NCBI GenBank assembly: GCA_017461745.1
Contig: JAFTXE010000109.1
Coordinates: 30,822 to 94,821 of the forward strand
Reading direction: 5' to 3'
Length of the DNA: 64,000 nucleotides
From: Clostridia bacterium
GTDB taxonomy: Bacteria > Bacillota > Clostridia > Oscillospirales > CAG-272
Both the position numbers and the translations under genes were made by a program. Numbering within the stretch: position 1 is the first letter of the stretch; the number at the start of each line of letters is the position of its first letter. Below the pieces are notes generated by a model. The model searched no databases, was not told the DNA's origin, and saw only the letters and a program-made list of their open reading frames with translations. This document shows, piece after piece, positions 1 through 64,000 of the stretch.

Positions 1-30
1 CTATTTGACGAAAGGTTAAAGGTAATAAAT

Positions 31-444
31 ATGAAAACTTATAACGTTACAGTAAACGGCGTGACATATTCCGTCGTAGTTGAAGAGGTTGGCGGCGCGG
101 CAGTAGCATCCGCTCCCATGGCAGCTCCCGTAGCTGCACCCGCAGCAGCTCCTGCTCCTGCGGCAGCACCCGCACCTGCGGCAGCTCCTGCACCCGCAGC
201 GGCTCCCAAGGCAGCAGGCGGCGCTCAAGGTTCTGTTACCATCAAGGCTCCTATGCCCGGTAACATCATGAAAGTAAATGTAAAGCCAGGTCAGGCTGTA
301 AAGAAGGGCGACGTTCTCGTAGTTCTTGAGGCAATGAAGATGGAGAACGACGTTTGCGCTCCCGAGGACGGAACTGTTGCAAGCGTTGAAGTAGCTCAGG
401 GCGCAACCGTTGAGACCGACGCTGTTCTCGTAACCCTTAACTGA
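31..444 (+). CDS. Biotin carboxyl carrier (biotinyl-domain) subunit of a Na+-translocating decarboxylase
   Basis: 137 aa. The C-terminal biotinyl-type domain carries the biotin attachment motif EAMKMEN. A long Ala/Pro linker (AAPVAAPAAAPAPAAAP...) precedes it. The gene sits directly upstream of the decarboxylase beta and alpha genes. Confidence 0.8.
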   Translation: MKTYNVTVNGVTYSVVVEEVGGAAVASAPMAAPVAAPAAAPAPAAAPAPAAAPAPAAAPKAAGGAQGSVTIKAPMPGNIMKVNVKPGQAVKKGDVLVVLEAMKMENDVCAPEDGTVASVEVAQGATVETDAVLVTLN

Positions 445-486
445 TTTTCCATATAGAAAAAATTTTGAAAGGAAAACAGTAAGGAT

Positions 487-1860
487 ATGCTTGATACAAT
501 TAAAAATTTTCTGACTGATACCGGCGTATTCCAATTGCTGTCCAAAGAGAGCGATAGCTTCGTGCTCGACCCACAGTGGTGGCAGACTGCTGTAATGTTC
601 GTCATTGCGTTCGTTCTCGTTTATCTTGCAATCGTTAAGAAGTTTGAGCCTCTGCTCTTGCTTCCTATCGCGATAGGTATGCTTCTTACAAATATCCCCG
701 GCGGCGGAATGTTCAATCTGGACTTCTTTATTCCCGCGCAGGAAAGTGTTGAAGCATTGGAAGCGGCTTTTGCTGACGGCTGGTTATCACTTTCCGAATT
801 TGACAGTCTTGCCGAAATCGGACTGCCCATGAAGGATTACTTTGAGGGCATTACCGAAGCGGGACTTGCGTTCCCCGAGGAGACCTATAACGTTCTTATG
901 GAAAACCTTACCTCTGTAAATTACGGTGACGTTCTCCATCACGGCGGTCTGCTCGACCTCCTTTACCTTGGAGTTAAGCTTGGAATTTATCCTTCCTTAA
1001 TTTTTATAGGTATCGGTGCTATGACAGATTTCAGTCCCCTTATCGCAAACCCCAAGAGCTTGCTTATCGGTGCAGGCGCACAGTTTGGAGTATTCGTAGC
1101 TTTTGCTGGCGCACTTCTTCTCGGATTTGCTCCCGAGGAGGCAGCATCCATCGGTATTATCGGTGGAGCAGACGGTCCTACGGCAATCCTCGTTACAAAG
1201 ACGCTTGCTCCCGCTCTGCTCGGTGCTATAGCGATTGCGGCTTATAGCTATATGGCGCTGATTCCTATGATTCAGCCTCCCTTCATGAAGCTGTTTACGA
1301 CCAAGAAGGAGAGACAGATTAGGATGACTACTCTCCGTCAGGTATCCAAGACGGAAAAGATTCTTTTCCCCGTAATAGTTACTTTTGTAGTCGGACTTAT
1401 TATTCCCGATGCGATACCACTCGTTGGATGTCTTATGTTCGGTAACCTTCTTAATGTGTGCGGTGTTACCGATAGACTTTCCAAGACTGCTCAGAACGAG
1501 CTTATGAATATCGTTACGATATTCCTTGGAATTACCGTAGGAGCTACCGCGAGCGCACAGAACTTCCTGCGTCCCGAAACTCTTAAGATCATTGCTCTTG
1601 GACTTGTTGCATTCTGCATCTCCACCTGCGGCGGTCTTATCACGGCAAAGGTTATGAACTGGCTGTCGGGCGGAAAGATCAATCCTCTTATCGGTTCTGC
1701 GGGAGTTTCCGCAGTTCCTATGGCTGCGAGAGTTTCTCAGAAGGTTGGACAGAGTGAAGACCCCTCTAACTTCCTTCTTATGCACGCAATGGGTCCCAAC
1801 GTTGCAGGTGTAATCGGCTCGGCGGTTGCCGCAGGCGTATTCCTGTCGATGTTTGCTTAA
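487..1860 (+). CDS. oadB: Sodium ion-translocating decarboxylase, beta (membrane pump) subunit
   Basis: 457 aa and polytopic. The conserved OadB/GcdB/MmdB-type stretches KKFEPLLLLPIAIGMLLTNIP, GIGAMTDFSPLIANP and GSAGVSAVPMAARV are present. It is flanked by the biotin carrier and an OadA-type carboxyltransferase. Confidence 0.85.
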   Translation: MLDTIKNFLTDTGVFQLLSKESDSFVLDPQWWQTAVMFVIAFVLVYLAIVKKFEPLLLLPIAIGMLLTNIPGGGMFNLDFFIPAQESVEALEAAFADGWLSLSEFDSLAEIGLPMKDYFEGITEAGLAFPEETYNVLMENLTSVNYGDVLHHGGLLDLLYLGVKLGIYPSLIFIGIGAMTDFSPLIANPKSLLIGAGAQFGVFVAFAGALLLGFAPEEAASIGIIGGADGPTAILVTKTLAPALLGAIAIAAYSYMALIPMIQPPFMKLFTTKKERQIRMTTLRQVSKTEKILFPVIVTFVVGLIIPDAIPLVGCLMFGNLLNVCGVTDRLSKTAQNELMNIVTIFLGITVGATASAQNFLRPETLKIIALGLVAFCISTCGGLITAKVMNWLSGGKINPLIGSAGVSAVPMAARVSQKVGQSEDPSNFLLMHAMGPNVAGVIGSAVAAGVFLSMFA

Positions 1861-1885
1861 TAAATTCAGGAGGTAATACGCGAAA

Positions 1886-3292
1886 ATGGCACAGGTAAAA
1901 ATAACAGAAACCGTTCTCCGAGATTCGCATCAGTCGCTTATCGCAACGAGAATGACAACGGAAGAAATGCTTCCTATACTTGGAAAGCTTGATAAGATAG
2001 GCTATCACTCCCTCGAGGCATGGGGCGGAGCAACCTTTGACTCCTGCCTTCGTTTCCTCAACGAAGACCCTTGGGACAGACTTCGCAAAATTAGAGCAGA
2101 GGTAAAGAACACAAAGCTTCAGATGCTCTTCAGAGGTCAGAATATTCTCGGCTATCGCCACTATTCCGATGACGTCGTTGAGTACTTCGTACAAAAGTCT
2201 ATCGCAAACGGAATTGATATTCTGAGAATTTTCGACGCGCTTAACGATCCCCGAAACCTTGAAACTGCTATTAAGGCAACTATAAAAGAGCAGGGACACG
2301 TTCAGGCAGCTATCTGCTATACGACGGACCCCGAGAATAAGATTTACACTACGGAATATTTCACCAACTACGCAAAGATCCTTGAGAGCATGGGCGCAAA
2401 CTCCATCTGTATCAAGGATATGTCGGGACTTCTTAAGCCCTACGACGCATACGAGCTTGTAAAGGCGCTCAAGGAGACCGTTAAGGTTCCGATTCAGCTC
2501 CATACCCACTATACCTCGGGTCTTGCTTCTATGACGCTTCTTAAGGCTATTGAGGCAGGAGTTGACGTAGTTGATACTGCAATTTCTCCCATGGCAATGG
2601 GTACGTCTCAGCCTCCTACGGAGTCGCTTGTGGCAACTCTTGCGGGAACTGAGTACGATACGGGCATTGATCTCGGTCAGCTTGATGAGATCACCAAGTA
2701 CTTCGCTCCTCTGCGTGAGAAGTATCTTGCAAGCGGTCAGCTTGATCCCAAGATGCTTAAGGTCGATGTAAACGCTCTTATCTATCAGGTTCCCGGTGGA
2801 ATGCTTTCCAACCTTGTTTTTCAGCTGAAGCAGGCAGGAAAGTCCGATAAGCTTATCGACGTTCTTGAGGAAGTACCGAGAGTAAGAGCCGATTCTGGTT
2901 ACGCTCCTCTTGTAACTCCTTCCTCTCAGATAGTTGGTACACAGGCAGTGTTCAACGTAATCGGTGGCGAGAGATACAAGATGGTAACCAAGGAGTTCAA
3001 GGGACTCGTTCAGGGTCAGTACGGTAAAACTCCCGTTGAGATTGACGAGGAATTCGCCAAGAAGATCATTGGTGATGCAGAGAGAATTACCTGCCGTCCC
3101 GCAGATAAGCTTGCTCCCGAGATCGAATCTCTCCGTGAGCAGATAAAGCCCTACTTGGAGCAGGACGAGGACGTTCTTTCCTACGCTCTCTTTGAGCAGG
3201 TAGCGCTTAAATTCTTTGAGTACAGAAAAGCAAAGAAGTACGGAATAGACGCTGATAACGCAGACGCGTCTTTGGGAATTCATAACGCTTAA
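1886..3292 (+). CDS. oadA: Oxaloacetate decarboxylase alpha subunit / PycB-type carboxyltransferase, lacking a fused biotin domain
   Basis: 468 aa. The N-terminus VKITETVLRDSHQSLIATRMTTEEM is typical of the OadA/PycB TIM-barrel carboxyltransferase. The HTHYTSGLA metal-site region is present. AGGAGG RBS. The protein ends before any AMKM biotin motif, which is supplied by the separate gene at 31-444. Confidence 0.85.
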   Translation: MAQVKITETVLRDSHQSLIATRMTTEEMLPILGKLDKIGYHSLEAWGGATFDSCLRFLNEDPWDRLRKIRAEVKNTKLQMLFRGQNILGYRHYSDDVVEYFVQKSIANGIDILRIFDALNDPRNLETAIKATIKEQGHVQAAICYTTDPENKIYTTEYFTNYAKILESMGANSICIKDMSGLLKPYDAYELVKALKETVKVPIQLHTHYTSGLASMTLLKAIEAGVDVVDTAISPMAMGTSQPPTESLVATLAGTEYDTGIDLGQLDEITKYFAPLREKYLASGQLDPKMLKVDVNALIYQVPGGMLSNLVFQLKQAGKSDKLIDVLEEVPRVRADSGYAPLVTPSSQIVGTQAVFNVIGGERYKMVTKEFKGLVQGQYGKTPVEIDEEFAKKIIGDAERITCRPADKLAPEIESLREQIKPYLEQDEDVLSYALFEQVALKFFEYRKAKKYGIDADNADASLGIHNA

Positions 3293-3300
3293 AAATATTT

Positions 3301-3342
3301 GGGGGAAGGATAAGCTTCTGAATAGAAGCTTATCCTTCCCCC
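3301..3342 (+). terminator. Perfect 19-bp stem hairpin after oadA
   Basis: gggggaaggataagcttct / gaat / agaagcttatccttccccc. No clear T-run follows, so its termination efficiency is uncertain. Confidence 0.5.
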
Positions 3343-3371
3343 GAAAACATATTCTTGCAAGAGGTGTATTT

Positions 3372-3890
3372 ATGGAACTTTGGGATATATACGACGAAAA
3401 CAGAGCACTCAAAAATGAAACTATGGTTCGGGGAGAACCGATAAAGGACGGAGATTATCACCTCGTTATTCACGTTTGCGTGTTTAATAATAAAGGCGAA
3501 ATGCTAATACAAAAGCGTCAGCCGTTCAAATCGGGATATTCGGGGCTGTGGGACGTGACCGTGGGCGGTAGTGCCGTAAGCGGAGACACGAGTAGAAAAG
3601 CCGCTGAAAGAGAGCTTTTTGAGGAGGTTGGAATCCAACATGATTTTACGGGTATACAGCCGCACTTAACGCTAAATTTTTACCATGGCTTTGATGATAT
3701 CTTCCTCATTGAAAAGGAAGTGGATATAAACACTCTGAAATTACAGTATGAGGAAGTAGAAAAGGTCATGTGGGCAGACGAGGAGCAAATACTTGCCATG
3801 ATAGAAAGCGGGGAATTTATACCGTACTATCCTGAGCTTATACGGCTTCTATTTACAATGCGAGGTCCTCTTGGTGCACATAAAAGATAA
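3372..3890 (+). CDS. NUDIX hydrolase
   Basis: 172 aa. The Nudix box GGSAVSGDTSRKAAERELFEEVGI matches GX5EX7REUXEEXGU. Confidence 0.85.
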   Translation: MELWDIYDENRALKNETMVRGEPIKDGDYHLVIHVCVFNNKGEMLIQKRQPFKSGYSGLWDVTVGGSAVSGDTSRKAAERELFEEVGIQHDFTGIQPHLTLNFYHGFDDIFLIEKEVDINTLKLQYEEVEKVMWADEEQILAMIESGEFIPYYPELIRLLFTMRGPLGAHKR

Positions 3891-3896
3891 ATATAA

Positions 3897-3934
3897 ACAA
3901 AACTCAGGTCATTAAAATCGACCTGAGTTTTTGA
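3897..3934. terminator. Bidirectional intrinsic terminator between the convergent NUDIX and glpP genes
   Basis: The stem aactcaggtc / gacctgagtt encloses a 9-nt loop. An A-run lies on the left and a T-run on the right. Confidence 0.65.
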
Positions 3935-3945
3935 TTTATAAAAGC

Positions 3946-4494
3946 TTATTCATTCCAAAGCTCGCGTTTTCCCGTGGATATCATTGCAGCTCCTGAGCCA
4001 AGTGCGTGGAATATCTCGTCCTTTTGCTCAATCAGCCCGCCCGCAATAATCGGAATGTTGATGCTGTTTTTTATCTTGGTAATTGATTTGTAAGCGATAC
4101 CCGGCATTATCTCAACCATATCTGCCTTTGAGGCTCTAAGTGTTTCAAGCGCCGTATCAACCGAACGGGAATCTATCATAAAGAATCGCTGAACCGAAGA
4201 TATTCCGCAATCGTGAGCGGCTGAAATAATATTTGAACGGGTGCTGATGATTCCATCAATATTTTTAGTTGCCAAATATCTGACGCCCGCTGGGTCTTTA
4301 CTCAGACCGTCGACGAAATCCATATGAACGTAAAGAAGCTTTTTCGCTTCGTGTGCTCTGAGCGCATAATCAGCGACAGTGAGTATATTGGAGCTGAGCA
4401 TAAAAATTGCCTGAACCTCTGAGGCAACGGCTGCTTCGAAATCGTCCTCGGATTTTATAGCTGCAATAATTGGAAAGTTCTCAAAATCAAGCAT
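3946..4494 (-). CDS. glpP: GlpP-family glycerol-3-phosphate-responsive antiterminator
   Basis: 182 aa. It shows the GlpP family pattern (N-terminal PIIAAIKSEDDFEAA, ISTRSNIISAA, IPIIAGGLI). A GGAGGA RBS is present. The start overlaps the upstream gene stop by 8 nt (ATGCTTGA). Confidence 0.7.
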   Translation of the reverse strand: MLDFENFPIIAAIKSEDDFEAAVASEVQAIFMLSSNILTVADYALRAHEAKKLLYVHMDFVDGLSKDPAGVRYLATKNIDGIISTRSNIISAAHDCGISSVQRFFMIDSRSVDTALETLRASKADMVEIMPGIAYKSITKIKNSINIPIIAGGLIEQKDEIFHALGSGAAMISTGKRELWNE

Positions 4495-5044
4495 CGTTGT
4501 CCTCCACTGTTCGCTTTATTTTGTAAAATACACTTCTGTCAACAGCCGATACTTTAAAAAATCTCAAAATCTTTGCTGTCATTGCGTCGCAGTCTATAAT
4601 AATACAAGTCTTACGCTCGTTTTCTTCAAATATACAAACGCACGGATTGGGACAGGCTGAGGGGGTAGCGTTAATGACGGTATGAGCATCAATCGAATCA
4701 ACGTTGCTTTCGCTATAAGCGGTTACGGATATAAGCTTTTTTAAATCGCCTTCGAAAATAGGCTTACGCTTTGACTTTCCATATATCTTGGAAAAGGTGA
4801 AAATCCCTGCGGTAAACGAATATTCGTATTCAACGCTCGTATATTTCCATGTAAGAAGTACGGCGGTAAGGATTGAAAGCGGTATAAGCATGATCATAGC
4901 AGCATTTATGCTGTAGCGCACCGCAATAACGAACCAAATACTGAGAATGACGATGTAAGCGCCAATCATCAAAATTTTTGGTAAAACCTTTTTAGTCGTA
5001 TTCTCTGTTTTTATAATTCTTTCGTAATATTGAATGTCAGCCAT
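4487..5044 (-). CDS. Hypothetical membrane protein (two predicted TM helices, Cys-containing C-terminal domain)
   Basis: 185 aa. Two hydrophobic helices are present (ILMIGAYIVILSIWFVIAV, AAMIMLIPLSILTAVLLTW). It is co-oriented and overlapping with glpP. There is no SD directly upstream; a repeat hairpin occupies that space. Confidence 0.55.
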   Translation of the reverse strand: MADIQYYERIIKTENTTKKVLPKILMIGAYIVILSIWFVIAVRYSINAAMIMLIPLSILTAVLLTWKYTSVEYEYSFTAGIFTFSKIYGKSKRKPIFEGDLKKLISVTAYSESNVDSIDAHTVINATPSACPNPCVCIFEENERKTCIIIDCDAMTAKILRFFKVSAVDRSVFYKIKRTVEDNDA

Positions 5045-5046
5045 AA

Positions 5047-5073
5047 TTTTGTTCTGCGCTAAATGCGACAGCC
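5047..5073 (-). repeat. Copy A of an intergenic hairpin repeat family (consensus about GCTGTCGCATTTAGCGCAGAACAAAA)
   Basis: The reverse complement of ttttgttctgcgctaaatgcgacagcc matches the copies at 25350, 62474 and 62611 (inverted). Confidence 0.8.
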
Positions 5074-5080
5074 TCTGATT

Positions 5081-6535
5081 TTACTTGTCCTGTTTTTTTC
5101 TAAGCATAGTAACGTTGTCTCTGTGATAAGACTTTGGAGGAACGTCGGGTGAGGCAAGAAGCCTTACTTTGACAGTACCTTGAAGAGGACTTATTTCCGT
5201 TACGATTCCGTCACCGTTTTCAGTACGAACGAGTGAATCGACGGGAGGCGTCCGCTTAATTTCATACTCATAAGCCTCGTGTTCGTATTTAAGACAGCAC
5301 ATGAGTCTGCCACAGATTCCCGAAATTTTAGCGGAATTAAGCGACAGATTTTGCTCCTTAGCCATCTTTATGGAAACCTGATCAAAGTCAGAAAGGAAGA
5401 GCGTACAGCACAAGGGGCGACCGCACATTCCCAATCCGCCCATTATCTTAGCTTCGTCGCGAATACCGATTTGTCTTAGCTCAATTCTTGTTCTGAAAAC
5501 AGACGCTAAATCCTTGACAAGCTCACGGAAGTCAACGCGCTCTGACGATGTAAAATAGAAAAGAAGCTTTGAGTTATCAAAGGTATACTGAGCGTCTATG
5601 AGCTTCATTTCGAGCTTGTGCTCGGCAATTTTTTCGTTACAAATTTTAAATGCTTCGTCTTCCTTATATTTGTTTGCCTTGTGATGCTCAACGTCCGCCG
5701 TTGTAGCACTGCGAATAACGGAGCGAAGCGGGGGAACTATATCTGAAGTATTTACGAATGAGTTTGCTAAAGCAATCTCGCCAAACTCCTGACCTCTTGC
5801 TGTGTCAACGATAGCGTTGGAGCCCTTTTTAAAGGTGCGACCGTTGGGGGCGAAGTAATAGACCTTTCCAGAACTCTTGAACCTTACTCCGACGACCTCG
5901 GTCTTGGGAGCATTGGGATCTTCCTGCGGCTTTTGTGACTTTTTAGGAGCATTATCGTCTGAGAGGTCGGGAGTGAACTTATACTCCTCGTAATCGTCAG
6001 CAGAGTGCGTAGAAACCGGCTTTTGTTCCTTCAAAGAAGTACGCGTTTTTGATTTATCGGATGTCTTGGTTAAAGGTTTTGCTTGATTTTCAACAGTCTC
6101 GGCATTTGGTGTCTGCGGAGCAGAATTAGATTTGTTCTTTTTCTTGTGTCTATTGTTCTTTTTCTTAGGAGCAGTCGTACCAGCCTCATTTTGCTTTTGC
6201 TCGTTGGCAGGCGCTTGCGTGCTTGCTTGCGGCTTGTTGAGCTCCTCTGCTTTGGGCGAAGGCGACTCATTCTGCTGATTGCCCACCTTTTGCGCATTAT
6301 TTTTTTTGTGAGGCTTGTTTGAACGTTTGCTTTGATTTTGAGCAAAATTCTGCTCGTTCTTGCTTTGATTATCTTGCGCCTTGCCTTGCAACTTGGAATT
6401 TTGCTGAGCGGCGTCTGAAGAACTTGTAGCTTGCGATTTCTCGGGTGGTGTCATAAAATAACCGTGGCGTTTGGGCTGACGCTGTTTTTCTTGTTTTCCA
6501 TCGCCACTTGCATGATTTTTCTTTTCGTCTTGCAT
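5081..6535 (-). CDS. yaaT: PSP1-domain protein YaaT/RicT homologue with a ~210-aa low-complexity N-terminal extension
   Basis: 484 aa. The C-terminal ~270 aa (VVGVRFKSSGKVYYFAPNG ... GMCGRPLCCTLFL ... ICGRLMCCLKYEH) is the YaaT/PSP1 pattern with its Cys clusters. An AAAGGA RBS lies 8 nt upstream. The gene sits directly downstream of holB, as in Bacillus. Confidence 0.8.
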   Translation of the reverse strand: MQDEKKNHASGDGKQEKQRQPKRHGYFMTPPEKSQATSSSDAAQQNSKLQGKAQDNQSKNEQNFAQNQSKRSNKPHKKNNAQKVGNQQNESPSPKAEELNKPQASTQAPANEQKQNEAGTTAPKKKNNRHKKKNKSNSAPQTPNAETVENQAKPLTKTSDKSKTRTSLKEQKPVSTHSADDYEEYKFTPDLSDDNAPKKSQKPQEDPNAPKTEVVGVRFKSSGKVYYFAPNGRTFKKGSNAIVDTARGQEFGEIALANSFVNTSDIVPPLRSVIRSATTADVEHHKANKYKEDEAFKICNEKIAEHKLEMKLIDAQYTFDNSKLLFYFTSSERVDFRELVKDLASVFRTRIELRQIGIRDEAKIMGGLGMCGRPLCCTLFLSDFDQVSIKMAKEQNLSLNSAKISGICGRLMCCLKYEHEAYEYEIKRTPPVDSLVRTENGDGIVTEISPLQGTVKVRLLASPDVPPKSYHRDNVTMLRKKQDK

Positions 6536-6560
6536 ATATATATCCTTTCGTTTTCGTGCG

Positions 6561-7586
6561 TTAAATAAGTCCTGCGTCTGAGATAAGCTTAAGCAAAAGC
6601 AGACGCACGTTAGCGTTTCGTTGATTTTTGTCTATTGCATCCATAACGGCGCAGCTTAGAGTATACAAAAAACTCAGCGATACTCTGTCGCAAATTTCAA
6701 TTGCAAAATTTCTGTTTGCGAAGAAATCCAAAGGAGCATCATCACTTTTCTTGAGAAGCGTGAGATCTGTTACGGCTTCAGAAAGCGCCGATAGCTGTTT
6801 GGAAAGTATGTCCCTTTTCTGAGAAAAGCGTGAGAGCAGGGGAATAACGGCTTTGGCGCTTGGAGTAGAAGTCGCAGTATCGCAGAAATCAATTGCGAGT
6901 GCGCGAATGTCCATTACGGGAGCAAAGCTCTTAGGCTCAAGATATTCAAGCGCTGTGCCAATACCGTGTTTTGCCGCCATAATAAGCTCTGCATAATCCG
7001 AAGGGGATGTGAGCTTTAATTGAGCGGCTCGTCTGTCAACTTTGCATATATATTCATCAAGCGACGCATTGTCAACGGGCTCTGTTCTGAGAACGGGAGC
7101 GCGGCTTCGTATGGTTTCAAGAAGCAGTCCCGCATTTTCGCAAAGAAGAATGAACCTTACGAACGAGGGGGGCTCTTCAAGCGTAAGCAAAAAAGCATTC
7201 TGCGCCTGAACCGTCATTTTATCGGCGTCCTCGATTATATATAGCTTAAATTCAAGGTCATTGGGGACGGTATGAACGTCTTCCTTGACGTATCTCACCG
7301 TTTCAACACTGAACGTCGCCTTTCCGTCACAGCCGACGGTAATAATATCCGGTGAATTACCTGCGAGAATTTTTCTGCATTCAGAGCATTCATAACAGGG
7401 AATAGTTCCCGCGCTTTTATGAGAGCAAGCCAACGCCGCCGCCACGTTCATAGCCAACGTGTGCTTTCCCGTACCTCTTGATCCCTCAATTATAAAAGCG
7501 TGAGAGAGCTTGTCCGCGTGAATGTCGGAGCAAAGCTTTTGCCTTATCGACTTATTGCCGACAATAGCGTTCATATAACCGTTCAC
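6561..7586 (-). CDS. holB: DNA polymerase III delta-prime subunit
   Basis: 341 aa. It has the clamp-loader AAA+ pattern (HAFIIEGSRGTGKHTLA, a zinc-module CYECSECRKI, YIIEDADKMT, SRAPVLR). GTG start with a GGGGG SD 7 nt upstream. Confidence 0.85.
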   Translation of the reverse strand: MNGYMNAIVGNKSIRQKLCSDIHADKLSHAFIIEGSRGTGKHTLAMNVAAALACSHKSAGTIPCYECSECRKILAGNSPDIITVGCDGKATFSVETVRYVKEDVHTVPNDLEFKLYIIEDADKMTVQAQNAFLLTLEEPPSFVRFILLCENAGLLLETIRSRAPVLRTEPVDNASLDEYICKVDRRAAQLKLTSPSDYAELIMAAKHGIGTALEYLEPKSFAPVMDIRALAIDFCDTATSTPSAKAVIPLLSRFSQKRDILSKQLSALSEAVTDLTLLKKSDDAPLDFFANRNFAIEICDRVSLSFLYTLSCAVMDAIDKNQRNANVRLLLLKLISDAGLI

Positions 7587-7723
7587 GCAGTCACCCCCAT
7601 AATTACATACTTAATATAATTATATCAAAAAAAAATCGTTATGTCAAGTAAAAACGCAAGTGAAAGAGTAAACATTTCTTAACAAACTAACAAATAATTT
7701 TAAATAAAATATATTGAAATTTA

Positions 7724-7752
7724 TTGACATACAAGACTAATCATGGTAAAAT
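7724..7752 (+). promoter_or_regulatory. Sigma-A-type promoter of the three-gene TerB/ATPase/helicase operon
   Basis: TTGACA (7724-7729), 17-nt spacer, extended -10 TGgTAAAAT (7744-7752). Confidence 0.6.
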
Positions 7753-7784
7753 ATAATGATAAGATAAATTTGGGAGGTAAGGAT

Positions 7785-9398
7785 ATGTCGGATGATAAAA
7801 CCAAAAAGCAAATACTTGACGAATTTTGGGACATATCCGCGCTTGTGCCTGCACGTAAGCCTATGCGTCCTTCCGCCAAGTCGGTAAGTACAGTCGAAAT
7901 ATCCGATGGGACAAATGGTAACGACAGTGCGCAAAATAAGCTTACCGAGGAAAGCACGGTTATAAAGCGATTTATCCCACCGCATTCTGCTGCTGAGTTT
8001 GAGGTCAGAAGAGAACCTGAGGAGTGTTATTTTCCCGATAACTCGCTCATTCATAAGGTAACGCTTTATAAAGAACCGTCCTCTTACGAATTTTACGCAA
8101 ATTTCTGCGCTACCGCCAAGAAGCTGTGGAATCAGAAGGGCGAGCCGAGTATGTACGCCGAATTTTTTTCGTATTCACCGCAGTACGACCAAATGAATCA
8201 TTGGCAGCTGTCGTATTACCTTTGGTGGCGCGAAAACGTGCGAAACGGTGTTTATATCAAAACTAATCTTTGCTATATATATCTTTATGCCTTTGAGCTT
8301 ATAAATGCAAGCGAGCGCGAGGAAGCGGAGCGCTCACGGGAGCTTTTGATTAACGTCGGAGAAAATTATAACGACGTTATAAGGGGCGCTATGTCGAGAT
8401 ATATCCGTTGGATAAGTGATTTTAGCCTTATTAATAAGCTTCAACCGCCTAAAAGCTTTCCCGAAAAGCTTCTTGTGAATGCGGGAGCGTTTAAGGAATA
8501 CTTCGTAAGGATACCCGGGAACACACCTGAGGGGTGGGCAAGAGCCTTGCTTACGTATTGCTGCTCGTATGATTACAGGAGAAGTAAATTCGCCACGAAA
8601 GACAATATCGCGTTGTATGATATCCATGTTCACGGTGCTTTGACCGAAGTGGTAAAAAAGCTCTCAGAAAACGGGAAAATACTATCCGGGTTACCTTTTG
8701 GTGATTGCAAGATATCAGCCAAGGCATATGAAGGCGCTGTATGCTCATCGTCAAACAGATATATTATCGAAGCTGAGTATTGCTCCTTCTCCCGTTCTCA
8801 TGAGCTGAGATTTTTAGTGGGAGATGTGGTTAAATACGCAGAAAATAAGATACGCGCCCATATTTCCGTTAAATCTCGATTGACCGTGTACTCGTTGCCA
8901 AATGATTTAAGAGAGGTAATTGACCTATATTTTGTAAATAATTTGCCAAACGTCAGACGTATAGTTAAGAAGCAGAGTAAGCCTGAGGAATATGAAGCGC
9001 TTTACGACTTGCCGCGCAAAAAGCTTGATCTTCATGATGCCGATAAAATAGAACAAGAGTCGTGGAATACAACGAAAGAGTTAGTAGAAGCATTTGAGGA
9101 AGAGCGTATAACGGAAGAAATTATCCCCATCGAGACGACGCAATCTACTGACGATAATATTTCAGATGAGTATGGAGACCTTGTAAGTGCCTTGGGTGAA
9201 TATGCGGAAGCGGTGGTCAGCTTAAAGAACGGTAGCTCAGCGCCGCTTTATGAGCTTTCAAGAAATTCGGGAAAGCCGATAGAAGCGTTGGTTGATGCCG
9301 TTAATGAAATATCCGTTGAGATTATTGGCGACATACTCATTGAAGAAAACGATGGAGAATATGCCGTTATAGAAGATTACGCTGATATGCTTAACTAA
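7785..9398 (+). CDS. sngA: TerB-N / TerB-C domain protein (Shango SngA-like)
   Basis: 537 aa counted from ATG 7785, which has a GGGAGG RBS 7 nt upstream. The ORF-track ATG at 7743 lies inside the predicted promoter. A TerB-N-like aromatic signature is present (FFSYSPQYDQMNHWQLSYYLWWRENVRNGVYIKTNLCYIYLYAFELIN). The acidic C-terminus has a TerB-C-like pattern (GKPIEALVDAVNEISVEIIGDILIEENDGEYAVIEDY). Confidence 0.75.
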   Translation: MSDDKTKKQILDEFWDISALVPARKPMRPSAKSVSTVEISDGTNGNDSAQNKLTEESTVIKRFIPPHSAAEFEVRREPEECYFPDNSLIHKVTLYKEPSSYEFYANFCATAKKLWNQKGEPSMYAEFFSYSPQYDQMNHWQLSYYLWWRENVRNGVYIKTNLCYIYLYAFELINASEREEAERSRELLINVGENYNDVIRGAMSRYIRWISDFSLINKLQPPKSFPEKLLVNAGAFKEYFVRIPGNTPEGWARALLTYCCSYDYRRSKFATKDNIALYDIHVHGALTEVVKKLSENGKILSGLPFGDCKISAKAYEGAVCSSSNRYIIEAEYCSFSRSHELRFLVGDVVKYAENKIRAHISVKSRLTVYSLPNDLREVIDLYFVNNLPNVRRIVKKQSKPEEYEALYDLPRKKLDLHDADKIEQESWNTTKELVEAFEEERITEEIIPIETTQSTDDNISDEYGDLVSALGEYAEAVVSLKNGSSAPLYELSRNSGKPIEALVDAVNEISVEIIGDILIEENDGEYAVIEDYADMLN

Positions 9399-9420
9399 CT
9401 TGATTTTAGGGAGAATAATA

Positions 9421-10782
9421 ATGAATAACGATACGAACGTTCAAAAAGTACCAAAAAGAATATTGAATACTTTGCTATCGTCTCTTGCCGCGGGAGTTGT
9501 GCCGAGAGCGGGCGCGCCTTACGTAACTATCGGACGGAAGGATGAAATAAGCGCTTTGCTTTCCGATTTAGAGCAGATAAACGAGGGCGGCGGCAGTATG
9601 CGTTTTATCATAGGTAGATACGGAAGCGGAAAAAGCTTTCTAATGCAGCTTATACGCGGCTATGCGCTTGAACGTGATTTTATAACTGCGGATGCCGACC
9701 TTTCTCCGGAACGTCGTCTTTACGGAACAGCGGGAAGCGGCGTTGCTACCTATAGAGAGCTTATAAAAAATCTCGCTTCAAAATCCTCTCCTGATGGAAA
9801 CGCACTACCAAAAATCATTGCTAAATGGATAGATATACTGCGGACGGAGCTTGTAAGTAAGGGCGTTGAGCCTGACAGCGATAGCTTTGACGTAAAGCTC
9901 AACGCCTTGGTAGCGGAAAAGCTCAGAGAGATAGAATTTATGGTTGGTGGTTTTGACTTTGCCCGTGTTATAACCGAGTATTATCGCTCATTGGTAAATG
10001 GTGACGACGATAAAAAAACGGCGTGCCTTTGCTGGCTCAGAGGCGAATTTACAACTAAGACCGAGGCAAGAAATTCTCTCGGCTTTGGAGTTTCTGTAAT
10101 TATAGACGACGATAACTGGTATGACTTCATAAAGCTGTGGGCGGTACTCGTTCGCTTTATGGGATATAGAGGACTTATAGTATTTATTGACGAATGTGTC
10201 AATCTCTATAAAATAAATCATCGCGTTAGCAGAGAAAATAATTATGAGAAAATACTCTCGATGTTTAACGATACCTTGCAAGGCAGAGCCGAAGGACTTG
10301 GAATTATACTTGGTGGCACACCTCAGTTTATGGACGATACAAGACGGGGACTTTTCAGCTACGAGGCTCTCAGAAGCCGCCTTGGCGACAGCCGATATAA
10401 TTCCGAACGGTTCAATAATTTTATAGGCCCTGTAATACGGCTCAAGCGACTGAGTGACGACGAATTGTTTGCGCTTATATCCCGAATAAGTAAGCTGTAC
10501 GCACAGAATTACGGTTGCGGTATGCTCGTAAGTGAAAAGCAGATGGTAGAGTTTCTTGAAATATCCTTGTCGCGCGCAGGCGCTGATAGCATGGTTACCC
10601 CCAGAGAAATGATAAGGGATTATATGACCGTCCTCAATATCATGATGCAGAATCCCAACGTATCATTTAATGAGATAGTTGGTGCTACCGTATCGGAAAA
10701 TACGGAAGATGATGAAGCGGATAAAAAGGAATTTACCCCCAAAAAAGCGGGTGACTTTACGGCAAACGATATAGAGTTTTAG
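9421..10782 (+). CDS. sngB: DUF2791/BrxD-like P-loop NTPase (Shango SngB-like)
   Basis: 453 aa counted from ATG 9421, with an AGGGAG RBS. It has the N-terminal signature LAAGVVPRAGAPYVTIGRKDEI, Walker A GRYGSGKSF and Walker B LIVFIDECVN. It lies 22 nt after the sngA stop. Confidence 0.75.
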   Translation: MNNDTNVQKVPKRILNTLLSSLAAGVVPRAGAPYVTIGRKDEISALLSDLEQINEGGGSMRFIIGRYGSGKSFLMQLIRGYALERDFITADADLSPERRLYGTAGSGVATYRELIKNLASKSSPDGNALPKIIAKWIDILRTELVSKGVEPDSDSFDVKLNALVAEKLREIEFMVGGFDFARVITEYYRSLVNGDDDKKTACLCWLRGEFTTKTEARNSLGFGVSVIIDDDNWYDFIKLWAVLVRFMGYRGLIVFIDECVNLYKINHRVSRENNYEKILSMFNDTLQGRAEGLGIILGGTPQFMDDTRRGLFSYEALRSRLGDSRYNSERFNNFIGPVIRLKRLSDDELFALISRISKLYAQNYGCGMLVSEKQMVEFLEISLSRAGADSMVTPREMIRDYMTVLNIMMQNPNVSFNEIVGATVSENTEDDEADKKEFTPKKAGDFTANDIEF

Positions 10783-10791
10783 GAGGTTAAA

Positions 10792-13023
10792 ATGACGGAA
10801 GCGGATAGAGTATTTGCCAGATTTCCCGATTTTATAAGGGAATATATATATTCGCATTCATGGGATACACTAAGAGACGTTCAGCTTTTTGCGGCAAATT
10901 CAATTTTCAATACGGAAAATAATCTTCTGCTTACCTCATCGACTGCCAGCGGAAAGACCGAGGCGGCATTCTTTCCGATAATCACAGATGTGTGGAATAA
11001 CCCGCCCGAGAGCGTTGCCGTGTTGTATATAGCCCCCCTGAAAAGCTTGATAAACGACCAGTTTTACAGAATAGAGGAACTCCTCGAGCAAAGCTTTATT
11101 AAGGTAACGCATTGGCACGGAGACGTTGCGGCATCACAAAAGAAAAAGCTACTTGAACACCCCGAGGGAATATTGCAGATAACACCCGAGTCGCTTGAGG
11201 CGATGCTTATGAATAGAGCTAACGATATTCCAAGACTTTTTTCGGGACTTCGTTACGTAGTCATAGACGAAATTCATACCTTGATGGGAAGTGACAGAGG
11301 AAATCAGATAATCTGTCAATTGTCAAGATTGCAGAGAGCTATTGGAGCGATACCGAGACGAATAGGGCTTTCTGCAACGGTCGGCGAGCCTCAGATTGCG
11401 GCAAAATGGCTTTCAGCAGGAACGTACAGAAATACAGATATATCTCCAACGCCCAAGGAAAAGATACGTTGGCGTCTTGGTATGGAGCATTTTTATATAC
11501 AAAATCCTAACTTTGATCAAGCTACTAATGACGTTGAGAAGGAAAAAGCAACGCTTGACGCGGGATACGAATATGTATACGATTGTGTTGATAACGTAAA
11601 ATCCTTGATTTTCTCAAACTCCCGTGAGGAGACCGAATACGTCTGTGCAACGCTCAGACAGATAGCGTCTAAAAGAGGAGACAGAGATAAATTTCTAATA
11701 CATCATGGAAATCTTTCCGCCGCCTTGCGAGAAGAAGCGGAAATGAAGATGCGCGATACCGAGCAGATGGCGGTTACCTGTGCAACGGTTACTATGGAGC
11801 TGGGAATTGATATCGGGAGACTTGAAAGAATAATACAGATAGACGCACCAAATTCCGTATCGGCATTTCTGCAAAGACTCGGACGATCGGGCAGACGCGG
11901 ACAGCCACCCGAGATGATGATGGTATTCAGAGAGGATGAGCCATTGCCAAATGCTCCGCTACCTCAGCTTATTCCATGGGGACTCGTGAGAGCGATAGCG
12001 ATTGTTCAGCTATATATAGAGGAACGTTTTATTGAACCTCCGTCTTGGAAAAAGCAACCCTTTAGTCTGCTGTTTCATCAGACCTTAAGTACGCTTGCGT
12101 CGTTTGGAGAATTGAGCGCGTCTCAGCTTGCCGAGATGATGCTTACGTTGCCGCCTTTTGAGAATATATCTAAGGAAAGCTATAGAGAGTTACTTGTGTC
12201 GATGCTCAATCACGATTTTCTCGAAATGACGGAGGAAAAGGGACTTATAACTGGACTTGCGGCAGAAAGACTTTTAAACAGCTTTAAGTTTTATGCGGTT
12301 TTCAAGGATAGTGAGGACTTTACCGTAAGATGTGAGTCCGAGGAGATAGGAACGATAACGACTCCGCCACCTATGGGAGACAGATTTGCGCTTGCGGGCA
12401 GAGTGTGGGAGGTAACAGAAATCGACGCGGCAAGACGTCTCGTGTACGTTAAGAGCGTCGAGGGAAAAATGGAGATCTCTTGGCCGGGAGACTTTGGAGA
12501 AATCCATACCAGGATACTTGAAAGAATGCGGCAGGTGCTTACCGAGGACACGGTATATCCGTATCTTAAGGAAAATGCGATGCAAAGACTTGAGGTTGCA
12601 AGACGCGTCGTGAAAAATACGGGAATGGATAAAAAACATATTATACATCTTGGAGGATATACCTACTGTATTTTTCCGTGGCTTGGCACTCGCTCCTTCC
12701 GTGCGCTGAGAAAAATGATATCAGCGGTCTCACAGCCGTTAGGAATATCGGGCATTGACTTTGAAGGCTGTTATTATATGACGTTCCGTATGGAAAAATC
12801 CGATGAGAAGGGGTTGATAGATGCTCTTTGCTCTTATTTTGGCAGAGGAACGTGTGATGCGATAAATCTTGTGAGTTCTAAGGAATTGCCCGCCTTTGAA
12901 AAATATGACGAATATATTCCAGGCGACTTGCTGCGTAAGGCTTATGCTACGGACAGACTTAACGCGGAAGAAGCAATTAATCGATTATCAGATATAAGAG
13001 CGGATTTTGAAAGTAGGGCTTAA
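10792..13023 (+). CDS. sngC: Superfamily-2 DExH helicase, Lhr-like (Shango SngC-like)
   Basis: 743 aa with an AGGAGG RBS, starting 9 nt after the sngB stop. Helicase motif I is TASGKTEA, motif II VVIDEIH, motif III LSATVG and motif VI QRLGRSGRRG. Roughly the C-terminal half has no motif I can assign. Confidence 0.8.
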   Translation: MTEADRVFARFPDFIREYIYSHSWDTLRDVQLFAANSIFNTENNLLLTSSTASGKTEAAFFPIITDVWNNPPESVAVLYIAPLKSLINDQFYRIEELLEQSFIKVTHWHGDVAASQKKKLLEHPEGILQITPESLEAMLMNRANDIPRLFSGLRYVVIDEIHTLMGSDRGNQIICQLSRLQRAIGAIPRRIGLSATVGEPQIAAKWLSAGTYRNTDISPTPKEKIRWRLGMEHFYIQNPNFDQATNDVEKEKATLDAGYEYVYDCVDNVKSLIFSNSREETEYVCATLRQIASKRGDRDKFLIHHGNLSAALREEAEMKMRDTEQMAVTCATVTMELGIDIGRLERIIQIDAPNSVSAFLQRLGRSGRRGQPPEMMMVFREDEPLPNAPLPQLIPWGLVRAIAIVQLYIEERFIEPPSWKKQPFSLLFHQTLSTLASFGELSASQLAEMMLTLPPFENISKESYRELLVSMLNHDFLEMTEEKGLITGLAAERLLNSFKFYAVFKDSEDFTVRCESEEIGTITTPPPMGDRFALAGRVWEVTEIDAARRLVYVKSVEGKMEISWPGDFGEIHTRILERMRQVLTEDTVYPYLKENAMQRLEVARRVVKNTGMDKKHIIHLGGYTYCIFPWLGTRSFRALRKMISAVSQPLGISGIDFEGCYYMTFRMEKSDEKGLIDALCSYFGRGTCDAINLVSSKELPAFEKYDEYIPGDLLRKAYATDRLNAEEAINRLSDIRADFESRA

Positions 13024-13030
13024 ACGCGTC

Positions 13031-13086
13031 AAATTCCGCGCTCGGCAAAATTCAAAAACGTTTTTTGCCGTAGCGCGGAATTTTTT
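13031..13086 (+). terminator. Intrinsic terminator of the TerB/ATPase/helicase operon
   Basis: This is a nested hairpin: aaattccgcgct..cggcaaaa / ttttgccg..agcgcggaattt. A T6 run follows it. Confidence 0.75.
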
Positions 13087-13097
13087 ACAAATATATA

Positions 13098-13126
13098 TTG
13101 ACAAATCCTTGTTTTCAATGTATAAT
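13098..13126 (+). promoter_or_regulatory. Consensus sigma-A promoter for the transporter gene
   Basis: TTGACA (13098-13103), 17-nt spacer, TATAAT (13121-13126). Confidence 0.65.
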
Positions 13127-13170
13127 AAGCAGGTTGCGAAAATATTTAAGTAAGAGGCGAAGAAAACGTT

Positions 13171-14460
13171 ATGATAACTATGCTTGTCATTGCAATACTT
13201 ACGGTTGTGGCTTTTCTGCTCAGTGTACTTTTCTTTCCATCAATTGGGAAGCGTGTTAAAATAAAAATTTATGCATTTATTCCGCTTATAGGCGGATTTT
13301 TTATGGTACTTCTCGGAGATCTTTCATGGAAGGAAGTATTTGTTTCCTTTACCGAAAATTCATCGGTAAATCCAATGAAAATACTCGTTCTGTTTCTGTC
13401 AATGACCGTGTATTCTTTGATACTTGATAAAACTGGATTTTTCGGATATATTTCAGGTGTGGTACTTAAAAGAGCGGGGCATAACCAATTTACCGTGTTT
13501 TTCTCGCTGTATTTCGTAATATCCTTGCTTACTGTGTTTACCTCTAACGATATAGTAATTTTGACTTTCACGCCGTTTATATGTAAATTCTGTAGAGCGG
13601 CAAAGCTTGACGTTATTCCTTATTTAATAATGGAATTTATAGCGGCGAATACGTGGAGCTTATTCTTGCTTATAGGTAATCCCACTAATATATACATATC
13701 AGGAGCATTTGATATAAGCTTTACAGAGTATTTCGTTCATATGGCGCTTCCGACTATTGCCGCAGGACTTGTTTCCTTGGGAGCTATGCTTATAATTTTC
13801 GGCAGAAAACTCAAGAAAAGTATATATGCGGAAACTCAGATACAGGAGATAAACGATAAGCCGCTTATGTGGGTATCTCTCGTACATTTGATATTGTGTA
13901 TAATTTTGCTTGCCATTTCCCAGTATACCAACACGGAAATGTGGTTGATATCGTTGGGCGTCGCTGCTTCGGCAATTATTTGTTCTGTAACAGTGCTTGC
14001 CGTGCGTCGTAAGAAATTCACACCTCTTGTCAATGCAATAAAGGGAATGCCTTTTGAGATAATACCATTCGTTATCGGCATGTTTATAATCGTTATGGCA
14101 CTTGATAATACGGGGATAACCTCAATAATTTCGAGTTTTCTTGGAGAGCATAATAGCGTTTTGGAATACGGATTTGCGTCGCTTTTGTCGTGTAATTTTC
14201 TTAATAATATTCCCATGAGCGTACTGTTCAGTAAGATTTTGTCTGTGTCTCCTTCAATGCCTGAAATTTATGCTACAATAGTTGGCTCGAATATAGGTGC
14301 ATTTATTACTCCCGTTGGAGCGCTTGCGGGAATAATGTGGTCAAATCTTATAAAACAGAACAAAGTCAAGCTTTCCGTGTCGAAATTCGTGGTATATGGA
14401 GTTTCTATAGGCGTTCCATCCTTGCTTGCGTCGCTGATAGTTATCATGATAACGTCGTGA
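13171..14460 (+). CDS. ArsB/NhaD-superfamily (CitMHS-like) ion transporter permease
   Basis: 429 aa with about 10-12 hydrophobic segments. Its length and repeated-hairpin pattern resemble the arsenical-pump/citrate-transporter-like permeases. The substrate cannot be determined from sequence. Confidence 0.55.
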   Translation: MITMLVIAILTVVAFLLSVLFFPSIGKRVKIKIYAFIPLIGGFFMVLLGDLSWKEVFVSFTENSSVNPMKILVLFLSMTVYSLILDKTGFFGYISGVVLKRAGHNQFTVFFSLYFVISLLTVFTSNDIVILTFTPFICKFCRAAKLDVIPYLIMEFIAANTWSLFLLIGNPTNIYISGAFDISFTEYFVHMALPTIAAGLVSLGAMLIIFGRKLKKSIYAETQIQEINDKPLMWVSLVHLILCIILLAISQYTNTEMWLISLGVAASAIICSVTVLAVRRKKFTPLVNAIKGMPFEIIPFVIGMFIIVMALDNTGITSIISSFLGEHNSVLEYGFASLLSCNFLNNIPMSVLFSKILSVSPSMPEIYATIVGSNIGAFITPVGALAGIMWSNLIKQNKVKLSVSKFVVYGVSIGVPSLLASLIVIMITS

Positions 14461-14575
14461 TTTTAAAGAGAAAATGGTGAAAAATATTATATAAATGTAA
14501 AATTCACAAAATAACTGTTTACAAAATTAAAAAAATGTAGTAAAATATATGTAGTTATGTTTAGAAGAGGAGATT

Positions 14576-15289
14576 ATGGTTATGGAGCCTAAATATAAAA
14601 GAGTTCTGCTTAAGCTGTCGGGCGAAGCTCTTGCGGCTGGCGCTGACGGTATTTTGAATTTTGATTTTATTTCATCCGTAGCTGAGGTGTTGAAGAAATG
14701 CATCGATGCTGGAGTTGAAGTCGGCGTTATAGTCGGCGCGGGAAATATATGGAGAGGCAGACAAGGCGGCAAGATGGATAGAGTTCGCGCAGATAGCATG
14801 GGAATGCTTGCGACGACTATAAACGCTCTTGCTTTGCAGGATACCTTTATTCAGTGTGGACTTAAGGCGAAGGTCATGACCGCGGTTGAGATGAATACCT
14901 TTGCCGATAAATACGTTACCCGAGATGCCGTTGCTGCGCTTGAAGCAGGAACAGTCGTCATTTTCGGATGCGGTCTTGGCGCTCCATATTTTTCAACAGA
15001 TACCGCGGCTGTTCTCAGAGCCGCTGAAATAGAAGCAGATGCCGTACTCATGGCAAAGAATATCGATGGCGTTTATTCCGCAGACCCCAAACGCGACCCT
15101 AATGCAGTACGCTATGACGAGATAACGTACAAGGAGGTTCTTGAAAAGGAGCTTAAGGCGCTTGACCTTACGGCAACCACCTTCTGCATGGATAACGATA
15201 TCAAGTGTTATGCGTTTGAGCTTAAAGATCCGATGAACATTTACAGAGTTATAATGGGCGAAAAAATTGGAACTGAGCTTCACAGATAA
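14576..15289 (+). CDS. pyrH: UMP kinase
   Basis: 237 aa with KRVLLKLSGEAL and VGVIVGAGNIWRG motifs and a GAGGAG RBS. It shows the conserved pyrH-frr synteny. Confidence 0.95.
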   Translation: MVMEPKYKRVLLKLSGEALAAGADGILNFDFISSVAEVLKKCIDAGVEVGVIVGAGNIWRGRQGGKMDRVRADSMGMLATTINALALQDTFIQCGLKAKVMTAVEMNTFADKYVTRDAVAALEAGTVVIFGCGLGAPYFSTDTAAVLRAAEIEADAVLMAKNIDGVYSADPKRDPNAVRYDEITYKEVLEKELKALDLTATTFCMDNDIKCYAFELKDPMNIYRVIMGEKIGTELHR

Positions 15290-15335
15290 AAAGAAATCAT
15301 AATACATTTTAAATTATTTTACGGAGGATATATAT

Positions 15336-15890
15336 ATGAAACTCGATACCAAAGACTACGAAGCTAAAATGGCAAAGGCGGTTGCAAGCTATCAGGAGAA
15401 CCTCTCCTCTATCCGCGCAGGACAGGCGAATTCCGCAGTACTTAATAAGGTGACCTTTGAATATTGGGGCACTCCCACACCTATCAAGGATATGGCTGAT
15501 ATCAGAGTTGCCGACGCTAAGACACTGACCGTTTCTCCCTACGATGCAACGACTCTTAAGGAGATGGAAAAGGCTATTCTTGCGTCCGATATAGGAATTA
15601 CTCCTACCAATGACGGTAAGGTTATCCGTCTTATATTCCCTCAGCCTACTGAGGAGCGCCGCAAGGAGCTTGTTAAGCAGGTTCAGAAATTTGGAGAAGA
15701 TGCGAAGGTTGCTATCCGTAACATCAGAAGAGATGCAAACGATACTTGCAAGAAGATGAAGAAAGACGGAGAGATGACGGAGGACGAGCAGAAGGCATCT
15801 GAGAAGTCTGTTCAGGACCTTACGGATAAGTTTATTAAAGAAATTGACGCTGTTACCGCTAAGAAGGAAAGTGAGATAATGAAGATATAA
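15336..15890 (+). CDS. frr: Ribosome recycling factor
   Basis: 184 aa with the typical Frr sequence (LSSIRAGQANSAVLNKV ... IRNIRRDAND). Confidence 0.95.
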   Translation: MKLDTKDYEAKMAKAVASYQENLSSIRAGQANSAVLNKVTFEYWGTPTPIKDMADIRVADAKTLTVSPYDATTLKEMEKAILASDIGITPTNDGKVIRLIFPQPTEERRKELVKQVQKFGEDAKVAIRNIRRDANDTCKKMKKDGEMTEDEQKASEKSVQDLTDKFIKEIDAVTAKKESEIMKI

Positions 15891-15916
15891 TCTTCGGAAA
15901 TTCTTTTCTAAGGATA

Positions 15917-15950
15917 CGGGGCGGGTTTTTGCCCGCCCCCGATTTTCATA
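15917..15950 (+). terminator. Intrinsic terminator/attenuator after frr
   Basis: The GC stem ggggcggg / cccgcccc has a ttttg loop and is followed by gattttcatatttt. Confidence 0.7.
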
Positions 15951-15967
15951 TTTTGAAAGGCTTTGTT

Positions 15968-16678
15968 ATGAAAAAAACTAAAGAAAAATATACAGCCGAG
16001 AACTGTCCTATAAAGCATATAGCTTTCATAATGGACGGAAACGGACGTTGGGCAAAGAAAAGAGGAATGCCGCGTGAGTACGGTCATACTCACGGAGCAG
16101 AGGTTTTCAGAAAAATAATGCGCCGCTGCTGTGAGCTTGGTATAAAGGCTGCTACCTTCTACGTCTTTTCAACGGAAAATTGGAAAAGACCGCAAAAGGA
16201 GGTTGATGCTATTCTTGGACTTCTTGACAAATATCTTGACGACTGTGAAAAGGAAGTCAACGATAACGACGTAAGATTTATTTTCGTCGGAGATATGTCG
16301 GTATTTTCCGATTCTATCCGAGAGAAAATAAAGAGAATAGAGGAAGTTTCGAAGAATAATACCTATATTGCAAATATGGCGCTGAATTACGGCGGCAGAG
16401 ACGAAATTGCTCACGCTGTAAATACGCTCATTGCTGATGGAAAGCAGAGTGTTACCGAGGACGATATTACGGGAGCGCTTTATACAAAGGAATCTCCTCC
16501 TCTCGATTTGATAGTTCGTACGGGCGGAGATATAAGATTATCAAACTTTCTTCTTTGGCAAGCGGCGTACGCTGAGTTTTATTTTACCGATAAGCTTTGG
16601 CCCGACCTTAAGGCTAAGGACGTTGATATAATTGTAGATGATTTTGTAAGTCGTAACCGAAGATTCGGTGGTGTATAA
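15968..16678 (+). CDS. uppS: Undecaprenyl-diphosphate synthase (isoprenyl transferase)
   Basis: 236 aa counted from ATG 15968. The longer ORF-track start at 15929 lies inside the frr terminator. HIAFIMDGNGRWA and RTGGDIRLSNFLLWQ motifs are present. Confidence 0.9.
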   Translation: MKKTKEKYTAENCPIKHIAFIMDGNGRWAKKRGMPREYGHTHGAEVFRKIMRRCCELGIKAATFYVFSTENWKRPQKEVDAILGLLDKYLDDCEKEVNDNDVRFIFVGDMSVFSDSIREKIKRIEEVSKNNTYIANMALNYGGRDEIAHAVNTLIADGKQSVTEDDITGALYTKESPPLDLIVRTGGDIRLSNFLLWQAAYAEFYFTDKLWPDLKAKDVDIIVDDFVSRNRRFGGV

Positions 16679-16689
16679 AAGGGGAACGT

Positions 16690-17523
16690 ATGCTTAAAAG
16701 GATAATAACTTCAATAGTCGCAATCTGCGTACTCGTACCCGTTTTGATATTTTCGGGAACGGTAGTGCTTCCTTTTGCCGTGGCTTGCGCAACAGTGATA
16801 TGCATTTATGAAATGCTTAAATGTATGGGTACATATAAAAAATACGCACTTTCTATCCCTCTGTATCTTGTGGCGTTTGTTCTTCCTTTTCTTCTGAGAT
16901 ACGTAGATATAAATATAGCTGCCGTATGCTTTATAGCCGCTGTCGTTTATCTCGTTATAATGTTTGCGGCGATAATATGGTCGCACGGAAGCTTTAAGTT
17001 TGCTGACGGAATGGCTATGTTTACGGTGTCAGCATATATCATCACTGCTATGAACGCAATAGTTTACGTAAGGGACTTCGGAGATTACGGAAAATATCTG
17101 TATCTCTTGATCTTCATTGGCGCTTGGATAACCGATACGTTTGCTTATTTTACAGGTGTTTTCTTTGGAAAGCATAAGCTTATTGAAGACGTCAGCCCTA
17201 AGAAGACTATCGAGGGAAGTATAGGCGGAATTTTGTTTTGCGTTATTTCCTTTGCCGTGTTTGGAATAGTTATGGATGCTTTCTTTGACAGAAGTGCAAA
17301 TATTCTTTTCCTTGCCGTAAGCGCAGTTGCGGTTTCAATAGTCTCTCAGATAGGCGACCTGATAATGTCGGTTATCAAAAGACATTACGGCATAAAGGAC
17401 TACGGAAAAATTTTCCCCGGACATGGCGGCATGCTTGACAGATTTGATTCTATATTGGCAGTATCGCTGTGTTTAATGGCTATTTGTATGCTTGCAGGAC
17501 TTTTAAACGTTCAGCTTTTATAA
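16690..17523 (+). CDS. cdsA: Phosphatidate cytidylyltransferase
   Basis: 277 aa and polytopic. It carries the CdsA signature SVIKRHYGIKDYGKIFPGHGGMLDRFDS. Confidence 0.9.
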   Translation: MLKRIITSIVAICVLVPVLIFSGTVVLPFAVACATVICIYEMLKCMGTYKKYALSIPLYLVAFVLPFLLRYVDINIAAVCFIAAVVYLVIMFAAIIWSHGSFKFADGMAMFTVSAYIITAMNAIVYVRDFGDYGKYLYLLIFIGAWITDTFAYFTGVFFGKHKLIEDVSPKKTIEGSIGGILFCVISFAVFGIVMDAFFDRSANILFLAVSAVAVSIVSQIGDLIMSVIKRHYGIKDYGKIFPGHGGMLDRFDSILAVSLCLMAICMLAGLLNVQLL

Positions 17524-17536
17524 TCGGAGATAAACA

Positions 17537-18691
17537 ATGGATAGAAAAAATATAGCCGTTCTTGGCTCAACAGGCTCGGTTGGTGAGCAAGCGCTCGATG
17601 TTGCAGATAAATTTGGATTTAACGTAAGTGCTATAAGTGCTAATAAAAACGTAAAAAGGGTAGAGGAACAGGCAAGAAAATTTAAGGTCTCTAAGGTAGC
17701 TATGGCTGATGAGAGTGCCGCGGCGGATATTAAAACTCGTTTGGCTGATACCGACGTTAAGGTATATACGGGCGAAGACGGAATATGCGAGATGATTAAC
17801 GCCGAGAAGCGTGACGTCGTTCTAAACTCCATTATTGGAGAGGCGGGCTTGTTGCCAACGCTTTCCGTTATAGATTCTGGTGCTCGTCTTGCTCTTGCAA
17901 ATAAAGAATCCTTGGTAGTAGCGGGCGAGATAGTAATGAAGGCGGCTAAAGAAAAAAACGTTGATATTTTGCCCGTTGACAGTGAGCATTGCGCAATATT
18001 CCAATGCTTGAAATCTGGAAAGGATGCCGAGGTAAAGAGTATTTTGCTTACAGCATCGGGAGGTCCGTTCTACGGTAAAAAGATTGATGAGCTACGCGAT
18101 ATTCGAGTTGAAGAAGCGTTGGCGCATCCAACGTGGAAGATGGGCGCAAAGATAACCATAGACTCAGCAACGCTTATGAATAAAGGCTTTGAGGTAATAG
18201 AAGCCGTGCATTTGTTCGGTGTTCCCGCTGAAAGAATCAAAGTTGTTGTTCACCGTGAAAGTATAATACATTCAATGGTTGAATATATTGATAATAGCGT
18301 GATAGCTCAGCTGTCCGTTCCCGATATGAGACTTTGTGCTCAGTATGCGGTAACGTATCCCGATCGCTGTGACGCAGTAATAGACGAGCTGAATTTGTTT
18401 GATATAGCCAAGCTGACCTTTGCAAAACCCGATACCGATACCTTTGCGTTGCTTAAATACGCAATTGACTGTGTGGGTAAGGGCGGTGCGCTTCCCGCAG
18501 TTCTCAACGCCGCAAATGAAGTGGCTGTTGCAGAATTTTTGAAGGGTGGAATAGGATTTTATACTATTACCGAAGCAGTTTGCTCGGTAGTGGATAAAAT
18601 GCAGAGTGCCAAGGACGTTTATACCTTGGACGGAATTATTTCCTGCGACAGAGAAGCAAGACAGCTTGCAAAAGCAGAGCTTGGAATATAA
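17537..18691 (+). CDS. dxr: 1-deoxy-D-xylulose 5-phosphate reductoisomerase
   Basis: 384 aa with IAVLGSTGSVG (NADPH binding), LANKESLV and HPTWKMG motifs. Confidence 0.95.
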   Translation: MDRKNIAVLGSTGSVGEQALDVADKFGFNVSAISANKNVKRVEEQARKFKVSKVAMADESAAADIKTRLADTDVKVYTGEDGICEMINAEKRDVVLNSIIGEAGLLPTLSVIDSGARLALANKESLVVAGEIVMKAAKEKNVDILPVDSEHCAIFQCLKSGKDAEVKSILLTASGGPFYGKKIDELRDIRVEEALAHPTWKMGAKITIDSATLMNKGFEVIEAVHLFGVPAERIKVVVHRESIIHSMVEYIDNSVIAQLSVPDMRLCAQYAVTYPDRCDAVIDELNLFDIAKLTFAKPDTDTFALLKYAIDCVGKGGALPAVLNAANEVAVAEFLKGGIGFYTITEAVCSVVDKMQSAKDVYTLDGIISCDREARQLAKAELGI

Positions 18692-18738
18692 TTTTTAGAA
18701 TGTGACAGCGGTGTTATTAAAGTTCGATTGGAGAATAT

Positions 18739-19791
18739 TTGATGTTAAGCTTTATCGGTTATTTTTTGATAATATTGCTGGTATTCGGTGTATTGATATT
18801 TATACACGAGCTTGGTCATTTTATGACCGCAAGGGCTTGCGGAGTTACCGTTAAGGAATTTGCTATTGGAATGGGTCCAAAGGTGCTGTCGTGGAATTCC
18901 AAAAAGCACGGTACGAAATATGCGTTAAGACTCTTACCCATAGGCGGATTTGTCAGTATGGAAAATGAGGACGGCTTGGATAGCGACGCTGACCCTAATG
19001 ACCCGAATTCCTTCTGCAACAAAAGCGTGCCTAAGCGTATGCTTATAACTATTGCGGGCGCAGCTATGAATTTATTGCTCGGGTTTGTAATAATGATGGT
19101 TATAGTCTTTGCGACCCGTAACCTCGGTTCAACTGTCGTGGCAAGATTTGCCGATAACGCTACGTCAAGCGAACAGCTTATGGTTGACGATGAGATACTC
19201 AAGGTAGGTAATACGAGAGTTCATACATGGAATGAGCTTGCCTATGAGATAATGAACTCGGGATATGAGCCGATAGACATTACCGTTAACCGAGCGGGTG
19301 AAAAAATAATTCTCAAGGACGTCGTTTTTTCGACCTTTGAGGATAGTGGAGCAACCTTTGGGCAGTATGATTTTGTACCTTACGCCGATGAGGTTAATTT
19401 CGGAAATCTTGTAAAGCATTCATTTTTCCGTTCGTTGTCTACGGTTAAAATGGTTTTGGATTCAGTAAAAGGCTTGGTAACGGGTAGGTTTGGTATTGAC
19501 GCTGTTTCGGGACCCGTGGGCGTCGTGGGAGTAGTCGAGGATGTTGCAAAGCAAGGCTTTATGAGCTTTTTGTATATTATAAGCGTTCTGACTATAAATC
19601 TTGGCGTGTTCAATTTGATTCCTTTTCCCGCGCTTGACGGCGGACGCTTCTTATTCCTGGCAATTGAGGGCGTACGAGGTAAGCCGATAAACAGAAACGT
19701 TGAAGCGTATATCAATCTCATAGGTATTATGCTTTTATTCGCATTTATGATATTTATAACTTTCAAGGACATTATGAACTTGATAAATTAA
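18739..19791 (+). CDS. rseP: RIP site-2 metalloprotease RseP/RasP
   Basis: 350 aa with the HELGH zinc motif in TM1, a central PDZ-like region and NLIPFPALDGG. The start is TTG 18739 or ATG 18742. Confidence 0.9.
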   Translation: MMLSFIGYFLIILLVFGVLIFIHELGHFMTARACGVTVKEFAIGMGPKVLSWNSKKHGTKYALRLLPIGGFVSMENEDGLDSDADPNDPNSFCNKSVPKRMLITIAGAAMNLLLGFVIMMVIVFATRNLGSTVVARFADNATSSEQLMVDDEILKVGNTRVHTWNELAYEIMNSGYEPIDITVNRAGEKIILKDVVFSTFEDSGATFGQYDFVPYADEVNFGNLVKHSFFRSLSTVKMVLDSVKGLVTGRFGIDAVSGPVGVVGVVEDVAKQGFMSFLYIISVLTINLGVFNLIPFPALDGGRFLFLAIEGVRGKPINRNVEAYINLIGIMLLFAFMIFITFKDIMNLIN

Positions 19792-19798
19792 GAGGATT

Positions 19799-20887
19799 AT
19801 GAAATATAACGATATAAGAAGAAAAACGCGAGAAATTAAAATAGGTAATAAGGTCATAGGAGCAAATAATCCTATCGCGATACAGTCTATGACCAATACG
19901 GATACGCACGATAAAGAGGCAACGTATGAGCAAATATCAGCTCTTGAGCGTATTGGCTGCGATATAGTAAGAATAACCGTTCCCGATATTGAGGCGGCTG
20001 ATACTATAGTATATCTCAAGGAAAAGGGCGTTAATATACCGATAGTTGCGGATATACATTTTGATTACCGTGTAGCTCTCAGATGTGCAGAGGTTGGCGT
20101 TGATAAGATTCGCATAAATCCAGGAAATATAGGTGACGACGAGAGAGTCAAGGCGGTTTGTGAAGCTTGCAAAAAGAAGAATATTCCTATACGCATAGGA
20201 GTGAACGGCGGTTCTCTTGAAAAGGAAATACTTGCTAAATACGGTTCTCCTACACCCGAAGCTCTTTGCGAAAGCGCAATGTACCATGTCTCACTGTTGG
20301 AAAAATTTGATTTTTATGATACCGTAGTATCAATGAAGGTGTCTGACCCATATAAAATGATACTTGCTAATCGTTTGCTCGCAGAGCGTTGCGACTATCC
20401 ATTGCACCTCGGTGTTACGGAAGCGGGAGGAAAGGAGCGCGGTTCAATAAAGAGCGCTGTCGGAATAGGTTCGTTGCTTTGCGACGGAATAGGAGATACT
20501 ATAAGAGTTTCTCTTACGGATAACCCGCTTGAAGAAATAAAAGCGGCAAGACAGATAATTCAGGCGGTAGGAATAGAAGGACAGTCGGGGCTTGATATAG
20601 TAAGCTGTCCTACCTGCGGAAGAACTAAAATAGACCTTATACCCTTAGTTGCCGCTTTTGAAGCCGCGGCAGAGAAGGAAGGTTTACTTAACGTTCCGAT
20701 TAAAGTGGCTATTATGGGCTGTGTAGTAAACGGTCCCGGAGAAGCTAAGGAAGCTGACGTTGGAATAGCGGGCGGCAAGGGTGATGCCGTGCTTATCCGC
20801 AAGGGTGAGATAATAAGAAAAATATCCGAAGGTGATATCGTTGAGTGCTTGATTGGAGAGGTCAAAAGGCTCAAAGAAAATTTATAA
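19799..20887 (+). CDS. ispG: 4-hydroxy-3-methylbut-2-en-1-yl diphosphate synthase
   Basis: 362 aa with IAIQSMTNT, RINPGNIG and CPTCGR ... GCVVNGPGE (Fe-S cysteines). Confidence 0.95.
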   Translation: MKYNDIRRKTREIKIGNKVIGANNPIAIQSMTNTDTHDKEATYEQISALERIGCDIVRITVPDIEAADTIVYLKEKGVNIPIVADIHFDYRVALRCAEVGVDKIRINPGNIGDDERVKAVCEACKKKNIPIRIGVNGGSLEKEILAKYGSPTPEALCESAMYHVSLLEKFDFYDTVVSMKVSDPYKMILANRLLAERCDYPLHLGVTEAGGKERGSIKSAVGIGSLLCDGIGDTIRVSLTDNPLEEIKAARQIIQAVGIEGQSGLDIVSCPTCGRTKIDLIPLVAAFEAAAEKEGLLNVPIKVAIMGCVVNGPGEAKEADVGIAGGKGDAVLIRKGEIIRKISEGDIVECLIGEVKRLKENL

Positions 20888-20947
20888 GTAATAATTACAC
20901 GGATGCACGGTGTGTATCCGTGTGATTTTAAAGAAAAGGAGCGAAAA

Positions 20948-23900
20948 ATGTCGCAAAAAACTTTGAAGGAGCTGTTGCATAAATATTTGCCGCCTAAAGA
21001 ATTTGAAAGTATTCTTGACGGCGGACTCGTCACGCGCTCAAGAGTAGATAAGGAAAAGCGCTTACTTGAGGTCTTTGCAGATTTTAAGGTAATAATACCC
21101 AAGGACGAGCTGTATGCATTGGAAGCAGAGGTAACGGCGGCATATAAGCTTAATAGCTTTAAGCTTTTTCCGCATTATCCCGAACAGCTTTTTAAAAGTG
21201 AATATATACCCGAAATATTGCGAGAGACAGAGCGCCAAGGCTTTGTCGCAAGAGGCTTTTTTTCAGACTATACGTATACGCTCGACGGTAATAAGCTAAA
21301 TATACAAATAGCTTTTCCGAGAAACGGTGTTGTACTTCTTGAAAAGGCGGAAACTCCGCGTATTATAGAGGCAATAATAAAAAGCGAATTTGGAGTTTTT
21401 GTTGAGGTAACTATAACCCACGATGAATATAGTACACTTGAAATGTCCGACTCGCAAAAGCAGCTACTTGAAGAATACGACAGACAAATCATTGAAGCTG
21501 ATAAAACCTACGGTATGCATAGCGCGGAAAAGGCGCAGGAATGGCATAGCGCTTCAAATCAGCCTGCTGAGGAAAAGCTACCGAGATTAAGCTCGGTATT
21601 TGGCGAGGATAATGCTCAGATAAAAAAAGAAAACGGTATAATTACAATAGGATACCGTAGTTTTGACGTGTCTTCGCCGAATTACGTAATCGGTACGCGT
21701 TTTGAAATAAATCCCGTGCCGATAGCCTCGGTTACCAAGCCTGTAAGAAACGTAACCTTCGTCGGAGAAATTTTTGAATTAACCAAGGAAGCAAACAGAG
21801 CAGGGGATAAAATAAATTTATCCTTCGCAATATTTGACGGAGATTCCTCTATTTACGTCAAGCATTATTCAATGCTTCCCGAGGATGCGTCTGAGGTTTG
21901 CTCGGCTATATCCAAAGGTATGGCGGTAGCTGTTCACGGATATACAAAAAATGAGAGAAATGACGACGAGATATATATGAGCTACTCGGATATAGCCGTT
22001 ATTTCCTCTATTCCTCGTAAGGATAATGCACCCGAAAAACGAGTTGAGCTTCATTTACATACCAATATGTCGAGTATGGACGCACTTATACCGCCCGATG
22101 TTATAGTAAAGACGGCGCAAAAATGGGGACATTCTGCCGTTGCTATTACGGACCACGGAAACGTTCAAGGCTTTCCTGAGGCAATGCTCGCCGCAGATAA
22201 GTGTGGAATGAAGGTCATATACGGCATGGAAGCGTACTTTGTAAATAATACCGCCAGCGCCGTGTACGGTAAATACGAGGGCGATTTTACGGACGAAATG
22301 GTGGTCTTTGATATAGAGACTACGGGTCTTTCCAAAAAGGATTGTAAGATAACGGAAATAGGTGCTGTAAAGATAAAAAACGGCGAGATAATCGATAGAT
22401 ATAATACGTTCGTCAATCCTCAGTGCCCAATCCCCGAGGAGATTCAGAAGCTTACGTCTATTACCGACGATATGGTTGCGGATGCGCCTACTATTGACGT
22501 CGTGCTTCCCGAATTTTTCGCCTATGTTGGCGAATGCCTTCTCGTTGCCCATAATGCAGATTTTGATACGGGTTTTATAAGAGTTGCGGCTGAGCAATGT
22601 GGAATTGAATTCAATAACCCGTATCTTGATACCTTAGCTCTTTCAAAATATATAAATCCCGATTTGAAGTCTCATAAGCTTAATATACTTGCAAAGCATT
22701 ATAAGCTTGAGGATTTCCATCATCACAGAGCCTGTGATGACGCTGAAATACTTGCGAAAATATATTTTTCAATGGTAGCTCAAATGCTTGAGTCTGATAT
22801 AAATAATTTTAACGACTTAGGCAACGAAATGCGGACAAAAGCAGACCCTCTTACACTAAAAACATACCATCAAATAATACTCGTAAAAAATCAAGTCGGA
22901 CTTAAAAATCTTTATAAGCTTATTTCTTCAAGCTATCTTAAGTACTTTCACCGCTTTCCGAGAATACCCAAAACGGAGCTTGAAGAGTATAGAGAAGGAC
23001 TTATTATTGGCTCTGCTTGCGAGGCGGGCGAGGTATTCCGAGCAATTCTTGATAATAAGCCCGAGAAGGAAATTGAAGATATCGTAAATTTTTACGATTA
23101 TCTTGAAATTCAGCCTATATGCAATAACCGCTTTCTTATCGCTGAAGGAAGCGTTGCCGACGACGAGGGCTTGCGGGAGCTTAACCGAAAAATAGTAGCG
23201 TTAGGCGAAAAATATAATAAGCCCGTTGTGGCAACGTGCGATGCTCACTTCCTTAATAAAGAAGACGAAATATTCAGAAAAATTCTGTTGGCAGGTCTTA
23301 AGTTCAAGGATTACGATAGAGATATAAACCTTTATTTCAGAACCACCGAGGAAATGCTTGAGGAGTTCTCGTATCTTGGAGAGGAAAAGGCAAGGGAAGT
23401 AGTAATAACCAATACGAATCTTATCGCAGATATGATAGGTGACGTTCGTCCTATCCCCAAGGGCTCGTATACTCCTCATATGGATGGAGCGGAGGAAGAG
23501 CTTCAGGAGATATGCTGGAACAGAGCAAAGTCAATGTATGGAGAAGATCTTCCCGATATTGTAAAGAACAGACTTGATAAAGAGCTGACGTCTATAATCA
23601 AAAACGGTTTTGCGGTGCTTTATATGATAGCGCAGAAGCTTGTGTGGTATAGCGAAAGCCAAGGATATCTCGTCGGCTCGCGTGGCTCTGTGGGCTCGTC
23701 CTTTGTAGCTACGATGGCGGGAATTTCCGAGGTAAATCCTCTTCCGCCGCATTACTATTGCCCTAAATGTCAGCATTCCGAATTCTTTACCGATGGAAGC
23801 GTAGGCTCCGGATTTGACCTTCCCGATGGAGTTTGTCCCAAGTGCGGAACTAAATATAACGCCGACGGACATGATATTCCTTTCGAGACGTTCCTCGGAT

Positions 23901-25339
23901 TTTACGGCGATAAATCTCCCGATATAGACCTTAACTTTTCGGGTGACGTTCAAGGAAAGGTGCATAAATATACCGAGGAGCTTTTCGGAGCTGAAAACGT
24001 GTTCAGAGCGGGAACTCTCGGAACGCTTGCCGATAAGACCGCTTACGGATTTATCGCCAAATATTTTGAGCAAAAGGGCGTAAGTCTTGGTAGAGCGGAA
24101 ATGGAAAGAATGATACAGAATTGCGTAGGTGTTAAGCGAACTACGGGACAGCACCCGGGCGGTATTATAGTTATTCCGAGAGAATACGAGGTCTATGATT
24201 TTACTCCCGTTCAGCACCCCGCAGATGACCCTCATTCAGATACGGTCACCACGCACTTTGCTTTTTCCTATCTACACGATACCATTCTTAAGCTCGATGA
24301 GCTTGGACACGATATTCCGACCAAATATAAATATCTTGAGACCTTCTCAAATACCAGCGTTATGGACGTTCCTATGAACGATCCCGACGTATACGAATTG
24401 TTTGCGTCTACCAAGCCTCTCGGCGTAAAGCCCGAAGATATTGATGCTCAGATAGGAACGTTTGGTCTGCCCGAATTCGGAACACGCTTTTTGCAGCAGG
24501 TTCTTATAGAAGCAAAGCCCAAAAACTTTGCAGACCTTTTGCAGATATCGGGTCTTACGCACGGAACTGACGTGTGGCTTGGAAACGCACAGGACCTTAT
24601 CAAAGAAGGTATATGCGATATTTCTCAGGTTATAGGTACGCGAGACGGTATCATGCTTGACCTTATTCGTTACGGCTTGGAAAATGCTCTTGCGTTTAAG
24701 ATAATGGAAAGTGTACGAAAGGGAAAAGGACTTACACCTGAATGGGAAGCGGAAATGCGAGCGCACGATGTTCCCGAATGGTATATTGGTTCTTGTAAAA
24801 AAATCAAATATATGTTCCCCAAGGCGCATGCCGCCGCATACGTTATGTCGGCGATACGTCTCGGTTGGTATAAGGTTCATATTCCGATAGCGTTTTATTG
24901 TTCAATGTTTACCGTAGCACCGGGCGCTTTTGATGCGGAAGTCGTCATGAAAGGAAGAAGCGGCGTTGTGGCTACTATTAAGGATATAGAGAAGCGCGGT
25001 AAGGAAGCGTCCCCCAAGGAGCAAAGCTCTATTCCTGTGCTTCAGCTTATAAACGAATGTATGGCAAGAGGAATAAAGTTTTTGCCCATAGATATCGAGA
25101 AGTCGGATGCTTATAAATTCTATCCCGAAAACGGAGCAATACGAATGCCTTTTTCAGCACTACCGGGACTTGGAGATAATGCCGCGCTGAATATAATAGC
25201 GGCAAGAGACGAAGAGAAATTTTTCTCGGTAGATGATTTAAGAATAAGAGCTAAGCTTACTAAGAGCGTTATAGAAATACTCAGGAAGAATCATGTGCTC
25301 GATAATCTTAACGAGACCGATCAATTGACATTTTTCTAA
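20948..25339 (+). CDS. polC: DNA polymerase III PolC-type (Gram-positive replicative polymerase with intrinsic exonuclease)
   Basis: 1463 aa counted from ATG 20948, with an AAGGAG RBS. It has the PHP motif VELHLHTNMSSMD, the exonuclease motif VVFDIETTGLS ... HNADFD ... HRACDDA and a zinc finger CPKCQH...CPKCG. Confidence 0.95.
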   Translation: MSQKTLKELLHKYLPPKEFESILDGGLVTRSRVDKEKRLLEVFADFKVIIPKDELYALEAEVTAAYKLNSFKLFPHYPEQLFKSEYIPEILRETERQGFVARGFFSDYTYTLDGNKLNIQIAFPRNGVVLLEKAETPRIIEAIIKSEFGVFVEVTITHDEYSTLEMSDSQKQLLEEYDRQIIEADKTYGMHSAEKAQEWHSASNQPAEEKLPRLSSVFGEDNAQIKKENGIITIGYRSFDVSSPNYVIGTRFEINPVPIASVTKPVRNVTFVGEIFELTKEANRAGDKINLSFAIFDGDSSIYVKHYSMLPEDASEVCSAISKGMAVAVHGYTKNERNDDEIYMSYSDIAVISSIPRKDNAPEKRVELHLHTNMSSMDALIPPDVIVKTAQKWGHSAVAITDHGNVQGFPEAMLAADKCGMKVIYGMEAYFVNNTASAVYGKYEGDFTDEMVVFDIETTGLSKKDCKITEIGAVKIKNGEIIDRYNTFVNPQCPIPEEIQKLTSITDDMVADAPTIDVVLPEFFAYVGECLLVAHNADFDTGFIRVAAEQCGIEFNNPYLDTLALSKYINPDLKSHKLNILAKHYKLEDFHHHRACDDAEILAKIYFSMVAQMLESDINNFNDLGNEMRTKADPLTLKTYHQIILVKNQVGLKNLYKLISSSYLKYFHRFPRIPKTELEEYREGLIIGSACEAGEVFRAILDNKPEKEIEDIVNFYDYLEIQPICNNRFLIAEGSVADDEGLRELNRKIVALGEKYNKPVVATCDAHFLNKEDEIFRKILLAGLKFKDYDRDINLYFRTTEEMLEEFSYLGEEKAREVVITNTNLIADMIGDVRPIPKGSYTPHMDGAEEELQEICWNRAKSMYGEDLPDIVKNRLDKELTSIIKNGFAVLYMIAQKLVWYSESQGYLVGSRGSVGSSFVATMAGISEVNPLPPHYYCPKCQHSEFFTDGSVGSGFDLPDGVCPKCGTKYNADGHDIPFETFLGFYGDKSPDIDLNFSGDVQGKVHKYTEELFGAENVFRAGTLGTLADKTAYGFIAKYFEQKGVSLGRAEMERMIQNCVGVKRTTGQHPGGIIVIPREYEVYDFTPVQHPADDPHSDTVTTHFAFSYLHDTILKLDELGHDIPTKYKYLETFSNTSVMDVPMNDPDVYELFASTKPLGVKPEDIDAQIGTFGLPEFGTRFLQQVLIEAKPKNFADLLQISGLTHGTDVWLGNAQDLIKEGICDISQVIGTRDGIMLDLIRYGLENALAFKIMESVRKGKGLTPEWEAEMRAHDVPEWYIGSCKKIKYMFPKAHAAAYVMSAIRLGWYKVHIPIAFYCSMFTVAPGAFDAEVVMKGRSGVVATIKDIEKRGKEASPKEQSSIPVLQLINECMARGIKFLPIDIEKSDAYKFYPENGAIRMPFSALPGLGDNAALNIIAARDEEKFFSVDDLRIRAKLTKSVIEILRKNHVLDNLNETDQLTFF

Positions 25340-25349
25340 ATCCTTTAGG

Positions 25350-25422
25350 GGCTGTCGCATTTAGTGCAGAACAAAAACACATGAATTCTGCTTCTGAATG
25401 TAGCAGCTCCTTTTGCTTTTTT
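25350..25422 (+). terminator. polC intrinsic terminator built from repeat-family copy B
   Basis: The 5' arm gctgtcgcatttagtgcagaa (repeat family) pairs with ttctgcttctgaatgtagcagc. That gives 6 bp, a bulge, then 14 positions with a single C/A mismatch (the other 13 pair, counting G-U). A ttttgctttttt tract follows. Confidence 0.7.
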
Positions 25423-25520
25423 CATTACGATTATGTAAAAATTCAAAAAAAGCATTTATTTTTTCTTTAGATTATGTTATAATATATTCTGTATCAGTGT
25501 TTGAGAAAGGAGGCGTAGCC

Positions 25521-27803
25521 GTGAAAAAAATTATATGCTTTATTTTAAGTATTTTGATGACAGCTGCTTGGGTTTTACCCTCGGTATATGCTTCCGAGGC
25601 AGATACTGCGCAGAATGACAATATACTTTTAAATGCCGTTACGTATACATGTATTCATGATGTAAAAAACAGCAGAGTTGTCATTGAAGGAACTGTTAAG
25701 CATGACTTTATGATAAGTCATGGAGATTATACAATAAAAGTATTTTCGATACTTCCCGGTAAGGACATTATTTCAGTTATAAACAACGAGAATACAGAGC
25801 CCTTGGCGGAGTCCGCCATGTCGGTAAAGTTTACGTTTTATATTGACGTAAGCGCTACTCTTGAGCGTTACTCAAAGTATGCAATAGTATTTTCATCCTC
25901 TGACGGAACGGATTATCTCGCTGCCGAGCCCATGCTGCCTTCTATATCCTCAGATTTTGAATATCAACGCGGAGACAGAAGCGGCTTTAAAGGTGTACTT
26001 GTAGATAGCTCCTTGGAAATAGGAGATTCGGGGGCGGGAACTGTAGTTATTGACGTCGATATAACCAAAACCGTGGGAAATGCCGCTGACAGTATACTTT
26101 TTCCAATGAAAGATACGTATATACATATTAGTAAATCGTATATAACCTCAATAGATAAAAAGGCTCAATCCGCGGCTCTTACCGGCGCGAAGGTATATAT
26201 GAGACTTCTGCTCGCTGCTTCCGATAGAACGTATGCTGTCGCATATTCCGAGGAGGCGGGGAAATATAGCATTCCAAACCTTCATTCCGAGTCAGTGCTC
26301 GATTATATTTTTACAATCTCTGCATTTCTTGCTGAGAGATATGACAGTGCTTACGGAAAAATACACGGCGTTATTCCCGGAATAAAAATTGACGACGTAG
26401 AAAATACAAATTCTATAGGCAATATGACCTCAGAGCAATACGCCGATATGTATACGTTGTATCTTGTTGTCGTAGGCAATGCGGTGCGTTCAATAAATAC
26501 CGAAATCGATATCGTTATTCCTCTTTCAAATATAAACGACTATTCGTCTGATTACTATGCCGATAAGACGATAAGAGCATCTGAGCTTTTTGAAAAAATA
26601 ATGTACAGACTTGACGAAAACGTTTCAGGTAGTTTTAGCTGTTCAGTTATGATAGAAGCGGATATAGCTCCGTTGGGCATAAATAATAATATGATTTCTA
26701 AGGGTATTGACGTTGATTATGAGCACGACAGCTTGCATATAAACTCTGATAATATAAGCGTATTCAGCACTTACTTAAATAAGCTTTCCAAGAAGTACGA
26801 TTGTATTCCGTCAAATATTATCTATATGTGGAACGTAGATAAGTCCTTGAGTGGAAATGCGCTTTGCTGTGCATATGTGTACGATTACTTAAAATTAGTT
26901 TCAAATAAGGACGTTTCCTCATTTATTGTAAGCTTTGGACAAGAAGCATATAAGAATTTCCGTAGCTTAAAAAGGGTATTACAGCTTATTGACTCTCAAT
27001 CCGCCGAGGATACGATCGCTCCGTTAGCAAAATATTTCGGTATGAATACGTGGAGCGAAATTATGGAGGATACGTATGATAATCCCGTTTTGCAAACGTT
27101 TATTACGGAGAGCTTTTCCGTAGAGTCTCCGTATGATATTCTTGGTGAATTTCAATATGTAGACTTTGCGTCCTCATCTGTATTTAACTGTATGACTGTC
27201 GGACAGAATTGTGACTACATTCGTTCCGAATATAATTCAGTAGGAACACGCGCTCTGAATATGGGAGTGGCAGCAATGAAGGTCGGAGATGCGGCTGAAA
27301 GCATCTGCCGTTTTGAATATCCTGAAGATTACATATATACGCCGTACGTTTCTTTAAATGTTGCTATTGCGGATAAAAAAGCAAGAGCTGATGCGCTTTA
27401 TGAGATAACACTTACTCTCGGAATGGATAAATCAAGAGTGGTGGCAACAGGAATACTAAGAAACGGTGAAAACGCCGAGTTGTTCTTTGATATTTCGGAT
27501 TTCTCGGAAATATCAATGTCAAACTATATAAAGGTAAGTGCAAGGTGCCTTACAGATGATACCGAAGGATTTTCCTTATGGCTACACGAAATTAAAGGAT
27601 ACAGTGATGAATACGATAGCGAAGAGCTTGAATCACTTATTGAAGCAAGAAGATTGCAGATACGGAATGAAGACGTTGAGGACAGCGGCTTTGATTACGC
27701 ATTTATAATTACTGTAGTTGGTATAGTATTTGCGGCTGCGGCGGTTGCGGTCGGATTGATGATAGTTTTCAGACGTGACGATGATGTCGAGGAAGAAGAG
27801 TGA
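25521..27803 (+). CDS. Hypothetical large secreted, C-terminally membrane-anchored protein
   Basis: 760 aa counted from GTG 25521. An AAAGGAGG RBS and an extended -10 TGtTATAAT lie upstream, and the ORF-track start at 25413 lies within the polC terminator T-tract. A signal peptide is present (KKIICFILSILMTAAWVLPSVYASEA). A C-terminal TM helix (AFIITVVGIVFAAAAVAVGLMIVF) is followed by an acidic tail (RRDDDVEEEE). Confidence 0.6.
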   Translation: MKKIICFILSILMTAAWVLPSVYASEADTAQNDNILLNAVTYTCIHDVKNSRVVIEGTVKHDFMISHGDYTIKVFSILPGKDIISVINNENTEPLAESAMSVKFTFYIDVSATLERYSKYAIVFSSSDGTDYLAAEPMLPSISSDFEYQRGDRSGFKGVLVDSSLEIGDSGAGTVVIDVDITKTVGNAADSILFPMKDTYIHISKSYITSIDKKAQSAALTGAKVYMRLLLAASDRTYAVAYSEEAGKYSIPNLHSESVLDYIFTISAFLAERYDSAYGKIHGVIPGIKIDDVENTNSIGNMTSEQYADMYTLYLVVVGNAVRSINTEIDIVIPLSNINDYSSDYYADKTIRASELFEKIMYRLDENVSGSFSCSVMIEADIAPLGINNNMISKGIDVDYEHDSLHINSDNISVFSTYLNKLSKKYDCIPSNIIYMWNVDKSLSGNALCCAYVYDYLKLVSNKDVSSFIVSFGQEAYKNFRSLKRVLQLIDSQSAEDTIAPLAKYFGMNTWSEIMEDTYDNPVLQTFITESFSVESPYDILGEFQYVDFASSSVFNCMTVGQNCDYIRSEYNSVGTRALNMGVAAMKVGDAAESICRFEYPEDYIYTPYVSLNVAIADKKARADALYEITLTLGMDKSRVVATGILRNGENAELFFDISDFSEISMSNYIKVSARCLTDDTEGFSLWLHEIKGYSDEYDSEELESLIEARRLQIRNEDVEDSGFDYAFIITVVGIVFAAAAVAVGLMIVFRRDDDVEEEE

Positions 27804-27828
27804 TTTTTTAGAAAGGCGGTGAGCGACG

Positions 27829-30800
27829 GTGTCTGAATTTGTACATTTACATTTGCATAGCGAATATAGTTTGCTTGACGGCGCTTGCCGCATTTCCGAG
27901 ATTCCCAAAAGAGCCAAGGAATGCGGTCATACGGCGGTAGCCTTGACCGACCACGGTGTAATGTATGGGGCTGTGTCCTTTTATAGCGCGTGTATTGCAG
28001 AAGGAATAAAGCCAATCATCGGTTGTGAGGTTTACGTTGCTTCAGGCTCTCGCTTTGATAAGACCGTATACGCCGACGGTAAGGGAAAATATAATCACCT
28101 CGTTCTGCTTTGTAAGAATGACGTAGGCTACAGAAATCTGATTTATATGGTATCCAAGTCATTTACCGAGGGCTTTTATTCAAAGCCGAGAATAGACATG
28201 GAGCTTTTACGAGCGCATTCTGAAGGGCTCATCGCTCTTTCTGCGTGCCTTGCAGGTAAAATACCGACTTTGCTTTCTGCGGGCGAGTATACAGCGGCTG
28301 TAGAGTACGCCAAAACGATGTCGGAGATTTTCGGTAAGGATAATTTTTATATAGAGCTTCAGAACCACGGAATGACAGAGCAGATACAGATATTACCTCA
28401 GCTCGTCAAGCTTGCCGAGGAATGCTCGCTTCCACTTGTGGCAACTAACGACTGTCACTATCTGCGCCGAGAAAATGCGCAAACACAGGCTGTGCTCATG
28501 TGTATTCAAACCAATACTGTAATTACGGACGGTAGACCCGTAGGCTTTGAAACAGATGAATTTTATTATAAAAATACCGCGGAAATGAAGATGCTTTTCG
28601 GAAAGTATCAAGGCGCTATTGAAAATACTGTCAAGATCGCGGATATGTGTAGCTTTGAGTTTTCCTTCGACGATCCCAAGCTCCCTACTTTTAAAACTCC
28701 CGATAGCATGAATTCCACGGAATATCTAAGAAAGCTTACTTTTGAAGGTCTTGAAAGACGTCTGTCCGACGGTTCGCTCAAATTTGAGCCTCAGGGACGT
28801 CAAGTCTATCTTGATAGAATAGAGTATGAATTGTCCGTAATATCGAGCATGGGATATGACGACTATTTTCTGATAGTTCAGGATTATGTCAATTTTGCGA
28901 AATCCCGCGATATCCCCGTAGGACCCGGGCGTGGCTCAGGTGCGGGAAGTCTCGTTGCGTTTCTCGTTGGAATTACCGACGTTGATTCAATAAAATTTGA
29001 TTTACTCTTCGAGCGATTTTTAAATCCCGAAAGAGTAAGTATGCCCGATATTGATATCGATTTCTGCTATAATCGCCGTGACGAAGTAATTCAGTACATG
29101 TATGACAAATACGGAGATGATCACGTTTCGCAAATAATTGCCTTCGGTACTCTTGCCGCACGAGCAGCTATAAGAGACGTTGGCAGAGCTCTCGGAATGT
29201 CATATGCAGAGGTTGACCCGATAGCGCGTGCTGTCCCACATGAATTGGGAATGACCTTGAAGGATGCGCTGGCACTCCCCGATTTGAAGACTCAGTACAA
29301 TAGTTCCGAGTCTGTTAAGCGCCTTGTCGATATGGCTATGGAGATTGAAGGAATGCCACGAAATATCACAGTTCATGCGGCAGGCATAGTTGTGACGGAC
29401 AGACCTGTTGCAAAGTACGTGCCATTGGCAGTGAGTAACAGCGCTATAGTTACTCAGTTTGACATGGATACCATAGCTAAGCTTGGACTTCTTAAATTTG
29501 ACTTCCTTGCTCTTCGTTACCTTACCATAATGAAGGATGCTTGCAATTACGTTTGCGAACGTATCCCGGATTTTGATATAAGTGCAGTTCCTTTTGATGA
29601 TAAAAAGACGTATGAGCTTATTTCCTCGGGAGCAACACTCGGTGTATTTCAGCTTGAGTCGGCAGGAATGCGACAAATGCTATCCGAGCTTCGCCCAGAT
29701 AGTCTTGACGATATTATTGCGGCAATCGCATTGTATCGCCCGGGTCCTATGGACTATATACCTCAGTACATTGAGGCGCGACATAATCCGCAAAAGATTA
29801 GCTTCGCCCATCCTCTGCTTGAGCCGATACTTCGCTCTACCTATGGCTGTATCGTGTATCAGGAGCAGGTAATGAGTATTTTCAGAGAAATGGCCGGATA
29901 TACCTACGGTCACGCCGATATTGTAAGACGCGCAATGTCAAAAAAGAAGGCGGATGTGCTTAACGCTGAGAGAGAAAGCTTTCTTCTCGGTACAAAACAA
30001 AAGGGAATATCCGAGGACGTGGCGGGAAAGCTGTTTGACGATATATCATCCTTTGCCAATTACGCCTTCAATAAAAGTCATGCGGCGGCATATGCTGTAA
30101 TATCGTATAGAACGGCTTATCTTAAGGCACATTATCCGTGCGAATATATGGCGGCTCTTATGACGTCTGTGCTTGGCAATCTTACGAAGCTTGCTGAGTA
30201 TATCGGCGAATGTGCAAAATTCGGAATTAAGGTTCTTCCTCCCGATATAAATGAGAGTAGAATGTATTTTCACCCCAAGGGAAACGATATCGTTTTCGGA
30301 CTTTTGGCACTCAAAAACGTCGGTAAGCAATTCGTGGAGAATATAATAAGAGAACGTGAGCACGGAAGCTTTTCGGATTTTGAGGATTTCGTCCAGAGAA
30401 TGACGGAATATGATATTAATAAGCGAATGGTCGAGGGAATTATAAAAGCTGGCGCATTTGATAATCTTGGCGTTTATAGAAGCCGTCTTCTTTCGTCTTA
30501 TGAACGACTTATCGATATAAGAGCAGAAAAGAATAAAAGTAACGTGTCGGGACAGCTTGATATGTTTTCATCTGCCTTTGGCGGTAGTGAAGTAGCTTCA
30601 AGCTCGCTGAAATTTGAATATCCCAACGTCCCTGATTTTTCTCTTAAGGAAAAGCTTATGCTTGAAAAGGAAAGCTCGGGAATGTATTTTTCGGGACATC
30701 TTATTGATAGCTATTCTGAGCAGGTAAATAGCTTGGATGTAAGGGGAATTTCCGAGGTGCTTGATAGCGATTCGGTAAAAGAAAAGCAATTGGTAAAGAT

Positions 30801-31347
30801 ATGCGGCATCGTGTCCTCAGTAACGGTAAAAATGACTCGCAAGAACGAGAAAATGGCGTTTATTACTGTTGAAGACCGCTATGGAGAGATAGAGTGTCTG
30901 ATATTTCCTAAAATATATTCGGCAAATTATCATTTGATACGCATAGATGCTCCGCTGTATATTGAGGGAAGCATAACCTTGCGTGAGGACGAAGACCCCA
31001 AGATACTTGTCAACGTGCTTGACGAGCTTGTGGATAACGCGGCATACGAAAAAATAAAGAAGAGAAATATCTCTCCTGCCCAAACTCAAACTACCGCGCC
31101 TAAAGCTCAACCCGTTAATACTTCAAAGCAAATAACAAAAATATATTTAAGAGTTCGAAACTTTGAATGTATCGAATATCTCAAAGCCAAAAATATCGTT
31201 GATATTTTTGAGGGAAGTACGAAAATTATATTTTATAATAGCGAGAACGCACAATATTCAAGCTATAATAGGGGCATAACCGCTACGGCATATATCATCG
31301 CCGAGCTGCGCTCAATTCTCGGCGACGAAAACGTAGTGCCGAAATAA
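27829..31347 (+). CDS. dnaE: DNA polymerase III alpha subunit DnaE
   Basis: 1172 aa with a GTG start. PHP domain VHLHLHSEYSLLDG. Polymerase core motifs include GPGRGSGAGSLVA and PDIDIDF. A C-terminal OB-fold region is present. Confidence 0.95.
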   Translation: MSEFVHLHLHSEYSLLDGACRISEIPKRAKECGHTAVALTDHGVMYGAVSFYSACIAEGIKPIIGCEVYVASGSRFDKTVYADGKGKYNHLVLLCKNDVGYRNLIYMVSKSFTEGFYSKPRIDMELLRAHSEGLIALSACLAGKIPTLLSAGEYTAAVEYAKTMSEIFGKDNFYIELQNHGMTEQIQILPQLVKLAEECSLPLVATNDCHYLRRENAQTQAVLMCIQTNTVITDGRPVGFETDEFYYKNTAEMKMLFGKYQGAIENTVKIADMCSFEFSFDDPKLPTFKTPDSMNSTEYLRKLTFEGLERRLSDGSLKFEPQGRQVYLDRIEYELSVISSMGYDDYFLIVQDYVNFAKSRDIPVGPGRGSGAGSLVAFLVGITDVDSIKFDLLFERFLNPERVSMPDIDIDFCYNRRDEVIQYMYDKYGDDHVSQIIAFGTLAARAAIRDVGRALGMSYAEVDPIARAVPHELGMTLKDALALPDLKTQYNSSESVKRLVDMAMEIEGMPRNITVHAAGIVVTDRPVAKYVPLAVSNSAIVTQFDMDTIAKLGLLKFDFLALRYLTIMKDACNYVCERIPDFDISAVPFDDKKTYELISSGATLGVFQLESAGMRQMLSELRPDSLDDIIAAIALYRPGPMDYIPQYIEARHNPQKISFAHPLLEPILRSTYGCIVYQEQVMSIFREMAGYTYGHADIVRRAMSKKKADVLNAERESFLLGTKQKGISEDVAGKLFDDISSFANYAFNKSHAAAYAVISYRTAYLKAHYPCEYMAALMTSVLGNLTKLAEYIGECAKFGIKVLPPDINESRMYFHPKGNDIVFGLLALKNVGKQFVENIIREREHGSFSDFEDFVQRMTEYDINKRMVEGIIKAGAFDNLGVYRSRLLSSYERLIDIRAEKNKSNVSGQLDMFSSAFGGSEVASSSLKFEYPNVPDFSLKEKLMLEKESSGMYFSGHLIDSYSEQVNSLDVRGISEVLDSDSVKEKQLVKICGIVSSVTVKMTRKNEKMAFITVEDRYGEIECLIFPKIYSANYHLIRIDAPLYIEGSITLREDEDPKILVNVLDELVDNAAYEKIKKRNISPAQTQTTAPKAQPVNTSKQITKIYLRVRNFECIEYLKAKNIVDIFEGSTKIIFYNSENAQYSSYNRGITATAYIIAELRSILGDENVVPK

Positions 31348-31776
31348 TCAACTGCTATAATCCTCAATTATAGAGTTTAACGCGCCTTTTCCAATAATCT
31401 CAATACCCTCTCCAAGCAGACGTTTGTCTGCTTCGGGGAGGGTTTTTACGTATACCTCGATTACTTGAATAAGAACTCCGTCAGTAGAAAAAACTCCTAT
31501 TTTGCCCATGTATTCCTTAACGGTAAATACCTCGGCTTCAGCCGATACCGATGTATCTACGTCAATTTCAGAAGAATCCGCATGAACGTAAACGTATTCC
31601 TTTTCTAAAAGTGTCTCCGTAACCTCAGAGTGCGAATATAATATTGATTTTTCCAACGGATTAAATACGGTTACGGAAAAAATCAGTATGATAAGCATAA
31701 TAATAGCGTAAATAGCCATAAGTCTTAGTAACCGTATTTTATAATTCTTGTCAACACAACGCTTATTCGCTTTCAT
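31348..31776 (-). CDS. Membrane-anchored BofC-C-terminal-domain-like protein (possible sporulation checkpoint factor)
   Basis: 142 aa with a GGAGG RBS and one N-terminal TM helix. The C-terminal pattern GKIGVFSTDGVLIQVIEVYVKTLPEADKRLLGEGIEI...LNSIIEDYSS resembles the BofC C-terminal domain as I remember it. This is similarity by eye only. Confidence 0.4.
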   Translation of the reverse strand: MKANKRCVDKNYKIRLLRLMAIYAIIMLIILIFSVTVFNPLEKSILYSHSEVTETLLEKEYVYVHADSSEIDVDTSVSAEAEVFTVKEYMGKIGVFSTDGVLIQVIEVYVKTLPEADKRLLGEGIEIIGKGALNSIIEDYSS

Positions 31777-31886
31777 AAGTAATCCTCCGAAAACACCTGA
31801 TTTTAAGCTTATTATTTACTTTTCTTTGATAAAATATTCCGTTTTGTGCAATAATAAGCAAGGATAAATTTGATGGGAGATGTACT

Positions 31887-34358
31887 ATGCTTAAAAGAAT
31901 AGCATTAAAGACCTTTAAGATATTTTTGATTTTGGGAATAGTGGTGGTGTTAACTTGTATCGTTGTAGGAATAGCCTTGGCAATTTACGTTGACAGATAC
32001 GTTGAAAAAAGTATAGATGAGGAGCTGTTTTACGTAGTAGGATCGGATTTCGAAACCAAGGTGTATTATTATGAATACGAGGACAGAACCAACAGAACGG
32101 GTGAAGCGGTAGAGCTTACCGAGGAGGAAATATACGGCGGTTATCGTTGTAAATACGTAAGCTATGAGCAAATACCCGAAAATCTTAAAAATGCCTTTAT
32201 CAGCATAGAGGATAAGCGGTTTGAAACGCATAATGGAGTTGATTGGTACAGAACCATATCCGCTGGAATAAATTATTATCTTAAATTCAGTGATAGCTTC
32301 GGCGGCTCAACGATTACCCAACAGCTTATCAAAAACGTAACCGACGAGGACGATTATTCATTTCAGCGAAAAATACAGGAGATATTCTGGGCGCTTGATC
32401 TTGAAACCAAAATGGATAAGAAGGAGATACTTTGCTTATACCTTAATATCATTAATCTCTCTCAAGGCTGCTATGGAGTGGGCGCCGCTTCGGAATACTA
32501 TTTTTCCAAAAACGTATCGGAGCTTACTCTGTCCGAATGCGCTTGCATTGCGGCTATAACCAACAGCCCCACTTATTATGATCCCCTCAGAAACCCGGAT
32601 AATAATAACAGAAGACGTTTGCTTATTCTAAGACAAATGTACGAGCTTGAATATATTTCCGAGGAGGAATATACGGAGGCATGTGAGGACGAGATAATTC
32701 TAAATATAAGCGATGGAGAGCAGGGAGACGGTATAAATTCCTGGTATGTAGATATGGTTGTTGAGGACGTTATGAATGACCTCATGTCCGAATACGGATA
32801 CAGCAGAAGTATGGCAAGCCTTATAGTTTATACGGGCGGTCTTAAAATATATACCGTCATGGACAGAGAGATACAGTCAAAGCTTGAAGAATATTACGAG
32901 AACACCAAAAACTTCTACCAATACGAACAAGGCGAAGTTCCTCAATCGTCAATGATAATAATTGATAATTATACGGGTGATATACTCGGTGTAGCGGGAG
33001 CGGTCGGAGAAAAGAACGCCAACAGAATACAGAATTATGCTACCTATACCGTGCGTCCCGCTGGCTCGGTTATAAAGCCGCTGTCAACCTATGCTCCCGC
33101 TCTTGAGGCGGGAATAATAAACTGGTCGAGTGTTTATGACGACACTCCCGTGAATTTTGGAAATTATAATTTAGATAAAAATAAAGGAAAAATAGTAGAG
33201 CCTGTGGCATGGCCCAAGAACGCAAACGGCATATATAGAGGCTTGACTAATATTAATTACGCTATAGAGCATTCCGTTAATACAGTTACCGTTAAGGTTC
33301 TTGAAGATCTTGGACTTGAGGAGTCCTTTGACTTTTTGTATAATAAGCTCAAAATGAAAAGCCTGATAGCGAGCAGAACGCTTGAGGATGGGAGCGTTAT
33401 AACGGATAAGGATTACGCCGCATTGGCACTCGGACAATTCAATTACGGCGTTACTGTCAGAGAAATAACAGCGGCATATTCAATATTTGCAAACGACGGT
33501 ATATATAATGAATATCGCTCATATTATAAGGTTACTGACTCGAATGGAGAAGTCATACTTGACGATAAATATCATGGAGAGGTCGTAATAAGCGAGGAAA
33601 ATGCAGATATTATGACTCTGATGCTTCAAAACGTTGTTAAGAACGGAACTGCCGAGGAAATAGCTCTGCAAAAATCAGTACAGTGCGCGGGGAAAACGGG
33701 AACAACACAAAATAAATACGATACTTGGTATATCGGTTATACTCCGTATTTTATAGGAGGCGTATGGTTTGGATACGAATATCCCAAGGCACTTACTGAC
33801 TTTCAGGGAAATAAATGTATAGAAATATGGGACGAGGTTATGACCTTGTTGCATGAAAAATATATAAAAAACGGTGAGGTGGCAGAATTTGAGATAAGTG
33901 ATAATATAGTGGAGTGCGAATATTGCGTTGATTCAGGAAAGCTTATAACAAACGCATGTCTGCTTGATGCGCGAGGTAGCAGAACGGAGAAGGGGTATTT
34001 TGTAAAAGGGACAGAGCCTGCTGTACCTTGTGACAGACACGTAGCGGTAAACTATGATATCGTATCGGGCGGAGTAATTATAGGAAGCTGTCCCATGGAA
34101 AACGTTACCAAGGTTGGACTTATATACGTGGAACGAAGCTTTCCCGTGCAGATATACGTGACCGACGCGCAGTATACGTGGAGAGAGCTTAGCAAGGAAA
34201 TTTTACCAGAAACGTCTGCATCTTTGCCGTTTTATAATAATCTTTTTCCTAAAGACACGTATAGCGGTATAAGCCGTGCGGACACTCAATTCAACAGAGC
34301 GTGCAGAACGCATTTCAATTACTTTGAATGGAAAGAAAAACAGGAAAGCGACGAATAG
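31887..34358 (+). CDS. Class A penicillin-binding protein (glycosyltransferase + transpeptidase), PBP1A family
   Basis: 823 aa with an N-terminal TM anchor. GT51 motifs EDKRFETHNGVD and GGSTITQQL are present. Transpeptidase motifs are SVIKP (SxxK) and KTGTT. Confidence 0.9.
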   Translation: MLKRIALKTFKIFLILGIVVVLTCIVVGIALAIYVDRYVEKSIDEELFYVVGSDFETKVYYYEYEDRTNRTGEAVELTEEEIYGGYRCKYVSYEQIPENLKNAFISIEDKRFETHNGVDWYRTISAGINYYLKFSDSFGGSTITQQLIKNVTDEDDYSFQRKIQEIFWALDLETKMDKKEILCLYLNIINLSQGCYGVGAASEYYFSKNVSELTLSECACIAAITNSPTYYDPLRNPDNNNRRRLLILRQMYELEYISEEEYTEACEDEIILNISDGEQGDGINSWYVDMVVEDVMNDLMSEYGYSRSMASLIVYTGGLKIYTVMDREIQSKLEEYYENTKNFYQYEQGEVPQSSMIIIDNYTGDILGVAGAVGEKNANRIQNYATYTVRPAGSVIKPLSTYAPALEAGIINWSSVYDDTPVNFGNYNLDKNKGKIVEPVAWPKNANGIYRGLTNINYAIEHSVNTVTVKVLEDLGLEESFDFLYNKLKMKSLIASRTLEDGSVITDKDYAALALGQFNYGVTVREITAAYSIFANDGIYNEYRSYYKVTDSNGEVILDDKYHGEVVISEENADIMTLMLQNVVKNGTAEEIALQKSVQCAGKTGTTQNKYDTWYIGYTPYFIGGVWFGYEYPKALTDFQGNKCIEIWDEVMTLLHEKYIKNGEVAEFEISDNIVECEYCVDSGKLITNACLLDARGSRTEKGYFVKGTEPAVPCDRHVAVNYDIVSGGVIIGSCPMENVTKVGLIYVERSFPVQIYVTDAQYTWRELSKEILPETSASLPFYNNLFPKDTYSGISRADTQFNRACRTHFNYFEWKEKQESDE

Positions 34359-34369
34359 AATAAGTTAAA

Positions 34370-34409
34370 GAAGGCTAATGAGAAGTCTGATTATTTCTCG
34401 TTAGCCTTC
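34370..34409. terminator. Bidirectional hairpin between the convergent PBP and sigG genes
   Basis: gaaggctaatgagaa / ttctcgttagccttc gives a 15-bp stem with one G-U pair. Confidence 0.6.
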
Positions 34410-34414
34410 GAATT

Positions 34415-35188
34415 TTATATTTGCTTTCTCATATGCTCCAACGCGCCTTTTTCAAGTCTTGACACCTGTGCCTGTGAAATTCCTATTTCCTCAGCTATCT
34501 CCATTTGCGTTTTGTTTTTGTAGTACCGAAGATTTATTATAGTCCTTTCTCGTTCGTTAAGTCCGTTCATAGCTTGCTTCAGCGCAATATTTTCAAGCCA
34601 TATCTCGTCCGAGCTGTTTGTGTCACTTATCTGGTCCATAACGTATATTGAATCTCCACCCTCGTTGTAAACGGGCTCGTAAAGGGAAATCGGCTCAATA
34701 ATTGCTTCCATTGCTCTTACTATTGACTCCTTGCTTTCCCCAAGATGCTTCGCAATATCGTCCACAGTAGGCTCACATTCCTTGGTGCGTATCAACTCTT
34801 CCTTGGCTTGTAGTGCTCGGTAGGCAAGGTCTCGGACGGAGCGACTTATTCTTATTGAATTGTTATCACGTAAATATCTTCTTATCTCTCCGATTATCAT
34901 AGGGACTGCATAAGTGGAAAATTTAACATCGAGGTCTATATTAAAATTGTCTACTGCCTTTACAAGACCTATACAGCCTACTTGAAATAAATCGTCTAAG
35001 TTTTCGCGTCTGCCCGTAAAGCGCTGAACTACACTGAGAACAAGGCGTAGATTTCCGTTTATCAGCTCACGTCTTGCTTGTTCGTCTCCTTGCTTTGTCT
35101 TTTCAAGCAGCTCTCTTTTTTCTTCATCGTTAAGAACCTTTAATTCCGATGTGTTGACACCGCATATTTCAACCTTGTTATAGTACAT
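34415..35188 (-). CDS. sigG: Forespore sporulation sigma factor sigma-G
   Basis: 257 aa. It is near-colinear with B. subtilis SigG as I recall it (NKVEICGVNTSELKVL, NGNLRLVLSVVQRF, DDLFQVGCIGL, KFSTYAVPMIIGEIRRYLRDNN). Confidence 0.85.
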   Translation of the reverse strand: MYYNKVEICGVNTSELKVLNDEEKRELLEKTKQGDEQARRELINGNLRLVLSVVQRFTGRRENLDDLFQVGCIGLVKAVDNFNIDLDVKFSTYAVPMIIGEIRRYLRDNNSIRISRSVRDLAYRALQAKEELIRTKECEPTVDDIAKHLGESKESIVRAMEAIIEPISLYEPVYNEGGDSIYVMDQISDTNSSDEIWLENIALKQAMNGLNERERTIINLRYYKNKTQMEIAEEIGISQAQVSRLEKGALEHMRKQI

Positions 35189-35240
35189 TAAAAAATACTC
35201 CCGAAATATCTTGCGTTTGTACGCTTATATCGGGAGTATT
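35189..35240 (-). terminator. Intrinsic terminator of the ABC operon whose 3' arm contains the sigG Shine-Dalgarno sequence
   Basis: The minus-strand RNA is AAUACUCCCGAUAU-(17-nt loop with an inner 4-bp stem)-AUAUUUCGGGAGUAUU-UUUUA-AUG. It forms 10 bp plus 4 bp with a 2-nt bulge. GGGAG lies 9 nt before the sigG AUG. Confidence 0.65.
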
Positions 35241-35258
35241 GGCTTTTTCATTGTTCAA

Positions 35259-35867
35259 TTATTCAAAAGAAGTGCTTCCACTTTTTACCTCAGTAAGACT
35301 ACTGACGGGAGAACGCTCCATTTTGAGAATTTTATCGCAGAGAGCTAATTCTCCGTAATCGTGCGATACTAAAATTGCCGTTCTTCCTTTGATAAATTCC
35401 ATTACAGCATCAACTGTAAACTGCTTAGTTTCTTCGTCCAATCCCTTAAAAGGCTCGTCTAAAAGTAGTAGCGGAGCGTCATAGGAAAGCGCTCTCGCAA
35501 TAGATACGCGTTGCTTCATTCCACCCGATAGCTCATGCGGAAATTTGTTAGCGGCATTTGGTAAAAGCTTGTTCAGATAATATTCTGCCTTTTTTATGTC
35601 ATGACAAACGCATTCAACGTTTTCGAGAGCGGTCATCCAAGGAAATAGCCTTGCGTCCTGAAAAATATATCCGAGCTTTTGAAAGTCGGAGCTTATAGCG
35701 CCGTGACTTGTTGGCACAAGACCTGCAATAGCGCCCAATAGAGTTGTTTTTCCTATTCCCGACGCTCCCGTAAGACCGTAAAAAATCCCTTGCTCAAAGG
35801 TAAAACTTAGATCATCAATAATAACTTGATTTTGAAATTTTACTGAAAGCTTATCAATTTTTATCAT
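35259..35867 (-). CDS. ABC transporter ATP-binding protein (NitT/TauT-type)
   Basis: 202 aa counted from the internal ATG (MIKIDKLSV). Walker A GASGIGKTT, signature LSGGMKQR and Walker B LLLLDEP are present. It overlaps the permease stop by 14 nt. Confidence 0.85.
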   Translation of the reverse strand: MIKIDKLSVKFQNQVIIDDLSFTFEQGIFYGLTGASGIGKTTLLGAIAGLVPTSHGAISSDFQKLGYIFQDARLFPWMTALENVECVCHDIKKAEYYLNKLLPNAANKFPHELSGGMKQRVSIARALSYDAPLLLLDEPFKGLDEETKQFTVDAVMEFIKGRTAILVSHDYGELALCDKILKMERSPVSSLTEVKSGSTSFE

Positions 35868-36645
35868 TATTGACTCCTCTCGGTATAATATGAAGCTTAT
35901 CTCCAACTTTTTCAAGAACAAACACAAACAGCTTTTCGATTATAACGCTCAAAATAATGACTACTGCCGTCCACGCAAACAGAGAAGGTGTCTCAAGATA
36001 AGTTTTTGCAAAATAAAGCTCCGTACCAATTGCGTTATTGGGCGTAGACAGAACCTCTGCTGAAATTCCCGCTTTCCAAGCCATTCCGAGTGAAGATCTG
36101 CAAGCCGCCATAAAAAACGGAGCGACAGAAGGAACATAGAGCTTGGTCAGCTTACTTTTTGCTGAGAATTTGTATATCTTAGCCACCTCGACAAGATTAT
36201 GGTCAACCGAACGAATACCTTCCGAGACGTTTGACCAAACTATTGGAACTACTATCAACGCTGTAATAAATAATGGCAAGGTATCTCTATTAAGCCAGAG
36301 AAGCGCAAGAATTATAAACGACGCCACGGGAGTTGCCTTTATAACGTTAAGCATGGGAGATAAAAGCGAGTTTAGAATTCGTGATTTTTCCGTGATTACA
36401 GCAAGAGCTGCACCAAGCAAAAGTGAGACGAGTATTCCAAGTATAACTCTCACAAGCGAATACAGAGAGGTAAGCCAAAATTCCGAGGTAATCGCAAGTG
36501 TGCCTAACGCCTTTAACACCGATAGCGGCGAGGGGAAGAGAAGCTCGCTATTAACGCGAAAGGAAACTAAAGCCCATATCGCCAACCAAAACGCTATTAT
36601 TCCTAAGACCTTAAATAGAGATAGAAGAAGCCGTTTGATTTTCAT
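35854..36645 (-). CDS. ABC transporter permease (NitT/TauT-type)
   Basis: 263 aa with about 6 TM segments and an EAA-like loop region (NLVEVAKIYKFSAKSKLTKLYVPSVAP). Confidence 0.8.
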   Translation of the reverse strand: MKIKRLLLSLFKVLGIIAFWLAIWALVSFRVNSELLFPSPLSVLKALGTLAITSEFWLTSLYSLVRVILGILVSLLLGAALAVITEKSRILNSLLSPMLNVIKATPVASFIILALLWLNRDTLPLFITALIVVPIVWSNVSEGIRSVDHNLVEVAKIYKFSAKSKLTKLYVPSVAPFFMAACRSSLGMAWKAGISAEVLSTPNNAIGTELYFAKTYLETPSLFAWTAVVIILSVIIEKLFVFVLEKVGDKLHIIPRGVNNDKN

Positions 36646-36673
36646 GCTCAGTTTCCTTTCTTTTGATATTTAT

Positions 36674-37717
36674 TTACTTTGCGACGTAATAGAAATCGTC
36701 AGAGGGGAGTGCGCCTCCGATAGAGGTCTTGTCATAGTTGAATATTTTCTCGCAGAAGGTATTCATAACAGACTTCATATCCTCGCCTGCAATAAAGCAG
36801 ATGTTGCAGTTAGGAAGAGCTTTTTTAGCCATTGCTGCCTTGGGAAGAATTCCTGCGTTTACTATCATGTTGATAGCATCGTCACTGCCCGTCTTGATAA
36901 ATTCAACGGATGCCTTGTAGTCCTCAAGGAACTTTGCAATCTCTGCGGGATGTTCCTTTGCGAATGCGGTATTAACAACGAGACAGCCCTGAACGAGTGT
37001 ATTCTCTCCGTTGAGCTTTTCCCATTCCTCAGTCATGTTGATAGCAACCTTTACGTTTTCGTTTGAAAGTGTAGTTGCGGTAACCTTAGGCTCGGGTAAT
37101 ACTGCAAGAGAAATCTGATTTGCTGCGATTGCGGTCTGAAGCGCATCGGGGCTTGGATAAGTCTTAGCGTCTATAGTTACGTCCTCACCGACCTTAAGTC
37201 CTGCGCCCTCAAGAAGAGCTGCTGTGATATACTCGGGGTTAGCGCCCGCACCTGGAACGTAAACAGTCTTACCCTCGAGGTCATCGAGAGAGGTAATATT
37301 TTCACCGTTCTGGAGAAGATAAAGAACTCCAAGAGTGTTGAGTGCAAGAAGCTGGAGCTTACCCTCGGATTTGTTGAAAAGCTTAACCGCAACGTTAGTG
37401 GGAAGAGCCGCAATAGCGCACTCACCGCTGATGATAGCACCCGTGATAGCGTCTGCGGAGGTATGAAGAGAAATATTATAATTCATTTCCGCTTTATCAT
37501 TTTTTACATTGTCGATCATCTGTGCCATACCGAGAGCGGTAGTACCGTTGAGAGCGTATATTTTCATTTCAAGCTCGGAATCGGGCTTTGCGTCTGTCTG
37601 TTCTGCATCTGTATCGGTGTCGGTTACGGTTTCCTTGCTGTCGGAGCAAGCCACAAAAGAGAAGAGCATAAGAAGCGCTATCATAAGCGCCAAAATTTTA
37701 GTTAGTGTTTTTTTCAT
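36674..37717 (-). CDS. ABC transporter substrate-binding lipoprotein (NMT1/THI5-like fold)
   Basis: 347 aa with a lipoprotein signal ending LFSFVAC. It lies in an operon with the permease and ATPase. The substrate is not determinable. Confidence 0.7.
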   Translation of the reverse strand: MKKTLTKILALMIALLMLFSFVACSDSKETVTDTDTDAEQTDAKPDSELEMKIYALNGTTALGMAQMIDNVKNDKAEMNYNISLHTSADAITGAIISGECAIAALPTNVAVKLFNKSEGKLQLLALNTLGVLYLLQNGENITSLDDLEGKTVYVPGAGANPEYITAALLEGAGLKVGEDVTIDAKTYPSPDALQTAIAANQISLAVLPEPKVTATTLSNENVKVAINMTEEWEKLNGENTLVQGCLVVNTAFAKEHPAEIAKFLEDYKASVEFIKTGSDDAINMIVNAGILPKAAMAKKALPNCNICFIAGEDMKSVMNTFCEKIFNYDKTSIGGALPSDDFYYVAK

Positions 37718-37767
37718 GATTTTTTCCTTTCTTTAAGTTATAAAAACTGTATATAAAAATCTCCTTA

Positions 37768-38436
37768 TCAATTAAAATTCAAAAGAGCATTTTTATCTAT
37801 AATAATTATTTTTTTGCCTTCACGGCAAATAAGTCCTTGCTCAGTCAGTGCGTCAATCGCTCTGTAGAGCGAGGCTCTTCCGAGATTTAACATATCTGCA
37901 ATTGCGGACATTGAAGCCGATGACGAAAAAACTCCGTTATCCTCGTGCTCGCAAAGGAAGAAGGCGAGCTTTTTTTCAGCACTGCCCGCGGTAAGAGTTG
38001 ATATCTTTTTATTGAGATATACTATCTTGTTGCTTAAAAATTCAAGATAAGCCCGCATTGCTTGTGCATCATTCTCTAAAAGTGCTTTGAAAGCTTTGCT
38101 GTCAATGAATAGGGCGCGACAACTGCATTTTGCGGTAATTACGCTTGGAAATAGCTCGGTATCCGAATAAAGATTTGCAATTCCGAAAATATCCTTTTCA
38201 GCGATAATTTTAAGCACTGCGTTCTCACCTGCGGATATCGGTGCGGCAACTGCACGTCCTTGTATTAAAATTCCTATGCATTTTTTATCACATTGCGGTG
38301 AATATATAATATCGCCCGAATGAAAAAACTGTAGTGACAAAGAGCTATTTGGAAGATATTTTTCAATATTTTTAGCGTCGGCTTGACTTAGTATACCGTT
38401 ATCCGATATAAACGAGCGTATGCTTTTATCAACCAT
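37768..38436 (-). CDS. Crp/Fnr-family transcriptional regulator
   Basis: 222 aa with an N-terminal cNMP-binding-like beta-roll and a C-terminal HTH (SMSAIADMLNLGRASLYRAIDALTEQGLI). Confidence 0.8.
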   Translation of the reverse strand: MVDKSIRSFISDNGILSQADAKNIEKYLPNSSLSLQFFHSGDIIYSPQCDKKCIGILIQGRAVAAPISAGENAVLKIIAEKDIFGIANLYSDTELFPSVITAKCSCRALFIDSKAFKALLENDAQAMRAYLEFLSNKIVYLNKKISTLTAGSAEKKLAFFLCEHEDNGVFSSSASMSAIADMLNLGRASLYRAIDALTEQGLICREGKKIIIIDKNALLNFN

Positions 38437-38456
38437 ATTTCGCCTCCAATGACTTG

Positions 38457-38472
38457 TGTCTCATATGAGACA
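38457..38472. promoter_or_regulatory. Perfect 16-bp palindrome TGTCTCATATGAGACA, a candidate operator in the crp/fnr-family gene leader
   Basis: The palindrome lies 20 nt upstream of the regulator start codon (38436), between it and the divergent nucleotidyltransferase promoter. Confidence 0.4.
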
Positions 38473-38624
38473 ATTTATTATACCATGTTTTTGTGTACCT
38501 GTCAATACCAAAAAAATAAAAAATGTAAATTAAATGTTAAATAATCAAAAAACTATTTTATTAGTTATTATAAAATGGTATAATGAGTACTCAAGAGATT
38601 AAATTTACATAAAAGGAGATAGCA

Positions 38625-39530
38625 ATGACACTTTTGATTTTGGCTGCGGGAATGGGCTCGCGTTACGGTGGACTTAAGCAACTTGATCCCATAACGGAAA
38701 ACGGAGAATTTATAATCGACTTTTCGGTGTATGATGCTGTAAAAAGTGGATTTGATAAGATAGTTTTCGTTATCAAGGAAGAAAACCTCGAGGATTTCCG
38801 CGATACCATAGGAAAGCGATTTGAGGATAAGGTTAAAGTCGAATACGCATTTCAGAAGCTTGATGATCTTCCCGAAGGCTTCAGCGTTCCCGAGGGCAGA
38901 GTTAAGCCTTGGGGTACGGCGCAGGCAATGCTTGCGGCTCGTAATATAGTAAAAGAGCCTTTTGCGGTAATTAACGCAGACGATTTCTACGGTAGAAGCG
39001 CGTATGAGTCTCTTGCCAAGCACCTTGGAAATGTTGATGTAAGCTCTGATGTTGCTCAGTATTGCATGGTTGGTTACGTTCTTGAAAAGACTCTTACAGA
39101 AAACGGAACGGTCTCCAGAGGTGTATGCGAGGTGAATGACGGAAAGCTCGTTGACGTAATTGAGAGAACTAAGATAAGCCGTGCGGGTGACGTTGCGGTT
39201 TACAGCGATGGCGAAGAAGAGATAAAGATACCGCTTGACGCTATAGTTTCAATGAACTGCTGGGGCTTTACTCCTGATATATTCGAAAAGGTACAGGACG
39301 GCTTTGCAAAGTTCCTTGCTGCTGATAACGGCGATATCAAGAGAGAATATTATCTGCCATTTGCCGTAAAGGAAATAATGGAGCGCAAGGAATGTTCCGT
39401 AAGCGTTTATTCGTCGCGCGATTCATGGTACGGCGTTACTTACAGAGAGGATAGAGACTCGGTTGTAAATAGTCTGGCAAAGCTTAAGACAGACGGAGTA
39501 TATCCTCAAAAGTTAAACGAAAATCTTTAA
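38625..39530 (+). CDS. Sugar-phosphate nucleotidyltransferase family protein
   Basis: 301 aa with the N-terminal nucleotide-binding signature LILAAGMGSRYGGLKQLD. AAGGAG RBS, with an extended -10 TGgTATAAT at 38578-38586. Confidence 0.65.
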   Translation: MTLLILAAGMGSRYGGLKQLDPITENGEFIIDFSVYDAVKSGFDKIVFVIKEENLEDFRDTIGKRFEDKVKVEYAFQKLDDLPEGFSVPEGRVKPWGTAQAMLAARNIVKEPFAVINADDFYGRSAYESLAKHLGNVDVSSDVAQYCMVGYVLEKTLTENGTVSRGVCEVNDGKLVDVIERTKISRAGDVAVYSDGEEEIKIPLDAIVSMNCWGFTPDIFEKVQDGFAKFLAADNGDIKREYYLPFAVKEIMERKECSVSVYSSRDSWYGVTYREDRDSVVNSLAKLKTDGVYPQKLNENL

Positions 39531-39558
39531 AATAACATAAATTTAAGGGGGAATTTTT

Positions 39559-40572
39559 ATGGCTATTCTTATTACGGGTGGAGCCGGATATATCGGTTCT
39601 CATACTATGGTGGAGCTTTTAGAGGCTGGAAGAGAGCTTGTAGTCGTTGATAACTACATGAACAGTAAGCCCGAGGCTCTTGAAAGAGTTAAGAAGATAA
39701 CGGGTAAGGATTTCAAATTCTATGAAGTTGATCTTCTTGACTACGATGCTCTCGATAAGGTTTTCTGTGAAAACGATATCGACAGTTGTATTCACTTCGC
39801 AGGACTTAAGGCTGTTGGCGAATCCTGCGCAAAGCCTTTGCTTTATTACCACAATAATATCACGGGAACGCTTAATCTCTGCGAAATAATGCAGAAGCAC
39901 GGAGCTAAGCGAATTGTTTTCAGCTCATCCGCAACCGTTTACGGTAAACCTGCAAGCGTTCCGATAACTGAGGATTTTCCGCTTTCCACTACCAATCCTT
40001 ACGGTGAGACCAAGTTAATGATAGAGAGAATCCTCTCTGACCTTTACGCATCTGATAACGAATGGAGTATATCTATTCTCCGTTACTTCAATCCCATAGG
40101 CGCACATAAGAGCGGACTTATCGGTGAAGACCCTCAGGGAATTCCGAACAATCTTCTTCCTTACGTTACTCAGGTAGCATCTGGTAAGAGAGAATGTCTG
40201 TCCGTTTTCGGTAATGACTATAATACTCCCGACGGAACAGGTGTTCGTGACTATATTCACGTAGTTGACCTCGCTAAAGCGCACCTTAAGGCTATTGAAC
40301 GCGCTGAGAAGGTAAATGGCGTAGAGCATTTCAATATCGGCACGGGAGTTGGATATTCCGTTCTTGAAATAGTTCACGCTTATGAGAAGGCAACGGGTAT
40401 TAAGATCAACTACAAGATAGTTGACCGCCGCCCAGGTGACATTGACGAATGCTATGCTAATCCCAAGAAGGCGTATGAGGTTCTCGGCTGGAAGGCTGAA
40501 AATAATATTGAGGATATGTGTAGAGACTCTTACAATTGGCAGTTGAAGAATCCTAACGGATACGACGCGTGA
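39559..40572 (+). CDS. galE: UDP-glucose 4-epimerase
   Basis: 337 aa with the Rossmann motif [13 protein letters not shown] and catalytic YGETK (YxxxK). It is colinear with GalE throughout. Confidence 0.92.
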
Positions 40573-40581
40573 GGTGATACT

Positions 40582-41640
40582 ATGATAGAAAAAAAGCTTT
40601 TCGGAACGCTTTCTGACGGCAGAGAAGTATATGCTTATACCTTGAAAAACGCTAACGGTATGTCCGCAAAGATACTCAGCTACGGCGGAGCTATTGCTGA
40701 GATAAGAGTCCCCGATAGAAACGGTTGCTTTACCGATGTTGTGGGCGGTTACGATTGTCTTGCATCTTACGTTGGCGCAGACGGATATCAGGGCGCACTT
40801 ATCGGACGCTTTGGTAACAGAATAAATAAGGGCAAATTCACGCTTGACGGTGTTGATTACAGCCTCTTTATCAATAATAACGATAATCATCTTCACGGCG
40901 GTCAATTTGGATATAATAGTAAGATATGGGACGTTGAGGCGATAGCCTCGGACGAGCCCGTGCTCAAGCTTCATATCATTTCGCCCGACGGTGACGAAGG
41001 GTATCCCGGGAATCTTGATTTGACCGTTACTTATAAGCTTTCCAATATGAACGGCTTGTCTATCAGATATGAAGCAACAACCGATAAGGCTACTCCTATA
41101 AACCTTACAAATCACTGTTACTTCAATCTCGGCGGATACGCATCGGGAAAAATATACGATATGGAGCTCATGATTGACGCGGATACGTATCTTCCTACCG
41201 ATGAAAGACTTATTCCTACGGGAGAATTAAAGAGTGTTGAAGGAACTCCTTTTGATTTCCGTACGCCCAAGAAGGTTGGCTGCGACATCGGTGCTGATTA
41301 TATAGACCTTAAGCTTGCGGGTGGCTACGACCATTGCTTCAACTTCATAGGCGGAGAGACGGTAGAGCCTATAAAGAGATGCGAGCTGTATGACGCCGGA
41401 ACGGGCAGAGTAATGAGTGTTTATACAAATCAGCCCTGCGTTCAGTTCTATTCGGGTAACTTCCTTAAAAACGCAAAATATCCCTTCAAGGGTGGCTACC
41501 GTCAGTGTCCTCAGACACTTATGTGCCTTGAAACACAGCATATGCCCGATAGCATAAATCATGCTAATTTCACAAACTGTGTATTGCGCCCGGGCGAAAA
41601 ATACGATTACACGACCGAATATAGATTTTCGGTAAAATAA
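40582..41640 (+). CDS. galM: Aldose 1-epimerase (galactose mutarotase)
   Basis: 352 aa with NHLHGG, YPGNLDLTVTYKL, TNHCYFNL and LETQHMPDS motifs. Confidence 0.88.
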   Translation: MIEKKLFGTLSDGREVYAYTLKNANGMSAKILSYGGAIAEIRVPDRNGCFTDVVGGYDCLASYVGADGYQGALIGRFGNRINKGKFTLDGVDYSLFINNNDNHLHGGQFGYNSKIWDVEAIASDEPVLKLHIISPDGDEGYPGNLDLTVTYKLSNMNGLSIRYEATTDKATPINLTNHCYFNLGGYASGKIYDMELMIDADTYLPTDERLIPTGELKSVEGTPFDFRTPKKVGCDIGADYIDLKLAGGYDHCFNFIGGETVEPIKRCELYDAGTGRVMSVYTNQPCVQFYSGNFLKNAKYPFKGGYRQCPQTLMCLETQHMPDSINHANFTNCVLRPGEKYDYTTEYRFSVK

Positions 41641-41650
41641 ATTAAATTTT

Positions 41651-41685
41651 AATGTGAGCAGAAATTTTTAATTTTTGCTCACATT
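41651..41685 (+). terminator. Intrinsic terminator after galM
   Basis: The stem aatgtgagca / tgctcacatt encloses a T-rich loop. The flank tcgtaatttt follows. Confidence 0.6.
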
Positions 41686-41703
41686 CGTAATTTTAGGTGA
41701 AAA

Positions 41704-42438
41704 ATGTTTATTGAAAAATTTATATTGCCTTCGGCGTGGGAAGAAAAAGATTATTTGATATCGGGTAAAAATACCATAGGAATGCCGACGAGATACGACG
41801 GTAACGTTCCGTTCGGTATATTTCCCAAACGACAAATAGAAAAAATAAATTTCGGTGAAATAACCTTGCTTGCGGGGAGCAGTAACTCGGAAAAGCAGCT
41901 ACTTATGAGAATTATTTGCGCAAAGCTTGGCTTTAAGCTTTTGCCTGAAGGGGTAAGTGATAGATGTCTTTCAGACTATTTGGATATGTGTATTATAATG
42001 ACGCCAAATAACTCACATAAAAAAATTCCTTTTGAGCTTATTACAAAGGAGCAAAGCTTGGATTTTATAAAGAAGCAGTATGCGGAAATAGGTATAAGAC
42101 TACCTAAAAGTCTGCCGGAATTTTACGAAACGCGAATAACTCCAAAGAAGCTTTATTTTATTGAAGAGCCCGAAAACTCAATGTCCTTGCAGGAGAGCAA
42201 AGAGCTTGCCTCATTGCTTGATGATTGCGCAAAATATTCGGGAAATCAGTTTGTTATTACCACCAATTCTCCCGTGTTGTTAGGAATAAAGAACGCCGTT
42301 ATTTATAATTTTGACCAAAGAGTAATAATGGACGAAACGTGGTATTATTCAAAACTTGCTGCAAGACATGTCAAGTTTTATAAGGAGCTTGATCGAGCGC
42401 ATCGGAAAGGTAAACTGAAAAAAGAAAAACTAAAATAA
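41704..42438 (+). CDS. ABC/AAA_21-type ATPase homologue with degenerate catalytic motifs
   Basis: 244 aa. GSSNSEKQ sits where Walker A GxxxxGK[ST] is expected. LYFIEEPENSMS replaces the Walker B/D-loop hhhhDEPE. TTNSP replaces the H-loop THSP. Confidence 0.55.
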   Translation: MFIEKFILPSAWEEKDYLISGKNTIGMPTRYDGNVPFGIFPKRQIEKINFGEITLLAGSSNSEKQLLMRIICAKLGFKLLPEGVSDRCLSDYLDMCIIMTPNNSHKKIPFELITKEQSLDFIKKQYAEIGIRLPKSLPEFYETRITPKKLYFIEEPENSMSLQESKELASLLDDCAKYSGNQFVITTNSPVLLGIKNAVIYNFDQRVIMDETWYYSKLAARHVKFYKELDRAHRKGKLKKEKLK

Positions 42439-42539
42439 CACAAGCACGAGATTTTTGTGGGTTCTTGAGAGATTGAATAATATTTGAATTATTATTTTAT
42501 CTTTTGCATATATTTTCTTAAAAGGAATACGGAGGTATT

Positions 42540-43712
42540 ATGATGGAAAATATTCAAAAGAAAGTTAAGAAAATTTATTCAATACTTTTAGTTGTGTTAG
42601 TGTTGATAAATTTAGGAGCTTTTCACGCAAGTTCCGAGGAGGCAAGCTATCCGAATCTGAATCTTGATTGCAGGTCGGCAATACTTATGGAAGCGCAGAC
42701 GGGTAAAATACTTTATGCTAACAACGAAAACGAGGCGTTGCCTCCTGCCTCCGTTACAAAGGTAATGACGCTTTTGCTTGTTATGGAAGCAATTGATGAA
42801 AAGCAAATTTCTTTAACTGATATGGTCAGTGCGAGTGAGCACGCTTGCTCTATGGGGGGCTCTCAAATTTATCTTGAACCCGGGGAACAGATGTCTGTTG
42901 AGGACCTACTAAAAAGCGTTGTAATAGCTTCGGCAAATGATGCGGCGGTAACGCTTGCGGAATACGTTGCGGGAACAGAGGATAGCTTCGTTGAAATGAT
43001 GAATGCAAAAGCGCGTGAGCTTGGGATGGAAAACACGGTGTTTGAAAACACCAACGGACTTGACGATACTACGGAAAATCACGTTACGTCCGCAAAGGAT
43101 ATTGCGATAATGTCAAGAGAGCTTATAAAGCATGAGAAAATTACCGAGTACAGCCGTATATGGATGGATACCATAAGAAACGGAGAATTCGGACTTACGA
43201 ATACCAATAGGCTTGTACGATTTTATAAGGGAGCAACGGGATTGAAAACAGGCTCAACCTCAAAGGCAGGTTTTTGTATAACAGCAACTGCCGAGCGTGA
43301 TGGGATGACTCTTATTGCGGTTGTTATGGCGTCACCGAGCAGAGACGCAAGAAACAGCGCCGCAGTTGCCTTGCTTAACTACGGATTTTCAAACTTTACT
43401 TTATATGAAAATACCGCCGACTCCTGCGAACAGATAAATGTGATTAAAGGAAAGAGTGATATTTGCCGTGTACAAGAAACAGATTTCTATGCGGTGATTG
43501 ATAAAAAGCACGTAGATAAAATAGAAAAGACGGTTGAAATAGAGGATACGGTAGTAGCACCCATAAAAATAGGGCAGCAAATAGGAACGGTTACGTATTC
43601 TTTGAACGGAAATGTTATCGGGACTACAAAAATAGTTACCGCTGAAGCCGTTGAAAATATTGGTTTCACTGATATATGCGTAAGAATTCTTGCTAAAATG
43701 ACTTTAAAATAG
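42540..43712 (+). CDS. D-alanyl-D-alanine carboxypeptidase (serine peptidase S11, DacA/DacB type)
   Basis: 390 aa with a signal peptide. The SVTK (SxxK), SAND (SxN) and KTGST (KTG) motifs are present. Confidence 0.88.
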   Translation: MMENIQKKVKKIYSILLVVLVLINLGAFHASSEEASYPNLNLDCRSAILMEAQTGKILYANNENEALPPASVTKVMTLLLVMEAIDEKQISLTDMVSASEHACSMGGSQIYLEPGEQMSVEDLLKSVVIASANDAAVTLAEYVAGTEDSFVEMMNAKARELGMENTVFENTNGLDDTTENHVTSAKDIAIMSRELIKHEKITEYSRIWMDTIRNGEFGLTNTNRLVRFYKGATGLKTGSTSKAGFCITATAERDGMTLIAVVMASPSRDARNSAAVALLNYGFSNFTLYENTADSCEQINVIKGKSDICRVQETDFYAVIDKKHVDKIEKTVEIEDTVVAPIKIGQQIGTVTYSLNGNVIGTTKIVTAEAVENIGFTDICVRILAKMTLK

Positions 43713-43840
43713 TGTTATAATCAATCAACGATTTTAGGAAATCAAATTGTTACAAAAATATCACAAATTATTATTACAAAAACGCAAAATATATTATATA
43801 ATATAATCCTATATTTTTTATTTGTTTGGGGGACAAAAAA

Positions 43841-45181
43841 ATGACATTGAAACTGAATGACAAGTACATCAAACCGTTCGTTGAGGACAGCGAGCTTGAA
43901 CAGCTCCAATCTGAGATCAACGCCGCTCACGCAAGCCTTCTTGCCAAAAATGGCGAGGGTAAGGATTTTCTCGGCTGGATAACACTGCCTGACGACTATG
44001 ATAAGGAAGAATTTGCGAGAATAAAAAAAGCGGCTTCTAAGATTCAGAAATCCTGCGACGTATTTATCGCTATTGGTATCGGTGGCTCTTATCTCGGTTC
44101 AAGAGCTGTTATCGAATTCCTTAAATCTCCGATGTATAATAATATAAAGAAGGATACGCCCGACGTTTATTTTTCGGGCTGTAATATAAGCGCTCAGGCG
44201 ATGAATGAGCTCTTGGCTATTTGCGAGGGTAAGGACGTTTGCATAAACGTTATTTCCAAGTCAGGAACTACTACCGAGCCTGCAATTGCTTTCCGTGTAT
44301 TCCGAGAGCTTCTTGAAAAGAAGTACGGTAAAGAGGGTGCTAAGGAAAGAATTTTCGTTACTACAGATAAGGCAAAGGGAACTCTTAAGAAGTTTGCTGA
44401 TGAGACCGGATATGAGACGTTCGTAGTTCCCGATAACGTTGGAGGACGCTTCTCAGTACTTACCGCTGTTGGACTTCTTCCTATTGCCGTTGCGGGAATT
44501 GATATTGATATGCTTATGAAGGGGGCATCCGATGCCGCTAAGGCGTATACAGCCACAGCAGATATTACCAAGAACGACTGCATGAAATATGTTGCTCTCA
44601 GAAATATAATGTACCGTCATAATAAGGCAATGGAAATTCTCGTAAGCTATGAGCCCTATGCTACTATGTTCAACGAGTGGTGGAAGCAGCTTTACGGTGA
44701 GAGCGAGGGCAAGGACGGTAAGGGACTTTTCCCCGCATCCGTAATTTTCTCAACCGACCTTCATTCTCTTGGTCAGTTTATTCAAGAAGGCAGTCGCAGT
44801 ATGTTTGAGACTATCGTTTCCGTCGTTGATGAAAATGAAAAGCTGGCTGTTCCTTATGATGAGGCAAATATTGACACACTCAACTTCCTTGCAGGCGTTG
44901 ACATGAACGATATAAACAAGATGGCAATGAAGGGAACTATCCTTGCTCACGTTGACGGTGGTGCTCCCAATATTCTTATTGAGCTTGCAAAAAGAGACGA
45001 GTATTCTCTTGGTCATCTTATTTATTTCTTTGAGTTTGCTTGTGGCGTTTCGGGATATGTTCTCGGTATAAATCCCTTTAACCAACCAGGTGTAGAGGCG
45101 TACAAAAAGAACATGTTTGCGCTTCTTGGAAAGCCCGGATATGAGGCTCAGAAGAAGGAACTTGAAGAAAGATTAAAATAA
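43841..45181 (+). CDS. pgi: Glucose-6-phosphate isomerase
   Basis: 446 aa counted from ATG 43841, with a GGGGGA RBS. Firmicute-type Pgi motifs are present ([40 protein letters not shown]). Confidence 0.93.
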
Positions 45182-45204
45182 TTGTATATTTTTATAAAAA
45201 TCTA

Positions 45205-45233
45205 TTGCAAAATTTTCCGATTTGAGTTATAAT
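45205..45233 (+). promoter_or_regulatory. Sigma-A promoter upstream of the small P-loop gene
   Basis: TTGCAA (45205-45210), 17-nt spacer, TATAAT (45228-45233). Confidence 0.55.
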
Positions 45234-45277
45234 ATATATAAGCAGAAAATCTGCAATAAATTTATCGGAGGTCCGAA

Positions 45278-45685
45278 ATGTTAAAATTGATTATCGGTGT
45301 AAAAGGCACGGGTAAAACTAAAAATCTTATCAACCTGGTAAACACTGCGGTTGAAAATTCTCAGGGCGACGTCGTTTGTATCGAAAAGGGTACAAAGCTT
45401 CGCTATGACGTAAAGTACAAGGCAAGACTTATTGATGTTACCGAATATTTTGTTGCAGACGCGCAGTCTCTTTATGGCTTTATCGCAGGTATCCTTGCAA
45501 GCAATCACGATGTAACCGATTTGTTTGTAGATTCTGCCCTTAAGATATGCAATAACGACGTTGCTGCTTTTGATAAGTTTGTTGATGAGGTTAATGAGCT
45601 TGTTGCAAAGCTTAACGTAAAGGTAACTATGACGTCTTCTATTCCCGCTGAGGAAGCGAGCGAGACTGTTAAGAAATATCTTTAA
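45278..45685 (+). CDS. Small P-loop protein of unknown function
   Basis: 135 aa with a GGAGG RBS. Walker A GVKGTGKT lies at the extreme N-terminus. A possible Walker B is DVVCIE. I recognise no other domain. Confidence 0.55.
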   Translation: MLKLIIGVKGTGKTKNLINLVNTAVENSQGDVVCIEKGTKLRYDVKYKARLIDVTEYFVADAQSLYGFIAGILASNHDVTDLFVDSALKICNNDVAAFDKFVDEVNELVAKLNVKVTMTSSIPAEEASETVKKYL

Positions 45686-45705
45686 TCAAAACGTATACAT
45701 GTTCG

Positions 45706-45736
45706 TAAAGCCTTCGGTTACATACCGAAGGCTTTA
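45706..45736 (+). terminator. Hairpin between the small P-loop gene and topB
   Basis: The stem taaagccttcgg / ccgaaggcttta encloses a 7-nt loop. The T-tract is weak, so this may be an attenuator rather than a full terminator. Confidence 0.5.
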
Positions 45737-45753
45737 TTGAAATCGGAGGAAAA

Positions 45754-47874
45754 ATGATACTGATAATCGCCGAGAAACCGAGTCTTGGCAGAAATATTGC
45801 CGCTGGTTTAGGTGATTTTAAGCGTAGAGACGGATATTTGGAGGGAAAGGATTGCCTTATTACTTGGGCATTCGGTCATTTGTTTTCTTTGGTTGACATC
45901 GAGGCTTATAGTCCTCTGCCAAATGGTAACACAAGATGGTCGATGGATAATCTGCCGTGCTTGCCAACAGACTTCAAATATGAATTGCGTAAGGACAAAG
46001 ACAAACAGACCGATAGTGGTATACTTAAGCAGTTTAAAACTATTGAAACATTATGCAACAGAGATGATGTTGACGTTATAGTAAATGCGGGAGACGCCGA
46101 TAGAGAAGGGGAAATTATTGTGAGAAACTGCATTAACAATGCGCTTCGCACTCCTAAAACTATAAAGCGTCTATGGCTTCCTGACCAGACACCGCAAACC
46201 GTTTTTGCTTCCTTTAGTGATATGAAGGAAGACGCAGATTATGATAATCTTGCTAATGAGGGATACGCTCGCACCTATATAGATTGGCTTTACGGTGTAA
46301 ATCTAACAAGATATGCGACATTGCGTACGGGAACTTTGCTTCGCGTCGGAAGAGTAATAGTCCCGATAGTAAAAGCTATTTACGATAGAGATATGGCTAT
46401 TAAAAATTTTGTTCCCGAAAAATATTATTCTATATCAAGCAAAGAGCTGACTAATGAACAGGTGGTCGAGCTTAACAGCAAGCTTAAATTTGATGGAACA
46501 AAATTTTCCGAGGCAGAGAATAAGTGTCGACAGTATAATGCTTGTACCGCAACGGTTACGTCTTTAAAACGGAAAAAAGATTCGCTGTCATGTGGAAAGC
46601 TATATTCGCTCTCAAAGCTTCAAAACGTTCTCAGCAAGCGTTATAAAATGTCCATGTCTCAAAGCCTTGAGATAGTGCAAAAGCTATACGAGGAAGGATA
46701 TTTAACCTATCCGCGTACCAATTCTGAATATCTTGCTACCGCAGAGAAGGCAAAGGTTAAAAAGATACTTGAAAATTGCACCAAGCTCGGTTATCCCGTT
46801 ATATTTAAGGACAAGAAAACTATTTTTGACGACAGTAAAATAGAGTCGCACTCCGCAATTACTCCTACCTATAAGATCCCTGACAAAAACAGGCTTTCAG
46901 AAATTGAACGTCAGGTATATTCTACGGTATTCAGGCGTTTTATCGCGGTATTTTGTGCCGAAGATTGCGTAGTTGAAAAGGTTGAAATGACTGTCAGTGT
47001 TGGCGACTTGGAGGATTTTGTTCTCAAAGGACTTACGATAAAAGAAAAAGGCTGGATGAAGTACGACGATGCCTCTCAAAAGGACAAGCTTTTACCCGAT
47101 TTAAAAAAAGGCGATGTTGTTAATATCGATTTCAAGCCGATACAAAAGGAAACTACACCGCCAAAGCATTATACCATAGAAACGCTTAATAATTATCTGA
47201 AAAATCCCTTCAGGGAGGAAAAAGCGGCAGTTGATGATTCCGTTGGCGCAGACGATGCGGAAGAATATAAAGCAATGTTTGATGGCATAGAGCTTGGAAC
47301 TGAGGCCACGCGAACGGGAATCATTGATAACGCGCGAAAAAGCAACTATATTCAGTTGAAAAAAGATGTATACACTATACTTCCCGATGGCATATATATG
47401 ATAGAGTCACTTCAGCGACTTAACATAAATATGGATAAATATAAAACCTCGGAAATGGGTAAAGCCTTAAAAAAGGTTTTTAGAAAAGAAATAGCGGTTA
47501 GTGACAGTGTAGATCTCGCTAAAGAAGAGATAAAGCAGTATTTTACGACTACCGAAGTTGCTGTTGAAGACGATACCGACACGGGTTTTTTTGGGGACAT
47601 CATAGGTGAATGTCCGCTATGCCATGAACAAGTAAAGCGAGGAAAATACGGATATGGCTGTATGGGATACAAGAACGGCTGCAATTTTATAATTTGGGCA
47701 TGGACTTGTGGACGAGCAATTTCCGTATCCAACGCAAAGCTTTTGCTTGATACGGGAAGAACCTCTAAAATACGTGGCTTTATTTCAAAATCGGGTAAGC
47801 CGTTTGATGCGTATATGAAGCTTTCCGATGGAAAATGTGTATTTGATTTTGACGATGCTCCTCGTCAAAATTAA
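45754..47874 (+). CDS. topB: DNA topoisomerase III (type IA)
   Basis: 706 aa. It has the Toprim motifs LIIAEKPS and DADREGE and the active-site Tyr region GYLTYPRTNSEYL. C-terminal zinc ribbons are present (CPLCHEQV...GCMGYKNGC). Confidence 0.9.
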   Translation: MILIIAEKPSLGRNIAAGLGDFKRRDGYLEGKDCLITWAFGHLFSLVDIEAYSPLPNGNTRWSMDNLPCLPTDFKYELRKDKDKQTDSGILKQFKTIETLCNRDDVDVIVNAGDADREGEIIVRNCINNALRTPKTIKRLWLPDQTPQTVFASFSDMKEDADYDNLANEGYARTYIDWLYGVNLTRYATLRTGTLLRVGRVIVPIVKAIYDRDMAIKNFVPEKYYSISSKELTNEQVVELNSKLKFDGTKFSEAENKCRQYNACTATVTSLKRKKDSLSCGKLYSLSKLQNVLSKRYKMSMSQSLEIVQKLYEEGYLTYPRTNSEYLATAEKAKVKKILENCTKLGYPVIFKDKKTIFDDSKIESHSAITPTYKIPDKNRLSEIERQVYSTVFRRFIAVFCAEDCVVEKVEMTVSVGDLEDFVLKGLTIKEKGWMKYDDASQKDKLLPDLKKGDVVNIDFKPIQKETTPPKHYTIETLNNYLKNPFREEKAAVDDSVGADDAEEYKAMFDGIELGTEATRTGIIDNARKSNYIQLKKDVYTILPDGIYMIESLQRLNINMDKYKTSEMGKALKKVFRKEIAVSDSVDLAKEEIKQYFTTTEVAVEDDTDTGFFGDIIGECPLCHEQVKRGKYGYGCMGYKNGCNFIIWAWTCGRAISVSNAKLLLDTGRTSKIRGFISKSGKPFDAYMKLSDGKCVFDFDDAPRQN

Positions 47875-47904
47875 AATATAATTCTTAAATTTAAGGAGGA
47901 TTTT

Positions 47905-49566
47905 ATGAAAAAAAGTATAAGGATTCTTATATCGGCGTTGATAACGCTCGTGGTCGCGGCAATTGGATATTACGTATATCTTCCCGCACTCAATATTTAC
48001 AGTCAGGAATTTTGGATAGTATTGGCGGTTGTTGCGCTTATTTTCAGCGTGGCTTATTTGCTTCTTGGTGCAAAGGAAAGCGGCAATGTGAAAAAGGCTT
48101 TTTCAGGCTTTAAATCACTTAAAATAGTTATCATTGCCGTTGCAGTTCCGATAGTAGTTTTAATAGTCGGTAATATCATTTCTTCGACGTTTTTGAATGC
48201 CGAAAAGTATGCAAATATTATTGAGGTTGAAGAGGCAGTTTTTGAGGAAGATATGCCTGAGACGGGACTTGTTACCAATATAGCGCTTATGGACAGTGAT
48301 TCTGCCGCGAGAATAGGTGATAGGACGCTTGGCGCTCTTTCTGAGGTTGTTTCACAATATCAGGTTGGAAATAACTATTATCAGATAAACTATAAAGGCA
48401 CGCCGCAGAAGGTAACTAACCTTGAATATGTTGACTTTTTCAAATGGTTTAATAACAAAGACAGCGGAGTTCCGGGACTTGTTATGGTTGACCCCGTAAA
48501 CAGCTCTGCTGAGTATATTGAGCTTGAAACGCCTATGAAGTATGTTGATAGCGCATATTTTGAGGAAGATTTGCACAGAAAACTGAGATTTACCTATCCG
48601 ACTAAGATATTTGGCAATTATTCATTTGAACTCGACGAGGAAGGAAACCCCTATTATATAGTTTCCTGCATGGCTCCTCGAATTGGTCTTTTTGGCGCAA
48701 TGGACGTTGTGGAGGTAGTCGTTTTTGACCCTTGCGACGGTAGTCATGAGCTGTATGCTTTAGAAGACGCTCCATCGTGGATAGATAACGTATTCACGGG
48801 TACTTTGGCTTCGCAGAAGTATGATTGGTACGGCACGCTCAAAAATGGATTTTGGAACAGCATCATAGGAAATAAGGACTGTAAGGTCACGACCGATGAT
48901 TTCGGATATATTGTTATTGGCGACGACGTATGGTTTTTCACAGGAGTTACTTCTGTAAGCAGTGATGAAAGTAACATTGGATTTATTATAAGCAACGCAA
49001 GAACGGGCGAATATAAATTCTATCCCGTAATCGGAGCTGAGGAATATTCAGCTATGAGTGCGGCGGAAGGTGAAGTACAGGAAAAGGGATACGTTGCATC
49101 CTTCCCATCGCTTATTAATGCTGCGGGTGAAGCGACATATATCATGGTTCTTAAGGATAATGCGGGTCTTGTGAAGCTTTATGCTCTCGTTAACGTTGAA
49201 AACTACAGTATAGTTGCTACGGGTACGACGCAAGCTGAAGCAAAGCAAAAGTATATAGAGCTCCTCGAAAACGAGGGAATTATTGAGAAGGAAGATTTGC
49301 CTGAAACCCCCACCGTTCCCGATAACACCGAGAACGCTACGATTACGGTAGATAATATAAGAATGGCTACGGTCGACGGTGAAACTGTTATGTATATCAA
49401 CGGAAACGACGGAAATCTTTACAAGCAAGCGCTTTCCGAGGATGAGACTCTTATGCTTTTGAAGGTTGGTGACAAGATTAATATAGAGTACGCCGATACT
49501 GACGGTAACGATAAAATAAAGAAGCTTGTATCTTGGACTGAGTTTGTCGAAGAATCTGCAACGTAA
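47905..49566 (+). CDS. Hypothetical membrane protein with a large extracytoplasmic domain
   Basis: 553 aa with an AAGGAGG RBS. Three N-terminal TM helices are followed by a ~450-aa soluble region with no motif I can name. Confidence 0.55.
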
Positions 49567-49577
49567 AGAGGATTACT

Positions 49578-50246
49578 ATGGATATAAAAGAAATAATGTC
49601 CAAGGTGGATCATACGTTACTTGTTCAAACCGCTACGGAAGCTCAGATAAAAGAAATTTGTGACGATGCGCTCAAATACGGGACAGCATCTGTATGCATA
49701 CCGCCTTGTTATGTAAAATTTGCAAGTGAATATCTCAATGGAAAAATTGCGGTTTGTACGGTAATTGGCTTTCCGAACGGATATAACTCAACTGTGGTAA
49801 AACGCGCAGAGACAGAAACGGCTATTGCGGACGGTGCTGACGAAATAGATATGGTCATCAATATCACGGACGTAAAAAACGGACGCTTTGACCTTGTCCT
49901 TGACGAGATAAAGCAATTAAAAGAAATCTGCAAGGATAAGATTCTTAAGGTTATTATTGAGACCTGCCTGCTTTCCGACGAAGAGAAGATACGTATGTGT
50001 GAAGTAGTTACCGAAGCGCGTGCTGATTATATAAAGACCTCTACGGGCTTCGCTGGCGGTGGGGCTACTTTTGAGGATATTGCTTTATTCGCAAAGTATG
50101 TTGGCGACAACGTTAAAATTAAAGCCGCAGGCGGTATAAAAAGCTTTGACGATGCCGAAAGGTTCATTGAACTCGGTGCATCGAGGCTTGGTACGAGCAG
50201 ACTTGTTTCAATTCTTAAAAATACTGAAACAGAATCAAGCTATTAA
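49578..50246 (+). CDS. deoC: Deoxyribose-phosphate aldolase
   Basis: 222 aa with VDHTLL, EIDMVIN and the Schiff-base Lys region DYIKTSTGF. Confidence 0.92.
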
Positions 50247-50249
50247 TAC

Positions 50250-50286
50250 AAATGAGCACTTGGAATTTCCAAGTGCTCATTTTTTC
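50250..50286. terminator. Bidirectional intrinsic terminator between deoC and the convergent DUF1846 gene
   Basis: The 13-bp stem atgagcacttgga / tccaagtgctcat is flanked by an A-run and a T-run. Confidence 0.75.
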
Positions 50287-50288
50287 AA

Positions 50289-51776
50289 TTATTGCTTATG
50301 ATAAAGCTTTTTGGTAGCGTATACAGGCTCGCTTGTAAGGTCAATGCCAAGCTTTTTATAAATGTTTTTGTCAACGTTTGAAAGCATGACGGTTACGTGT
50401 GCTTGACAACCCTTGAGCTTGGGTAACTGATCCATAGCTAATTCGGCGATAGGGCTTGTTGTCGCTGAAATCGCAAGTGCAATCAATACTTCATCCGAAT
50501 GCAAGCGAGGATTGTTGTTTCCTAAGTTTTCAACCTTGAGCTTCTGTAGTGGCTCCATAAGGACCGCGGGGAGCAAGAGCATAGAATCGTCAATTCCGCC
50601 GAGATATTTAAGTGCGTTCAACAAGGCTGCGGCAGACGCTCCCATTAACTTAGACGTTTTACCTGTAACTATCTTTCCGTCGTTAAGTTCAATTGCCGCG
50701 GCAGGCTCGCCCGTTTCTGCGGCTTTATCCAAAGAAGCCTTTACAACACGTCTAAAGGATGTGTCAACGCCGACTTTGCTCATTATAAGCTCGCTCTTAT
50801 ATATCTCATCAGCATCGGCAGAGCCATTGCGCTTTTGACAAAGAACGTCGTAGTATCTTCTGACTATCTCCATCTTTGAAGCTCGGCAAACCTCTTCATC
50901 GTCTATAATGCAGAAGCCTGCCATATTAACACCCATATCTGTAGGAGATTTATACGTGCATTCTCCGTAGATTTGCTTGAATATAGCTTGAAGAACGGGG
51001 AATATTTCAATGTCTCGATTGTAGTTTACCGCTGTAGTTCCCGTTGCTTCAAGATGGTAGGGGTCTATCATGTTTACGTCGTTAAGGTCAACAGTTGCCG
51101 CCTCATACGCCATGTTAACGGGATGCTTGAGAGGAAGATTCCAAATAGGGAAGGTCTCGAATTTCGCATATCCAGCCTTAATTCCGCGTTTGTGGTCATG
51201 ATATAGCTGAGACAGACACGTTGCCATTTTTCCGCTTCCCGGACCTGGGGCGGTAACTACGACGAGAGGCTTTGTAGTCTGAATATATTCATTTTTGCCG
51301 TATCCCTCGTCACTTACGATTTTTTTGACGTTTGTGGGATATCCTTCTATTGTATAATGACGGTATACCTTGACGCCGAGATTATTCAGACGCTTAATAA
51401 ATGCGTCTGCGGCAGGCTGATTGGAATATTGCGTTATAACAACTCCACCAACGTACATACCCGCCTCAGTAAAGGCGTCAATAAGACGGAGCGTATCCAT
51501 ATCGTAAGTTATACCAAGGTCACCGCGAATTTTGTTTTGCTCAATGGAGGTTGCGGAAACGACTATTATCATTTCAGCATTTTCCTTCATGCTGAGAAGC
51601 ATTCTTATTTTACTGTCAGGGCAGAATCCGGGCAAAACTCTTGCGGCGTGGAAATCATCAAAAAGCTTTCCACCAAACTCAAGATACAGCTTCCCGCCAA
51701 AGCTTGATATTCTCTCAAGGATTTTTTGAGATTGAAGCTCTATATATTTGTTATTATCAAAACCAATACCGTTCAT
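50289..51776 (-). CDS. DUF1846 / UPF0371 family protein
   Basis: 495 aa. The N-terminus GFDNNKYIELQSQKILERI...GGKLYLEFGGKLFDDFHAARVLPGF matches my recollection of the UPF0371 family. The function is unknown. Confidence 0.7.
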   Translation of the reverse strand: MNGIGFDNNKYIELQSQKILERISSFGGKLYLEFGGKLFDDFHAARVLPGFCPDSKIRMLLSMKENAEMIIVVSATSIEQNKIRGDLGITYDMDTLRLIDAFTEAGMYVGGVVITQYSNQPAADAFIKRLNNLGVKVYRHYTIEGYPTNVKKIVSDEGYGKNEYIQTTKPLVVVTAPGPGSGKMATCLSQLYHDHKRGIKAGYAKFETFPIWNLPLKHPVNMAYEAATVDLNDVNMIDPYHLEATGTTAVNYNRDIEIFPVLQAIFKQIYGECTYKSPTDMGVNMAGFCIIDDEEVCRASKMEIVRRYYDVLCQKRNGSADADEIYKSELIMSKVGVDTSFRRVVKASLDKAAETGEPAAAIELNDGKIVTGKTSKLMGASAAALLNALKYLGGIDDSMLLLPAVLMEPLQKLKVENLGNNNPRLHSDEVLIALAISATTSPIAELAMDQLPKLKGCQAHVTVMLSNVDKNIYKKLGIDLTSEPVYATKKLYHKQ

Positions 51777-51986
51777 CAGAAACCTCTCAAAGAAAAAAAT
51801 ACTACTCTTATATTTTAATACATTTTCCGATTTTTTTCAAGTGGTAAATACAAATATTTTTATTATTTAAAATTATTTAAAAAATTCTCCCTAAAATATG
51901 GCTTTTGCTAATGTCAAAAAAAGGATTTCCGCATAAGATGTTAGGGAAGAGCTATTGCTCAAACTATTATTTCAGGAGGAAACGAT

Positions 51987-52820
51987 ATGTCTGAAAACAG
52001 ATTTCCGTGTTCATCGCAGGACAGAGGAAAAAACGAGACTGTCTGCATAGATACAAATCGTGTGTTGGATTCCTGTCGTGACAGAGACTGCTTCGAGGAT
52101 GTGAAGGTTTTGCTTACCAACTTTGGTAACGATATCTTGGAACACACGACGAATATCAGAGCAAAAAGCGCGCATATTGCGTGGACGCAGATTTGTATTG
52201 ACCCCATTAAGTTTAACCGCGGATTTTATTCTGTAAATATCAAATTTTACGTCAAGCTTTGCTTTGAAGCATGCCTTTGCGGTGGCAGAACTCAGGAATT
52301 TGAAGGTATAGCCGTACTTGAAAAGAGAGTTATACTTTACGGAAGCGAAAGCAACGTAAGCATTTTTAAGAGTAGCGGAGACTGCTCCGATTTCTGTTCG
52401 ACTCCCGAGCCTTGCCATAGCAGTAAAAATGTTCCGATGGCTGTTGTAGAAGTTGTTGAGCCAATTATACTTAACGCCAAGGTAAGAGAAGCAGAAGACC
52501 CTTGCTGTTGCTGCTGTTGCTGCTGCGGAGATATTCCAGAGGGAATAGTATGTGGTTTCGGTGACAATCTCAGTGATAGTAACGGAAGATATCTTACGGT
52601 ATCTCTCGGTATATTCTCAGTTGTAAGAATAGTCAGACCTGCGCAGTATATTATTAACGCAACGGAATACTGTGTTCCCGATAAGATATGTATTTCCGCA
52701 GAGGACGATAATCCTTGCGCAGTATTTCGCTCCATGGCATTCCCGACATCAGAGTTTTGTCCCCCCGACTTTACCCCACCTCATAACGATAAGCACGGAA
52801 AGTGCGGTTGCGGTAACTGA
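51987..52820 (+). CDS. Cysteine-rich hypothetical protein with an octa-cysteine run
   Basis: 277 aa with an AGGAGG RBS. By my count 26 residues are Cys, including CCCCCCCC (aa 173-180, nt 52503-52526). The N-terminus carries VCIDTNRVLDSCRDRDC and the C-terminus KCGCGN. A strong terminator follows. Confidence 0.7.
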   Translation: MSENRFPCSSQDRGKNETVCIDTNRVLDSCRDRDCFEDVKVLLTNFGNDILEHTTNIRAKSAHIAWTQICIDPIKFNRGFYSVNIKFYVKLCFEACLCGGRTQEFEGIAVLEKRVILYGSESNVSIFKSSGDCSDFCSTPEPCHSSKNVPMAVVEVVEPIILNAKVREAEDPCCCCCCCCGDIPEGIVCGFGDNLSDSNGRYLTVSLGIFSVVRIVRPAQYIINATEYCVPDKICISAEDDNPCAVFRSMAFPTSEFCPPDFTPPHNDKHGKCGCGN

Positions 52821-52836
52821 AAAACAAATAAATTCT

Positions 52837-52880
52837 TGCGGTAAGGAGTTTTCCTTACCGCATTTTATATTTTTTTATTT
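52837..52880 (+). terminator. Intrinsic terminator of the Cys-rich gene
   Basis: The stem tgcggtaagga / tccttaccgca has a gttt loop. A long T-rich tract (ttttatatttttttattttt) follows. Confidence 0.8.
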
Positions 52881-52886
52881 TTAGTA

Positions 52887-52922
52887 TTGACATTGACGTA
52901 GCGTCAAGTGGTATGATATAAT
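52887..52922 (+). promoter_or_regulatory. MerR-type promoter with a long spacer and an embedded dyad operator
   Basis: TTGACA (52887-52892), 19-nt spacer containing the perfect dyad TTGACG-TAG-CGTCAA (52893-52907), then extended -10 TGgTATGAT (52909-52917). An alternative reading is TTGACG-18-TATAAT (52917-52922). Confidence 0.6.
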
Positions 52923-52938
52923 ATAGAGGGGTGAAAAC

Positions 52939-53634
52939 ATGGATAAAAATCTTCTTTACGATATTTCTGATGTTTGTAGGATGCTTGATACCACTTCCAG
53001 AACTTTACGGTTTTACGAGAAAAAAGGAATAATTAAAAGCACAATTATACCATTTTCAACAAGGCGCAAATATACCAAAGAGCAAATAGATAACATAAAA
53101 AATGTGCTTGTATTGAGAAAATTGGGATTATCGGTAAAAGCAATATCGGAGCTTCAACAAAAAAATACAGATTTGCGAAATGCACTGCTTTTAAAAAGAG
53201 CGGAGATATGGTCGTTAATTGATACTAAGGAAGGTGAAGTTAACCTTATTAATCAGGCAATTGCATTTATAGATGAGAATGAAAATATTTTCGCACAGGA
53301 TTTTAACACTGTTTTTAGAGGTAATGATATAACAAGAGAGGCGATAATAAGAGAGTGTAATCATTCTATTATTACCGGTGATAGTGAAGTATTATATAAA
53401 TTTTTAAGCGAAAAAATGAAAGCATTTATGCCGCCAAACGTCTTTGAAAGCGTCAGAAAAGATACTTTATTGCCTCTTGGAAAATTTATATCTGTTGAAA
53501 ATTTAGAATATGATAAAAAACACGCAAACATTATTTATCAATATATAAAGTATGAAAAGCTTGGACTTAAAGTTAAATATATTTTTTATGGCGATATCAT
53601 TCATGGATTGTGGTTCGAATATTATAAATTATAA
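52939..53634 (+). CDS. MerR-family transcriptional regulator with a ~130-aa C-terminal effector-type domain
   Basis: 231 aa with the N-terminal MerR wHTH YDISDVCRMLDTTSRTLRFYEKKGIIKS...RKYTKEQIDNIKNVLVLRKLGLSVKAISEL. A coiled-coil linker follows, then a C-terminal domain of uncertain family. The coding sequence is AT-rich. Confidence 0.8.
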   Translation: MDKNLLYDISDVCRMLDTTSRTLRFYEKKGIIKSTIIPFSTRRKYTKEQIDNIKNVLVLRKLGLSVKAISELQQKNTDLRNALLLKRAEIWSLIDTKEGEVNLINQAIAFIDENENIFAQDFNTVFRGNDITREAIIRECNHSIITGDSEVLYKFLSEKMKAFMPPNVFESVRKDTLLPLGKFISVENLEYDKKHANIIYQYIKYEKLGLKVKYIFYGDIIHGLWFEYYKL

Positions 53635-53649
53635 GGAGTAATAAACATT

Positions 53650-53964
53650 ATGAAAAAAATATACTTTTCTTTATTGCTACTAATTTCTCTATTTTCGCTT
53701 ACATCTTGTAAAATTAATTGGTTTGGCGCAAGTTACACTGTTCATTGGTTAGTTATTTTTATTCCCGTTTTAGTAATATTGTTGGTTTCTCATATATGGA
53801 TTATTACACGTAAATATAAATGTCCAAAGTGTAATAATTTTTTCAAGCCTCGTTGGTATGAAATTTCAGCATGGCTTCATTACGGAAATAAACGTCTTGT
53901 AAAATGTAAAAAATGCGGATATAAGGGCTTTTGTCCAACAAGAAATAAAGGGGAAAACATATGA
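53650..53964 (+). CDS. Small membrane/lipoprotein with a C-terminal zinc ribbon
   Basis: 104 aa. A lipobox-like signal is present (LLLLISLFSLTSC). A TM helix follows (WLVIFIPVLVILLVSHIWII). The protein ends with CPKC-x22-CKKC. Confidence 0.55.
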   Translation: MKKIYFSLLLLISLFSLTSCKINWFGASYTVHWLVIFIPVLVILLVSHIWIITRKYKCPKCNNFFKPRWYEISAWLHYGNKRLVKCKKCGYKGFCPTRNKGENI

Positions 53965-54413
53965 AGTGGGCTATATATTACATAACGATGATAATATTGA
54001 ATATACTTGCGACAGTAATATTTTTTGAATACATCAATATTACAGCTATATCAATAGTACCAATTTTTATTTTAATACTTATGTTGTTTCAAGCTTTTTT
54101 GTTTTACAATAGTAAAGAAAATGAATTTAACACTACATATTCTGTGCGTTCGGAATTAAACCAAACGGAAGAAAATACTTTGTTCTATTACAATGCTAAT
54201 TCGATGTTAATTTGTGTACCTTTGTTATTGCCGTTTATATTATTTTTCTCAAGTGGGATTAAATTTATTTGTCTTATAATATACTTACTTGGGTATTCAG
54301 GGGCATTAGTTTTTCGCATAAAAAATAAAGACAAGCTAAATAACAGAATACATTCCGAAGAGAACGAATTAAAAATACAACAATCAAAAGAAGAACTTGG
54401 CAAATGGAAATAA
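53961..54413 (+). CDS. Small polytopic membrane protein (about 4 TM)
   Basis: 150 aa. The start overlaps the upstream stop (ATGA), indicating translational coupling. It has four hydrophobic segments and a charged C-terminal tail. Confidence 0.5.
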   Translation: MKWAIYYITMIILNILATVIFFEYINITAISIVPIFILILMLFQAFLFYNSKENEFNTTYSVRSELNQTEENTLFYYNANSMLICVPLLLPFILFFSSGIKFICLIIYLLGYSGALVFRIKNKDKLNNRIHSEENELKIQQSKEELGKWK

Positions 54414-54530
54414 AAGGGCAGTATTAAATATCATAATAAGACATTTGATACGGTTCTTGTAAAACCGCTTGATTTTACTCTCATGGTTTTATGGTTTACT
54501 CGTTGTTTAATGCTAATTATTTGTGATCAA

Positions 54531-54555
54531 TACCTTTGGGTAAAGAACATCCGCT
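54531..54555 (+). repeat. 25-nt direct repeat, copy 1 (tacctttGggtaaagaacatccgct); copy 2 lies at 54769-54793
   Basis: The two copies differ at one position. Each contains the mini-hairpin TACC-TTTS-GGTA. Confidence 0.8.
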
Positions 54556-54583
54556 TTTTTTGAGCGGCTAAGTTATATAATTA

Positions 54584-54612
54584 TTGACAAGAAAATCCAA
54601 ATATGATATAAT
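54584..54612 (+). promoter_or_regulatory. Orphan consensus sigma-A promoter in a 405-bp AT-rich intergenic region
   Basis: TTGACA (54584-54589), 17-nt spacer, extended -10 TGaTATAAT (54604-54612). No annotated gene lies downstream on the + strand before the tkt terminator. Confidence 0.55.
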
Positions 54613-54718
54613 GTAAATATAAAATAAGATTATCGAGGTAGTATGATAGTTGCGAACTTTTTGATACAGATATGAAATTGGTAGCAAAAATAAAGTTTAT
54701 AACAGATATTAGCTCAAA

Positions 54719-54749
54719 TTGACAATCTTTCTAAATTTAATTATATAAT
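54719..54749 (+). promoter_or_regulatory. Second orphan promoter-like element
   Basis: TTGACA (54719-54724), then either a 17-nt spacer to TATATA (54742-54747) or a 19-nt spacer to TATAAT (54744-54749). It sits immediately upstream of the hairpin at 54755-54794. Confidence 0.4.
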
Positions 54750-54754
54750 AAAGT

Positions 54755-54794
54755 AAGCGGATGCTCACTACCTTTCGGTAAAGAACATCCGCTT
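54755..54794. terminator. Hairpin terminator downstream of the transketolase operon (minus strand), and also the 3' end of any + strand orphan transcript
   Basis: AAGCGGATG (54755-54763) pairs with CATCCGCTT (54786-54794), with the inner stem TACC/GGTA. Both flanks are A/T-rich. Confidence 0.6.
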
Positions 54795-54818
54795 ATTATT
54801 TGTTACTATTTTAATGTT

Positions 54819-55763
54819 TTAATGTGACTTGAGAGCCACAGCCGCCTTTGCCTTTGCCACAAGATTTTCTACGGTAAGACCGTACATCTCAAGCAGGGGA
54901 GGGACCTTACCGGAATGACCGAACTTGTCTTCAACACCCATACGAACGACGGGTACGGGGCAACCCTCGCAAACAACCTCTGCAACGGCAGAGCCAAGTC
55001 CGCCTATGATGCTGTGCTCCTCAGCGGTAACGATAGCGCCCGTGTAGCGAGCCGCGTCAAGAATGATATCCTTGTCAATAGGCTTAATGGTTGCAATGTT
55101 TACAACGCGCGCGCTGATACCTTCGTTTGCGAGTATTTTTGCGGCGTCAAGTGCCATGCTGACCATCATACCCGTAGCAACGATGGTAACGTCCTTGCCG
55201 TCGAGCATATTTACACCCTTGCCAATCTCAAAGTTGTAGGTATCTTTATCGTATATAACGGGAACTGCATATCTTCCAAATCTGATGTAAACAGGTCCAA
55301 CGTAGTTAATAGCCGCCTCAACAGCCGCTCTTGCCTCGGTAGCGTCAGCGGGGTTGATAACTACCATACCGGGAATAGCTCTCATAAGAGCGAAATCTTC
55401 AATACACTGGTGAGTAGCGCCATCCTCTCCAACGGTAATACCCGCGTGAGTAGCGCCAATCTTTACGTTGAGGTGAGGGTAGCCGATGCAGTTTCTTACC
55501 TGCTCGTAGGCTCTTCCTGCGGCAAACATAGCGAAGGAAGAAGCAAATACAACCTTTCCCGCCGCCGCAAGTCCTGCCGCAACACTCATCATGTTGCCCT
55601 CGGCAATTCCGCAATCGAAAAATCTCTCGGGGAACTTCTTCTTAAAAATACCCGTCTTGGTAGCAGCCGCAAGGTCTGCGTCAAGAACTACAAAATCATA
55701 CTTATCGCCAAATTCGGCAAGAGCGTTACCGTAGGCTTCTCTTGTTGCAATCTTATCTGCCAT
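54819..55763 (-). CDS. Transketolase, C-terminal (pyrimidine-binding) subunit
   Basis: 314 aa with ATREAYG, FFDCGIAEGNM and GATHQCIED motifs. It is paired with the N-terminal subunit gene 14 nt upstream. Confidence 0.92.
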   Translation of the reverse strand: MADKIATREAYGNALAEFGDKYDFVVLDADLAAATKTGIFKKKFPERFFDCGIAEGNMMSVAAGLAAAGKVVFASSFAMFAAGRAYEQVRNCIGYPHLNVKIGATHAGITVGEDGATHQCIEDFALMRAIPGMVVINPADATEARAAVEAAINYVGPVYIRFGRYAVPVIYDKDTYNFEIGKGVNMLDGKDVTIVATGMMVSMALDAAKILANEGISARVVNIATIKPIDKDIILDAARYTGAIVTAEEHSIIGGLGSAVAEVVCEGCPVPVVRMGVEDKFGHSGKVPPLLEMYGLTVENLVAKAKAAVALKSH

Positions 55764-55777
55764 AAATCTGCTCCTCC

Positions 55778-56605
55778 TTACATCGTTGCCTTGATTTCGG
55801 CTACACCCTGTGCATACTGCTCGTCGTTGGGAGCAGAGCCATGCCAGCCAACTTGATTTTCCATATAGGAAACACCCTTACCTTTAACGGTCTTTGCGAT
55901 GATTACGGTAGGCTTGCCCTTAACAGACTTTGCCTCGGCAAAAGCCGCTTCAATAGCATCGAAATCGTGACCGTCAATGGAAATAACGTGGAAGCCAAAC
56001 GCCTCAAACTTTTTATCGTGAGGGGTTGGGTTCATAACTTCGGTAACAGGACCGTCGATCTGCAATCCGTTCCAGTCGAGGATAACGCAGAGGTTATCCA
56101 GCTTGTAGTGAGCCGCAAACATAGCAGCCTCCCAAACCTGACCTTCTTCACTCTCGCCGTCACCTACGATAGTATAAGTACGATAGTCCTTGCCGTCTAT
56201 CTTAGCCGCAAGAGCCATTCCACAAGCGGTGGAGAAGCCAAGACCGAGAGAGCCTGTAGACATATCAATGCCTGCCGTACCCTTCATATCGGGGTGACCC
56301 TGAAGGAAGGAGTCGACGTGACGGAGCTTGCAAAGCTCGTCCTTGGAGAAGAATCCCTTTTCGGCAAGAGCCGCATAAAGAGCGGGAGCGGTGTGTCCCT
56401 TGGAGAGAACGAATCTGTCTCTGTCTGCCCACTTGGGATTAGCGGGGTCAACGTTCATTTCCTCAAAATAGAGGTAAGTGATGATCTCCGCGATAGAAAG
56501 AGAACCGCCTGGGTGACCTGAACTTGCCGCGTGGACTTCCTCGAGAATATCGAGACGAATCTGAGCGGCGGTTTTTTTCAGCGAATTAAGTTTTGCCTGT
56601 TCCAT
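55778..56605 (-). CDS. Transketolase, N-terminal (TPP-binding) subunit
   Basis: 275 aa counted from the internal ATG (MEQAKLNSL). SGHPGGSLS, LSKGH and GDGESEEGQVWEA motifs are present. Confidence 0.9.
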   Translation of the reverse strand: MEQAKLNSLKKTAAQIRLDILEEVHAASSGHPGGSLSIAEIITYLYFEEMNVDPANPKWADRDRFVLSKGHTAPALYAALAEKGFFSKDELCKLRHVDSFLQGHPDMKGTAGIDMSTGSLGLGFSTACGMALAAKIDGKDYRTYTIVGDGESEEGQVWEAAMFAAHYKLDNLCVILDWNGLQIDGPVTEVMNPTPHDKKFEAFGFHVISIDGHDFDAIEAAFAEAKSVKGKPTVIIAKTVKGKGVSYMENQVGWHGSAPNDEQYAQGVAEIKATM

Positions 56606-56698
56606 TGAATGAACCAACCTTTCTTTTGTCAATATGAACAATATATACTATTATATAATATTTTGCGCTATAAGTCAATAAGCAAACGACTTTTTGTC

Positions 56699-57697
56699 TC
56701 AGATTTTCACAAAACCGAGTTTTTTCTGTACCTTTCCGAGTGTACGACGAGCGTAGTAGGATGCTTCCTCAGCGCCCTTTTTCATAAGAGCTTCAAGATA
56801 AGCTTTGTCGGAGAGCAGCTCATTGAACTTCTGCTGAACGGGAGCAAGCGCATCTGCGCAAGCCTCGCCAACTGCCATCTTAAAGTCGCCGTAGCCTTTT
56901 CCCTCGAACTCACGCTCTATCTCCTCCATGGTCTTACCCGTGAAGCAGGAGTAAATAGTCATGAGGTTGTTGATTCCGTCCTTACCCTCGGCAAAGCAAA
57001 CGCAAGTATCGGAATCGGTAACGGCTCTCTTGAACTTACGGATAATAGTATCCTTGTCGTCAAGAATATAAACAACCGCATTGGTGTTCTCGTCTGACTT
57101 GGACATTTTCTTTGTAGGCTCAGCGAGTGACATTATCTTCATGCCCGATTTGCTGATTATTGGCTCGGGAATTGTAAAAGTATTGGGATAATGCTGATTG
57201 AAGCGTTCAGCAATGTCTCGGCAAAGCTCAACGTGCTGCTTTTGGTCGATACCAACGGGAACGACGTCCGTCTGATAAAGCAGAATATCAGCCGCCATAA
57301 GTGTGGGATAGGTGAAAAGTCCCGCATTAATATTGTCGGCGTGCTTTGCGCTCTTGTCCTTGAACTGTGTCATTCTTGAAAGCTCACCAAAGCCCGTGAA
57401 GCAGTTTAGTATCCACGCAAGCTCGGCATGCTCGTGAACGTGAGACTGAACGTAAAGAGTGTTTTTCTCGGGGTCGAGACCGCAAGCAATATAAAGTGCC
57501 AATGTCTCGTAGGTGCGTCTGCGAAGATCCGCGGGAACTTGACGAACGGTTATAGCGTGTTCGTCAACGACGCAGTAAAAGGTTTTGTATTTTTCGGAGT
57601 AAAGAGAAAAATTCTTTATAGCTCCAAGGTAATTTCCAATAGTAAGGTTTCCGCTGGGCTGAACGCCTGAATAGGAAACGAGCTGTTCGTTAAGCAT
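56699..57697 (-). CDS. trpS: Tryptophan--tRNA ligase
   Basis: 332 aa with GVQPSGNLTIGNYLGA (HIGH-class region) and KMSKS. AGGAGA RBS. It starts 26 nt after the aminotransferase stop. Confidence 0.93.
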   Translation of the reverse strand: MLNEQLVSYSGVQPSGNLTIGNYLGAIKNFSLYSEKYKTFYCVVDEHAITVRQVPADLRRRTYETLALYIACGLDPEKNTLYVQSHVHEHAELAWILNCFTGFGELSRMTQFKDKSAKHADNINAGLFTYPTLMAADILLYQTDVVPVGIDQKQHVELCRDIAERFNQHYPNTFTIPEPIISKSGMKIMSLAEPTKKMSKSDENTNAVVYILDDKDTIIRKFKRAVTDSDTCVCFAEGKDGINNLMTIYSCFTGKTMEEIEREFEGKGYGDFKMAVGEACADALAPVQQKFNELLSDKAYLEALMKKGAEEASYYARRTLGKVQKKLGFVKI

Positions 57698-57723
57698 AAT
57701 ATGTATCTCCTGATTTTTGTCAT

Positions 57724-58914
57724 TTATTTTAATTCTTGAAAAACAGAACCTAAGCGCTTGACGCCCTCGATTATTTGCTCGTCTGACGGAGTGGAATAAT
57801 TCAAGCGGAAGCTACTTGATTTTTTTGATGTGTCGCAATTAAACGCAGAGCCGGGAACAACGGCAACCTTCTTTGCAATAAGCCGTTGAACAATAGGAGT
57901 GACGTCATCGCAATCCTTTACAGTACCCCATATAAACAGACCGCCTTCGGGACGGGTAAAGGTAACTATGTCACGGGGAACGTACCTTTCAATGCAGTCA
58001 AGCATCAAATCGCACTTGTGGCGGTAAATACTTCTGATGTCCTCAATGTGAGCGTCAATATCACATTCGGTCATATACCTGTGACAAAGCATCTGAAAGA
58101 ATATATTAGTGTGAACATCCTCGCCTTGTTTTCCTACAGCCATTTTGGAAATTATCTGTTCGTTTGCGATAACGAAACCGACTCTCATTCCCGCCGACAG
58201 AATTTTTGAGAAGGAAGAGCAGTATATAACTCGTCCTTCGGTGTCCATACTTTTCAGCGTGGGAACATCCTCTCCGCGAAAACGAAGCTCGCCGTATGGA
58301 TTATCCTCAAGAATGACGACGTTATATTTTTTGGCAAGTCTCAGAATTTCTCGACGCTTTTCTATAGACGTAGTAATTCCCGCAGGATTTTGGAAGGTGG
58401 GAATTACGTATAAAAGCTTTGTTCTTGGATTTTGCTTTAACGTTTCATCAAGCTCTCGGATATTTATTCCGTCTGCCTCAAGCTCAACTCCGACAACGTT
58501 TATTCCGTTTGAACGAAACGAGTTGAGAGAGCCGATAAAGCTTGGGTTTTCACAGATTATCGTGTCACCCTCGTTGCAGAAGACCTTGCAGGCAAGCTCA
58601 ATACCTTGTTGACCGCCCGAGACGATAAGTGTAGAGTCGCCAGCCGTTCCAATGTTGAATTTTGCCTTTTGCCTGACCGCCACAGCCTCTCGAAGTGGAC
58701 CGTATCCCTCGGTAATGCTGTATTGCAAAGCGGCGGTAGAGTTATTCGCAAAAATATCAGCTGATATTTTTGCCAATTCATCAACAGGGAATGACTCGGG
58801 CGCGGGATTTCCCGCAGCAAAAGAGATTATCTCAGGATCGGTGAGACTTTTGAATATCTCACGAATCGCCGAGGGCTTAAGCTCGGCAAGCTTTCTTGAA
58901 AAATTATATTCCAT
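57724..58914 (-). CDS. PLP-dependent aminotransferase (class I/II fold)
   Basis: 396 aa. The PLP-lysine region CSSFSKILSAGMRVGF, the NPxG motif QNPAGIT and the N-terminal FAAGNPAPESFP are present. Confidence 0.8.
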   Translation of the reverse strand: MEYNFSRKLAELKPSAIREIFKSLTDPEIISFAAGNPAPESFPVDELAKISADIFANNSTAALQYSITEGYGPLREAVAVRQKAKFNIGTAGDSTLIVSGGQQGIELACKVFCNEGDTIICENPSFIGSLNSFRSNGINVVGVELEADGINIRELDETLKQNPRTKLLYVIPTFQNPAGITTSIEKRREILRLAKKYNVVILEDNPYGELRFRGEDVPTLKSMDTEGRVIYCSSFSKILSAGMRVGFVIANEQIISKMAVGKQGEDVHTNIFFQMLCHRYMTECDIDAHIEDIRSIYRHKCDLMLDCIERYVPRDIVTFTRPEGGLFIWGTVKDCDDVTPIVQRLIAKKVAVVPGSAFNCDTSKKSSSFRLNYSTPSDEQIIEGVKRLGSVFQELK

Positions 58915-58954
58915 AAAAATACTCCGATTTTAAGAAAAAATCACCATATTATAT

Positions 58955-59012
58955 ATCATATCACAAAAATACAAAAAAGTCAATTGACTTTTGAAGGAAA
59001 ATGTGATATCAT
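58955..59012. promoter_or_regulatory. Mirror-symmetric divergent promoter pair
   Basis: On the + strand: TTGACT (58984-58989), 17-nt spacer, TGaTATCAT (59004-59012). On the minus strand: TTGACT (58983-58978), 17-nt spacer, TGaTATGAT (58963-58955). The two -35 boxes form the palindrome AGTCAATTGACT. Confidence 0.5.
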
Positions 59013-59052
59013 TTAATATATAAGCGTATTTTTATAAAAAGGAGATAAATAA

Positions 59053-59355
59053 ATGATTCGTCACGTCGTAATGTGGAAGTTTAAGGACAGCGCCGAATGT
59101 AAGGACAAGATTGAAAATATGGAAATAGTAAAGGATAGTCTTTACGCCTTAAAACCGATTATTTCGGAGATAAAGAAAATGGAGATAGGCATGGACGTAA
59201 CTCATAGCGACGCTTCGATGGACCTCATGCTCCTTACTGAATTTGATAGCATTGAGGATATGAAGACCTACGCCGTACACCCCGAGCATCTTAAGGTTGC
59301 GGAATATGTTCGCAAGGTGACGGAAACTCGCGTCGTGCTTGACTGTGAAATATAA
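59053..59355 (+). CDS. Dabb (stress-responsive alpha/beta barrel) family protein
   Basis: 100 aa with the typical Dabb pattern MIRHVVMWKF...Y..HPEH. Confidence 0.75.
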   Translation: MIRHVVMWKFKDSAECKDKIENMEIVKDSLYALKPIISEIKKMEIGMDVTHSDASMDLMLLTEFDSIEDMKTYAVHPEHLKVAEYVRKVTETRVVLDCEI

Positions 59356-59370
59356 GAAAGGAGCAGAAAA

Positions 59371-59994
59371 ATGATAAAAATTGAAAGAACTTCTGTTATG
59401 AATCTTGAGAACGCCATAAGAGGCGCCCGTAATCCCATGAACAGCTGGGAAAAGAGCGACAGCTACTATAATGAAGAAGGGGAGTTCATTCTCGGTGAGA
59501 TAGACCGTGATTTTGGAAGCCGACTTTGTCACTCTGGAGTAGATCATCGTAAATTTATTAGACAGATATTCGTATCGGTCGATATAACCGCTCCGTTGTA
59601 TTGGTGGAAGGAATTTGATACCTATAAGGTAGGAACTGTTGCAAACTCCTGCTCGACTATGCACAAAATACACGCAAAGCCTATCGAAAGAGAGGACTTC
59701 TCCTGCGACAGACTTGATGAAGGTGGTCTCAAGGCTCTTGATGCTCTTATCGAATATCTTGAAGCGGAAAGGAAGAAATTCTGTGCAAATAAGGAAGATA
59801 GACAAAGCTGGCATAATATAATTCAGCTTCTTCCTTCAAGCTATAATCAGATGAGAACTGTGACCATGAATTACGAAAATCTCATCAATATGTATTACGC
59901 GAGAAGAACGCATAAGCTTGCCGAATGGCATACGTATTGTGATTGGATAAAATCATTGCCGTATGCGTCCGAGCTTATACTCGTAAAGGATTGA
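59371..59994 (+). CDS. ThyX-fold (Thy1-like) protein lacking the RHR catalytic motif
   Basis: 207 aa with an AAGGAG RBS. By eye it is colinear with ThyX. [22 protein letters not shown] aligns to [56 protein letters not shown] aligns to [33 protein letters not shown]. Confidence 0.55.
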   Translation: [207 protein letters not shown]

Positions 59995-60091
59995 TATAAA
60001 TGTAAAAATGCACAAAAGAGCAAAAAATAATGTTGCTTTTGTGATGATAATGTAGAAATTTGCCAAGAGAAAATATTTTTTCGTTAAACTC

Positions 60092-60120
60092 TTGACGAAT
60101 GGATTTAAAAAATATATAAT
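60092..60120 (+). promoter_or_regulatory. Sigma-A promoter of serC-serA
   Basis: TTGACG (60092-60097), 17-nt spacer, TATAAT (60115-60120). Confidence 0.6.
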
Positions 60121-60186
60121 ATATAGTATATATCTAACGGTCAAATACGTTGGAGTATAAGTTTTTTATTACGGAGGTTCATAGAA

Positions 60187-61278
60187 ATGAACAGAGTTTA
60201 CAATTTTTCAGCGGGCCCTTCCATGCTTCCTTTAGAAGTACTTGAAAAAGCAGCATCGGAGCTGGTTTGCTACGGTGACAGCGGTATGTCGGTAATGGAG
60301 ATGTCCCACAGATCTCCGGATTATGAAGCTATTATAAACGACGCTGAAGCTATGCTTCGCAAGCTTATGAATATTCCCGACAACTATAAGGTGCTCTTCC
60401 TTCAGGGCGGTGCTTCCACGCAGTTTGCGGCAGTCCCCCTCAACCTTATTGGCAGAACGGGTAAGGCAGACTACGTTGTATCTGGTCAGTTCTCTGGTAA
60501 GGCATTCAAGGAAGCTCAGAAGATGGGCTACGACGTAAAGTGCATTGCCACCACCAAGGAAGATAACTTCGACCACATTCCTACCGTAACCAAGGATATG
60601 GTTCGCCCCGACGCTTCCTACGTTCACGTTTGCTTTAACAATACTATCTATGGAACTAAGTACAGCTACATACCCGACACGGGTGACGTTCCGTTGGTAG
60701 CAGATATGTCCTCTTGCATTATCTCCGAGCCTGTTGACGTATCCAAGTTTGGCGTTATCTATGCAGGCGCTCAGAAGAACATGGCTCCCGCAGGACTTAC
60801 TCTCGTTATTGTAAGAGAGGATCTTCTTGATTACGCAGATCCTAAGATGCCTACTATGCTTGAATGGAAGACCATGGCAGAGAACGGCTCTATGTATAAT
60901 ACTCCTCCTTGCTACACCATCTACATGGCAAAGCTCGTTTACGAATGGATACTTTCCATCGGCGGACTTGAAGAGATGCAGAAGAGAAATGTGGCTAAGG
61001 CAGCGGTTCTTTATAACTATCTTGATAGCCAGAGCTACTATATCGCTCCCGTAAAGGCGGATAGCCGTTCTATGATGAACGTTACTTTCGTTACCGGTGA
61101 CGCAGACCTTGATAAGAAGTTTGCATCTGAAGCTGCAAAGGCAGGTCTTAAGAACCTTAAGGGTCATCGCTCCGTTGGTGGTATGAGAGCTTCCATATAT
61201 AATGCGATGCCCAAGGAAGGCGTTGAGAAGCTCGTTGAGTTCATGAAGGCGTTTGCTGACGCTAATCCCAAAGCGTAA
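60187..61278 (+). CDS. serC: Phosphoserine aminotransferase
   Basis: 363 aa with YNFSAGPSMLP and the GAQKN PLP-lysine region. It is colinear with SerC. Confidence 0.93.
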   Translation: MNRVYNFSAGPSMLPLEVLEKAASELVCYGDSGMSVMEMSHRSPDYEAIINDAEAMLRKLMNIPDNYKVLFLQGGASTQFAAVPLNLIGRTGKADYVVSGQFSGKAFKEAQKMGYDVKCIATTKEDNFDHIPTVTKDMVRPDASYVHVCFNNTIYGTKYSYIPDTGDVPLVADMSSCIISEPVDVSKFGVIYAGAQKNMAPAGLTLVIVREDLLDYADPKMPTMLEWKTMAENGSMYNTPPCYTIYMAKLVYEWILSIGGLEEMQKRNVAKAAVLYNYLDSQSYYIAPVKADSRSMMNVTFVTGDADLDKKFASEAAKAGLKNLKGHRSVGGMRASIYNAMPKEGVEKLVEFMKAFADANPKA

Positions 61279-61303
61279 AAAATAGTTAAGAGGATTAAAT
61301 AAA

Positions 61304-62464
61304 ATGAAAAATATTCTTTGTCTCAATAAAATTGCTAAGATCGGCACGGATAAGCTCGATCCTGCTATGTATAACGTAGGCACTGAGGTTGCAAACCCCG
61401 ATGCTATTATGGTTCGTTCTGCGGCTATGCACGATATGACCTTTGATAAAAATATGCTTGCTATCGCAAGAGCCGGTGCGGGTGTAAACAATATTCCCGT
61501 TGACCGTTGCTCTGCTGAAGGTATTGTAGTATTCAACACTCCCGGTGCTAACGCAAACGGAGTTAAGGAGCTTGCTATATGCGCTCTTATGCTCGCTTCC
61601 CGTGACGTTGTTGGTGGTATCAAGTGGGCAGAGACCCTTGCGGGAACTGCTGATGTAGCTAAGGCTGTAGAAAAGGGCAAGTCTCAGTTCGCAGGCGTTG
61701 AAATAATGGGTAAGACACTCGGAGTTATCGGTCTTGGCGCTATCGGCGGTTTGGTTGCTAACGCGGCGGTACAGCTCGGAATGAAGGTAGTCGGATGTGA
61801 CCCCTTCCTTAGCGTTGACGCCGCTTGGAATATCGATAGCAGAGTAGAAAAGGTTGCAACCTTTGAGGATGTATTCAAAGTAGCAGATTACGTAACGCTC
61901 CACGTTCCCGCAACCAAAGATACAAAGGGAATGGTAAGCGAGAAGTCCTTGGCAGTAATGAAGGATGGTGTAAGAATTATCAACCTTGCTCGCGCTGACC
62001 TCGTTAACGCTTCTGATATCAAGGCTGCTCTTGAAAGCGGTAAGGTAGCGGCTTACGTTACCGACTTCCCAACGGAAGAGACCGTTGGTGTAAAGGGAAT
62101 TGTTGCTATTCCTCACCTTGGTGCGTCTACGGCTGAGTCCGAGGATAATTGTGCTGTTATGGCTGCAATTGAGCTTGACGAATTCCTCCGTTACGGTAAT
62201 ATCAAAAACAGCGTAAACTTCCCCAACGTATCTATGCCTATGAGCGCTGATAAGAGAATTTGCGTTCTTCACGCAAATATCCCCAATGTAGTTTCTCAGA
62301 TTACCACGGCTCTTGGCGAAACAGGTGCTAATATTGAAAACATGATGAATAAGTCCAAGGGTGATAACGCATATACGGTTATCGACGTAACGGGCGATGT
62401 TTCCGATGTAACCATTGCAAAGCTTGATGCAATCGAAGGTGTTGCAAGAGTAAGAGTTATCTAA
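61304..62464 (+). CDS. serA: D-3-phosphoglycerate dehydrogenase with a C-terminal ACT domain
   Basis: 386 aa with the NAD-binding motif GVIGLGAIGG, catalytic region IPHLGAST and a C-terminal ACT-like ~70 aa. Confidence 0.88.
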   Translation: MKNILCLNKIAKIGTDKLDPAMYNVGTEVANPDAIMVRSAAMHDMTFDKNMLAIARAGAGVNNIPVDRCSAEGIVVFNTPGANANGVKELAICALMLASRDVVGGIKWAETLAGTADVAKAVEKGKSQFAGVEIMGKTLGVIGLGAIGGLVANAAVQLGMKVVGCDPFLSVDAAWNIDSRVEKVATFEDVFKVADYVTLHVPATKDTKGMVSEKSLAVMKDGVRIINLARADLVNASDIKAALESGKVAAYVTDFPTEETVGVKGIVAIPHLGASTAESEDNCAVMAAIELDEFLRYGNIKNSVNFPNVSMPMSADKRICVLHANIPNVVSQITTALGETGANIENMMNKSKGDNAYTVIDVTGDVSDVTIAKLDAIEGVARVRVI

Positions 62465-62473
62465 AATATATAT

Positions 62474-62506
62474 GTGCTGTCGCATTTAGCGCAGAACAAA
62501 ACACAT
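62474..62506 (+). repeat. Repeat-family copy C (left inverted repeat of a nested palindromic intergenic element)
   Basis: gtgctgtcgcatttagcgcagaacaaaacacat. Its inverted partner lies at 62611-62643. Confidence 0.8.
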
Positions 62507-62546
62507 ATAGAAATGAAATTTAAGAGTTTAACTTGAAAATTTCCAT

Positions 62547-62595
62547 AAAAAATCCGCTTTCACTATCGTTTTTGATAGCAAAAGCGGATTTTTTT
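62547..62595. terminator. Bidirectional intrinsic terminator between serA and the convergent membrane-protein gene
   Basis: aaaaaatccgcttt / aaagcggatttttt forms the outer stem, with the inner stem ctatc/gatag. An A-run and a T-run flank it. Confidence 0.8.
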
Positions 62596-62610
62596 ATTCT
62601 TTATTTATTA

Positions 62611-62643
62611 GTGTGTTTTTGTTCTGCGTTAAATTGACAGCAC
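62611..62643 (-). repeat. Repeat-family copy D (right inverted repeat)
   Basis: The reverse complement gtgctgtcaatttaacgcagaacaaaaacacac matches copy C, with a few mismatches and one indel. Confidence 0.75.
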
Positions 62644-62648
62644 ATTTT

Positions 62649-63623
62649 TTAAAGTTCAGGTTCGGCGTCCTCGATGGTATTCTGTTCCGACTGATATGGG
62701 TCAATCATATATTTCTGAATTACAGGGAATGCGGCGTATGTTCCTATAAAGCCTATAACTGCCAATGCGTAAACGAAGGGAAGTACTATAGGAATTGAGA
62801 TGCCGTAGGGAATAAGCAAAACGATAAGCATAATATGTATTGCTATGAGTAAAACTATACCCAATATACCCATAATATTTCTCTTAATACCCAATATTGC
62901 GAATATGAGAGCATTTTTGAGTATTTTGAAATTCTTAAGGTCAAAAGTCACAAGAAGATTATATATATAGAATTTCATTGCAACCCAAATAAGCACTAAC
63001 GCAAATATCGAGAAATACATAAAGTCAAATCCAAAAGATCCTGTGAGATTATAAAAATACATAAAATCAACAATAAGAACTATACAACAGATGAAGTCGA
63101 TAAGACCGAGGAAAAATGCTTGCTTAAAGTTCCTTTTGATTGCGTATATATAATCAGAAAATACAAAAACGGCATCGCCTCTGAATAAGCCTCTGAGAAC
63201 GTATGTTGCACCAACATTTTGCCAGCCCCAAGTTACTGCTAAGAGCACTACCATAGAAATTATCAGCAGCAACGTAGGAAAGCTAAATACGGGAACTTCC
63301 ATTTGAATAGCGGATAAATCAAGTATGTTTGCAATATCGGGAGATGCGGTTACGGTGTTAATGCCGTACATAGGCGCATACAGCAGATTTGTAACAGTAG
63401 GAGATTTATCTCCAAGAAAGTAAACAAATACAACTACAAGTATCGGTATGACCATAAACAACATTAGCAAATTCAATTGAAGAAGCTGAGTGAATTTTCT
63501 AAATAAAAGCTTAAAGAAAAATCCTAAAGTTGGTTTTCGTGTTTCTTGCTCGTATACTCCTTTACCGTCTCTATTCATGTCAAAAAGCTTGAATTTCTTT
63601 TTAGTTTGTTCTGTGTTTTTCAA
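62649..63623 (-). CDS. YesL/DUF624-like polytopic membrane protein
   Basis: 324 aa with about 7 TM segments. The N-terminal cytoplasmic segment followed by FTQLLQLNLLMLFMVIPILVV resembles DUF624 as I recall it. The coding sequence is AT-rich. Confidence 0.45.
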   Translation of the reverse strand: MKNTEQTKKKFKLFDMNRDGKGVYEQETRKPTLGFFFKLLFRKFTQLLQLNLLMLFMVIPILVVVFVYFLGDKSPTVTNLLYAPMYGINTVTASPDIANILDLSAIQMEVPVFSFPTLLLIISMVVLLAVTWGWQNVGATYVLRGLFRGDAVFVFSDYIYAIKRNFKQAFFLGLIDFICCIVLIVDFMYFYNLTGSFGFDFMYFSIFALVLIWVAMKFYIYNLLVTFDLKNFKILKNALIFAILGIKRNIMGILGIVLLIAIHIMLIVLLIPYGISIPIVLPFVYALAVIGFIGTYAAFPVIQKYMIDPYQSEQNTIEDAEPEL

Positions 63624-63651
63624 TTTTTAACTTCCTTTTCGTATTTTAGTT

Positions 63652-64000
63652 TTAACTGTCTATAATCAGAAAATAAATTCCGTTAAGCATAAATATAAGG
63701 CCTATAAAAGTAAGCGTTAATAAAATGGATAATAATGTTGTTTTTTTATTTAATATTATTCTCCCCGCCTGTGTAAATTTCTTTATTTCCATAGAATAAA
63801 ACGCCATTCCACAGCTGTATGCCGTCAAGGCTATAAGCAAAACGAAACGTATCAGCCAATATGAAAGGGAATTGATTATGCCTATTTCCTCAAAGCCCAT
63901 AAGCTTTATCAATGATGCGTTTATTCCGAATTTTATTCCAACAAAAACGAGAACGAAATCTGATATTACGTAGTTTATAAATGAGAATGAAAATATAAAT
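63652..64000 (-). CDS. Membrane protein, 5'-truncated by the window edge
   Basis: I translated the minus frame past the ORF-track start (TTG at 63912). It stays open to nt 64000 (...FIFSFSFINYVISDFVLVFVGIKFGINAS-LIKLMGFEEIG...). The gene therefore very likely begins outside the window. The protein is hydrophobic throughout. Confidence 0.5.
   Translation of the reverse strand, partial: FIFSFSFINYVISDFVLVFVGIKFGINASLIKLMGFEEIGIINSLSYWLIRFVLLIALTAYSCGMAFYSMEIKKFTQAGRIILNKKTTLLSILLTLTFIGLIFMLNGIYFLIIDS

Follow-up and report, generated by a model that had tools for sequence, protein, structure and literature searches.

For many gut commensals that are strict anaerobes, spores are the way to outlast exposure to oxygen and to reach a new host. 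To our knowledge, almost nothing is known of the make-up of the outer spore layers in these commensals, and CsxA is among the few clostridial spore-shell proteins of known architecture. [quoted passage not shown] It self-assembles into a hexagonal lattice, which dissolves only under harsh reducing conditions (PMC7333573; preprint 10.64898/2026.09.03.749163). It is reported to have a SPOCS/DUF3794 fold and has been modelled as a tripod-like trimer. The SPOCS/DUF3794 superfamily includes SipL, CotE and SpoVID, and also CsxC and CdeC, the fold of CdeC being related to that of CsxA. Its morphogenetic members do not have cysteines placed for disulfides, while the structural members are Cys-rich (preprint 10.64898/2026.09.03.749163).

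In Bacillus, CotY, CotZ and ExsY of the crust and exosporium basal layer are Cys-rich proteins made in the mother cell and locked by disulfides into two-dimensional lattices (PMC7333573). C. difficile has CdeC and CdeM, which are also Cys-rich morphogenetic or structural proteins of the exosporium.

A Cys-rich protein family of Clostridia

The gene analysed here lies on the forward strand at positions 51987–52820 (ORF call with an ATG start, stop codon included) of a 64-kb stretch of DNA, referred to below as the window. It encodes a predicted CsxA-superfamily protein of 277 residues, 26 of which are cysteine (9.4%). An uninterrupted run of eight cysteines, CCCCCCCC, occupies residues 173–180 (nt 52503–52526) and is encoded by TGC TGT TGC TGC TGT TGC TGC TGC. 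The N-terminus carries paired cysteine motifs (VCIDTNRVLDSCRDRDC) and the C-terminus is KCGCGN. As read from the sequence, the N-terminus is hydrophilic, and the protein has neither a signal peptide nor a transmembrane segment. The translated ORF thus bears out the preliminary description of this DNA as to the length and cysteine content of the protein, the position of the run, both terminal motifs and the lack of a signal peptide or transmembrane helix. No paralogue was found in the window or in the orthologous loci.

The protein belongs to a family of 2219 clusters at 90% identity, present in at least 547 species genomes and uniformly annotated as hypothetical. Its members include one, in an intermediate subfamily, from the cultured spore-former Pseudoclostridium thermosuccinogenes. 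Every taxon-labelled homologue is assigned to Clostridia, Bacillota or 'Firmicutes', except for one in a MAG labelled Bulleidia. We do not know of Bulleidia as spore-forming, and this assignment is probably an error of binning or labelling. That one probably mislabelled MAG aside, the homologues are confined to Clostridia-type labels, in line with the earlier suggestion that the protein belongs to the spore.

The preliminary description could assign no family to the protein. This holds for the standard HMM libraries, but not for profile–profile comparison, which links the family to CsxA. Pfam gave no family for the window protein at E ≤ 1, or for 38 relatives at E ≤ 0.1, in a copy scanned without PF27077 in which CsxA itself has no match. 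NCBIfam (without a CsxA model) and PHROGs gave no meaningful family either for the window protein or for as many as 38 relatives. Sequence searches of the PDB with two family profiles returned only noise (E ≥ 0.38). When the AF2 model of the window protein was compared by Foldseek with the PDB and BFVD, nothing was found at E < 1e-3, and the top matches (SecB, phage neck proteins and an astrovirus spike) had TM-scores of 0.1–0.2. This negative result is uninformative on the fold, because a model of genuine CsxA likewise finds nothing in the PDB at E < 1e-3.

Homology to CsxA

Alignment of the family profile using hhalign gave 97.8% (E 6.6e-13, 219 columns) against the CsxA sequence, and 99.0% (E 5.7e-18, approximately 210 columns) against a CsxA-family profile. 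An HMM of the window family recovers 85 of the 87 proteins of the CsxA family (E < 1e-3 for a search space scaled to 1.8e9 sequences), and in the reverse direction the CsxA-family HMM recovers 167 of 368. The two families are connected by intermediate subfamilies, with scores up to 76 bits. Of the whole family, the window subclade stands farthest from CsxA, scoring 22–25.5 bits with the CsxA-family HMM built here and having approximately 18–20% identity. In precomputed Pfam annotation, PF27077 is present on all 87 CsxA homologues, and on one of 120 members of an intermediate subfamily. All 120 of the proteins closest to the window protein lack it, as does the orthologue at locus L082. The current Pfam CsxA model therefore appears to represent merely a corner of the superfamily.

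A joint alignment of three subfamilies, CsxA among them, contains two superfamily signatures. The N-terminal signature, E-x-V-C-I-x3-[RK]-[VI]-x-D-[SQ]-C-x2-[RK]-[DE]-C, covers residues 17–35 (52035–52091, forward strand) and includes C20, C30 and C35. The C-terminal signature, [VI]-[TS]-L-G-x-F...Q...Y-C-x-P-x2-x-C...[DN]-P-C-x2-F...P...F-x-P, covers residues 205–259 (52599–52763, forward strand) and includes C229, C235 and C244. It is found by the joint alignment, BLASTP and hhalign alike, and is the block best conserved with respect to CsxA (BLASTP E 2e-4). Within the joint alignment C35, G208, Q220, C244, F247 and P253 are invariant, while E17, V19, C20, D28, C30, C229, C235, P243, F257 and P259 are conserved in at least 90% of sequences. 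Six cysteines are therefore common to the superfamily, namely C20, C30, C35, C229, C235 and C244.

The AF2 models of the window protein (pLDDT 78, pTM 0.73) and of CsxA (pLDDT 69, pTM 0.58) were made independently and have an identical order of elements, the comparison being one of secondary-structure order. On the basis of these comparisons, the window protein is a remote homologue of CsxA, with predicted homology over nearly the full length that takes in both signatures and the six common cysteines. The two proteins are also alike in size and cysteine content (299 residues with 25 cysteines in CsxA), in the lack of a signal peptide, in having a Cys-rich loop in the corresponding place and in the predicted order of strands. 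They differ in several respects. CsxA does not have the conserved central segment of approximately 25 residues found in the window protein (GSEG..FSS...PxAVVEVVxP), and the window protein does not have the acidic C-terminal tail of CsxA. The near-pure poly-Cys loop is found in the window subclade and not in the CsxA family. The hosts also differ, being gut Clostridia of the Oscillospiraceae/Eubacteriales type rather than Clostridium sensu stricto.

Because it is a homologue of CsxA with the same strand order, the window protein would be expected to share the SPOCS/DUF3794 fold. The Pfam model for the SPOCS domain of SipL, PF12673, matches neither the window protein nor 38 + 9 relatives at E values up to 10. 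This model was present in the library scanned, and CsxC matches it weakly (19.9 bits). CsxC, a Cys-rich envelope protein of C. sporogenes, shows no similarity to the window family. The likeness to CotY, CotZ and ExsY is one of design principle, and is an analogy only: these proteins are not homologous to the window protein, a different fold has been described for them (PMC7333573; preprint 10.64898/2026.09.03.749163), and the Pfam CotZ-type model matches neither the window protein (E ≤ 1) nor 38 relatives (E ≤ 0.1). CdeC and CdeM, compared here by description, have no Pfam family in common with it.

The poly-Cys loop

The run of eight cysteines lies in a variable Cys-rich loop, which the AF2 model and the alignment place at residues 169–183 (52491–52535, forward strand). 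The loop sits between two confidently predicted strands (pLDDT 67 for the block and 93–94 for its flanks), and it aligns to the DCGGGCNCGCTC loop of CsxA. When the protein was shuffled 200,000 times with its composition kept, eight consecutive cysteines never arose, the maximum being seven, which was reached once. The run is not due to chance. Within its own subclade, however, long cysteine runs are usual. In a set of 120 homologues with 70% identity or more, the length of the longest run varies from 2 to 9, with modes at 5 and 8; 25 of them have a run of eight and four a run of nine. The longest run in the CsxA family is 1–2.

The TGC and TGT codons are scrambled synonymously between species while the cysteine residues persist. 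This scrambling shows that the tract is kept by selection at the level of the protein, and the earlier view that it is not a simple product of slippage holds. Slippage or an assembly artefact was considered as the source of the run and rejected, the tract being kept in the 120 homologues with its codons scrambled. In the family as a whole the number of cysteines ranges from 6 to 31 and their position is variable, beyond the six that are conserved across the superfamily; a C-terminal GCGCG recurs. The alignments indicate that the poly-Cys tract is an elaboration of the Cys-rich loop of CsxA that is confined to the subclade with 70% identity or more.

Expression signals

Upstream regions of 80 orthologous loci contain a conserved motif. 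The pattern GTCA-N14-16-CATA is found in 60 of the 80, against 0.86 expected from shuffled sequences, and its fuller form is GTCA-N15/16-GCATAnnAT. Across loci the motif stands 46–67 nt upstream of the ATG. In the window it consists of a −35-like element, GTCAAA (51913–51918), and a −10 element, GCATAAGAT (51931–51939; consensus GCATAnnAT), both on the forward strand, and the extended pattern has its single match in the whole 64 kb here, upstream of the Cys-rich gene. Since the search itself required CATA, these four positions are invariant by design in the 60 aligned promoters; position 8 of the −10 is T in 100% and the position just before the CATA is G in 93%. The rules for −10 and −35 elements of sigma-E and sigma-K promoters have been described, including the spacing of the 'AC' element of sigma-K (Saujet, 2013). 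The GCATAnnAT type agrees with the −10 common to both factors, and in the window promoter the C of the −35 element lies 16 nt upstream of the CATA, at the distance described for the 'AC' of sigma-K promoters. The same type of −10 is found upstream of the real csxA of C. botulinum (GCATACTAT, locus L081) and of cotJA (again GCATAAGAT, locus L082), and a CATA-type mother-cell promoter is thus predicted upstream of both csxA and the window gene. The −35 reads TC in most loci instead of the canonical AC of sigma-K, so that either sigma-K or sigma-E may use the promoter. The motif fits a mother-cell sporulation promoter of the sigma-K/sigma-E class, and the window gene and its relatives in many gut Clostridia appear to be turned on at a late stage of sporulation. 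No sigma-70-like promoter was found on the forward strand upstream of the gene.

Close to the predicted 5' end of the mRNA there is a small hairpin, GAGC-tatt-GCTC (51949–51960, forward strand), whose structure is conserved in orthologous loci. An alignment-free test detected hairpins with stems of 4 bp or more at the corresponding position in 54 of 58 loci, compared with 12.4 ± 2.9 in shuffles, with a mean MFE z-score of −15 and 34 distinct stem sequences. The significance is limited to this local hairpin, the z-scores for folding of the whole UTR being unimpressive (mean −1.0). MAFFT followed by RNAalifold predicted no structure in the 5' UTRs, the stems being of variable length and mis-registered in the alignment. 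The hairpin would be expected to stabilise the mRNA.

The strong signals for translation and termination noted in the preliminary description are both present. The ribosome binding site AGGAGG (51974–51979, forward strand) lies 7 nt upstream of the ATG, and a GGAGG or GGAGA site is kept in the orthologous loci. The intrinsic terminator (52837–52880, forward strand) consists of a hairpin with an 11-bp stem, six of the pairs being GC, at 52837–52862, followed by a run of T. The downstream neighbour, a MerR family gene at 52939–53634, has its own near-consensus sigma-70 promoter at 52893–52922. The predicted transcription unit is monocistronic.

Proposed function and alternatives

On the basis of these observations, we consider it likely that the window protein is a divergent member of the CsxA superfamily, and a putative late mother-cell, self-assembling and disulfide-cross-linked protein of the spore coat or exosporium. 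A cross-linked component of one of these layers had been suggested earlier, and the suggestion gains support from the homology to CsxA, the conserved promoter of mother-cell type and the presence of SigG in the host. Late in sporulation, RNA polymerase of the mother cell, directed by sigma-K or perhaps by sigma-E, would transcribe the gene from GTCAAA-N13-GCATAAGAT. The mRNA would have a small protective hairpin at its 5' end, a strong ribosome binding site and a strong terminator, and a large output of protein is therefore proposed. By homology to CsxA, the mostly β-strand protein, having no export signal, would oligomerise and assemble as an ordered layer around the forespore, which would then be locked by disulfides within and between subunits. 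The conserved C20, C30, C35, C229, C235 and C244 are likely to hold the fold or the oligomer together, while the approximately 20 variable cysteines, including those of the exposed poly-Cys loop, probably form a dense thiol patch for cross-links in the lattice. It should be added that we infer the timing of expression, the self-assembly, the cross-linking and the layer that is built, be it coat or exosporium.

The protein might instead act as an organiser in spore-envelope morphogenesis, in the manner of the Cys-poor SPOCS proteins SipL, CotE and SpoVID, recruiting other coat proteins rather than forming a bulk lattice. CsxA has been placed in SPOCS/DUF3794 together with such proteins (preprint 10.64898/2026.09.03.749163), the gene is single-copy, very strongly conserved (70–99% identity in many species) and without BclA-type neighbours, and its promoter class would also suit a sigma-E-dependent morphogenetic gene. 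However, morphogenetic SPOCS proteins have no cysteines placed for disulfides, whereas the window protein is 9.4% cysteine and has a poly-Cys loop under selection. The strong ribosome binding site, 5' hairpin and terminator suggest bulk production, and there is no sequence match to PF12673, so that we regard an organiser as unlikely. A protein concerned mainly with metal binding or redox chemistry, such as a metallothionein-like protein, a scaffold for Fe-S or Zn or a thiol buffer, in which the cysteines (especially those of the poly-Cys tract and the C-terminal CGCG) ligate metals, seems very improbable. It would account for the very high cysteine density, the CxC, CGCG and poly-Cys motifs and the recurrent GCGCG end, but only the six superfamily cysteines are conserved, and the others change in number and position, unlike the ligands of a defined metal cluster. 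Moreover, the homologue that has been characterised builds a structural lattice, scans of Pfam and NCBIfam gave no family that binds metal (Fe-S and metallothionein families included), and the conserved part is modelled as a large β-fold rather than a small metal-binding module. The metal, Fe-S or S-acylated scaffold offered earlier as an alternative has thus gained no support, though metal binding could accompany the structural role.

Alignment scores can be inflated where sequences are rich in cysteine, the window subclade reaches only 25.5 bits with the CsxA HMM, and the neighbouring genes are housekeeping genes. It might be argued from this that the resemblance to CsxA is an artefact of cysteine composition and that the function has nothing to do with spores, the protein being, for example, of the vegetative surface, phage-derived or involved in defence. 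This we find hardly credible, and it is already largely refuted. The signatures are mostly made of residues other than cysteine (TLGxF, VQLLxPAY, DPCxxF, FP..F.PP and KVFDxC) and are collinear over approximately 210 columns, and the families are linked through the intermediate subfamilies described above. Composition alone yields no match, because CsxC, which is also Cys-rich, gives none. Searches of PHROGs, the BFVD viral fold library and the PDB gave nothing, and the promoter is of sporulation type and not of sigma-70 type.

The homology to CsxA ties a very large protein family from Clostridia of gut and rumen, unannotated throughout, to a spore protein of known architecture. The family offers a specific candidate for the principal cross-linked protein on the spore surface of these bacteria. 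Promoter, 5' hairpin and gene together make up a testable set of markers by which genes acting late in the mother cell could be recognised in Clostridia that have not been cultured. The poly-Cys loop, which is under selection, is an unusual natural variant that could inform the building of disulfide-locked protein lattices. It is conceivable, although a long shot, that a symmetry axis brings together the poly-Cys loops of several subunits, which there form a cooperative multi-disulfide or metal-thiolate cluster as a node of the lattice. If so, the cluster would lock the spore shell of a large group of gut commensal Clostridia under redox or metal control, and might also trigger its opening at germination. 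We know of no description of such chemistry for the assembly of CsxA, ExsY or CotY.

Gene neighbourhood

The csxA gene lies near collagen-like and glycosyltransferase genes, and the control locus L081 was positive for this context. The window gene does not share it. In the 64-kb window, and within ±5 kb at the other 83 loci, neither collagen-like genes (BclA-type, at least 8 GXY repeats) nor glycosyltransferase neighbours were found; apart from the control, the GXY pattern was matched once, at locus L012, by a glycine-rich tract that is not collagen-like. Because these neighbours are absent, a role in a nap-bearing exosporium is not indicated. The genes next to the window gene and next to the orthologue examined are housekeeping genes. 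As to the sporulation genes reported earlier from the window, SigG is indeed encoded at 34415–35188 on the reverse strand, but yaaT and a BofC-like gene were not found among the ORFs annotated, which cover part of the window. At locus L082, an orthologue with 80% identity adjoins the cotJABC operon.

The cysteine-rich gene and its family

The open reading frame at window 51987-52820 (+ strand) starts with ATG and has 277 codons. The predicted protein contains 26 cysteines (9.4% of residues), eight of which form an uninterrupted run at residues 173-180 (nt 52503-52526; codons TGC TGT TGC TGC TGT TGC TGC TGC). The cysteine strings VCIDTNRVLDSCRDRDC and, at the C-terminus, KCGCGN are both present. 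An AGGAGG ribosome binding site lies 7 nt upstream of the ATG, and a strong terminator follows at 52837-52880 (+ strand), consisting of an 11-bp GC-rich hairpin and then a T-run. The main features among these were listed in a preliminary description, and the sequence bears them out. When the protein was shuffled 200,000 times with its composition preserved, a run of eight never occurred, the maximum being seven, seen once; high cysteine content thus does not by itself account for the clustering.

The protein has no match in Pfam, NCBIfam or PHROGs. Despite this, its sequence relatives mark it out as no orphan: they form 2219 clusters at 90% identity and 893 at 50%, and in a scan that took a single genome for each species at least 547 genomes carried a member. 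The best 120 relatives are 70–99% identical, approximately 277–284 residues long, and have either no name or 'hypothetical'; cluster look-ups yielded no informative name for the family. Of the best 80 genome matches, almost all are MAGs from gut or rumen with the labels Clostridia, Eubacteriales, Oscillospiraceae or Lachnospiraceae.

Two database labels differ from this pattern. One member (locus L028, CAVIBA010000060.1) comes from a MAG labelled Bulleidia sp., a genus of Erysipelotrichales not known as a spore-former. Its upstream region is nearly identical to that of a Eubacteriales MAG (locus L041), so the label is likely to reflect mis-binning or mislabelling. Homologue P0274 is named 'uncharacterized protein YfcZ (UPF0381/DUF406 family)' in JGI/IMG; Pfam scans give this no support, and it therefore looks like a mis-annotation.

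A diverse alignment of the family (A2) shows a conserved N-terminal motif, E-A-V-C-I-x3-R-I-Y-D-S-C-x-D-K-D-C, further core elements FNRGFY, GSEG and PxAVVEVVxP, and a C-terminal block, VTLGxFSIVRxER-VQ-L-PAYDYC-P-KEC...DPC--F...FP--EFFPP. The cysteine run falls in a Cys-enriched variable linker with conserved strands on either side.

Relationship to CsxA

CsxA came up as a comparator in published work on Cys-rich spore proteins of clostridia. The C. sporogenes sequence, printed in the supplement of PMC4942563, has 299 residues and 25 cysteines. The family profile aligns with it in hhalign at 97.8% probability (E 6.6e-13, 219 columns, residues 14-259 against 23-258), and BLASTP of the window protein matches the C-terminal block (E 2e-4). 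A CsxA-family set was assembled from 87 homologues in Clostridium sensu stricto, Haloimpatiens and Hathewaya, all 87 annotated with Pfam PF27077 'CsxA'; comparison of the two family profiles gives 99.0% probability (E 5.7e-18, 210 columns). For the local HMMs, E-values assume a conservative database size of 1.8e9 sequences. The window-family HMM finds 85 of the 87 at E<1e-3 (median 50 bits), and the CsxA HMM detects 167 of 368 window-family proteins, at up to 76 bits. The window protein's own subclade is the most distant from CsxA, at 22–25 bits, which accounts for its lack of a PF27077 annotation. The two families are bridged by an intermediate subfamily of about 2400 clusters, to which the cultured Pseudoclostridium thermosuccinogenes belongs; PF27077 is found on only one of this subfamily's top 120 members.

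The joint alignment shows signatures common to both families. The superfamily has six conserved cysteines (C20, C30, C35, C229, C235 and C244), C35 and C244 being invariant. Identity to CsxA is only about 18–20%; the window family has a conserved central segment of about 25 residues with no counterpart in CsxA, and the acidic tail of CsxA is absent from the window protein. The sequence evidence thus supports a divergent member of the CsxA superfamily. The preliminary description could assign no family, which holds for the three databases but not for profile comparison.

Predicted structure

The AF2 model from the diverse alignment is confident and mostly β (pLDDT 78, pTM 0.73), with long strands at 18-44, 57-73, 80-97, 101-118, 151-168 and 201-224, a disordered loop at 131-145, a short helix near 243-257, and lower confidence in the poly-Cys loop. 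A separately built model of C. botulinum CsxA has the identical order of elements, with a Cys-rich loop at the equivalent place. Neither model has a significant PDB neighbour, so the fold is without a solved PDB representative; BFVD yielded nothing for the window protein, and PDB sequence searches with its family profiles gave only noise. The weak, non-significant PDB matches of the two models (m880980b624a7 and m41c3edc2f9c0) overlap, comprising SecB (1ozb), phage neck proteins (8fvh_M/9b42_G/9mkb_AB), C. perfringens enterotoxin (8u5f_H) and AChBP (4b5d_A). As far as the models go, this fits a common fold of long, curved β-sheets.

The poly-cysteine tract

The run length does vary, a point the preliminary description had raised: among the 120 closest homologues the longest run is 2–9 (modes 5 and 8), in a tract typically of 7–10 positions with usually at most 1–2 interruptions. 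It is 1–4 among representatives at 50% identity, and 1–2 in the CsxA family. In hhalign the tract lies opposite the CsxA loop DCGGGCNCGCTC. Tract length changes by whole codons. From one species to another the choice of TGC or TGT is scrambled but the cysteines are kept, which points to selection at the protein level and not to a young trinucleotide expansion, in agreement with the earlier view that the run is no simple slippage product. The loop region (window 52491-52535; columns ~200-250 of the joint alignment A5) is a low-complexity hot spot superfamily-wide: CsxA has CDNDCCGCTCEDNGD at this position, and the P0154 subfamily a poly-Asp run (DDDDDDDD) just past it.

Promoter and leader

No sigma-70-like promoter was found upstream of the gene on the + strand. 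Upstream regions of orthologous loci have in common the motif tTGTCAAAa-N11-12-GCATAnnATnnTAnnGA. Its core, GTCA-N14-16-CATA, occurs in 60 of 80 loci (0.86 in shuffles), always 46–67 nt upstream of the ATG, and the copy at window 51913-51939 (+ strand) is the only such site in the 64 kb. The -10 is of the CATA...T type common to the mother-cell sigma factors E and K (Saujet et al., 2013). The conserved C 16 nt upstream of CATA is at the sigma-K 'AC' position (Saujet et al., 2013), most loci having TC. At the equivalent place, csxA itself, in C. botulinum, has ACAC-N15-GCATACTATA.

A hairpin of at least 4 bp directly follows the -10 in 54 of 58 loci (12.4 ± 2.9 in shuffles), with an MFE z-score of -15 and 34 different stem sequences: the structure is conserved and the sequence is not. 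This 5'-terminal stem is best read as a probable mRNA stabiliser. Taken together, promoter, hairpin, strong ribosome binding site and terminator appear to be arranged as for a monocistronic mother-cell gene with late and abundant expression.

The same leader design is found 4.5 kb from an 80%-identical orthologue (locus L082), where the cotJA-cotJB-cotJC leader (13255-13355, with cotJA at 13355) has GACA-N16-GCATAAGAT, a hairpin (AGAGCTTACGCGTAAGCTCT) and a ribosome binding site. In C. difficile, cotJ-like operons are sigma-K-dependent (Saujet et al., 2013). The identity of design suggests that it may be common to late mother-cell genes in these Clostridia.

Probable function

On these grounds the protein is most likely a late mother-cell, self-assembling, disulfide-cross-linked component of the spore envelope. 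The preliminary proposal of a cross-linked coat or exosporium component is thus supported, and sharpened by the homology to CsxA. In a 2026 preprint (10.64898/2026.09.03.749163) CsxA is modelled as a trimer, tripod-like in shape and in agreement with the cryo-EM lattice, with unpaired, concentrated cysteines at the tripod legs as candidate inter-trimer cross-links; the poly-Cys loop may plausibly act in a similar way. The preprint also places CsxA by Foldseek in the SPOCS/DUF3794 superfamily (SipL, CotE, SpoVID); the SPOCS model PF12673 has no sequence-level match in the window-protein family, and a morphogenetic organiser is a rather unlikely reading. A metal-binding or redox protein is more doubtful still. 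Least probable is a non-spore function with a spurious similarity to CsxA: CsxC, although just as Cys-rich, has no match, and composition alone therefore does not produce the signal.

Cys-rich spore proteins of the CsxA type are already known; what is new is the divergent relative, through which CsxA-type spore architecture would take in a very large set of gut Clostridia missed by current models. The selected poly-Cys loop, an unusual feature, is a second point of value.

Genomic setting

The neighbours are housekeeping genes (deoC, DUF1846, a MerR-family regulator, topoisomerase III, pgi and a D-Ala-D-Ala carboxypeptidase). The csxA control locus, in contrast, has collagen-like and glycosyltransferase genes; a collagen-like gene is absent from the 5 kb to either side in the other 83 loci, and from the entire window. 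The gene content thus gives no indication of a nap-bearing exosporium, and the protein could equally be a building block of the coat or an inner envelope layer.

Of the sporulation genes previously noted in the window, sigG stands (34415-35188, - strand; NF006071 at 422.7 bits, cutoff 372), while yaaT and BofC-like genes were not found among the annotated ORFs. sigG has an ABC transporter (35259-37717) as its neighbour, and spoIIGA-sigE does not adjoin it. Between topoisomerase III and deoC/DUF1846 lies a gene for a conserved uncharacterised membrane protein of 553 residues (47905-49566, + strand) with N-terminal hydrophobic segments; it has no NCBIfam match, and its syntenic 551-residue orthologue in loci L082 and L083 carries no precomputed Pfam annotation. 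Just past the terminator of the Cys-rich gene, a near-perfect sigma-70 promoter (52893-52922, + strand; TTGACG, 18-nt spacer with TG, TATAAT; 11 of 12 matches) drives expression of the gene for the MerR-family regulator (52939-53634). Downstream of that gene come two small ORFs (53650-54413) of membrane or zinc-ribbon type.

Follow-up and report, generated by a model that had tools for sequence, protein, structure and literature searches.

Within the window, by which we mean the whole 64-kb stretch of DNA that was analysed, three tightly packed genes run in the same direction on the plus strand, and sequence comparisons indicate that they are a three-gene operon representing one form of a module widespread in gut Clostridia. 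The first gene (52939..53634) encodes R, a 231-aa regulator of the MerR family. The second (53650..53964), separated from the first by a gap of 15 nt, encodes Z, a 104-aa predicted lipoprotein/membrane protein with a lipobox (LTSC, C20), one TM helix and a CPKC...CKKC motif. The third (53961..54413) encodes M, which has 150 aa, four TM helices and, at its C-terminus, a long charged helix ending in a conserved LGKWK; the stop codon of Z and the start codon of M overlap in an ATGA. A first-pass annotation of this DNA had described the close packing of the genes, the lipobox, TM helix and zinc ribbon of Z, the four TM helices of M and the ATGA overlap, and we were able to confirm all of them.

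The terminator scan revealed a strong, bidirectional terminator-like hairpin with an 11-bp stem (52837..52862), which ends the upstream Cys-rich gene. On the other side of the operon, M is followed on the plus strand by a structured U-rich 3' region (54414..54500) with a weak terminator-like hairpin (54451-54467) and a fold z-score of -2.75. The transcript probably ends in this region, although it contains no canonical strong terminator. An Rfam scan of positions 51700-55000 gave only sub-threshold chance matches.

Promoter and operator

Inspection of the sequence upstream of R revealed the consensus -35 hexamer TTGACA (52887..52892, plus strand), a spacer of 19 nt (52893-52911) and the -10 hexamer TATGAT (52912-52917), which is preceded by a TG at 52909-52910 and thus forms an extended -10 (TGgTATGAT, 52909..52917). 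A perfect 6-3-6 dyad, TTGACG-TAG-CGTCAA (52893..52907), lies within the spacer, abuts the -35 and is the predicted operator for a dimer of R. Transcription is predicted to start near 52924, and a Shine-Dalgarno sequence (GAGGGG, 52926..52931) is found 7 nt 5' of the ATG. The promoter and its dyad are therefore present exactly as first annotated. By chance, 0.01 copies of the exact dyad would be expected in the window and one was found, and for TTGACA-N19-TATRAT the figures are 0.05 expected and two found; no further copies of the operator were found within the window, in which sites with two mismatches are at chance level.

We then compared this region among 84 related loci, which comprise 73 unique promoter sequences and encode R proteins of 33-100% identity (median 49%). 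The -35, both half-sites, the TG and the -10 positions T26, A27 and T31 are 86-100% conserved in the unique sequences: five positions of the -35 are conserved in 100% and position 5 in 99%, T26, A27 and T31 in 100%, and the TG in 62/73. There is not a single indel in the spacer across the 84 loci, so that its 19-bp length is invariant, and the variable parts are the central 3 nt of the dyad and the sequence 3' of the -10. The operator pattern can be written as TTGACATTGACG-N3-CGTCAAGTG. The exact operator was also found at 64 metagenome sites, 54 of which have enough downstream sequence, and all of these 54 are linked to MerR genes, 51 directly. A gene for a CPBP protease stands between the operator and the MerR-family gene in L142 and L151, and in L163 the operator is followed only by a small putative HTH ORF. 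The regulators behind this operator include those of the TipAS type, those of the DUF3887 type and fusions of ~900 aa; TipAS-type regulators are among the metagenomic MerR genes bearing the exact operator. Furthermore, the promoter-operator is nearly base-for-base invariant across regulators with different sensor domains that are 24-58% identical to R. Because the operator is common to several MerR subfamilies, this promoter might also respond to other paralogues encoded in the same genome. Co-variation between the operator and the recognition helix was sought as well, but this helix (TTSRTLRFYE) is invariant in the R family and there is consequently no informative co-variation with the operator variants.

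The idea that this is an autoregulated, ligand-inducible MerR operon, put forward in the first-pass annotation, is supported by the conservation across 84 loci and by a layout equal to that of the characterised operators of tipA, mta and skgA. As far as can be judged from sequence, there is strong support for such an operon being driven by a promoter of the MerR type, in which a 19-bp spacer contains a dyad. The same DNA could be read in another way, with R as a plain repressor. An alternative promoter, TTGACG-18-TATAAT (52893-52922), overlaps the 19-bp promoter, and according to this reading the working promoter would be TTGACG (52893-98), 18 nt and TGaTATAAT (52917-22), with the left arm of the dyad as its -35, so that bound R would block RNA polymerase until a ligand released it. 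The dyad does overlap that -35, the 18-bp pair scores 11/12 matches in the promoter scan with an upstream TG present, and an 18-bp spacer works for sigma-A-type promoters. However, the -10 of the 18-bp pair decays among the relatives (a mean of 4.3/6 matches, with A2 and T6 in 40/73) whereas the 19-bp promoter keeps its T, A and T in 73/73 and its own TG in 62/73; a usable second -10 is absent in many loci (L029, L055, L084 and L091, for example); the start site of the 18-bp pair would probably fall in or after the Shine-Dalgarno sequence; and the promoter has the activator-type layout of the TipA class. We consider plain repression unlikely. Nevertheless, the dyad is centred 2 bp upstream of the middle of the spacer and has a left arm that resembles a -35 (TTGACG), so there may be a repressive component, and MerR proteins repress without ligand anyway.

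The regulator and its sensor domain

Pfam, an AF2 model and Foldseek were used to analyse R, which contains a winged HTH (aa 7-74), a dimerisation helix (aa 79-112) and a C-terminal domain (aa ~126-231). The HTH matches MerR_1 (PF13411, E=1.7e-15) and MerR (PF00376, E=8.5e-10), both above threshold, and the MerR HTH was matched in 38/38 members of the family. In the AF2 model (pLDDT 88.5) the helix 79-112 is followed by an alpha+beta domain at 130-229 with four helices and four strands. The extra C-terminal domain announced in the first-pass annotation does exist, but it has ~105 aa (residues ~126-231) and not ~130 aa. Within it, C140, D175 and W225 are invariant. The Foldseek search with full-length R returned MtaN as the best match (TM 0.85), together with SoxR, BmrR and CueR; the DNA-binding domain dominates these matches, which do not inform on the C-terminal domain.

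R matches DUF3887 (PF13026) weakly (E=8.2e-6, 26.8 bits, under the 31.8-bit cut-off), and this family was matched at E<=0.01 in 24 of 38 R-family relatives. A distant MerR-DUF3887 regulator with the same operator (L154) reaches 40.9 bits, above the DUF3887 threshold. When the profile of the C-terminal domain was compared with PDB sequences, 12 of 16 weak matches had the NTF2 fold (best E=0.046), and 4HYZ was not among them. TipAS (PF07739) gave no match in R at E<=0.1 in Pfam; the regulator of L122, a genuine member of the TipAS type behind the same operator, scores 3e-31. According to these weak matches, the C-terminal sensor domain of R would be NTF2-like (DUF3887) and not TipAS. In our literature search we have found no paper that ties MerR to an NTF2-like or DUF3887 sensor.

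A modular operon in related genomes

The survey of homologue neighbourhoods that had been proposed was carried out and showed R with variable cargo genes, which we call H, Z and M. Judged from these neighbourhoods, gut and rumen Clostridia have a modular operon R-[H]-[Z]-[M], and the window contains a reduced version of it. The gene order is R-H-Z-M in every locus examined, with median gaps of 2-8.5 nt, and among 83 loci the cargo sets include RH in 24, RZ in 16, RM in 10 and R alone in 5, with a Z homologue after R in 44 loci and an M homologue in 33. Regulators that are 91-100% identical can carry different cargo sets. At least 184 species of Clostridia from animal guts have the module, with no cultured representatives among the matches.

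The commonest cargo is H, predicted to be a secreted lipoprotein serine hydrolase. It matches Hydrolase_4 and Abhydrolase_1, and its homologues contain a lipobox (34/37) and, as the GxSxG nucleophile elbow, the motif GHS[LM]G (37/37), with D273/D280 and H304 conserved in at least 95%. H often has an NTF2-like N-terminal domain of its own, and in this long form the domain aligns with the sensor domain of R (hhalign P=2.9e-5, 91 columns). The association recurs independently in a second, distant MerR-DUF3887 subfamily, 24-30% identical to R, whose genes are likewise followed by one for an alpha/beta hydrolase anchored in the membrane. Neither an H gene nor a remnant of one was found in the window, so a logic of sensing and hydrolysing cannot apply here as such. 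In L082 a second operator precedes the gene of a 394-aa lipoprotein; the idea that this is an SGNH esterase had no Pfam support and was discarded.

Z has a signal peptide (...LFSLTSC), a short aromatic outer segment, a TM helix and a CxxC...CxxC zinc ribbon that is predicted to be cytoplasmic. The lipobox fits the lipoprotein signal [LVI][ASTVI][GAS]C, from which lipidation is predicted, and it is found in 38/42 homologues; the CxxC..CxxC is found in 42/42. Only weak zinc-ribbon matches were obtained for Z in Pfam and NCBIfam, and solo homologues exist without R. The M family comprises 304 cluster representatives, all of ~150 aa and stand-alone, and neither M nor ten of its distant relatives belong to a Pfam or NCBIfam family. 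A Foldseek search of the PDB with the AF2 model of M (pLDDT 74.8) gave no structural match (best E=2.3). PADLOC and PHROGs searches with R, Z and M matched only the HTH of R, and no defence or phage family was found for Z or M. As neither Z nor M has a known family or fold, their role is a guess.

The properties of Z are also those that would be expected if the signal were sensed at the membrane, with Z and/or M reporting the state of the envelope and modulating R by contacting its NTF2-like domain directly, in a feedback like that of a membrane-tethered anti-activator. The topology of Z is that of a one-pass transducer, its outer motif VNWF..YDVPWW and its zinc ribbon are strongly conserved, it stands next to R in more than half of the loci, and a TM segment is known to join NTF2-like DUFs to zinc ribbons (PMC3924330). 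However, these published architectures place the zinc ribbon on one side of the membrane and the NTF2 domain on the other (PMC3924330), and 39/83 loci (RH, RM and R alone) have no Z beside R, so that Z cannot be required for R function. Such a feedback is, in our opinion, distinctly improbable.

Base composition and horizontal transfer

The operon has the lowest G+C of any 1.5 kb in the window (0.29 vs 0.42), and the drop starts at the hairpin at 52837-52862, which is the upstream border of the AT-rich segment. The G+C of its genes is 0.27-0.30 and their GC3 0.22-0.27, compared with 0.42+-0.05 and 0.42+-0.07, respectively, in 50 ORFs of at least 100 aa that were chosen mechanically as gene proxies. 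The first-pass annotation had noted an AT-rich islet, with ~30% G+C at the start of merR and frequent TTA, ATA and AAT codons. The computed values bear this out: G+C is 0.30 in the first 100 nt of merR, and the shares in the islet and its neighbours are 35% vs 4% for TTA among Leu codons, 53% vs 30% for ATA among Ile codons and 71% vs 35% for AAT among Asn codons. The deviation that the G+C and codon check was meant to look for was thus found, synonymous sites included.

Horizontal acquisition, which the first-pass annotation had proposed, is only partly supported. The operon occupies 73 different neighbourhoods among 84 loci, and its composition does deviate; however, its G+C is low relative to the host in 67/73 species and tracks host G+C (r=0.71), which suggests long residence or a shared bias. 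No integrase, transposase or tRNA was found around the operon and no flanking repeats bracket it, and searches of viral contigs (IMG/VR) and plasmids (PLSDB) gave no matches to relatives. No empty site was found either: every contig with identical proteins on its flanks either contains the operon or stops at it, and the same-species contigs all carry it at the same site. Horizontal spread of the operon is plausible but unproven. According to a further proposal, the islet would be foreign and of recent arrival, and its MerR regulator would control Z and M as a toxin/immunity or holin-like pair that acts on the membrane. This proposal could draw on the extreme G+C and GC3 and the deviant codon use, on the diversity of neighbourhoods, on the different cargo of nearly identical regulators and on the fact that Z and M are small, hydrophobic and, here, translationally coupled, but we regard it as very improbable, because each cargo gene can stand alone with R (Z without M in the RZ loci, M without Z in the RM loci), solo Z is known without R, Z and M match no defence or phage family, and the operon shows no signs of mobility, no plasmid or viral relatives, a fixed site within its species and a low G+C that is family-wide and follows the host.

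Discussion

The promoter-operator architecture and its conservation, the domain make-up of R, the operon structure and its modularity are what we have observed, and the reading that we prefer, with a probability of roughly 65%, is that of an autoregulated R-Z-M operon switched by ligand-driven MerR distortion and functioning as an inducible envelope response. TTGACA and TGnTATGAT, held 19 bp apart, would be too distant and out of phase for RNA polymerase. A dimer of R, each subunit being a TipA/Mta-like DNA-binding domain and a coiled coil joined to the putative NTF2-like (DUF3887) sensor, would sit on the 6-3-6 dyad that abuts the -35. By analogy with other MerR proteins, a small and probably hydrophobic molecule would bind to the sensor, the ligand-bound dimer would kink and under-twist the spacer, and the -35 and -10 would be realigned, which would switch on R and the genes downstream. 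All known outputs of the modular operon (H, Z and M) are predicted to sit in the cell envelope, and the operon would most likely be induced as an envelope response when the cell meets a xenobiotic or antimicrobial compound.

A broader possibility, which we put forward only tentatively and find rather doubtful, is that the modular operon is a small-molecule response system of gut and rumen Clostridia, widespread and so far undescribed, in which one and the same compound would meet an NTF2-like pocket twice. The cytoplasmic pocket, fused to the TipA-like DNA-binding domain, would let R switch the operon on, and the extracellular pocket, fused to the lipoprotein serine hydrolase, would help H to destroy the compound; Z and M would be new components of the membrane that protect the envelope or relay the signal. 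In such a scheme the operator would be a shared plug-in element, and a single promoter-operator for several MerR sensor types would allow cross-talk in one cell.

The mechanism of the preferred ligand-driven switch is that of a textbook MerR protein, and what is new is the sensor and the output genes. Since the module is widespread and unstudied, an ordinary mechanism is here combined with a sensor and outputs that are not. This work defines a subfamily of MerR regulators with a putative NTF2-like (DUF3887) sensor, a domain that earlier descriptions placed outside the cell and left without a function, and its fusion to MerR offers a testable role for DUF3887 as a ligand sensor. Moreover, three uncharacterised families of envelope proteins (H, Z and M) would be joined in one regulon. 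The near-invariance of the promoter-operator should make it a portable reporter for finding inducers, and the fact that it is shared makes one ask whether paralogues cross-regulate one another. Should the inducers prove to be dietary or antimicrobial compounds, the microbiota of rumen and gut would have in this module a new trait of resistance or detoxification.

Comparison with known systems

The closest known systems are the autoregulated multidrug-sensor MerR regulators of the TipA/Mta/SkgA class (PMC7762955). The tipA operator reads TTGCAC-CTCACG-TCA-CGTGAG and that of mta TTGACC-CTAACG-TTG-CGTGAT (PMC7762955), and the window sequence, TTGACA-TTGACG-TAG-CGTCAA, has the same layout: a -35, an adjoining 6-3-6 dyad with an ACG-N3-CGT core, 4 nt and the -10, with a 19-bp spacer. 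The comparison was made with tipA, mta and skgA probe sequences. As in this class, the R gene lies behind its own promoter; MtaN is the best structural match of R, and TipAS-type metagenome genes carry an operator identical to that of the window. Unlike the TipA class, R has no TipAS domain, its sensor being probably the NTF2-like DUF3887, and its gene is followed in the operon by envelope genes.

BmrR, EcmrR and CueR are MerR activators that work through DNA distortion (PMC7722741, PMC8113463, PMC9909328). R resembles them in its N-terminal winged HTH, central dimerisation helix and C-terminal putative ligand domain, and its promoter has the 19-bp spacer with a dyad. However, their effector domain is GyrI-like or a metal loop whereas that of R is predicted to be NTF2-like, and their cargo is an efflux pump or a metal transporter, which is not the case in the R operon.

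Finally, DUF3887 (PDB 4HYZ) has been described as an NTF2-like putative ligand-binding domain, and the published DUF3887/NTF2-like members are almost all extracellular (PMC3924330). In R, by contrast, the domain would lie in the cytoplasm, joined to a DNA-binding domain in one protein; this combination is absent from the discussion in PMC3924330. The long form of H, on the other hand, has the architecture already published, in which an NTF2-like DUF at the N-terminus precedes an alpha/beta hydrolase and a lipobox is present (PMC3924330).

The operon promoter and its conservation

The operon encodes, on the forward strand, a 231-aa MerR-type regulator (R, 52939-53634), a 104-aa lipobox and zinc-ribbon protein (Z, 53650-53964) and a 150-aa four-TM protein (M, 53961-54413) whose start overlaps the Z stop in an ATGA, and the first-pass annotation of these three co-directional ORFs, with R directly behind the promoter, was confirmed. 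The promoter itself also reads as described there, with a -35 TTGACA (52887-52892), a 19-nt spacer and a -10 TATGAT (52912-52917) that is extended by a TG one base upstream, and the perfect dyad TTGACG-TAG-CGTCAA at 52893-52907, all on the forward strand; a Shine-Dalgarno GAGGGG follows at 52926-31. The exact dyad occurs once in the 64 kb (0.01 expected) and TTGACA-N19-TATRAT twice (0.05 expected). The second of these matches (TATAAT, 54719-54749) lies just 5' of a terminator hairpin, has no dyad and, in DNA this AT-rich, probably arose by chance.

A protein search with R gave 709 matches of 42-58% identity, every one in uncultured Clostridia of the gut or rumen, and contigs were retrieved for several of them. 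Moreover, when the GTDB species genomes were scanned, 184 species proved to have an R relative; 80 loci were retained from these, all in MAGs from roe deer, goat, sheep, yak, reindeer or human gut. The promoter element is present 5' of the regulator gene in all 84 non-redundant loci, which yield 73 unique 40-mers. Among these, TTGACA (positions 1-6) is near-invariant (100% at five positions and 99% at position 5), the half-sites TTGAC[G/C] (7-12) and CGTCAA (16-21) are 86-100% conserved around a free three-base centre (13 different triplets), TG stands at positions 23-24 in 62 of 73, and the -10 (26-31) is TAT[A/G]AT with T26, A27 and T31 at 100%; past position 31 conservation falls off. No spacer indel was found across the 84 loci, so that the 19-bp spacing is fixed. 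As the spacing and these elements are kept despite regulators whose mutual identity is 33-100% (median 49%), with an invariant recognition helix (TTSRTLRFYE), we consider the 19-bp promoter to be strongly supported by phylogenetic footprinting, and the dyad to be its predicted operator. The promoter scan also returned an overlapping pair with an 18-nt spacer on the same strand (TTGACG, TGaTATAAT; 52893-52922), but the key A2 and T6 of its -10 are kept in only 40/73 unique promoters, many loci have no -10 there at all, and a start from it would be expected to land within or 3' of the Shine-Dalgarno.

An operator shared by several regulators

Metagenomes scanned for the exact 21-base operator gave 64 sites, 54 of them with enough downstream sequence. 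All 54 are linked to MerR-family genes and 51 lie directly 5' of one; at two loci (L142 and L151) a CPBP/Rce1-like protease gene is the first of the operon, between operator and MerR gene, and at another (L163) a small putative HTH ORF stands alone 3' of the operator. The regulators found behind the operator are R itself, a second MerR-DUF3887 subfamily, only 24-30% identical to R, with the gene of a TM-anchored alpha/beta hydrolase behind that of the regulator (L112, L135 and L151, with which L142 was grouped), TipAS regulators (in L122 a true one, PF07739 at 3e-31, with an identical operator) and ~900-aa MerR fusions. As several kinds of regulator share it, the operator is therefore clade-wide. 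The fusions (~870-960 aa; L109, L119, L140, L143, L152 and L156) have the identical operator-promoter and Pfam matches to the MerR HTH only, and in L143 the fusion gene is directly followed by another MerR gene, whose product has a Cass2/GyrI-like domain.

Base composition and flanking DNA

The AT-rich islet and the codon deviation that had been noted at first were borne out. The operon segment has the lowest 1.5-kb G+C in the window (0.277 vs a mean of 0.419, sd 0.032), and R, Z and M have a G+C of 0.27-0.30 and a GC3 of 0.22-0.27, compared to 0.42±0.05 and 0.42±0.07 in gene proxies (50 mechanically chosen ORFs of >=100 aa in the window). The bias extends to synonymous sites: TTA makes up 35% of Leu codons (4% in the neighbours), ATA 53% of Ile codons (30%) and AAT 71% of Asn codons (35%). 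In 67 of 73 species the regulator gene is below its flanks in G+C (mean offset -0.073, Wilcoxon p=3e-12), the window gene being the sixth most extreme, and regulator G+C tracks that of the host (r=0.71). This host-tracking low G+C would fit a family that has long been resident and has a bias of its own, or one transferred repeatedly within a guild. As for the proposed horizontal acquisition, the strong deviation in composition, the diversity of gene neighbourhoods (73 in 84 loci) and the cargo shuffled among close relatives make horizontal spread of the operon plausible, but neither integrase, transposase nor tRNA was found around the operon, no repeat brackets it, no relatives turned up in IMG/VR or PLSDB, and contigs with identical flanking proteins all carry the operon at the window site, with no empty site among them.

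The AT-rich DNA that separates M from the convergent transketolase gene contains a perfect sigma-70-type promoter (TTGACA, 17 nt, TATAAT, with TG; 54584-54612) that has the 11-mer TATGATATAAT in common with the R promoter. Its predicted transcript of ~180 nt ends at the bidirectional terminator 54739-54810 and contains only ORFs of 10 and 16 codons; Rfam gave no match to it, and nothing similar occurs in the other loci. This promoter falls between the two copies of a 36-nt direct repeat (54524-54559 and 54762-54797; 89% identical, 238 nt apart), the second copy being the 3' half of the transketolase terminator hairpin and the first a partial duplicate, and the repeat may be the scar of an insertion or duplication. 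Two contigs of one sequencing run break off just within the edges of the operon, L098 at 52931 and L102 at 54617, each a few bases past the shared TATGATATAAT motif; the reason may be that AT-rich DNA was poorly covered or that strains differ here. On the other side, 51987-52820 encodes a 277-aa Cys-rich protein with an eight-cysteine run (CCCCCCCC) and a G+C normal for the genome; it is 90% identical across 12 sequences and matches no Pfam or NCBIfam family.

Sensor domain and cargo genes

R does carry an extra C-terminal domain, of ~105 aa after a long helix and not of ~130 aa as first annotated. In the structure model this domain (residues ~126-231) consists of four helices and a sheet of four strands. 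The domain matches DUF3887 at E=8e-6, below the Pfam cut-off; the match is seen in 24/38 relatives and rises above the cut-off in the more distant L154 regulator. In the PDB the domain profile gave only weak matches, 12/16 of them NTF2-fold proteins. C140, Y153, P165, D175, P179, G181, L210, F216, I221, G223, W225 and Y228 are invariant. DUF3887 (PDB 4HYZ) has been described as an extracellular, NTF2-like domain with a putative non-catalytic role in binding small molecules, which often precedes a hydrolase domain, in some cases of the alpha/beta type, or is TM-linked to zinc ribbons (PMC3924330). A MerR-DUF3887 fusion is not mentioned in that work, nor was one found in the literature searched.

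A word-index search found few relatives of the small proteins (4 for Z and 18 for M), and cargo was surveyed by tblastn over the loci of R relatives. The 83 loci counted comprise 24 RH, 16 RZ, 15 RZM (the window type), 10 RM, 8 RHZM, 5 RHZ and 5 with R alone, where H is a serine hydrolase gene of which no copy exists anywhere in the 64-kb window. The order R-H-Z-M holds in all loci examined, with median intergenic gaps of 2-8.5 nt. H has a lipobox in 34/37, GHS[LM]G in 37/37 and conserved Asp and His, indicating a lipoprotein alpha/beta hydrolase, and exists in forms of ~335 and ~445 aa. In the long form, the additional N-domain can be aligned along its full length with the R sensor domain (hhalign P=2.9e-5, probability 74%); thus, one kind of pocket is probably used by R inside the cell and by H outside.

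Z is a predicted lipoprotein (lipobox in 38/42 homologues) with a conserved aromatic outer segment (VNWF..YDVPWW), one TM helix and a cytoplasmic CxxC...CxxC zinc ribbon in 42/42. Z has no NCBI accession in the protein collection and those of R and M are consecutive (MBQ8818733 and MBQ8818734), so the GenBank annotation of the source MAG seems to have missed it. Standalone Z homologues, 47-58% identical, occur in L009-L012 with neither an R gene nor an operator nearby. M has four TM helices and conserves its prolines; its C-terminal helix is first basic, then charged, and ends in LGKWK. The M family comprises 304 cluster representatives; among the matches listed all are stand-alone proteins of up to 194 aa, most of ~150 aa, that belong to no Pfam family, and the structure search gave no match.

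The remaining cargo genes, and those behind additional copies of the operator, likewise encode membrane or exported proteins. L069 has a DUF1648 membrane protein, and second full operator-promoter copies lie 5' of a small 2-TM ORF (L058:7398-7430) and of a 394-aa lipoprotein of no known family (L082:2309-2345), a hint of regulon members beyond the core operon. Near-identical regulators (91-100%) precede differing cargo, as in L022 (RH) and L025 (RHZM) at 97%, or L048 (RZ) and L049 (RZM) at 100%; therefore, cargo is quickly gained and lost and no cargo gene requires another. This argues against the suggestion that Z and M are a toxin/immunity pair, and our best guess is that they protect the envelope or relay its state.

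Discussion

Ligand-dependent activation is established for MerR regulators (PMC9909328, PMC7722741, PMC8113463), and we used it as a model for the promoter architecture and conservation, domain make-up and operon structure observed here. By analogy, an R dimer would sit on the dyad and the misaligned promoter would be silent without ligand; a ligand in the NTF2-like pocket would then kink and under-twist the spacer, allowing transcription of R-Z-M with positive autoregulation. Because of the NTF2 pocket and the kinship to TipA and Mta, we would guess that the ligand is a hydrophobic small molecule.

The MerR-type switch itself is ordinary. However, as far as the literature searched shows, neither a MerR scaffold with this sensor domain, nor the regulon of H, Z and M, nor one invariant operator common to several sensor types has been described previously. 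The published probes for tipA (bound by TipAL; TTGCAC-CTCACG-TCA-CGTGAG-GAGGC), mta (TTGACC-CTAACG-TTG-CGTGAT-TGTTT) and skgA (TTGACC-CTCACG-CCA-CGTCAG-ACCTG; PMC7762955) align with the window operator (TTGACA-TTGACG-TAG-CGTCAA-GTGGT) in one register, and in all four a 6-3-6 dyad with an ACG-N3-CGT core abuts the -35. MtaN on DNA is the top structural match to the R model (TM 0.85 on target; model pLDDT 88.5). The TipAS domain (PF07739) of the TipA class has no match in R. R is a TipA/Mta-like DNA-binding module that carries a different sensor.
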